32,000 bases of DNA from Candidatus Thorarchaeota archaeon (lineage in GTDB: Archaea > Asgardarchaeota > Heimdallarchaeia > Hodarchaeales > Hodarchaeaceae): the NCBI GenBank assembly GCA_048882505.1, contig JBHLRO010000026.1, positions 1 through 32,000 of the forward strand. The letters run 5' to 3'. Below, piece after piece: positions 1-32,000 of the stretch; the first letter of the stretch is position 1; each line of letters opens with the position of its first letter. A program made the translations under genes and the position numbers. The notes beneath the pieces were generated by a model. That model was not told where the DNA came from. It was given only the letters and a program-made list of their open reading frames with translations, and made no database searches.

Positions 1-5
1 ATGCG

Positions 6-983
6 GTGGAAGCGTTCTCAAACGCTCACAGGATGAGCGACGGCTACCGCTCATATTTCGAATATAATCTAGCTCTACATCGTCTAGTAAGAATTGTTTA
101 TCTTCTCCGTGGAGGAAAACGCTTTCTTTTCTTACCCCGTGATTTTGCACGGGACTATTTAACCCCGAAAGAACAAGAAAGTTTCCGTGAATTGAATGGA
201 AAGATCTACTTAAAGATGGTAAATCAAACCAAGAGAGCTCTGTTCACCTTTTTTTATCCTATCCTTAAAGAAATTGATGTAAAATATCCAAATATGCTCA
301 ATTGTGATGAAATAATCAATTTATGTGAAAGATTATATCAAAGAGATTATTTTTGGAATTTACGTGACATTGCTAGGCTTACACCAACAACTCTTAAGAT
401 AAACCAGATCTATCGTTCCGCAACTCTTCACAATTACGTCAATGATGATTATTTCAACAAATGGGTGGATGAAAAAGGAATAAAATCCATTGTTGACCTA
501 AGATCGGAAAAAGAAGTATTAGAAAGCCCCTATGTGGGTAACTTGCCTAATAAGATCTCCTATTACAACATGCCTTTTTTTCCTGTAGTAAGCGATGATC
601 AAACAGAGAGGATAGAAGCGAGCAAGAAACAAGAGTCTTTAATTGAAGCGTATCGCTGGGCATTGGAACAAAAATCAGATCAGATTCGAGCAATTTTTAG
701 ATTTTTATCATTATCAACGAATTATCCCTTGGTCATTCATTGTTACGCAGGAAAGGATCGGACGGGGATTATTGTCGCGCTAATTCACCTTCTCCTTGGG
801 ACTCGAAAAACATTAATCATTCAAGATTATTTGATTTCAAGTACAAACGCGAACCGAGACGCGATTTCATTTCTTATTGATTTCATTGAGGATAAGGGGG
901 GAATAGAAAAGTATCTAACATTCATCGGAATTTCTGGTGACGAGCAGAAAGAAATCCAAAATTTGCTCTTGAGATCTGACTGA
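6..983 (+). CDS. Protein-tyrosine/dual-specificity phosphatase (Y_phosphatase3-like) with an extra N-terminal helical region; 5'-truncated at the window edge
   Basis: Catalytic P-loop HCYAGKDRTG (HCxxGxxR), plus NLRDIA, IYRSATL and IVDLRSEKE motifs. The frame is open from the window start. Confidence 0.85.
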   Translation: MEAFSNAHRMSDGYRSYFEYNLALHRLVRIVYLLRGGKRFLFLPRDFARDYLTPKEQESFRELNGKIYLKMVNQTKRALFTFFYPILKEIDVKYPNMLNCDEIINLCERLYQRDYFWNLRDIARLTPTTLKINQIYRSATLHNYVNDDYFNKWVDEKGIKSIVDLRSEKEVLESPYVGNLPNKISYYNMPFFPVVSDDQTERIEASKKQESLIEAYRWALEQKSDQIRAIFRFLSLSTNYPLVIHCYAGKDRTGIIVALIHLLLGTRKTLIIQDYLISSTNANRDAISFLIDFIEDKGGIEKYLTFIGISGDEQKEIQNLLLRSD

Positions 984-1169
984 ATCACGGCGAATCAGGT
1001 TGTTCTCAGGGGAAGCTGAAACCAGGAGTGGAGTAAAAACTTAGATTATTTTAGAAATAGGTATAGAAATACGCTGATATCTCCGCATCGCAAGTTTTAA
1101 GTGCGCCCTTTGATAAGTTTAAAAATGATAGAGACCAAAATGTCATAAAACACCATGTTGGTTTGAAAT

Positions 1170-1760
1170 TTGGCTCTCGATCCGATTCAGCTAATATCCA
1201 AAACACTTGTGGATTGGAACTTCATTGTGCTGATCATAGGGGGACTCCTCGCAGCATCATGGTTGATTGTGCGGTTGGCAGGCGTAAGTGCAGAGGATCT
1301 GTCAAGTACCGTGGAAAAACTAGCGATTCTCGGGTTAGTGGTTGGAATCATTTCCCTGATCACCATTGGGGCTGGGATTTATCTTTCCTCTTACAATATA
1401 ATGGGAGATACTCCGTTTGATATAATAACAATTGTATGCTTAGTATTACTTGGACTGATCCTAATCTTGCGCCCTATCAAGGATTTTAGGTTCGGAGCCT
1501 TCCTTTCCCTAGCGATTGGGTCATTGGGTGCGGGATTTCTTGTCTTGTTTGGAACCGATTCTGTTAAATTATTGGCAGGAGCTTTTCTCCTATTATTTTT
1601 CGTTATTTACGGGGCTACAAGACTAGTAGAGGACCTTTATCTCCTTATTGCTGAAACCCTCTCTTCTCCATTAATTTCCATCGGGATTGGCATCATATGC
1701 GTGCTACAGGGAGTGCTGGAGCTTCTTAGCACTTCAATCCTTGTAATATTCGGGGGATAA
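1170..1760 (+). CDS. Hypothetical multipass membrane protein (TTG start)
   Basis: 196-aa ORF made almost entirely of hydrophobic segments. No recognised motif. Confidence 0.7.
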   Translation: MALDPIQLISKTLVDWNFIVLIIGGLLAASWLIVRLAGVSAEDLSSTVEKLAILGLVVGIISLITIGAGIYLSSYNIMGDTPFDIITIVCLVLLGLILILRPIKDFRFGAFLSLAIGSLGAGFLVLFGTDSVKLLAGAFLLLFFVIYGATRLVEDLYLLIAETLSSPLISIGIGIICVLQGVLELLSTSILVIFGG

Positions 1761-1767
1761 CGTCTTT

Positions 1768-2280
1768 CTAGGCCTCTATTTCCAATCGTACAGGACTTTT
1801 TGAAATCAAACTTGCAATTTGTTCGGATTGTTCTATCGGGAATCTTAAATTGGTAGGATCACCTTTCAAGGTAATTTTAAGCTCAATATCTCCGTCAGGG
1901 GGCACAAAAAGTTGATCGATTTCCAAAATTTCCAAAGGTGCGAAGAAATGGGTAAAGGCGGAGCGTTGTCCCGATCCGAGCTCCACAATTTCTATTTGAC
2001 TATTTATCTGGTCTTCCAAAAACGCTTTAATGTCCTTGTTGTTCTGAATATTGGCGCCATTTCGTATTAGTAATACAATGGTGTCATCCTCGTCAATCTG
2101 ATGTGCCCGAGAAAGTGTAACGTTTTGCAGGAGCTTGGGGTATTTTTGATCGGCCATACCAAAAGCTTTAGAGACCTCAACGTCCAGGGATGTGATCTTC
2201 TTCTTACGAAGTTTTAATTTACATTTCTTACATAGGATGCCAGTACGTGCGTCAAAAGCACAAATAGGCGTAATAACCAC
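1768..2280 (-). CDS. Archaeal NusA-like KH-domain protein with an N-terminal Cys cluster
   Basis: N-terminus PICAFDARTGILCKKC...ITSLDVEVSKA matches the recalled pattern of the archaeal NusA-paralogue family. The C-terminus is KH-like. Confidence 0.7.
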   Translation of the reverse strand: MVITPICAFDARTGILCKKCKLKLRKKKITSLDVEVSKAFGMADQKYPKLLQNVTLSRAHQIDEDDTIVLLIRNGANIQNNKDIKAFLEDQINSQIEIVELGSGQRSAFTHFFAPLEILEIDQLFVPPDGDIELKITLKGDPTNLRFPIEQSEQIASLISKSPVRLEIEA

Positions 2281-2301
2281 GATATTTACCTCACAGTTAT
2301 C

Positions 2302-3228
2302 TCATAATAGATTTTTAAGCACAGCGGCAACAGTATGTAGCCGATTTTCAGCCTCATCAAAAACGACTGAGTGTTCACCATAAATAACCTCGTCTGTGAC
2401 CTCTTCGTGATGCCGTGGAAGGCAATGCATGAAAATATAATCATCGGCTGCATGCTGGACAAGCGAGGCGTTTACCTGATAACCTGCAAACTTTTGAAGT
2501 TTTTCTTGAGCTTGAGCTTCCTGTCCCATCGAGATAAAGGTATCAGTAACTACCACGTTTGCATCTTTAACGGCCTTAATCGGATCTAAAGTTGTTTCCA
2601 CTTGATCGGGATCACTCTGGTTCTGTTTGCAGTATTCCACAATGGATGGATCAGGTTCATATCCTTCTGGTGTAGCAATACGCATGTTCATTCCCATTTT
2701 TACAGAGGCCAACATTAAGGAATGACAGACGTTATTTCCATCGCCGATCCAAGCAATGTCTATATTTCTAAGTTCCCCTAAATGTTCCTTGATAGTTAGA
2801 ATGTCCGCAAGACCCTGAAGAGGGTGAAACTGATCGGAAAGCGCATTGATTACGGGAATTCCTGCGTGCCTTGCTAGAGTTTCTATGTCTTGATGTGCAA
2901 AGACTCGGGCAAGAATTCCAGACACCATCCGCCCTAATACTTTAGCAGTATCGTAAAGAGACTCATTTACACCGAGTTGAATATCATCCTTGCCCAAGAA
3001 TAAAGCGTGGCCTCCTAGCTCGGCCATAGCAGTTTCTGTCGAAACTCTTGTACGAGTAGAACGTTTCTGGAAAATCATTCCTAATGTTTTTCCATGTAAA
3101 GGCTTATTCCGGATGAATTCTGAACGATGCGCCTTAAATTGGGAGGCCTCATCGAGGAGGAATTGGATCTCTTCTGATGCAAGATCCATCAATGTTAATA
3201 ATGATCGTCCTCTTAAATCGGATTCCAT
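2302..3228 (-). CDS. argF: Ornithine carbamoyltransferase
   Basis: STRTR carbamoyl-phosphate motif, HPLQ, GDGNN, SMG loop, HCLP and EAENR. Confidence 0.97.
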   Translation of the reverse strand: MESDLRGRSLLTLMDLASEEIQFLLDEASQFKAHRSEFIRNKPLHGKTLGMIFQKRSTRTRVSTETAMAELGGHALFLGKDDIQLGVNESLYDTAKVLGRMVSGILARVFAHQDIETLARHAGIPVINALSDQFHPLQGLADILTIKEHLGELRNIDIAWIGDGNNVCHSLMLASVKMGMNMRIATPEGYEPDPSIVEYCKQNQSDPDQVETTLDPIKAVKDANVVVTDTFISMGQEAQAQEKLQKFAGYQVNASLVQHAADDYIFMHCLPRHHEEVTDEVIYGEHSVVFDEAENRLHTVAAVLKNLL

Positions 3229-3277
3229 TTTTATCTCTCTTTTGAGTTTCTATTGAATTGCAGTTTGTCGAGTGCTT

Positions 3278-3595
3278 TCAGGAGGATGTTCCACCATGGA
3301 TCACGGGGATGAAGGCCAACGTGTCATTTTGTTGAACCAAAGTATCCATACCAGACAGGGCAGAGATTTCCTGGTCATTTAAAAAGACCAGTAACGACCG
3401 TTTCACTTCTAGGGCTTCAGAGAAGAAACTACGTAACTCCTCGTATTGCGGATCTTGGGTAAGCGCGGCCACGATTGACCTTACGCTAGTGTTGGTTTCG
3501 ATTGGCCAGAGCAAGGAGGGTCGGTTAAGATCATGTCTGAGCGAACCTAGGAACTTTAGCTGTATTTTCTTGAGAACCATGGTTACATCATTCAA
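3278..3595 (-). CDS. Urm1/SAMP/MoaD-family ubiquitin-like beta-grasp protein ending HGG-TSS (start may be the second Met, 3580)
   Basis: LKFLGSLR N-terminal strand, LLVFLND, and DTLAFIPVIHGG followed by three extra residues before TGA. Confidence 0.88.
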   Translation of the reverse strand: MNDVTMVLKKIQLKFLGSLRHDLNRPSLLWPIETNTSVRSIVAALTQDPQYEELRSFFSEALEVKRSLLVFLNDQEISALSGMDTLVQQNDTLAFIPVIHGGTSS

Positions 3596-3621
3596 GAAAT
3601 AAAGACATGCGCCGGCCGGGA

Positions 3622-3671
3622 TTTTTGGAAAACAGCCGTCAAAAACCTCAGAGGTTCAACATCTGCTTTCT
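3622..3671 (-). other. tRNA intron 2 (50 nt, non-canonical position 59/60, T loop)
   Basis: Central helix UUCG/CAAA (one C-A mismatch), bulges AA^A and AA^U, 8-bp h' GAAAGCAG/CUGUUUUC. Removal restores the TTCGAAT loop. Confidence 0.88.
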
Positions 3672-3692
3672 TTCGAACCCGGGTTACCAGCT

Positions 3693-3712
3693 CACTCCAA
3701 CCAATGAGGTTA
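3693..3712 (-). other. tRNA intron 1 (20 nt, canonical position 37/38)
   Basis: TAACCTCATTGGTTGGAGTG forms a strict hBHBh': central helix CUCC/GGAG, bulges CA^U and UG^A, h' AACC/GGUU. Confidence 0.93.
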
Positions 3713-3967
3713 TGGGAGGCTGGTATCTTACCAGGCTGGATTACCGGCGCAAGAAACTATTCTTCAATCATTAAAGATCATTTTGGGTGCAAGAGATCAT
3801 TACGGGGTGGATTCCCTGCGCATTAGATCTATTTGCTTCCGCGTTATTTGTATTTTCTTTGTAATGCTGTTATTCTATCCTCCCCAAGGAAAAGAAACCG
3901 AGATTAGTGTTAATTGATCGTAAACAAAGATTTTTCGTTATACGATTTCAAAAACTGAATATGGAAT

Positions 3968-4732
3968 CTAGCGAAAAACATCGGTTGCAGGATCTCGCAT
4001 TAGTTCTAGTGCTGAAGCCTCCGCTACATTGTATTTTACTCCTCGTACAATTATTACTGGAGTTCCTTCATCAGCCTGCCCCATTACGAGTCCTGCTGCA
4101 GCTGCAACTTCATCAGCGCGAGCAACGATTGTAGACACCATTTCATATCCATATAGATCTTTTCGCCCCCGATAATCTTCGAGAGGATGAATCCCAGCAA
4201 TCCCAATTGCTACATTGGTAGTTCCAATCCGTAATGGACGTCCAAATGTGTCAGAAATGATGACTGCGACCCTTTTTCCCAACTGTGTCTGTATATAATC
4301 ACGGATCTTCCGAGCAGAATAATCTGGATTATCTGGAAGTGATATCACGGCATCACCAGGCGCGTTCGACTTGTCCACCCCACTATTAGCACAAACAAAC
4401 CCGTGTGAGCCATGTTTGGTGGCTGTAATTAATACTCGATCATTCATCCGGACAATCTCATTCGTTTCTCTTAGGATTACTTCAATTTTGCGAGGATCTT
4501 TATCTTGCATTTCACCGATATGCTTAGCCAAGGGACTAGGTTCAATTTGGCCAAGATCAAAGATCTTTCCTTCGGCAATTGATACAATTGTGTGAGCTAT
4601 AACGATGATATCATTTTCTCGAAGATTTTCATGCCGCAAATTGGAAACAAGGATTTGTTCTAAATTATCCCCTGGCTTAATGAGGGGAAAATCATGAAGT
4701 GGAAATATTGTAACTGTCCCAAGCTCTGGCAT
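3968..4732 (-). CDS. cofE: Coenzyme F420-0:gamma-glutamyl ligase (ORF track start is GTG 4747; ATG 4732 preferred)
   Basis: PLIKPGDNL, VIAHTIVSIAEG, CANSGVDKSN, LPDNPDYSA, VIISDTFGRPLRIG, DLYG and ADEVAAAAGLVMGQADEGTPV are CofE motifs. A GAGGGA SD-like sequence precedes ATG 4732. Confidence 0.95.
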   Translation of the reverse strand: MPELGTVTIFPLHDFPLIKPGDNLEQILVSNLRHENLRENDIIVIAHTIVSIAEGKIFDLGQIEPSPLAKHIGEMQDKDPRKIEVILRETNEIVRMNDRVLITATKHGSHGFVCANSGVDKSNAPGDAVISLPDNPDYSARKIRDYIQTQLGKRVAVIISDTFGRPLRIGTTNVAIGIAGIHPLEDYRGRKDLYGYEMVSTIVARADEVAAAAGLVMGQADEGTPVIIVRGVKYNVAEASALELMRDPATDVFR

Positions 4733-4871
4733 TGATAGATCCCTCACGTTAAGTTCAAAGAAGGTACCCTTTAGACAACCTCAGACCGCTCATCGTATAT
4801 CATTACAGACTTTCTGCTCTTTCATTTGATTGTCATCACAGGCTGACCGAAAATCGCCATTATAATCCCGA

Positions 4872-5624
4872 TTATATTCCAAATTCAGCAGGTCGGGCCT
4901 TAACTTGTTCGGTGAGGTCTTTTAACAACTGTTTGACCTTTTCGGTTTGAGAAGTGTTCCCAACTGCGTGATATTTCTCATGAGCTTTGGCCAGAAGATC
5001 AATGACTTCCTTTACGTTTTCGCGGGCGCTGATCAATGCTTTGGCGCGACGATATAATGCATGTGCCTCATAACGAGTTGGGTCTTCTCGCCCTTTCTTA
5101 AATTCCTCCACAGCTTTTTCTAAAAAAAAGGCCTTATCAAAGTCCGATTCCATAGCAGCCCCTCTTTGGACAAATGATCGCGCGCGAGCTCGCGCTGCCT
5201 CCATTTCCATTCCCACAGTCTGATATAGTGCCCCTGCAGATTCAAAAAGACGGGCAGATTCAATAAATTCTCCATTTTGTGCTTTAACCTTGGCGAGTTC
5301 ACCTTGAGTTTGGGCTTGTACGGTTCGCGCATGCTTAGCTTCATCACCAAATCCCTCAGTCGAAAAAGTTACGTTTGCTTTTCCGAAGAACCGGATAGCG
5401 TCGAGAAATTCTCCAGCCAACATATGAATATAACCTTGGGCGCAGAATTCATAGGCAGCTGCACGTCGGCTTAATTTCTTTTGATCGCCATCCGAAAGAA
5501 ATTTGGCTGCCCGGTCGAAACATGACTTGGCCTCCTCATACCGTTGGGCCTCGTAGAAGACCATACCTTGGTCGAATTCTTCTTGGCCTTTCTTTTGTTT
5601 TCCACTCTTTCTAAAAGAAACCAT
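4872..5624 (-). CDS. TPR/SNAP-like alpha-helical repeat protein
   Basis: Repeated helical-pair patterns (YEEAKSCFDRAAKFL, FLDAIRFFGKANVTF, FIESARLFESAGALY, VIDLLAKAHEKY). Confidence 0.65.
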   Translation of the reverse strand: MVSFRKSGKQKKGQEEFDQGMVFYEAQRYEEAKSCFDRAAKFLSDGDQKKLSRRAAAYEFCAQGYIHMLAGEFLDAIRFFGKANVTFSTEGFGDEAKHARTVQAQTQGELAKVKAQNGEFIESARLFESAGALYQTVGMEMEAARARARSFVQRGAAMESDFDKAFFLEKAVEEFKKGREDPTRYEAHALYRRAKALISARENVKEVIDLLAKAHEKYHAVGNTSQTEKVKQLLKDLTEQVKARPAEFGI

Positions 5625-5882
5625 TCTAAGGGAACTCCATAGATAATTTTTGAGAAAACGAGGATGGGAACGCTATAGTTGAATTTTCCTCCAAATTAAG
5701 GATGAAAACGCAGAGCATAAGAAGATTATCAATCAATTAGGAAGTAAAGAAAGCCTAATAAGGAAAGCCTTGTATGGATACCCATCTTAGACTTATTCCC
5801 CCTGCATTCTTGAGAATCCCGAATTCAAAAGGTTCCTGGTGTCAACATCGCGACAGGGGTTGTTCACTTTGGTGGATCTAGA

Positions 5883-8800
5883 ATGAAGAAAAATCAATGT
5901 ATTTCATTGTTCGCTCTCATGATTGTAGTGATTTTTGCAATTTCTACCCCGATTTTTCTCAATATGTATTCTACAGACCGCCTAGATCCAATTATCCCGT
6001 TTTTCCTTAGAAGATACGTGTCACCGTTACGAAAAGACCCTCCTCAAATACGCATCCCTGATGTTCAAACAGGAATCATCAGTTCTGGGGCTACTACTGG
6101 CCCTAATGCTCCTCGTCAACCTCGTCTTGAGATCGTGAATCAAAAACCAGTCTTTTTTCCAGGTGACAGCATTCGAGTCAGGAATCGCTTTAGTACAAAT
6201 GAAGATCCCACATATGCTGTTCTCAACTTGAATGTCTCTATTTATCTTCATAAACAGGGGTATTCCAGCCTAACAGATCCCAATCATTGGTTCAGGAATG
6301 AAACCACTAACTTTACCGCGCCTCTACCGACAGTTCCTATTTCTAATGATCCATCCCAAGGGTGGATGGATGTCACTTTTCAGATTCCTAGTATTTCAGA
6401 ACTTACAAACTATGGTATCGCATCAGGGGACAATGTAACGATTTATCAGTACTGTCAGCCTAACAATACAAAATTTTTGGAGGGACTTAGCCCCATCACG
6501 TTTGCAGACAACTTTACATTAAGTGCATTCGCTTTGGTCGGAGCTAAAGGTACAGGTTTTGTAAATAATGCTACTAGCGATAGTACCTTTCGTCAAGGGG
6601 AAAATGCAACGGCTATTATTCGAGTTTTTGCAGGGTCGGACAATATTCCCAATGTATCTATCACTGCAACTCTTTATGATTCTTCCGACACACCTATTGC
6701 CAACAACACGAGTGGGATCACGTATTATCTCACTAATTCTTCTGGAACTTCGCAAACATATACCGACGGGAATGGAGAGCTAAAACTTACTGTAAATACT
6801 TCCTACCCAACTGTACCTCAGGATAGTTATTATTTCAATATAACGGCAGATCTCTTTGGGACGGGGTATTTTTCACGATTTTATGATCCTGGTACTCCCA
6901 GTGTTAATATTGAATTTAATTCTGCCGATTTTAACTTCACGGTACAAAACGAAATGGACACCGTAGACCTCCAGCTGATTAGCGCCGTACCTCAACCCCT
7001 CGATCCCCCTAACCAAAATATCACAATTGTAACATTCCGAGTTCGGGCCCTATATGTCTATGGTATTCCAGGCACCTATTATTATCCTGCAAACATGCCT
7101 GTCAACGTAACATTAAATTCCTACCCTGCAGGGGTTACCCTATCTATTGCAAAGGGTTTTACAGATAATGGATCGGCTGATTGGGCGCTTACCAATGGTT
7201 CGGGATATGTGGCGTTCAATATTACAGCTTCGTTTCCAACTCTATATTTGGATGATATTATCAAGAATATTACGGGGAGAGTTAATTTGCAGAACGATAT
7301 TGCTCCTCAATATCCCTATCATACCGCTCTATCCCCACAACCGCATCGATTCATGAGAAATGCCACCAATGGAGTCAATGCTTCATGGACGGAGGCGATT
7401 TCAATTGATCCTGACTTTTGGGTAGGGAATATATACCTAGCATCTATTGATACTACAATTATCCGCCCTGGGGACTCTGCAAAACTGACGTTTGAAGTCA
7501 ACTCGACCCAAGCACCAAGTGTTGATTTTGCAGGTGTTCCTGTCAATGTTACTTTGAATGTACCCATTGCAGGGGTTTCATTAAGCTCCAGCAACTCCTT
7601 TGCGTATGGGGGGTATCGATTCACGAATAATACGGGACATTATGAACTTCAGATCGCTACTACTTACCTAACCACGCCTGAGGTCGTTCAATCCATTGTC
7701 CTGGACATAATTGTGGATTTTGAAAATGATTCAGAAGTCCGCTGGATTGGAACAGTAAATGGAGGAACTGCAACCTTAACTGAGTTTAACAACACATGGC
7801 GTACCGCACAATCATCAGCAGTGACCATTCATCCTCAGTTCACGAATTTTTCAGTCAGTCTTGATACAACCAACGAAACGGGTGACACAACCATCCGTTC
7901 AGGTGATGGACTCACCCTCACATTTAAGGTTCAAGAAGAAGGGGGAGGTTCAGTTTTAGCTGACGTACCTGTCAATGTTTCTTTGGATAGTGCCTATCCA
8001 GGTGTATCTCTTACCAACATAGTAGGATTACCTCATCCTAATTCTGGATATTATAATACCACAGGCGCGGGGACAATTACCGTAGAATTATCTACCACTT
8101 ACCCGACAACACAGAAGAATCTTGACATCATCCTCAAAGTTTCCGCTGATTTCGAGAATGATTCCACCTCGAATTCGGTATGGTTTGTTGGTCAAAAACC
8201 CACAGGAGTAAACTTCAAGTCAAATTTCTCGTTTTCGGATCTAACCACCACGGTTCAGGTGAGGCCGCAATATTTCACTGGGGAGATCTTTGTTCCAGGG
8301 GGAACCAACCCTAATGCCACCCTTGTGCAGCAGGAAGAAACAGTTAGGATTGAATTTCGCCTACGTCTGGATTATTTGGGGACAAATTATGCTTCAAGTA
8401 TTACGGGAGTAAATGTCTCGATCCTGATTAACAATTCAAAACCATCGGATTGGAATATGCGTGTGTTAAATGTTACTTTGCTCGAGTCGCAATATCAAAA
8501 TTCTCTTGCAAGTAGTGTGATTTTCTATATCCAAACCAATGTTACTGGAATCACACCCGAAGCAGACTATAATATAACCGCTACGGCGGATTTTCTGGCC
8601 GCAAAGGGCCTCACCTATAATGTTACTCAGTCAACCGTCCCTACAGGAAAACTTTTTGGGAGGTGGGTGAACGGTTCATTAAATAATGACAATTCATCCG
8701 TCACCCAATCGTTCAGGGTAGAAAATATCGATCGAATTACCGTTCATGTTCAGAGCCTTAACGATCCTTCTCATCCTGATGAAGGATTTAATGCGTCCTC

Positions 8801-10988
8801 TGGCTTCTATGAGGTCTATCGGGACACAACGTCCATCACACTCAATGGAACGTACGAAGATGCGACTGGACAAGGACGCTCATCAACGCTTATTCTTGCC
8901 TATAATTACACGGGTGGATCAAACCCGTACGATCTTACATTGGTAATCTCCAATGCTCAAGGATTCTTTTCCACCACGATTGTCCTCAATAACACAGTCC
9001 CATTAGCAGACCTCACGATTTACGGACGTGATACTGTTACACGGGTTCCCCAAGAGATTCGAATTGGACTGAGTTCCATTCGAGTAATGACAAACGTCAC
9101 ATTTAGTGGTCATTCTCGCAGTGGCACGTTTAATGGGACAGCAGTATATGTTGGGGAAACAGTTAGCGTAACAGGTACCCTTCGTGATGAACAAGGAGCC
9201 GCCATCACTTCACCAGAACTTTCAAATCGTCTACGCCTTATCGGTTGGAATGCTACCAATCAGGTTGAAATAGGTACTCCCGTTATAGGCAGCCCCGCTG
9301 TAGGGGCCTATAGCATGACCTACCAGGTGCCACTGAATTTTCTGGGAGACACCTTGTATATTCGTCTCAACTTGACAATGAGCGCGGCCCTTCTCCATTA
9401 TCGAGCGAATTATTTCGAATTTCCTGTCCCAATCTATAGAAATTTCCAAGTTTCCGGCCTACAGATGTTCTTCCCATCAACTGGCGGTACTATGCCTGTT
9501 ACAAATGACAGTGTGTACCTCATTACAGGCATCCAGAACCGTACATTCTTTATTTCAGGAACCTTACAGGATACCGCCAGTCGGGCCCTTATAAATAAGG
9601 AAATCAACGATAGATTGGGAGCTGCGAGTCAGAGGCGAGCAGTGAGTTCTATCGGGTTCTTTAACATGCAGTACAACTTTGGAGGCTGGAATAACGCTAC
9701 TTTTGGATGGACTCTCTATCACATTAGCGATGCGGGCACCAACCTCACCACTCATTACAATCTCACACTCCAATGGGAAATTTATGACACCGCGAGCCCA
9801 TCTATCACCGTAACGAGTCCAACGGGATTCGACAATACATCTACCATACCAAATGTTCCCAATACACGCATCAATACAACCATCTTCGATCCGGATCCTT
9901 CGACAGGGCCTGGTTTTGTTTCCCTTGGCCTAGATGTGGCTAGTCTCACAATCGAGATTAACACCACTATACCGATTACAGCCCCCATGGTTTCAATGGG
10001 AGGAGATATCTATGTTTACGACTGGGATACTTCGGCAGTTGCGAATGTAGTTTATAATGTTACTATTGTAGCCTCCGATAACGCAGGGAATCAACGGCGG
10101 CTCATCACTTTGGTTGTAGTAGATCTAATCCAACCAACTGCATCAATGACTGTCCCCGTGAGTGGAGGATATGCAACCGTTAACTCACAGGGAAACGTTC
10201 CAGTTACCGGAACAATAACGGATAATCCTTCAGTTGGGGGACGACAGAGCGGAATTAATGAAACCACTGTTACTCTGCGAATCCAAGCTGGCACGACTAC
10301 CGTGACCCTAAATAATACAGAAATTGGGTTCATTCCAGCTTCTGGCAGTTACTCATATGATTGGGTAATCTTTTTCCCCAGTAATCAATCACGGAACCTT
10401 CTGTTCACTACCCCAGATGACTGGACAATAATTCTTGATTTCGACGATCTTGCAGGAAATACTGGTTCTACCCAACAGTCCGTAATCCTAGATAATACAG
10501 ACCCTGCAGTCTCGATTGAACTACCCCCACCGGATATCATCATAAATGAAACAGTGGAAATTGGTATTACCCTATTTGATGGGGAGACTGGTTTGGATAT
10601 AACCACACTCCAGGTTAATCTTATCAACACATTCACCTCACAGGTTACCCTTACGATTGTTGACCCTGAACTCGTTATCACAAACCTAGGGAATGGAAGG
10701 TACAATCTCACTTTTGATATTAGCTCTGTAGCAAACGATGTTTATACATTTAATGTCAGTATCCTTGACATGACAGGAAATTTGGCATCTGCAACTCATC
10801 AAAGCAGAATTGATATCCCCACACCTACCACCCCCACCAGTACCACAACCCCTGTCCCACCTGGTGGCCCGCTTCTAGGCCCAGTGGATCTTATTCAGTT
10901 CATACTCTTCGATCTGGTTGCATTGGGAGCTGGGGTTGGCCTAGCCGTAGTCTACGAGCGATTAAAGGTTGTAAGACGGAGGGAATGA
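5883..10988 (+). CDS. Large membrane-anchored cell-surface glycoprotein with tandem Ig-like domains (1701 aa)
   Basis: N-terminal hydrophobic signal/anchor and many N-x-S/T sequons. About five repeats of VPVNV(T/S)L...T...G...T(T/S)YPT, three C-terminal D..P...D.AGN Ig-like units, a Pro/Thr linker, and a C-terminal TM followed by RLKVVRRRE. Confidence 0.85.
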   Translation: MKKNQCISLFALMIVVIFAISTPIFLNMYSTDRLDPIIPFFLRRYVSPLRKDPPQIRIPDVQTGIISSGATTGPNAPRQPRLEIVNQKPVFFPGDSIRVRNRFSTNEDPTYAVLNLNVSIYLHKQGYSSLTDPNHWFRNETTNFTAPLPTVPISNDPSQGWMDVTFQIPSISELTNYGIASGDNVTIYQYCQPNNTKFLEGLSPITFADNFTLSAFALVGAKGTGFVNNATSDSTFRQGENATAIIRVFAGSDNIPNVSITATLYDSSDTPIANNTSGITYYLTNSSGTSQTYTDGNGELKLTVNTSYPTVPQDSYYFNITADLFGTGYFSRFYDPGTPSVNIEFNSADFNFTVQNEMDTVDLQLISAVPQPLDPPNQNITIVTFRVRALYVYGIPGTYYYPANMPVNVTLNSYPAGVTLSIAKGFTDNGSADWALTNGSGYVAFNITASFPTLYLDDIIKNITGRVNLQNDIAPQYPYHTALSPQPHRFMRNATNGVNASWTEAISIDPDFWVGNIYLASIDTTIIRPGDSAKLTFEVNSTQAPSVDFAGVPVNVTLNVPIAGVSLSSSNSFAYGGYRFTNNTGHYELQIATTYLTTPEVVQSIVLDIIVDFENDSEVRWIGTVNGGTATLTEFNNTWRTAQSSAVTIHPQFTNFSVSLDTTNETGDTTIRSGDGLTLTFKVQEEGGGSVLADVPVNVSLDSAYPGVSLTNIVGLPHPNSGYYNTTGAGTITVELSTTYPTTQKNLDIILKVSADFENDSTSNSVWFVGQKPTGVNFKSNFSFSDLTTTVQVRPQYFTGEIFVPGGTNPNATLVQQEETVRIEFRLRLDYLGTNYASSITGVNVSILINNSKPSDWNMRVLNVTLLESQYQNSLASSVIFYIQTNVTGITPEADYNITATADFLAAKGLTYNVTQSTVPTGKLFGRWVNGSLNNDNSSVTQSFRVENIDRITVHVQSLNDPSHPDEGFNASSGFYEVYRDTTSITLNGTYEDATGQGRSSTLILAYNYTGGSNPYDLTLVISNAQGFFSTTIVLNNTVPLADLTIYGRDTVTRVPQEIRIGLSSIRVMTNVTFSGHSRSGTFNGTAVYVGETVSVTGTLRDEQGAAITSPELSNRLRLIGWNATNQVEIGTPVIGSPAVGAYSMTYQVPLNFLGDTLYIRLNLTMSAALLHYRANYFEFPVPIYRNFQVSGLQMFFPSTGGTMPVTNDSVYLITGIQNRTFFISGTLQDTASRALINKEINDRLGAASQRRAVSSIGFFNMQYNFGGWNNATFGWTLYHISDAGTNLTTHYNLTLQWEIYDTASPSITVTSPTGFDNTSTIPNVPNTRINTTIFDPDPSTGPGFVSLGLDVASLTIEINTTIPITAPMVSMGGDIYVYDWDTSAVANVVYNVTIVASDNAGNQRRLITLVVVDLIQPTASMTVPVSGGYATVNSQGNVPVTGTITDNPSVGGRQSGINETTVTLRIQAGTTTVTLNNTEIGFIPASGSYSYDWVIFFPSNQSRNLLFTTPDDWTIILDFDDLAGNTGSTQQSVILDNTDPAVSIELPPPDIIINETVEIGITLFDGETGLDITTLQVNLINTFTSQVTLTIVDPELVITNLGNGRYNLTFDISSVANDVYTFNVSILDMTGNLASATHQSRIDIPTPTTPTSTTTPVPPGGPLLGPVDLIQFILFDLVALGAGVGLAVVYERLKVVRRRE

Positions 10989-11121
10989 AATCTCCTGAAT
11001 TGGAACCCTTGATAAAACAGAATGGAAAGAAAGATAAAAGAACAGAAAAATGGATAATGTATTAAAACAGAAATCCATAAGGTTTGACTGATAGATCGAA
11101 ATTAAGGACCTGTGACAGATT

Positions 11122-11637
11122 ATGAATGGAAGCAATTTCTTTGGTCAATTTATCACCCCTGGACAAGATCTGCTCCTCGCTATTGCGATTATTGTTGCGC
11201 TTGTAATTGGATTCTTGGTATATACTTTTAGATCTCAGATTATTGATCGACTTGGAGTTGGATCAGCCAAGAAAACTGTTATCGAACAGGATATTGAACA
11301 ACAACTTGTACAGATTCGGCAGCTGGCCAGACAACAAATGTTTCGTGAGGCTTCTGTTCTCATGTGGCAGACGATGACCACCGCTGCGGAAGGTTTTCTT
11401 GGAGTACATCGGAGTCCCAACGAGACGGCTCGCCAACTTGGGGTCAAGCTCATGAATCGAGGTGATGTGGATCCCGGTGCCATCAATGCTATTGTTATCG
11501 CATTTGAAAAAGCTCGGTATGGACAAACCCCACTGACCAACCAAGAATTCAAAGATGGCCTTTCTGGGCTTCACCAATTTCTTCAAATGGCAACCTCAGT
11601 CGCGGAAATCATGGAAGGCGCAGAGGAAGTTGCATAA
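11122..11637 (+). CDS. DUF4129-domain membrane protein
   Basis: One N-terminal TM, then SPNETARQL...AFEKARYG, typical of DUF4129. Confidence 0.8.
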   Translation: MNGSNFFGQFITPGQDLLLAIAIIVALVIGFLVYTFRSQIIDRLGVGSAKKTVIEQDIEQQLVQIRQLARQQMFREASVLMWQTMTTAAEGFLGVHRSPNETARQLGVKLMNRGDVDPGAINAIVIAFEKARYGQTPLTNQEFKDGLSGLHQFLQMATSVAEIMEGAEEVA

Positions 11638-11738
11638 AGAAGGAAAAATCCCGATTGATTACCAATAGCTTAGAACCGAACTACGTGAAATCTTCAACAA
11701 AGTATAGATATCTCGAATCTTGCTGAACGGGCTTAGAT

Positions 11739-13502
11739 ATGGTAGAAATCAACCGTAGTACCAGCGCCTTGGTTGTTTTGGCCATTTTTATCAGCTATCC
11801 TTTTTTGGCAGCCGTCTTCTTGGGCTTTTTTTTCGCTGGGAACACTACGAACTTTAGTATATACAATACGGGTGCATTTGGTGCCAGTGAATTTATGCAA
11901 CGATTTGCTGACCATTCAAATGAGGGTCAAATTTCCACAATAGTCGGGAGTTCAAATATTCTGAATAGATTAAATGCTTCCGAGATGAACGACAGCCAAG
12001 GCAGCCTCATCATTCTTGGACCCGCTATTCATTATGATTTTTCAGAAGCACTTGCAATCCTCATTTACGCCATTAATGGGGGCAGAGTGTTGATTGCCGA
12101 TGATTTCGGAACAGCTAATGACATTCTAGGTGTCCTTTCCATATTCCTTGGGTTTATGTCAGAAATCGATCTAGGTTCATCCCTGGGATTTGGTGGTTCT
12201 GAAGGTCTCAACTTATTGGGTATGAATTCCTCCACTGGCGGAGGGGGATTAAGTGGGAGTGGAACGAACAGCACAACAGGCGAAACTGTCAATGCAAGTT
12301 TTAATTTCCCCATTGCAGGGGTTGCGATCAATGGAAGTTTACTCGCTGACCAAGGTAGTTATAATGACACACCACTTACCCCCGTTTTTAGTTTCCCCTC
12401 TTCTGCTACCCAAACTGCTACTCAATACTTACTTCCCGCGCCTTGGGTGACGAGTTTTACAGCTGGGCTTAGTGGTAATGGCATTATTGGGAATTTTGCT
12501 AGTATTATTACCATGAAAGTTCGCTATCCAGATATTAATTCCTCCGGATATCCATCGAATCCCGATTATCTAACCAAATGGGTACCCATGGGCGAATTTC
12601 CTGCTTCAGTCCAGCAGGCGTTTGATAATCAACAATTAGACTCATTAGGTATCGAATTACCTGATATTTCATTTAGCCTGCAAATCGCAGTTTTATATAG
12701 CAGTTCTGAGGCCTGGTTGGAATCAGATCTCGCTGCAGCGAGGCAAAATGTTAATAATATCAACCCAAATCTGAACGAATGGGGTAATCCCAATATTGGT
12801 TTCCCTGTTTTTGTCTATTTTCCTTTTCCACTAGGTGGGCAAATTATATTATGTTCTGATCCCTCTATTTTTATCAATCAGTATGTTGATACAGCAAATT
12901 ATCCTGGAGCAAGTCTTTACGACAATAGTGACTTCACAGACAATGTAGTGGACTTGATAATGCAGGATAGGCCGGGTCAAACCATCATTTTCGATGAAGG
13001 CCACCTGGCTAACGCGCCTTTTGCTCCTATTCTTCCCCTCAGTCTTTACCTGAAGTTCTTAGATATGATTACCATGTTTCCCCTGTTCGCATGGGCTCTC
13101 CCCTTTGTCGCGATCTTTCTATCTCGGCGTTTCATGCCCAAACGCGAACAAGCTAAACCTCTACTCCTAACACGGGTCGAACGGTACTATGGTCGTAGTT
13201 TTTTTGCGGTCAAAATGCGCTGGTTCCTTGAGTACCGTCAATTCTCGAGAGGTTTGGAACTTATATTCCGCCGCTTAAGACGGAACCTGATCCGTCGATA
13301 TAATCCCGAAGAAGAACTCACTCCCGATGTCATAGCGATTTATTTGGAAAACGAATTCGGTCCCGAGCGCTTTGACTATAAATCTACACGGCAAACTCTA
13401 ATCACTATTGAAGAAGTGATTGCTACTCGGGCCCCCATTACCGAAGAAGAATTTCTGAGTCATTATCTCTTTCTGAAAGGAATTGGCGCAGAAATTAGCT
13501 AG
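11739..13502 (+). CDS. DUF4350-domain membrane protein
   Basis: FSIYNTGAFGAS, GRVLIADDFGTAN, ILCSDPSIFINQ, DN..F and IIFDEGH motifs, with TMs on both sides. This is a typical moxR neighbour. Confidence 0.8.
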   Translation: MVEINRSTSALVVLAIFISYPFLAAVFLGFFFAGNTTNFSIYNTGAFGASEFMQRFADHSNEGQISTIVGSSNILNRLNASEMNDSQGSLIILGPAIHYDFSEALAILIYAINGGRVLIADDFGTANDILGVLSIFLGFMSEIDLGSSLGFGGSEGLNLLGMNSSTGGGGLSGSGTNSTTGETVNASFNFPIAGVAINGSLLADQGSYNDTPLTPVFSFPSSATQTATQYLLPAPWVTSFTAGLSGNGIIGNFASIITMKVRYPDINSSGYPSNPDYLTKWVPMGEFPASVQQAFDNQQLDSLGIELPDISFSLQIAVLYSSSEAWLESDLAAARQNVNNINPNLNEWGNPNIGFPVFVYFPFPLGGQIILCSDPSIFINQYVDTANYPGASLYDNSDFTDNVVDLIMQDRPGQTIIFDEGHLANAPFAPILPLSLYLKFLDMITMFPLFAWALPFVAIFLSRRFMPKREQAKPLLLTRVERYYGRSFFAVKMRWFLEYRQFSRGLELIFRRLRRNLIRRYNPEEELTPDVIAIYLENEFGPERFDYKSTRQTLITIEEVIATRAPITEEEFLSHYLFLKGIGAEIS

Positions 13503-13540
13503 TAATAATGGCTCCAATTTATACTGCGAATTTAATCCTA

Positions 13541-14332
13541 TTAGTTTCTCTCCCAGATCAATTCTAAGGAGGGTTTTTCATATTTCTGGGTCGTCGCGTA
13601 TTGTTTACCAAAGGAGGTTAGAGATATTTCTTTTAACTTGCGCGTCCGTGTGGTTCGGATTAAATTTAGCGCTGCCATTCTCGATATTTCGCGCGACAAA
13701 TTCATCATATGTTTCCCTGAGGTTTCCTGACCAAGTTTTGTATTTAGTCCCTTTAAAGAACCGATTTGTCCCGTTGGGAGCCGTGATAGCTCATAAATGA
13801 CTCTCTCATCAATTTCTTTGAACACCACATCCGTAATTGGGATGTCAAAGCTATATTGTTTGGCAAATTCAATGTCCTGCTCAAGTTTTTCCAGGACGGT
13901 TTGGGTGGAAGTTTGTGCTTGAAACCTCTCTCCTGGGAAGCTGAAATGAACAGAAGGGATCTTATATTTCAGGGCAAATAGGTACAGACCGACATTAGCG
14001 GGAATGGGGCCCGCCGAAATATCTACTACAACCTCGTAATAGTGAAAGCGGGTCCTCAAATCAATAGTTTCTAGGGACTTAATCACAGAGATTGGATTTA
14101 TTATATCTACTCTAACCTCCCAAATTCGATCCAATTGCTGAAAAAATCGACGATGACTATCAATGTAGTGAATCACGTCGTTAATTGCAATATTGATATT
14201 CTCGCGTACTTTAGGATTTATATCATAAAAAGATCGCAATAATATGCAGTCTTTGGGTAAATATGAGAGAATTGAAGCTATTATTTTACTTTTATGCAGG
14301 CCCTGACATAATAGTAACAATTTATTGGTCAT
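13541..14332 (-). CDS. CARF-like Rossmann domain + C-terminal winged-HTH transcription regulator (DUF6293/HFX_2341/Csa3-like)
   Basis: VVVDISAGPIPANVGLYLFA resembles the CARF strand-Gly-helix motif. The C-terminal LSREISRMAALNLIRTTRTRKLKEISLTSFG is a wHTH wing pattern. Confidence 0.7.
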   Translation of the reverse strand: MTNKLLLLCQGLHKSKIIASILSYLPKDCILLRSFYDINPKVRENINIAINDVIHYIDSHRRFFQQLDRIWEVRVDIINPISVIKSLETIDLRTRFHYYEVVVDISAGPIPANVGLYLFALKYKIPSVHFSFPGERFQAQTSTQTVLEKLEQDIEFAKQYSFDIPITDVVFKEIDERVIYELSRLPTGQIGSLKGLNTKLGQETSGKHMMNLSREISRMAALNLIRTTRTRKLKEISLTSFGKQYATTQKYEKPSLELIWERN

Positions 14333-14384
14333 CCTTAACCCTACCAGGTAGCAATTTTATCAAGAAGTTCCTACAAACTCCAGC

Positions 14385-14444
14385 ATATATAACTTTTTGA
14401 ACACACAATAAAGTTATAAAAGAAATAAATAACTTAATATTGTG
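14385..14444. promoter_or_regulatory. Divergent promoter region with a palindromic candidate operator
   Basis: TATAACTTT (14388-14396) and AAAGTTATA (14410-14418) form a perfect 9-bp inverted repeat, with a third ATAACTT half-site at 14429-14435. TATA-like TTATAAAA on + (14414-14421) and TTATATAT on - (14392-14385) overlap the repeats. Confidence 0.55.
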
Positions 14445-14632
14445 ATTAAATTTGGAATCAAGAAACCAAGAGGAATCGTTACGAATCTTCTTAGTTTACC
14501 AATTTGCCTGGTGGGGGGAAATTCATAGGGTTGTAACATTAAATTTGAAACAGGAGTAGGAACTTTCATGGATAGGATGATGAAGACAGTAAAAGTTTTG
14601 AAAATTATTGAAATATTAAGGAGGGAGGGTAT

Positions 14633-15949
14633 ATGATAATCGAGGGAAGAGAAAACCCGAATTCAGATCCAGGTAATATCTTATCCGCTTCCTTTCGGGC
14701 GCAAACATTTGTCCAAAATGGGCGTTATTACGACCAAAAGGGGCAATACTCACAAGCGGTGAAGTATTATGGATTGGCCCAAACCAAATTCGCTAATCTA
14801 TTGAAACAATTTCCAAAGGTACCTTTAACCCCCCAATGGGAGTTAGAAATTCGCCTGGCCCACCAACGTATCAACCAACTGAAATCTAAGGCGACACCCC
14901 AAAAACTCCGTTCAAAGGACGACCAACAATATGCCGAGATGAAAGCTCGCGTTCTCTCCTGTCGAGTCAAACCCAACCCGAACCTGACACGACAGGATGT
15001 GATCGGCCTCCATCATATCTGGCGGGAGCTCGAAGACGTCGTTATTGATCCATTGATTTACCCCGAACTCCTCCACACCAATCCGGACTTCCCCCGGACA
15101 ATTCTCCTCAACGGCCCCCCCGGCTGTGGGAAGAGCTTCCTGATGAATGTGTTGGCCGCGGTGGCCCCGATTACGCTCTTTCTGGTCACGCCAGGCCTGA
15201 TCTACCAGAAATGGATGGGAGAAAGCCAAAAAATGGTGCAGGTGTTGTATGAAACAGCCTGGGAGTACGCCCCCTCTGTCATCTTCATCGATGAGTTTGA
15301 CAAACTGTTTAATTCGTCAGTTACCCGTCTTAACGGCGGAACAGAGGCATCCCAGACAGGGATGCAGATCGAAAGCGAGCTCCAACAGTACTTGAGTGGG
15401 ATGCGGACACCTCTCGTCAACCCTACAGTTACAATAGCCGCCACCAACGAACCGTGGCAAATGGATGCCGCCATGCGACGACGCTTTGCTCGCATCCTCT
15501 ATATCGGCCCTCCCGGCTCGTTTACGATCGAACAGCTCATTGTCCGAAACTTTCGCCATACCCAACATGATCTAACCGAAAACCACGTCCAGTGGCTCGC
15601 GAATGAATTAGAGCGGCATTCACCCGCAGAGATTGCAAAAATTTGTTCGATCGCACATATGACGGCCCACAAACAAGCGCGAGACCAGGGATTTACTGAG
15701 GTGGTGAGTCTCAAGGATATGTTCGATGCCATCCCCACTGTGGCGCCTGCTCTGGAGCTCTGGGCTGAACATAGTACAAGGTATAAATCGAAACTCACTA
15801 AATATCGGGAGTGGAACGACCAGTATAGCATTCCTAAGATAGAACACCTGGGTTGGGAGTGGGAGCTGAAACCACGGGAGAAAACACGCAACCCAATTCA
15901 ACTGAAAGTCTTTGACGAATCCCAACCCGTAAAATGGAAGAAGGATTAA
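14633..15949 (+). CDS. Vps4/CdvC-like AAA+ ATPase with an N-terminal MIT domain
   Basis: MIT-like three-helix N-terminus (YDQKGQYSQAVKYY...RINQLK), Walker A GPPGCGKS, pore loop KWMGESQK, Walker B IFIDEFD, ATNEPWQMD, Arg fingers MRRRF, and a Vps4_C-like terminal helix. Confidence 0.85.
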   Translation: MIIEGRENPNSDPGNILSASFRAQTFVQNGRYYDQKGQYSQAVKYYGLAQTKFANLLKQFPKVPLTPQWELEIRLAHQRINQLKSKATPQKLRSKDDQQYAEMKARVLSCRVKPNPNLTRQDVIGLHHIWRELEDVVIDPLIYPELLHTNPDFPRTILLNGPPGCGKSFLMNVLAAVAPITLFLVTPGLIYQKWMGESQKMVQVLYETAWEYAPSVIFIDEFDKLFNSSVTRLNGGTEASQTGMQIESELQQYLSGMRTPLVNPTVTIAATNEPWQMDAAMRRRFARILYIGPPGSFTIEQLIVRNFRHTQHDLTENHVQWLANELERHSPAEIAKICSIAHMTAHKQARDQGFTEVVSLKDMFDAIPTVAPALELWAEHSTRYKSKLTKYREWNDQYSIPKIEHLGWEWELKPREKTRNPIQLKVFDESQPVKWKKD

Positions 15950-18900
15950 TGGAGCAGGAGGAGGCGCCTCAGGCCCAAGAAGAAGAGGAGCAGATTACCG
16001 AGGCTGTGGAGGAACAAGAAGAAAGCTGTGATCTAGACGGTCAAGACATCGAGGATCTCATTCAACAGATGGAAGCAGAACCCGAGGATCCCGACCCAGA
16101 AACAGAGGAAGACGTAGATCAAGAGGATACTCTAGATGATGTAGGCGACCATTTTCAGCAGATCGTTGAGGATGATATTGCTAGTGACACGCTGTCCAAG
16201 GATGAGATTCTCGAGGATCTCCCCTTTGAATTTCCGCTCGCGTTTGATTATGAACCTGAGAATGAGACCATTGAATTCCTGGAAAGTGAAACATCCTCGA
16301 TTCAAGAGGCCGAGCTGAATCGGGCCGAGGCCGTAGCGGAAGAGGAACATCTCGAAAAACTCCACCAATGGTTTGACCAACTTGTCCACCACGGCACTTC
16401 GGACTTAGAAGACCACGAAGATGTATATGAGCGAGATGAGGTGGGAGCGAGTACGTTGGAAGAAATCCAGGGTGTCATTGGGGAGGGGGAGATCCAGATC
16501 CAAGACTTAGCTGAACGGCTCCCTGAGGATATTTTCAGTTTCGAAATGGAGGAAGAACAGATAGATGCTCTCTTTCTGGAGGAACAGGACGTTAGTAGGT
16601 GGATTGAGGAAGAAACAACCCATGTAGCGGACCATCTTACCTTGGAAACACAAACTGAAGAACACCACCCTGAGCTTTCTGAGGAGGAGATAAAGTCAAA
16701 GCTGGAAGAGGTCGCTGAAGAGGTGAAAGATCAGTACGTCCAGGACCTCGATAGCTGGTGTGCGGATCTCCTGCACGAGACACCCGAAGAGAGTCGGGAG
16801 ATTGAGGTTCAAGAACAGGAATGGATAGAAACAACCCCTGATGAGGGAGAACTGGAAGTACTTACCCAAGAAGAGTTAGCTGTAAATGGGAGTGCGAACG
16901 AAGTAGAAATGGATAGTTTTACCCTCGTAGAAGAGGCAGAAGAGGATACACAATCAACAGTTACGACCCCTGAGGGGGGGACGAAGAATAATGAAATGGG
17001 AACGGTAGTTAAGGACATTGAGGAAGAAGAGTTAAGGGGGAATGTGACAGAGAAGGGAGTGGAGAATGCATCAATCACGGAAAATACACAATCCGAACAA
17101 GGACAGAATGTGAATATTGGGGAGGGGATACAAGCAGCTGAGAGTCATCCCATCCAGGAACTCGACAGCTGGTTGGATGAGGTTACCCATCTACTTTCTG
17201 ACGGGAAAGCCTTGGACTTTCTAGAGCAGGATAGTTTCGTGAACATAGATGATCTGGTTCCACTTAGGGAAAATACAACTGATAAGGAGCTAGAAACTCT
17301 AGAATTAAAGAATCAACTACCTATGTCTATTCCTGAGGATATTCTTCCATTAGATGACCTACAAGTGGACTCAGAATTCCTCACTTCCACGCTTTTTCAC
17401 ACTGGATCTACAGGCCTGGATTCAGAGTATAACGAAGAGATCGCTCCATTCGCCCCATTATCCGAGATAGCTACAGAAATCCAGCAAAGGGAACAGTACC
17501 TTGATGTAATAATGGGGCCCCACTTCCTCGAAGAGGTACACACCCAGATCGAAGTACAAACACTTGAACAACTCGAGACCAAGGCCGACCAGGTTCTAAA
17601 AACCCAGGAAGAAGGCCTCCAACTCCAACGTCAGGTGCCGACTCTTCCTGAACCCCCTCCCTACGATTTTCAGGCCGAATTGGAGGCCTGGGAAGAAGAG
17701 GAAGCCCTTCAAGCCAAGTACACCGGCCCCCCTATCTATCGGTTCGCTAGCCATACTCAGGAAGGACGTTCAAAAAACTTAAAGGCCTCGTCCGACACTT
17801 CCCAAATACAGAAAACCCAGGAAAAACAATCTAACAGAGAACCGAGGTCTAATTCTGGCAGGTCACTAGAGGAAGCTAAATACATTAAATTGACAGCATC
17901 TCGTGATTTGGCAACTCAATCCCTTTTTAATAAAGAGAAATCAATAGACAGCAAATATATGGTAGGATTGCCAAAAAGCGGAACTCAAGTGGAAAGAGGA
18001 AATGACCAGATGGGGACTTGTCAAACTTTTGAAAGGGATTTTAAGTATATCAAAGAATATTTCGGATCTCTCAAATCTCCTTTAGAAGGCTTTAAGTATT
18101 GGATTAGGTTTGAACAAGATCTTAAAATAGGTTCGATGAAGCAACCGTATTATTACAGTCTGTTAATCAAGCCCGATAAGAACATTCCCGATGTGGTTCA
18201 TGAAAAACGGATCTATATCCAAAACCGGTCATCCTTTTTTAAAAACGGCTGGGATGCAAGAAATTTTTACCAGCATTCGACCCGAAATGAAGCAGTCTCT
18301 TCCTTCCAGAAGATTGTTATGGAAAGAATTGACAAATGGCTAAATATATCTCCGTGGACAGCTGTAAAAATCCGTCATTCGATATACGAACAATTTTACG
18401 AAAAAAAGCCCGCATTTTCGGAAATAAGGAAGAAAATTACAACAACAAAGAGTAAAAAGAAACCTTCTCTTTTTATCGCTAAGTTTAATTTAGAAAATTC
18501 CCAACCCTTATGGATAAAAGCATTTAACGAATATATGAATAAGTTAAAAAATAAAGAGTCATTTCTGCAAGATTTAAAAATACGTTATCCTGACGTGTAT
18601 CAATATTATACCTCAGAAGAGAACACCCGCAATTTATCCCAAATTTTGGCCAATAAATCCCGATTCCTTGATTCTGAGGAAAAAAAACTGGCTAAACAAA
18701 TCGTTTTAGATGTGAATACGAGAAAGGAGGATACAGCAAAGGCCAAGCGGTTTATTGAAGAAATAAACCATGCAATAGTAGAGGGTAACCTAAATGTCTC
18801 AGACCAAAAGATACTTGAAAATTTAAGTATGATAAGGAAACTAGAATCGTTTAAAGATATTGGATTTGTGTACAACGGAAATAACTGGGTTACAGTCTAT

Positions 18901-20436
18901 AACTGGGAAGGGATGGATGATATCAAGTACTTCTTCAACGAAAGAATACAAGGAATTTGGGGATTGAAAATTTGGATTGACGTTTATATGGGAATCCCGA
19001 TTTTTTCGAATAATAACAAACCTCTTTATTACACTGTGACGTTAAATGATCAAAGTGATATTCTTTTTCCGTTACGAGGAAAAACATTTCTATTAAGAAA
19101 TGATCCAAGAGTTCTCAAAGAATATGGCGTTCGTAACTCATATTGGAGTGATAAGAACGGAACGGTCTTAAATTGGGAATATAGATTTTGTGAAGTTCTA
19201 GATTACGAAGTTCTAGGGCTAAACAAGGGAGATAAATCTGACCGAATGAACTTTACACGAATTAGAAATAGCATATTTAACCAGTTTAAACTAAAATACG
19301 GAGAAAATTACGGATACAAGACAAAAAATGCTCAAAGTCTCGCCCAGACAAAAATCCTTATTCTTAAATATGATAAAAATAACCTGCATTATTCTTGGAT
19401 AAGGGCATTTTCTACTTCTAAATGGGATATAACAACCTCTACATATAAGACTGTTGCTAATTGTCTTAGTAAGTTTGGATACGCAGATAGTCTAAAAGGG
19501 GAACCAATCGACTATATAATTACGACAAGCGAGATTAAATACGATAATTTGATTGCTAAGATACGTAATAAAGAGATTGACGATCTTGGGGAAATGATTC
19601 ATGCTCTAGAATATAATAAAAACTCATCGACTAAATTTCACGATTTGTATTTTGGAACCAAAGATGTACAATTTCCTCTTATGGCCGATACCAGGGACTT
19701 TCAGAAATTTAAAGATGAATCAAATCCACAGGGCGAGTCGGCAATAATCAGTTCATTATTCCAACATAGGGAGTTGATAAGAGAGATAAACAAAAGATTT
19801 CCGTCAACGATCCCTTCATATGGCATCTATGAATTTAAAGGCCAGTCTCGAGGTGAGAGTTCAACAACACCAGTCTATGAGGATATTTCAGCCAAAAAAA
19901 ATAAAGCAGGGGATCCATTATCGTCAAATGTGAACATTCTAATTAAGAATTCAAATGAACATGTAAAAATCCGATTGTTAGAAGACTATTTAAAAGCCTT
20001 GCACGGAGTTGGAGACAAAAATATCTATGTAAAAACAGTAATAACACATCCTGGGCATTTCAAGGATTTAAGCGAAATTCCAAGAGAAGTTAAGAAAGCA
20101 GTTGATAATTACCAGGAGGGAAGAAGACTTGGATGGATTGATATAGGGATTGTACGTGGTAATAAGACCTATAATAACCTTGGATCTATATATGGAGCTG
20201 TGAAATGGGCCCGTACTGAAACAACTAATCATAAGGTGGCCGACACCAAATCGGGCATCGTACATGATTCAATAAGAAAACTTATGGAACATCGTATTGT
20301 GAAAAAGGAAAAAGAATTAGTTGAAAATATGAACGACCTTTTTGAAAGACATAAATTTACTGGAAACTCCATTCGAGAAACCTCCTATGAAAAATTCAAG
20401 GATTTCATCATAGATTTCTTTGAAACGTTTTTTTAA
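15949..20436 (+). CDS. ~1500-aa bipartite protein: hyperacidic low-complexity N-terminal part, MIM2-like motif, two tandem ~164-aa repeats, possible nuclease-like C-terminus (ORF track start 15934)
   Basis: ATG 15949 overlaps the AAA stop (TAATG). 14 of the first 30 residues are D/E and none are K/R. The C-terminal part is K/N/I/Y-rich and AT-rich. Confidence 0.8.
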   Translation: MEQEEAPQAQEEEEQITEAVEEQEESCDLDGQDIEDLIQQMEAEPEDPDPETEEDVDQEDTLDDVGDHFQQIVEDDIASDTLSKDEILEDLPFEFPLAFDYEPENETIEFLESETSSIQEAELNRAEAVAEEEHLEKLHQWFDQLVHHGTSDLEDHEDVYERDEVGASTLEEIQGVIGEGEIQIQDLAERLPEDIFSFEMEEEQIDALFLEEQDVSRWIEEETTHVADHLTLETQTEEHHPELSEEEIKSKLEEVAEEVKDQYVQDLDSWCADLLHETPEESREIEVQEQEWIETTPDEGELEVLTQEELAVNGSANEVEMDSFTLVEEAEEDTQSTVTTPEGGTKNNEMGTVVKDIEEEELRGNVTEKGVENASITENTQSEQGQNVNIGEGIQAAESHPIQELDSWLDEVTHLLSDGKALDFLEQDSFVNIDDLVPLRENTTDKELETLELKNQLPMSIPEDILPLDDLQVDSEFLTSTLFHTGSTGLDSEYNEEIAPFAPLSEIATEIQQREQYLDVIMGPHFLEEVHTQIEVQTLEQLETKADQVLKTQEEGLQLQRQVPTLPEPPPYDFQAELEAWEEEEALQAKYTGPPIYRFASHTQEGRSKNLKASSDTSQIQKTQEKQSNREPRSNSGRSLEEAKYIKLTASRDLATQSLFNKEKSIDSKYMVGLPKSGTQVERGNDQMGTCQTFERDFKYIKEYFGSLKSPLEGFKYWIRFEQDLKIGSMKQPYYYSLLIKPDKNIPDVVHEKRIYIQNRSSFFKNGWDARNFYQHSTRNEAVSSFQKIVMERIDKWLNISPWTAVKIRHSIYEQFYEKKPAFSEIRKKITTTKSKKKPSLFIAKFNLENSQPLWIKAFNEYMNKLKNKESFLQDLKIRYPDVYQYYTSEENTRNLSQILANKSRFLDSEEKKLAKQIVLDVNTRKEDTAKAKRFIEEINHAIVEGNLNVSDQKILENLSMIRKLESFKDIGFVYNGNNWVTVYNWEGMDDIKYFFNERIQGIWGLKIWIDVYMGIPIFSNNNKPLYYTVTLNDQSDILFPLRGKTFLLRNDPRVLKEYGVRNSYWSDKNGTVLNWEYRFCEVLDYEVLGLNKGDKSDRMNFTRIRNSIFNQFKLKYGENYGYKTKNAQSLAQTKILILKYDKNNLHYSWIRAFSTSKWDITTSTYKTVANCLSKFGYADSLKGEPIDYIITTSEIKYDNLIAKIRNKEIDDLGEMIHALEYNKNSSTKFHDLYFGTKDVQFPLMADTRDFQKFKDESNPQGESAIISSLFQHRELIREINKRFPSTIPSYGIYEFKGQSRGESSTTPVYEDISAKKNKAGDPLSSNVNILIKNSNEHVKIRLLEDYLKALHGVGDKNIYVKTVITHPGHFKDLSEIPREVKKAVDNYQEGRRLGWIDIGIVRGNKTYNNLGSIYGAVKWARTETTNHKVADTKSGIVHDSIRKLMEHRIVKKEKELVENMNDLFERHKFTGNSIRETSYEKFKDFIIDFFETFF

Positions 20437-20637
20437 CCTGATCGAGTAGATTTCTGTTGGTTCAATACACTTGATCTGAACAATAATCTTTATTTCAGGT
20501 TATAAATGTTTGAAACGCAATACATGCTATTTTATATAGGAACAACCCAGTGAATTTTAGATGAAGAACTTAATAATCCAACATTATGAATTAGATAAAA
20601 AAATAATCTGTCATGACTTAAACAGGTGTAGGATACT

Positions 20638-21715
20638 ATGAGTAAAACAGAAGGTAAAGATTTCACCGCAGACGATATTTCCTTCGATATGTTGTCCGAA
20701 GCTGACGTCGCAAGGGCCTATCAACAAATAATGGCTGAAATTCGGAAGGGATATATTGGACGCACCGAAATATTTGAGATGTTATGGATCGCCATGTTGA
20801 CCGGTAAACACGTCTATTTAGAGGGTGTACCGGGTATTGGAAAACTTGGTTGTGGTTACAACTAAGTCTGAAAAAACATATATGGCGAAAATCTTCTCTC
20901 AATGTTTAGGAACACAATTTCAACGAATTCAATTCACCCCCGACATGCTGCCCTCCGATATTGTTGGAACGAACATATTTAATCCCAAAACAGGAACGTT
21001 TCGTCTTAAAAAGGGTCCAATCTTTGCTAATGTCATATTGGCGGATGAAATTAATAGAGCTCCTCCTAAAACTCAATCAGCAATGTTGGAGGCCATGGCT
21101 GAAAGCCAAGTCTCTATAGAAGGCGAAACACATAAGCTGGAACAACCTTTTGTCGTTATGGCGACTGCAAATCCCGTAGAGCAAGAAGGAACGTATCCCC
21201 TGCCAGAAGCTCAGTTGGATAGGTTCATGCTCAAAGTTATTATCCATCATTCATCGCCTGACGATGAACTTCGAATTATCAATTTCAAAAATGAGCCTGT
21301 CCCGGCCAAAATCAACCAAGTGGTGTCTCCTCAGACTATAGTTGCTATGATGGATGTTGTTAAACGTATTTATGTCTGTCCGGAAATTCTCGAAATGATT
21401 AGGGACATTACAGTTGCTACGCGCACAGATCCAAGACTAATACTCGGTTGTTCTCCCCGTGGAAGCGAAAGTCTACTGCTAGCTGGTAAAGCAAGGGCAG
21501 CCATACATGGCCGGGATTATGTGATACCAGACGATATTCTTCTAATGATACCTCATATAGTACATCATCGATTAATCATGAAGCCGGAAGCAGAACTCGA
21601 AGGTATCTCTCAGATAAGGGTGTCCGAGGATATACGCGATAGTCTCGTTGTGCCTGTCCATCTCGTAACCGAAGAAATGATCGTAGAAGAGTACATTGAA
21701 GAATATGTCGAATAG
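20638..21715 (+). CDS. moxR: MoxR-family AAA+ ATPase, interrupted by a 31-nt insert; 348 aa once the insert is removed
   Basis: Exon 1 ends LEGVPGIG(K). Exon 2 continues TYMAK...RIQFTPDMLPSDIVG, LADEINRAPPKTQSAMLEAM, ATANPVEQEGTYPLPEAQLDRF and SPRG. 1078-31=1047 nt = 349 codons. Confidence 0.93.
20843..20873 (+). other. Candidate BHB-type intron in a protein-coding gene (31 nt)
   Basis: AACTTGGTTGTGGTTACAACTAAGTCTGAAA. 10-bp h' hairpin closing GGUU, 4-bp central helix UUGG/CUGA, 3-nt bulges AA^A and AA^A. Contains an in-frame TAA at 20863-20865. Confidence 0.75.
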
Positions 21716-21842
21716 AATGGGATTAATGTCATCTGGTTTCAATCAATTTCATTCATCTTCCACCTGTATACCCGTTAACATAAAACAATTCGTAAAGAGA
21801 AACTACATAGAAGATCGAAGAACTTACAAGACGTGGCTTTGA

Positions 21843-23321
21843 ATGCTCTCATCACGTGGTGCTTTTATTGCAATTGGTGGCATCCTACTCCTTTCTGTCG
21901 GCCTAAGCGCCAAGGGGGTCGGGACACTTACCACGATGGTACCTATAGTGTTTGGAGGACAGGGGTTAGTTCAAGGCGGAGGGCAGCCAACAGGGAATGG
22001 AACTTCTTCTTATCCTCCAGGCTTGGAGTTTCTCGAAGTATTTGACATTCTAAACAGTTCTCCAATCGTGGATTATGGAATGTTTCTTGGAACTTTATTG
22101 ATCTTGGCAAGCATTATTGGATTACCGTTCTTCCGAGCATCCGCCAATGCATCACTTATTCGAGTCACAAGGAGCATTGACCGCGAGAAAGCATTTGCAG
22201 GTGAATATGTCCACGTGACGGTCAAAGTTGAAAATACGGGTAGACGCCGCATGGACTTCTTAGAGATCTATGACGCAATTCCAGACATGTTCGAAATAGT
22301 GGTCGGAGAGAACTTTATTATAACCCAACTCTCTGGACATGAAACTAAAGAATTTTCTTACATTGTAAAAGTGAGTACTAGAGGTGTTTACCGTATAGGC
22401 CCAACCAAAGTCATTATACATGATAGACTAGGCTTTTACTTTGAAGAGGACGTCCGACATTTCTACACGGAAGTTTTGTGCTATCCTTCCTACGAGGACA
22501 TCCGGCGTATGGATGCCTTGAGCAAACGACGGCAACAGGGCAAGCTTTTTGGGGCTCATAAAACCAAACAGAAAGGGATGGGAGACGATTTTCATGCCCT
22601 AGCACGGTATTATCCTGGAGCTCCATTTAAATCCTTGGATTGGAAGGCTTTCAGCCGAACGGGAGAGCTCATGGTGAGGGAATTCGAAGCTGAGAAGAAT
22701 ATCAGAATTGTTGTATTCCTAGATCATAGCGGGAGTATGGGCGCGGGGATTCCCTTTAACACAAAATTAGATTTCGCTATTCGGGCGACAATGCTGGTCA
22801 TGAAGATGGCAGAGGAGAGGCAAGACCTATTCGGCATGATCACCTATGCGGATAGACCTACCTCGTACCTCCCGCCTAAAGGGGGTAAAGCGATGTTTTT
22901 TCAACTATTAGAAATCCTTGCGCTGGTGGAACCCCAAGGTCGCTCCGATCCGTTGGCCGCAGTCGACTTTGTGATGCAACGTCTACCACGAGCATCTTTT
23001 TACGTGTTCCTTACTGATTTGGAATCGTCAGATTCCGAAATCTTTACCGAGGCGGCCAAAAGGGCTAGAGCTGCAAAAAACCGTATTACCGTAATCAGCC
23101 CCTTTGGACCTCTATTCGAGACAAAGTTGACAGATTTGACCCCGACAGAACGCGCAATGGCAGAGGCGATTTTCGAGGAATATCTCGGTTACCGAAAGCA
23201 GGTTGAAGATGGCTTACGAAATTTAGGGGTAGAGATCATAAACGTGGGGCCCGACGACATGTTGCCAAATGTAATTAAAACCTATATGAAAGCAAAACAA
23301 CAACAAATAGGTTCGGTGTAA
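21843..23321 (+). CDS. DUF58 / vWA-domain protein (MoxR partner) with two N-terminal TMs
   Basis: GDDFHALARYYPGA...LDWKAFSRTGELMVREFE (DUF58) followed by the MIDAS-like FLDHSGSM and KLDFA. Confidence 0.9.
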   Translation: MLSSRGAFIAIGGILLLSVGLSAKGVGTLTTMVPIVFGGQGLVQGGGQPTGNGTSSYPPGLEFLEVFDILNSSPIVDYGMFLGTLLILASIIGLPFFRASANASLIRVTRSIDREKAFAGEYVHVTVKVENTGRRRMDFLEIYDAIPDMFEIVVGENFIITQLSGHETKEFSYIVKVSTRGVYRIGPTKVIIHDRLGFYFEEDVRHFYTEVLCYPSYEDIRRMDALSKRRQQGKLFGAHKTKQKGMGDDFHALARYYPGAPFKSLDWKAFSRTGELMVREFEAEKNIRIVVFLDHSGSMGAGIPFNTKLDFAIRATMLVMKMAEERQDLFGMITYADRPTSYLPPKGGKAMFFQLLEILALVEPQGRSDPLAAVDFVMQRLPRASFYVFLTDLESSDSEIFTEAAKRARAAKNRITVISPFGPLFETKLTDLTPTERAMAEAIFEEYLGYRKQVEDGLRNLGVEIINVGPDDMLPNVIKTYMKAKQQQIGSV

Positions 23322-23327
23322 CAAAAT

Positions 23328-24716
23328 ATGGAAGCAAGTGAGCTAACGGCCAATATATTCCGCAGCCTCTACTTCGCGTTGTTTTGTTTTTCAGCAATTT
23401 TGGTTTTTTTCTCAATAGATCCATCCATGTTTGATTTTAGCAATGTTTTTGGAATTCTTGAATGGCTCGCACTCCTCGTTCAATCTGCAGTCTGGGCAAC
23501 GGGGGTGGTCGCTCTAATCATTGTAAATGCATTCCTAACATTAAAGTCTCAGATCCCCATTCTCGGCAGCTTACCCCTCATTGGGGATCCAAATTTTGGA
23601 GCTCTCCAATATGGCGAGGCCTATGGCACTATCATTGATGGTATTTTCAGCCCTGCCAATTACTTTTTTCCCCACTCGAACATTGATATCTCAGATCCCG
23701 CTGTTATAGGGACAGTCATAGAAGATTTCCTTAATTTTGCGGGGGCAACAACGATCTTGATCCTATTACCGATCGCGCTCCTCTCGGGCCTGGGTTTCCT
23801 CCGAGAAGGCGACACTAAACTTGCGATTTATTCTTTCCTCGGATTCCAACTCATCATCATTGTGGCAATCTTCACCCAAAACGCACTGATCTCGACCGAA
23901 ATTAATACTTCTGGCCTCATTGAGATGATCTTAAGTCCCGTTTTCACTCTGGGATTTCTTCTCTATCTTCTACTTGAAGTAGCATTTCAAACGTCGTACA
24001 CTCTAAACATTCTCGGCCCTATGACAGAGCGTGAGAAACGCATCCAAGAACACCTTAGGCGGATTCGAACCTTTGTTCCTACTAGCGGAGACATGGAAAT
24101 CCAGGATGAGCAGGCATTTCAAGGCACCCAGTCCAAAAAATTCGGTCTCTTGGCTGCCAGCTATCTCCGAGAAATGGTAGAACGACGCGTATTTAGAGAA
24201 AGAGAAGTTGTGCAAGACCCAAAAAGCATGATGCGTCTTCAGTCGTATTTGGCTTCATTATCGCAAAGCGACCCCCAGACCGATTTGAAACTTGCAGCAA
24301 AGACCGCTCAACCGACAGGATCCGCGTTATTGAGACATTTTGCTCCTGCAATGTTGTTCCGACTGGTAAGCGTGGTTTTACTCTCTTATTTCATCATAGC
24401 ACCCGAAGGCATCTTGAATCTCTTTATAGGCTTCTCTTTTCCAGCCCTTTTGGATAGTCTAGAGTTGTCTCAGCCTGAATTTCGCACTATCGCCATCTTA
24501 AATGTGGCTCTCTTGATTATTCTAATTTCCGCCGTTCTCCATTACGCCACAACTAGTAAACGAACAAAAGCCATGCTATTACGTGTGGTACAACAAATTG
24601 ACACCTTAGTCGATTTTGATAGGGGGCCGAGTCCAGCTACGGTGACTGAAGAGGGAATGGAGGCAGACGAAATCGTCGAAGACCTACCTACAGATGAGGA
24701 AGAAGAGATTTCATAA
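23328..24716 (+). CDS. Hypothetical multipass membrane protein of the moxR cluster
   Basis: Multiple hydrophobic segments around a central cytoplasmic region, with an acidic tail. Starts 6 nt after the DUF58 stop. Confidence 0.75.
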   Translation: MEASELTANIFRSLYFALFCFSAILVFFSIDPSMFDFSNVFGILEWLALLVQSAVWATGVVALIIVNAFLTLKSQIPILGSLPLIGDPNFGALQYGEAYGTIIDGIFSPANYFFPHSNIDISDPAVIGTVIEDFLNFAGATTILILLPIALLSGLGFLREGDTKLAIYSFLGFQLIIIVAIFTQNALISTEINTSGLIEMILSPVFTLGFLLYLLLEVAFQTSYTLNILGPMTEREKRIQEHLRRIRTFVPTSGDMEIQDEQAFQGTQSKKFGLLAASYLREMVERRVFREREVVQDPKSMMRLQSYLASLSQSDPQTDLKLAAKTAQPTGSALLRHFAPAMLFRLVSVVLLSYFIIAPEGILNLFIGFSFPALLDSLELSQPEFRTIAILNVALLIILISAVLHYATTSKRTKAMLLRVVQQIDTLVDFDRGPSPATVTEEGMEADEIVEDLPTDEEEEIS

Positions 24717-24745
24717 GTCTGAAATGAATACGAGATGATAGTCCC

Positions 24746-25279
24746 ATGGTGAAACTTGATCAGGAATCGATTCAAGCCCGAAAGCAATTAATGGATGAAA
24801 TCAAGGATTACGGGGACTACCAAAAGCAGAATGACCGTAAATTAACCGATTCAGCAGTTCGGTTCTACCTGGAGAATCGTCTATCTATCTGTTCAGATGA
24901 AGTTAAAAAAATCCAAGAAGCTGCTTTGATGAGCCAAATGATTACGACATGGTCTGATTTGGATCGTCTTATAGCAAGCTTTTCAGATCTAAAATTGTTG
25001 GTCCAAAAAACGAGCTACGGGATCAGTACTTTTTTTGATAGCCTTGTCATAAAAGAATTCGATCTCAGCTATTTGTACACCCTAGAAAAAACCGTTTTGG
25101 ACATAATTACAAGATTAGACGATAAGATTGAGCAGTTTAGCGAAGCTATTGAGAGTGGAATGCTTTCAGACAGCAGTAGACTTACCAATGAGATCCTTGA
25201 AGACTTATCAGCTGTCAGAGATGCATGGGAAGAGCGTCGAAAGTTAATAGAAGAATTTCAAAAGCTAGGCCTTGTTTAA
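24746..25279 (+). CDS. Uncharacterised alpha-helical protein
   Basis: 177-aa amphipathic helical ORF. DY...DR..D..VR.YL and SYG.S.FFD resemble a widespread uncharacterised family (recalled, not searched). Confidence 0.65.
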   Translation: MVKLDQESIQARKQLMDEIKDYGDYQKQNDRKLTDSAVRFYLENRLSICSDEVKKIQEAALMSQMITTWSDLDRLIASFSDLKLLVQKTSYGISTFFDSLVIKEFDLSYLYTLEKTVLDIITRLDDKIEQFSEAIESGMLSDSSRLTNEILEDLSAVRDAWEERRKLIEEFQKLGLV

Positions 25280-25550
25280 ACTAGATGTAAATCTCATATT
25301 TATAATTCTATTTCAATAGCACCCAGCTCATCTTTCTTCCTGCGAATCTGGATTAACGGTTTCTTTCAGCGAGGCAAGGAACACCATTCTCATCCCCTAG
25401 CTCCATAGATACAATCCAATTACATCAACAAACCGATTGTTTTTTTATCTGACATTGTAATTTTTTTCACGCTTATGCTTGCTTTTGAAATTCTACTTAT
25501 CTGCTTGAATTTCATCAGGGCCTCCAATAATAGTCTAATTGGGTGATTTT

Positions 25551-27584
25551 ATGACAGAAATGACAACAACTGAATTAGAAAAGTCGAAGAAATACTATCC
25601 ACTACCCAACCTGGCAAAAACGAGCCGAACTCCTGATATAGATGCCTATTTTGCCAAATGGAAAGAATCCGTTGAAAACCCAGAGCAGTTTTGGGCGGAA
25701 GAGGCCAAAAAGATCGACTGGTTTACTCCTTATAACCAAGTCTGGGTTCCCCCTATAGAAGGAAAATCTGATTTTGTTGGCCAGTGGTATGTAGGAGGGA
25801 AACTGAATGTCACGTATAATTGTCTTGATCGCTGGGTTGAACGAGGTTATGGAAACGAAACTGCGCTCATATGGATGGGCGAAGATGACACGGTGAAGAA
25901 ATATACTTACCAATCACTGCTCGTAGAAGTCAACAAAGCTGCTAACGCGTTGAAAAGTCTTGGAGTCAAAAAAGACGATCGTGTCTGTATTTGGTTACCC
26001 ATGATTGACGGGTTAGCGATTGTAATGCTTGCTTGTGCCCGAATAGGGGCTATACACTCAATCGTTTTTGGTGGTTTTTCAGCGGAGTCAGTGAAGGATC
26101 GAATTGATGATTCTAATTGCAAAATTTTGGTGACTGCTGACGAAATAAGACGTGCTGGCAAGAATAGGCCAATGAAAAACAACCTAAGAGGCATCATTGA
26201 AACCTGTCCGTCTATCAAGCATGTAGCTGTCATTAAACTCACGGGGGGCGAGGTTTATGCATCCGAAAAAGACGTGGATTTCCTGATGTTAATGAACCAA
26301 CAATCTTCGGTGTGTGAACCCGAAATTATGGATGCAGAGGATCCTCTTTTCATTTTATATACTAGCGGAACCACAGGTAAACCCAAAGGGGTTGTCCATA
26401 CTCAAGCTGGATATCTAGTCTATGGTGTGACCACCAATTATTATGTGTGGGATTACTCATGCTTGCTTGATCTCAAGGGAACTACTCCCGCAACACGAGA
26501 TGTATGGTATTGTACTGCTGATATTGGCTGGATTACTGGTCACACCCAAATCGTGTATGCCCCGTTAACTCTGGGCGCCATCACCATCATGTACGAGGGT
26601 GTTCCCACCTGGCCGCATAACGGACGCTTCTGGGAAATTTGCGAAAAGTTTGGGGTCACTCATTTCTATACGGCACCTACTGCCATTCGAGCTTTGAAGA
26701 AATTCGGAGATGAACACGTCACAAAGTGGAACCTTTCAAAATTGAAAATGTTGGGTACCGTGGGAGAAGTATGTAACTGGCCTGAATGGCGGTGGTACTG
26801 GGAAGTGGTAGGAAAGGGGACATTAGGAGATAGACCAGAAGGAAGGCCAATTGTAGATAGTTATTGGCAGACTGAGACTGGAAGTTACATGATGGTTAAT
26901 TTTGGAGCAGTGACTCCAATGAAACCAGGAAGCTGTACTTTCCCTATGTACGGGATTAATCCAGTGCTTCTGGATGATGATGGGCAACGGGTCACCAAAC
27001 CAAATACACAAGCGTATTTTGCCTATGACCAAAGCTGGCCTGGACTAATGCGCACCGTATGGGGAAATCATCCACGTTTTGTGAATACTTATTTGTCACA
27101 GTTCGAAGGGTATTACTTCACCGGTGATTATGCGCTAATTGACAACGAGGGCTATTATTTCATCCTAGGGCGATCAGACGACGTGATCAAGGTCTCAGGA
27201 CATCGATTAGGTTCTGCAGAAGTTGAATCTGCCATAAATTCCCATCCAAAGGTTGCCGAGAGCGCTGTTATTCCTTATCCACATTCTGTAAAAGGATCCA
27301 CAATTTTTGCATATGTAACCGTGATGTCGGGCGTGGAACCGAGCGATGATCTCAAAAAAGAGATTCAAGCACACGTTAGATCCGTAGCAGGACCTGCTGT
27401 GTATCCTGAGATTATTATGTTTGCAGATGCCGTTCCTAAAACTCGCTCGGGAAAAATCATGCGCCGAATTCTCAAAGCTGTTGCAACTCAAAAAGACATC
27501 GGTAATGTTATGACCTTGGCCAATCCTGAAGTTGTGGATGAGTTGATTAACAGACGAAAGATGATGGGAGAAATTATGTTCTAA
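25551..27584 (+). CDS. acs: AMP-forming acetyl-CoA synthetase (ATG 25551 preferred over TTG 25539)
   Basis: YTSGTTGKPKG, CTADIGWITGH, WQTETG, YFTGD, GRSDDVIKVSGHRLG and PKTRSGKIMRR. A GGGTGA SD lies at 25541-25546. Confidence 0.96.
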   Translation: MTEMTTTELEKSKKYYPLPNLAKTSRTPDIDAYFAKWKESVENPEQFWAEEAKKIDWFTPYNQVWVPPIEGKSDFVGQWYVGGKLNVTYNCLDRWVERGYGNETALIWMGEDDTVKKYTYQSLLVEVNKAANALKSLGVKKDDRVCIWLPMIDGLAIVMLACARIGAIHSIVFGGFSAESVKDRIDDSNCKILVTADEIRRAGKNRPMKNNLRGIIETCPSIKHVAVIKLTGGEVYASEKDVDFLMLMNQQSSVCEPEIMDAEDPLFILYTSGTTGKPKGVVHTQAGYLVYGVTTNYYVWDYSCLLDLKGTTPATRDVWYCTADIGWITGHTQIVYAPLTLGAITIMYEGVPTWPHNGRFWEICEKFGVTHFYTAPTAIRALKKFGDEHVTKWNLSKLKMLGTVGEVCNWPEWRWYWEVVGKGTLGDRPEGRPIVDSYWQTETGSYMMVNFGAVTPMKPGSCTFPMYGINPVLLDDDGQRVTKPNTQAYFAYDQSWPGLMRTVWGNHPRFVNTYLSQFEGYYFTGDYALIDNEGYYFILGRSDDVIKVSGHRLGSAEVESAINSHPKVAESAVIPYPHSVKGSTIFAYVTVMSGVEPSDDLKKEIQAHVRSVAGPAVYPEIIMFADAVPKTRSGKIMRRILKAVATQKDIGNVMTLANPEVVDELINRRKMMGEIMF

Positions 27585-27624
27585 CTTTCCATGACCTCTT
27601 TCCATCTCCTTATTCATTCAGAGG

Positions 27625-27936
27625 CTACTTGAAATTTCTTCGTGGGTTTTCTTTTATCAAGGTCAGAATCTGTTCTTTTGTAACATTCTTTAATCTGAGA
27701 ACTTTCTTGGATCTTTTATGGCCTGCTTCTAGGATGGCTTCGGCTTTGAAATGCTTGCGGAGCAGTTTCAGGATTTGTTTGTTCGCTCTCCCTTGAATTG
27801 GCGGAGATGTAACTCGGATTAGAAACTGATCTGGGTTAACTGCAAGTTCATCAGCTTGTTGCCGAGTCTTTACATGAACAGTGACCAGATAATCTCCTGT
27901 ATCGACATCCAATTTCAACCAAGGAAACTTTTGCAT
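27625..27936 (-). CDS. DUF167 / UPF0235 (YggU-like) protein
   Basis: IRVTSPPIQGRANKQILKLL...AGHKRSKKVL matches the family pattern. Overlaps the 3' end of the upstream gene by 22 nt. Confidence 0.85.
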   Translation of the reverse strand: MQKFPWLKLDVDTGDYLVTVHVKTRQQADELAVNPDQFLIRVTSPPIQGRANKQILKLLRKHFKAEAILEAGHKRSKKVLRLKNVTKEQILTLIKENPRRNFK

Positions 27937-29891
27937 CTCGCACCATCCTGGCTGATTTCTTCAACTGAAGAAAAAGGAGTCCGCTGAAGTGAGAAGCGAG
28001 TCTCGATTAACCTCTGTGCGTCCAGTAGTGAAAGATTTTCTTCCATCCAAATGAAATTCAAAAAATAACGTGCTAAGTTGCTGGGCCATAAACTTTCCTG
28101 ATAAGATGTCCCCAATGCGAGAGAAATACGTTGTTTGAAACGGTTAACGTACTGTTCTGATGATTTCCGTCCAACTTCCTTAATAATCTCAACGGGGGAT
28201 TTCGAGGTCCAAATGATTTCAAACTCGTGCTTGATAGAGTCCACTACAAACCCGTAAATTATCCCTGTCTGATCATTCGTGACAAAAGGTTTGCCAATTA
28301 GATAACGAAAGGTTTCAGGGATGCTCGTGAAATAAACTCCGATTTTTGCATGGATCTTATCCCCAAAATTAAACGCAGCCGCAGGTAAAACCGAAAAATA
28401 TGAAGCTGCTAGTTCGTGAGGAGAGATGAGAAGCCGCTCTTTTGTATTCATAGCCCATAAGCAAGATGGTGAAAAAGCCTCCCCTTCTCCAATGCTTAGT
28501 TCTTTGGCAACGTGAAATCGGAGTGCAGCTAGATTCTGGATACCTAATCCCTCCAAAAAAAGGGTTAGGATAAAGGAGGGGGGAACCTCACGTTTGATAA
28601 GAAGAGTCTGCCCAAAGGGAGTCCCTGACATCACACCGGAAATCTTTCCAAAAGGTGATCCACCCATACCTGTAATGCCTTGGTCCATAACTTGGCCCAC
28701 ATCGGTGATTTTGGGTTCCCCAGGCGCGGGAATCCACACAGGAACTCGTAGCTGTGTAAGTGCTCCCTCATCAATAGTTATTCCATCAGCAGAATCTATC
28801 GTCACCCCTGGTACTGTTATAAAATTGACCTGATTCAGGTGCGGTTTAACTGGAGTAACATGACCCCCAATGGAGTGTAACCAATTATTAAAGAATGAAG
28901 GCTGGAGTGCTAAGGTTCTAGGAATCCCTAGCGCTCTTGCAATAGTAGTTTTGATTTCTTCGGTAGTAACCTTTTTCAGGTCGAGTTTCGCTTGTTTCAG
29001 GATCTTTGCGTACCGCTGTTTTAAAACCGTAATTGATAATGGCTCTTCCTTAACAATAGGTAGAAATGTTGTATCATCTACAATAATGGGGGGACGAAAA
29101 ACACCCAGAGGACTACCTGCTGTATCAATAGCTACCTTTCCCACAACATCCCAGGGACTTGCTTCTGTAGAAGCGATAGGCCTCCTTTGAGCTTCAATTG
29201 GATCTGGTGGGTATGTTACAGGGACATCCTCTACAGGGGAAGGGGAAAAGGTATTGCTTACCTGGCCTAGAGGTTGAATAAGATCCCCCAAATTTAATGT
29301 ATCTACTTCTTCCTCACCGAGCGGAGAGATGAGCCGACTAATGATATCTCTTTCCACATCTTCCATGGGAGCCGAGGGTATTGTGGGAGTTGGAAATTCA
29401 TCTTTCCTGTGGGAGTCGGCCCATTTTTCCCACACCTCGGAAAACCGTGATATTATTCGAGACGTCGATTCCTCAACATCAGAATGCGGTAAGTTAGCGA
29501 TATAGCTCCGCAAATCGATCCCATCGTTTGCTTCTAGACTTTTAAGTCGGGCAATCAATACTGGGATATGAGTATGAAGTGTTTCCTCCCTTTTCTCAAG
29601 TTTTTCGCGCTCTTTTACGAGCTCTGTAATCACATGTCTTGCTTCAGCTTTGGTCGAACGACCGGAATCCCATGACAAAGCGGCTTGTTTTGTCTTTACT
29701 TCATTAATCTGAAGGGCATTGTTGACTTGATGTAACCTCTCTTCGATATAAATGATTTGAATCATATCAAGAAGGGGTCCCGGAGAGTAAGCGCGTGTTT
29801 GTGATGGTTTTTTGAGGTCGTTAAGAGCATTAAGGAGCTCATTCTCATCTATTAGATCTTGATTCCTAAGAGCAAAGAGGAAGTTTTTCAA
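27915..29891 (-). CDS. Hypothetical protein: N-terminal coiled coil, Pro/acidic linker, three PRC-barrel-like repeats (TTG start)
   Basis: Three units beginning VGKVAIDTAGSPLG / ITGMGGSPFGKI / IGKPFVTNDQTG, each with an I..ALG.....PS helical insert. Confidence 0.6.
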   Translation of the reverse strand: MKNFLFALRNQDLIDENELLNALNDLKKPSQTRAYSPGPLLDMIQIIYIEERLHQVNNALQINEVKTKQAALSWDSGRSTKAEARHVITELVKEREKLEKREETLHTHIPVLIARLKSLEANDGIDLRSYIANLPHSDVEESTSRIISRFSEVWEKWADSHRKDEFPTPTIPSAPMEDVERDIISRLISPLGEEEVDTLNLGDLIQPLGQVSNTFSPSPVEDVPVTYPPDPIEAQRRPIASTEASPWDVVGKVAIDTAGSPLGVFRPPIIVDDTTFLPIVKEEPLSITVLKQRYAKILKQAKLDLKKVTTEEIKTTIARALGIPRTLALQPSFFNNWLHSIGGHVTPVKPHLNQVNFITVPGVTIDSADGITIDEGALTQLRVPVWIPAPGEPKITDVGQVMDQGITGMGGSPFGKISGVMSGTPFGQTLLIKREVPPSFILTLFLEGLGIQNLAALRFHVAKELSIGEGEAFSPSCLWAMNTKERLLISPHELAASYFSVLPAAAFNFGDKIHAKIGVYFTSIPETFRYLIGKPFVTNDQTGIIYGFVVDSIKHEFEIIWTSKSPVEIIKEVGRKSSEQYVNRFKQRISLALGTSYQESLWPSNLARYFLNFIWMEENLSLLDAQRLIETRFSLQRTPFSSVEEISQDGARCKSFLG

Positions 29892-30005
29892 GGAACTAAA
29901 AGTAGGCTCCTCCGATTTGGACTGGCTGTCCCTACTAAAACAAACTAATTAGGTTTATTAAAAAATTACCTGAATAAGGGATTTTCCGTTATTGTTGCCG
30001 ATACC

Positions 30006-31031
30006 TTATTCTTCTTCAGAGGTTTCTTGGGTATTTTCATTCAGTGATTCCGGAATTTCAAAATCGAACGGCGGTTGGGTCGTTATAATCACCCCGTCGT
30101 TTTCCGTGATAACAAAAGTATGTTCATATTGGGCAACATAACTTCCTTTTTCATCGGCCAATGGTGGGTATGCCAATGCGCCTCCCGCGCTTAAAAGCTC
30201 CCGAAGGGCAAAACGTACCCGTGCTTGATTAAATCCGCCATAAGAAGATAGCCAACGTTCCGCAAAGGGCAGAGATTTGTAATTCTTATAAATTGTTGAA
30301 TATATCTTACGAGAAACCGGATTCCTAAGGGCCACTCGTCGAGGTAGTAACATGTAGATGTATTTTGTACCAGATACCTCGTGGACACTCCCCGTTCCTG
30401 TCGAAGCGAAAGTTTCAAATGCATAGGCTTCACCGACTTCCAGTGCGCTTTCTGCGGGATCAAAGGCCTGCCCAACATTAGGCAGCCTTTTCTCACCGTG
30501 AAGTTCAAACCGACCTAATTTATGCCCAGATAGCTCACGTAATGGTTTGTAGCCGTAACCATTAATTGTTTCTTCCACTCTTTTTCCTATCATTGAGGGC
30601 ATGGTACCTGGATTGATAATTTCCATTCCAGCCTTAAAACCTTCCTTTGCTGCTTCTTTTAGGTTCTTATGATCAGATGAGAGGTTAACCGAAAGCGCAG
30701 TATCAGCAATATACCCATTAACATGAACACCAACATCAAATTTCACAATTCCATCACTTGGAATAATTGTCTGATCACCAAAGGGTGAAGAGTAATGGGC
30801 AGCCAGATGATTGATCGAAACATTTGTTGGAAACCCATGCCCATCTGCCCCTTTTTCAAGGATCATCTTCTCAGCACTTTCACAGATATCAATAACCGAA
30901 GCTCCAGGCTTAATCATCTTAACAATGGTGTGTAATACTTCATACCCAATTTGGCCAGCTTTTCGGTAGTAATAAATCTTTTCTTCGTTGGAGATTCCCT
31001 CTTCAGATGTCCAGTCACTCAATTTCGTCAC
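30006..31031 (-). CDS. map: Methionine aminopeptidase, type II (GTG start)
   Basis: FPTNVSINHLAAHYS, KFDVGVHVNGYIADTA, LSGH, AFETFAS and QYEHT metal ligands, plus the type II helical insertion. Confidence 0.96.
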   Translation of the reverse strand: MTKLSDWTSEEGISNEEKIYYYRKAGQIGYEVLHTIVKMIKPGASVIDICESAEKMILEKGADGHGFPTNVSINHLAAHYSSPFGDQTIIPSDGIVKFDVGVHVNGYIADTALSVNLSSDHKNLKEAAKEGFKAGMEIINPGTMPSMIGKRVEETINGYGYKPLRELSGHKLGRFELHGEKRLPNVGQAFDPAESALEVGEAYAFETFASTGTGSVHEVSGTKYIYMLLPRRVALRNPVSRKIYSTIYKNYKSLPFAERWLSSYGGFNQARVRFALRELLSAGGALAYPPLADEKGSYVAQYEHTFVITENDGVIITTQPPFDFEIPESLNENTQETSEEE

Positions 31032-31280
31032 CTTTTACTTTTTTTTCACTTTTTAGTGCCAATCGTTTGGAAAGATTCTGTTTTATGCAAGGAAGGAGAA
31101 TGAAGAGGAAAAAATCCCTCTTAAGGCCGAGATGCACATTATTGCTCGTAATACGTGCATAGAATCGCTGTTTGGGCATTCTATGAGTTAACTAAAAACC
31201 TTTATTTCACGGATTCAATGGGAATATCATAAAGTTTAAGTATCGGTATAACGTAAAAATGCCGATCTCATTGGAGTTAT

Positions 31281-32000
31281 TTGCCATTGGATGTTGAATT
31301 CCTTTCCATCCTGCAACAAAGATATCCTCAAACAGCGGATGCTATAATAGATGCCATAAATCAGTGTGATTACCTGATTGAGTCGATAATGTCTGAAGAT
31401 TTCTCACAAAAAGATTTTTATGTCAATCTCCTCCAAAATATTAGACTGTTTCTTAACTCTGAATCAATATTTCACAGCAGAAGTTTTCAAAAAGCCCTAA
31501 AGTTCTATGAAAAGCTACGGGTTAGTATAAGTGAGACCCAAACGCAGTTTCCAGATTCCTACTCATCCTGGCGATATGATATCGACCGTTTAACCTCACG
31601 AACTGAGGCCCGACTCCAAGAGGTTCGGGCACAGCTTTCTCTGGAACAAGAGGACACAGTACAAGCAGATATTCTTCTTGTTGAAACAATAAATCGATAT
31701 AACCTGGAACTCCAATTAGAACAAGAATACAGTGATTATGACCACTATTTTAATACGTTGGGCAATATTTTTCGATGTTCGGGCCATCTCTACTTTTTAA
31801 GGGGACTGACTAACAACAATCGCATTGAACTCTATCAATCAATCAAGGATTTTAGAAAAGCGATCTTTCTGGGTCAATTGGACCTTGATGACTACGTGAA
31901 AGATGCACACAAGAATATCAAAATCATGACGTTCGCAAAACTAGAACAACAAGCGGAGACCTACTTTAATCTTGGATTAACTGAAACTGATGCAGAGAAA
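31281..32000 (+). CDS. Helical/TPR-like hypothetical protein, 3'-truncated (absent from the ORF track)
   Basis: TTG 31281 follows GGAG (31273-31276). The frame MPLDVEFLSILQQRYP...LYQSIKDFRKAIFLG...TDAEK stays open for 240 codons to the window end. Confidence 0.7.
   Translation, partial: MPLDVEFLSILQQRYPQTADAIIDAINQCDYLIESIMSEDFSQKDFYVNLLQNIRLFLNSESIFHSRSFQKALKFYEKLRVSISETQTQFPDSYSSWRYDIDRLTSRTEARLQEVRAQLSLEQEDTVQADILLVETINRYNLELQLEQEYSDYDHYFNTLGNIFRCSGHLYFLRGLTNNNRIELYQSIKDFRKAIFLGQLDLDDYVKDAHKNIKIMTFAKLEQQAETYFNLGLTETDAEK

What the first reader, a model, noticed from the sequence alone, without database searches (positions are those of the whole stretch)
20820..20890. Candidate tRNA-type (BHB) intron in the mRNA of a MoxR AAA+ ATPase, inside Walker A
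Seen: the gene reads ...ATT GGA A[AACTTGGTTGTGGTTACAACTAAGTCTGAAA]AA ACA TAT..., and the unspliced frame stops at TAA 20863-20865 after 75 aa. The insert folds as a 10-bp stem (20844-20853 / 20858-20867, GGUU loop) flanked by a 3-nt bulge (20841-20843), a 4-bp helix UUGG/CUGA (20837-20840 / 20868-20871, two G-U pairs) and a 3-nt bulge (20872-20874). Established: EndA cuts after the second nt of each bulge, which here removes 20843-20873. That is exactly 31 nt, the length independently needed to restore the frame and GVPGIGKT. The classic archaeal mRNA intron example is crenarchaeal cbf5, so one in an unrelated ATPase of a probable Asgard archaeon would be notable. It would make an essential catalytic motif depend on EndA/RtcB splicing. 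Caveat: the exon-exon helix is weak (an A-A mismatch then 2 bp, or a shifted 6-of-7 bp helix), so this is a relaxed BHB/BHL form.
Basis: partly seen in the sequence, partly recalled or inferred. Interest (0 to 1): 0.95.

Follow-up and report, generated by a model that had tools for sequence, protein, structure and literature searches.

The report
tRNA-type intron splitting a MoxR gene
A 31-base hairpin insert breaks the ATP-binding loop of a MoxR ATPase gene in a Hodarchaeales (Asgard) archaeon. It has the shape cut by the tRNA-splicing enzyme and is kept, with compensating base changes, in three diverged lineages whose genes are otherwise intact, so it is very probably a spliced mRNA intron, a kind published so far for one archaeal gene only.

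Summary
The MoxR gene (20638-21715, +) is broken inside the Walker A lysine codon by a 31-nt insert (20843-20873) that forms a 10-bp hairpin. This is flanked by a 3-nt bulge, a 4-bp helix with the 5' exon, and an A-rich 3' bulge.

The insert is real DNA, present in contigs of two independent studies. All 30 species-representative relatives lack it.

I found two further diverged alleles (B and C) in other metagenomes with a homologous insert at the same site, 31 and 30 nt long.
- Cutting after the second nucleotide of each bulge restores GVPGIGKTYMA and a full ORF in all three.
- Every stem and central-helix pair stays paired. Two pairs each run through U-G, C-G and U-A.
- The exons are under strong purifying selection (dN/dS 0.03 at dS about 1.5).
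- The intron changes about three to four times less than synonymous sites.
- The 31 versus 30 nt lengths, and an AAA to AUA change in allele B, argue against frameshifting and ribosome hopping.

The genome encodes an (alpha-beta)2-like EndA with the crenarchaeal specificity loop, plus RtcB.

No RNA data exist, so splicing itself is inferred. This scan has noted similar candidate mRNA introns in other archaea (DPANN, Loki-type). The only published case I found is crenarchaeal cbf5.

The parts
20638..20842 (+). Exon 1 of moxR. It covers the N-terminal bpMoxR-like region up to GVPGIG plus the first base of the Lys codon.
   Evidence: ORF and Pfam PF20030 hit. The junction follows from the BHB rule and from allele B, where only excisions starting at 20841-20843 give GKT.
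20843..20873 (+). 31-nt BHB-type intron
   Evidence: Its removal restores GVPGIGKTYMA. It is absent from 30 orthologues. Homologous inserts of 31 and 30 nt lie in L034/L043 and L035/L036. It is present in runs X1 and X2.
20837..20840 (+). Central helix H, 5' strand (UUGG, exon 1), pairing with 20868-20871
   Evidence: All four pairs are kept in three alleles. Pair 20838/20870 is U-G, C-G and U-A. Pair 20839/20869 is G-U, G-U and G-C.
20841..20843 (+). 5' bulge B1 (AA|A), cut predicted after 20842
   Evidence: The geometry matches this genome's tRNA introns. The third bulge base varies (A/U/A), as expected for the first intron base.
20844..20867 (+). Intron hairpin h' (10-bp stem, GGUU loop)
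   Evidence: It is in the MFE fold. All stem cells with a base on both sides stay paired across the alleles (allele C lacks the loop-closing pair). Pair 20845/20866 is C-G, U-G and U-A. The loop varies freely: GGUU, AGUC, ACCU.
20868..20871 (+). Central helix H, 3' strand (CUGA, intron)
   Evidence: It is CCAA in allele C, which makes four Watson-Crick pairs with UUGG.
20872..20874 (+). 3' bulge B2 (AA|A), cut predicted after 20873. It is part of a 7-nt unpaired stretch, 20872-20878.
   Evidence: RNAalifold leaves columns 48-54 unpaired. The cut position is required to give AAA/AAG Lys plus ACN Thr in all alleles.
20874..21715 (+). Exon 2 of moxR (Lys-Thr of Walker A, AAA_3, AAA_lid_2, stop codon)
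   Evidence: Pfam PF07726 at 3.7e-58 and PF17863. No other lesion is present. dN/dS is 0.03.
20825..20836 (+). Candidate 5' strand of a weak exon-exon outer helix, pairing with about 20879-20885
   Evidence: There are two alternative registers: the MFE fold and RNAalifold. The positions are constrained by coding, so the helix cannot be tested by covariation.
21843..23321 (+). Intact downstream DUF58/VWA partner gene of the MoxR operon
   Evidence: PF01882 and PF13519. It is also intact behind alleles C and L037.

Best explanation
The 31 nt at 20843-20873 are a bulge-helix-bulge (tRNA-type) intron in the moxR pre-mRNA.

Proposed mechanism:
1. The transcript folds so that UUGG of exon 1 pairs with CUGA near the intron's 3' end.
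2. On one side lie a 3-nt bulge and the 10-bp intron hairpin. On the other lies an A-rich bulge.
3. The (alpha-beta)2-type splicing endonuclease EndA cuts after the second nucleotide of each bulge, that is after 20842 and after 20873.
4. RtcB joins the exons. This rebuilds the Walker A lysine codon (A + AA) and gives a 348-aa MoxR ATPase.
5. The 31-nt intron is released, probably as a circle.

Shown here: the insert, its fold, its conservation with compensating changes in three lineages, purifying selection on the exons, and the presence of the enzymes.

Inferred: the cleavage and the ligation themselves. It is also inferred that the patchy distribution reflects precise losses and/or transfer between lineages.
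For: 1. Three alleles, each seen in two datasets, carry a homologous insert at the same site. These are A (window, runs X1 and X2), B (L034 and L043, identical over 517 nt) and C (L035 and L036).
2. The BHB cut rule restores GVPGIGKTYMA and intact ORFs of 348, 345 and 352 aa, although the intron is 31, 31 and 30 nt long.
3. All 14 pairs of H and h' stay paired wherever both bases are present (allele C lacks the loop-closing pair). Five pairs vary, two of them through U-G, C-G and U-A. Partners slid by 1-3 columns pair in only 25-39% of cells. The loop and the first intron base vary freely. RNAalifold recovers the same helices and a 3-nt bulge, one base off register, unaided. The full relaxed BHB is the MFE fold of allele C.
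4. Exons: A versus B has 149 synonymous and 35 non-synonymous differences, dS 1.5, dN/dS 0.03. C versus its nearest intronless relative gives 0.03. The G000 branch has 43 synonymous and 6 non-synonymous changes.
5. The intron differs at 5 of 31 positions (A-B) and 9 plus one indel (A-C). Exon synonymous sites differ at 0.65 and 0.82.
6. Machinery: two EndA paralogues are present. One aligns end to end with the A. pernix catalytic subunit 3P1Z_B, including the catalytic His and the Lys44 equivalent of the Crenarchaea-specific loop. That loop confers broad specificity (PMC3241643). RtcB is intact.
7. The same genome splices many small introns of the same geometry and size in tRNAs, some with an imperfect central helix.
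8. True pseudogenes of this gene in other lineages look different: a nonsense codon, 28-nt deletions and multiple breaks.
Against: - No RNA data exist: no spliced junction, no circular intron, no peptide.
- There are only three alleles, so the shuffle control of the pair count is not significant (235/500).
- In allele A the central helix has two G-U pairs and is not part of the single-sequence MFE fold.
- The outer exon-exon helix is weak, and the 3' bulge is really 7 nt, so the motif is relaxed rather than canonical.
- The intron is absent from the closest relative G016 and from 29 other orthologues. This requires several precise losses or transfer.
- A genome-wide screen found no second mRNA intron and no excess over controls.
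Confidence: 0.85

Rival explanations
1. The insert is a pseudogenising insertion. It is never removed, and the gene is dead in the lineages that carry it.
For: The insert is missing from 30 orthologues, including the 97%-identical G016. MoxR pseudogenes do occur in this genus: L039, L040 and L037. There is no RNA evidence of removal.
Against: Three diverged carriers have no other lesion and show dN/dS 0.03 over dS of about 1.5. On the G000 branch, 6 non-synonymous against 43 synonymous changes limit any neutral phase to a few percent of the branch. The insert is itself conserved beyond synonymous sites and shows compensating changes. The downstream DUF58 gene is intact.
Confidence: 0.05
2. Translational recoding. 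The ribosome either hops over the insert (as in T4 gene 60) from a take-off AAA to a landing AAA, or shifts frame within it.
For: In alleles A and C an AAA precedes the hairpin and an AAA precedes ACN 30-31 nt later. As in gene 60, a hairpin starts at the take-off site.
Against: - Allele B reads GGA AUA before the hairpin and AAG at the landing site, so no matched Lys codons exist.
- The insert is 31 nt in A and B but 30 nt, with an in-frame UGA, in C. No single frameshift rule fits both.
- Reading through would put 10 foreign residues inside the P-loop.
- No stop codon follows the take-off codon.
- Bypassing is not known in archaea (my own knowledge).
Confidence: 0.03
3. A small mobile DNA hairpin element, unrelated to splicing, sits in the gene. 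The two ORF pieces work as separate polypeptides, or the element is excised at the DNA level in some cells.
For: A GAAAA direct repeat flanks the insert, and its distribution across the gene tree is patchy.
Against: - The hairpin sequence is unique in the genome and in 83 genomes of the class.
- The tails of the N-terminal fragments differ between alleles (KLGCGYN, IFSCSHN, KFS).
- A Walker A loop split between K and T cannot bind nucleotide (established knowledge of P-loop NTPases).
- The direct repeat is what the two-fold pseudo-symmetry of a BHB predicts.
Confidence: 0.02

Closest known systems
cbf5 pre-mRNA intron of Crenarchaeota (Desulfurococcales, Sulfolobales; Watanabe 2002, Yoshinari 2006, Yokobori 2009 = PMC2738675)
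   Same: [quoted passage not shown] It is cut between the second and third bulge residues by a hetero-oligomeric EndA. It sits in the codon of a catalytic residue (Asp in Cbf5, Walker A Lys here). Its distribution is patchy, with gain and loss across related species.
   Different: The host gene is different (a MoxR AAA+ ATPase) and the introns are not homologous. The host is a Hodarchaeales Asgard archaeon rather than a crenarchaeon. cbf5 splicing was shown by cDNA and in vitro cleavage. Here only comparative evidence exists.
Non-canonical tRNA and rRNA BHB introns of intron-rich archaea, including Asgard tRNA genes (Marck and Grosjean 2003; bioRxiv 10.64898/2026.10.13.758758)
   Same: The geometry, size range (16-31+ nt in this genome), A-rich bulges and predicted enzymes are the same. 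Half of the motif is supplied by exon sequence. Gains are recent and lineage-specific.
   Different: The host RNA is an mRNA, so the exon half of the motif must also encode protein. There is no strong exon-exon helix such as the anticodon stem. A splice error changes a reading frame instead of a tRNA fold.
HAC1/XBP1 mRNA splicing in eukaryotes (IRE1 cleavage, RtcB or Trl1 ligation)
   Same: It is non-spliceosomal removal of a short intron from an mRNA, at stem-loop sites, with tRNA-ligase joining that changes the reading frame (my own knowledge; not tested here).
   Different: The endonuclease (IRE1) and the recognition motif are different, and the process is regulated by stress. No homology is claimed.
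Translational bypassing in phage T4 gene 60
   Same: A short non-coding gap with a hairpin lies inside an ORF, and the protein is contiguous.
   Different: Bypassing needs matched take-off and landing codons. Allele B lacks them.

Membership tests
Archaeal BHB (splicing-endonuclease) intron | A 4-bp central helix with a 3-nt bulge on each strand, each bulge lying 3' of its helix strand | tested here: met
   H is 20837-40 / 20868-71, B1 is 20841-43 and B2 is 20872-74. The handedness was checked against this genome's tRNA introns. Caveat: B2 is the first 3 nt of a 7-nt unpaired stretch.
Archaeal BHB (splicing-endonuclease) intron | Flanking helices h' (intron side) and h (exon-exon side) of at least 2 bp | tested here: inconclusive
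   h' is 9-10 bp in all alleles. h is weak: two alternative registers of 3-5 bp separated from H by unpaired bases. This makes it a relaxed form, of the kind cut only by (alpha-beta)2 and epsilon2 enzymes (PMC5829648 abstract).
Archaeal BHB (splicing-endonuclease) intron | Cutting after the second nucleotide of each bulge gives the functional mature sequence | tested here: met
   It restores GVPGIGKTYMA and full ORFs in alleles of 31, 31 and 30 nt. In allele B only three start positions work, and the predicted one is among them.
Archaeal BHB (splicing-endonuclease) intron | The structure is maintained in evolution by compensating changes | tested here: met
   H and h' cells are 100% paired. 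Five pairs vary, two of them with three pair types each. Slid controls pair at 25-39%. There are only three alleles, so the shuffle control is not significant.
Archaeal BHB (splicing-endonuclease) intron | The host encodes a splicing endonuclease able to cut relaxed motifs, and an RtcB ligase | tested here: met
   Two EndA paralogues lie on contig C18, and the alpha-like one has the catalytic His and a CSL Lys44 equivalent. RtcB lies on contig C2.
Archaeal BHB (splicing-endonuclease) intron | Spliced RNA and excised (circular) intron observed | not testable with these tools
   No RNA run was listed for this DNA.
Pseudogene | Relaxed selection (dN/dS towards 1) and accumulation of further lesions | tested here: not met
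   dN/dS is 0.03, and none of the three carriers has another stop or frameshift. Contrast L039, L040 and L037.
Programmed translational bypass (gene 60 type) | Matched take-off and landing codons, and a stop codon directly after the take-off site | tested here: not met
   Allele B has AUA and AAG at the two sites. No allele has a stop directly after the take-off codon.

The most novel reading that the evidence does not exclude
tRNA-type introns are actively colonising messenger RNAs in Hodarchaeales, the archaea placed closest to eukaryotes. The moxR intron moves between lineages, or is repeatedly and precisely lost. It also makes the ATPase's P-loop conditional on EndA/RtcB activity. That would be an archaeal counterpart of HAC1/XBP1-type non-spliceosomal mRNA splicing, with a possible regulatory role.
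Probability: 0.25. Interest if true: 0.9.

Novelty: new member of a known kind. Interest (0 to 1): 0.8.

Why it matters
In the papers I could search, archaeal pre-mRNA splicing by the tRNA endonuclease is documented for one gene only, crenarchaeal cbf5. A 2025 structural paper on these enzymes still cites only that case.

A second, unrelated gene would show that the EndA/RtcB pathway acts on mRNAs more widely. This one comes with three alleles, compensating changes and strong exon constraint. It lies in an Asgard lineage whose tRNA and 5S rRNA genes are already crowded with such introns.

It also gives a clean test case: one site, three natural variants, and a frame-dependent read-out. That could address how new BHB introns arise, how they are lost precisely, and whether intron removal can gate protein function in the closest archaeal relatives of eukaryotes.

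Tried and rejected
- **RNA evidence.** No RNA holder was listed for this DNA in two searches, so expression and splicing could not be examined.
- **Donor search.** The hairpin sequence, with up to 3 mismatches, is unique in the genome and absent from 82 other genomes of the class. I saw no convincing similarity to tRNA introns beyond what pairing with UUGG imposes.
- **Genome-wide BHB and ORF-repair screen.**
  - True geometry with the exact cut gave no more hits than the mirror-image geometry or cuts shifted by 1-2 nt, at any threshold.
  - moxR was the top hit.
  - The runner-up on contig C19 lies inside an uninterrupted 622-aa ORF and is a false positive.
  - A genome-wide layer of mRNA introns is therefore not supported.
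- **Paralogue-based tblastn screen for broken genes.** It found about 30 frame-changing junctions, mostly of 1-2 nt. None had a convincing BHB, and it did not recover moxR itself, so its power is low.
- **Pattern scans of species-representative genomes.** The strict pattern gave no hit. The loosened pattern gave 64 hits, nearly all bacterial, and the two archaeal ones (L078, L091) are uninterrupted genes.
- **RNA annotation tools.** Rfam and ARAGORN found nothing in the window. ARAGORN's intron calls for this genome are unreliable outside position 37/38.
- **Other truncated MoxR fragments.** L037, L038, L039, L040 and L041 turned out to be deletions, a nonsense mutation or contig breaks, not introns.
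- **Failed runs.** My first alignment of L034 used the wrong strand.

Full report
**What is there.** The window encodes a MoxR-type AAA+ ATPase followed by its usual DUF58/VWA partner (Pfam AAA_3 3.7e-58, AAA_lid_2, DUF58).
- The moxR frame that starts at 20638 stops at TAA 20863-20865 after 75 codons (...GVPGIGKLGCGYN*). The rest of the protein lies in another frame, open from 20825 to 21715.
- Deleting any 31 nt that begin at 20841-20845 joins the two frames into a 348-aa protein with an exact Walker A, GVPGIGKTYMAK.
- The insert contains a 10-bp stem (20844-53 / 20858-67, one G-U pair, GGUU loop) that is part of the minimum-free-energy fold.
- UUGG of exon 1 (20837-40) can pair with CUGA (20868-71), and AAA lies on either side.

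**Is the geometry right?** In a BHB each bulge lies 3' of its strand of the 4-bp helix, and the enzyme cuts after the second bulge nucleotide.
- I checked this on the genome's own canonical tRNA introns. Ala-GGC (31 nt, UUGG/CUAA), Gln-CUG (27 nt) and Thr-CGU (22 nt) come from the scan. Met-CAU (26 nt) I read by eye from the sequence.
- I also checked it against the statement for cbf5 (PMC2738675).
- The moxR insert has the same handedness. The rule removes 20843-20873.

**Is it real DNA?** Yes.
- An independent Logan contig of run X1 (35x, possibly the source sample) covers the site.
- So does a 1155-nt contig of run X2, from another study in 2022. It has 2 substitutions and no gap.

**Is it more than chance?** By itself the motif is not special.
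- Relaxed BHB-like motifs occur by the hundred in 32 kb.
- A genome-wide screen for BHB motifs whose excision repairs an ORF showed no excess over mirror-image and shifted controls.
- moxR was nevertheless the best hit of that screen. The runner-up was a false positive.
- All 30 orthologues in species-representative relatives lack the insert. These include 21 species of the same genus and G016, which is 97% identical in protein.

At that stage a recent pseudogenising insertion was still a serious rival.

**The turning point: other carriers.**
- A degenerate pattern for EGVPGIG, then a gap, then TYMA found one metagenome contig, L034.
- A search with the 75-aa N-terminal fragment can only return similarly truncated products. 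It found further split genes.

Three alleles emerge:

| Allele | Sources | Intron length |
|---|---|---|
| A | the window, runs X1 and X2 | 31 nt |
| B | L034 (JGI) and L043 (ENA), identical over a 517-nt overlap | 31 nt |
| C | L035 (NCBI MAG) and L036 (Logan) | 30 nt, with an in-frame TGA |

Applying the BHB rule to each gives GVPGIGKTYMA and complete ORFs of 348, 345 and 352 aa with no other lesion.

**Structure conservation.** In the alignment of the three alleles, all 14 pairs of the central helix and the intron stem stay paired wherever both bases are present, in spite of changes at five pairs (allele C has lost the loop-closing pair).

| Pair | A | B | C |
|---|---|---|---|
| 20838/20870 | U-G | C-G | U-A |
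| 20845/20866 | C-G | U-G | U-A |
| 20839/20869 | G-U | G-U | G-C |
| 20848/20863 | G-U | A-U | A-U |
| 20847/20864 | U-A | U-A | U-G |

- The loop (GGUU, AGUC, ACCU) and the first intron base (A, U, A) vary freely.
- Sliding the partners by 1-3 columns drops pairing from 98% (whole structure) to 25-39%.
- With three sequences the shuffle control has no power (235/500), and I say so.
- RNAalifold independently predicts the central helix, a 3-nt bulge and the stem, one base off my register.
- For allele C the whole relaxed BHB, including an exon-exon helix, is the MFE structure.
- On the 3' side the bulge is part of a 7-nt unpaired A-rich stretch, and the exon-exon helix is weak.

**Selection.**
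- A versus B: 149 synonymous and 35 non-synonymous differences, dS 1.5, dN/dS 0.03.
- C versus its nearest intronless relative: dN/dS 0.03.
- On the G000 branch since the split from G016 there are 43 synonymous and 6 non-synonymous changes, no worse than on the intronless G016 branch at 51 and 9.
- The intron differs at 5 of 31 positions between A and B, and at 9 plus one indel between A and C. Exon synonymous sites differ at 0.65 and 0.82. The intron is therefore itself constrained, or younger than the gene.
- Real pseudogenes of this gene exist in other lineages and look quite different. L039 has TAA at the Walker A lysine codon plus further breaks. L040 and L037 have 28-nt deletions over the P-loop.

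**Rivals.**
- The selection data reject a dead gene.
- A frameshift cannot serve both a 31-nt insert and a 30-nt insert.
- A ribosomal hop needs matched take-off and landing codons. Allele B reads AUA at the first site and AAG at the second. In the splicing model these are simply the first intron base and a synonymous Lys codon.
- Two separate polypeptides are implausible, because the P-loop would be cut between K and T and the fragment tails differ between alleles.

**Machinery.**
- The genome has two EndA paralogues on contig C18, each with both endonuclease domains.
- The 182-aa one aligns end to end with the catalytic subunit of the A. pernix heterotetramer (3P1Z_B, 1e-41). It keeps the catalytic His and has IRKPKS where A. 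pernix has VEKPRG. That is the Lys44 of the Crenarchaea-specific loop, which confers broad substrate specificity (PMC3241643).
- The 213-aa one resembles structural or EndA-like subunits.
- RtcB is intact.
- The same genome splices tRNA introns with imperfect central helices, for example a T-loop intron in this very window.

**History.**
- In a maximum-likelihood tree of the spliced genes, A groups with intronless G016 (support 100), and B is their sister (support 100).
- C sits in a different clade next to intronless L006.
- B and C share intron states that A has changed.
- The distribution therefore needs either one old gain with several precise losses, as argued for cbf5, or transfer between lineages. 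I cannot tell which.
- No donor sequence was found.

**Organism.** Near-identical proteins are named Candidatus Hodarchaeales / Hodarchaeum by NCBI.

**Prior knowledge.**
- The papers I could search know pre-mRNA BHB splicing only from cbf5.
- A 2026 preprint documents repeated tRNA-intron gains in Asgard archaea but does not treat mRNAs.
- Earlier notes of this scan, which are AI notes and not independent evidence, report similar candidates in DPANN and Loki-type archaea. They also describe heavily interrupted tRNA and 5S genes in this same genome.

**Verdict.** This is a BHB-type intron in an mRNA, with confidence 0.85. It is a new member of a known but almost unexplored kind. It is supported by comparative evidence only, and RNA-level proof is the missing step.

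Noticed in passing
window 3609-3752 (- strand): A tRNA gene invisible to ARAGORN and Rfam. Its acceptor arms are GCGCCGG/CCGGCGC, and its T-loop is interrupted at 59/60 by a roughly 50-nt intron. The bulges are AA|A and AA|U, and the central helix has one mismatch (UUCG/CAAA).
   Followed up: partly
L039:1134-1330 (JGI 3300033388, Hodarchaeales MAG): The orthologous moxR is a true pseudogene. It has TAA in place of the Walker A lysine codon, V-to-L and H-to-R changes nearby, and the rest of the gene is split into 78-aa and 164-aa pieces.
   Followed up: partly
L040:1654-1760 and L037:690-760: Two further lineages each carry a 28-nt deletion that removes the P-loop codons. The two deletions are offset by 13 nt, and both overlap the intron site. 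This could be coincidence or imprecise intron loss. L040 has a second, in-frame deletion further downstream.
   Followed up: partly
L038:1690-1842 (ENA ERZ27250394): Another moxR allele diverges completely after GGTGTGCCTG, the same point at which the L037 deletion starts. The contig ends 150 nt later. It may be a larger insertion or a chimeric contig.
   Followed up: no
window 15934-20436 (+): A 1500-aa protein with a very acidic N-terminal half and no Pfam hit lies directly upstream of moxR. Allele B has the same neighbour (about 86% nucleotide identity over the whole aligned region). In L040 a DUF4350-like gene (faint Pfam hit) abuts moxR instead, so a block seems to have been inserted into the operon in the A/B clade.
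   Followed up: partly
G000 contig C17, - strand, about 49231-49274 in reverse-strand coordinates: An inositol-monophosphatase-like gene (ILSEE ... IDPLDGTTNY) changes frame here. A 44-nt BHB-like excision is possible, but the resulting protein spacing looks wrong, so a plain frameshift is more likely. About 20 other junctions of 1-2 nt turned up in the paralogue screen.
   Followed up: partly
G000 contig C2, 137847-137952 (- strand): The tRNA-Ala(GGC) intron is also 31 nt and uses the same exon strand UUGG for its central helix (UUGG/CUAA, bulges CA|A and AU|U). The moxR site AUUGGAA resembles this anticodon-loop context CUUGGCA. This is a possible hint at how the site became spliceable, but the intron bodies are not clearly alike.
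   Followed up: partly
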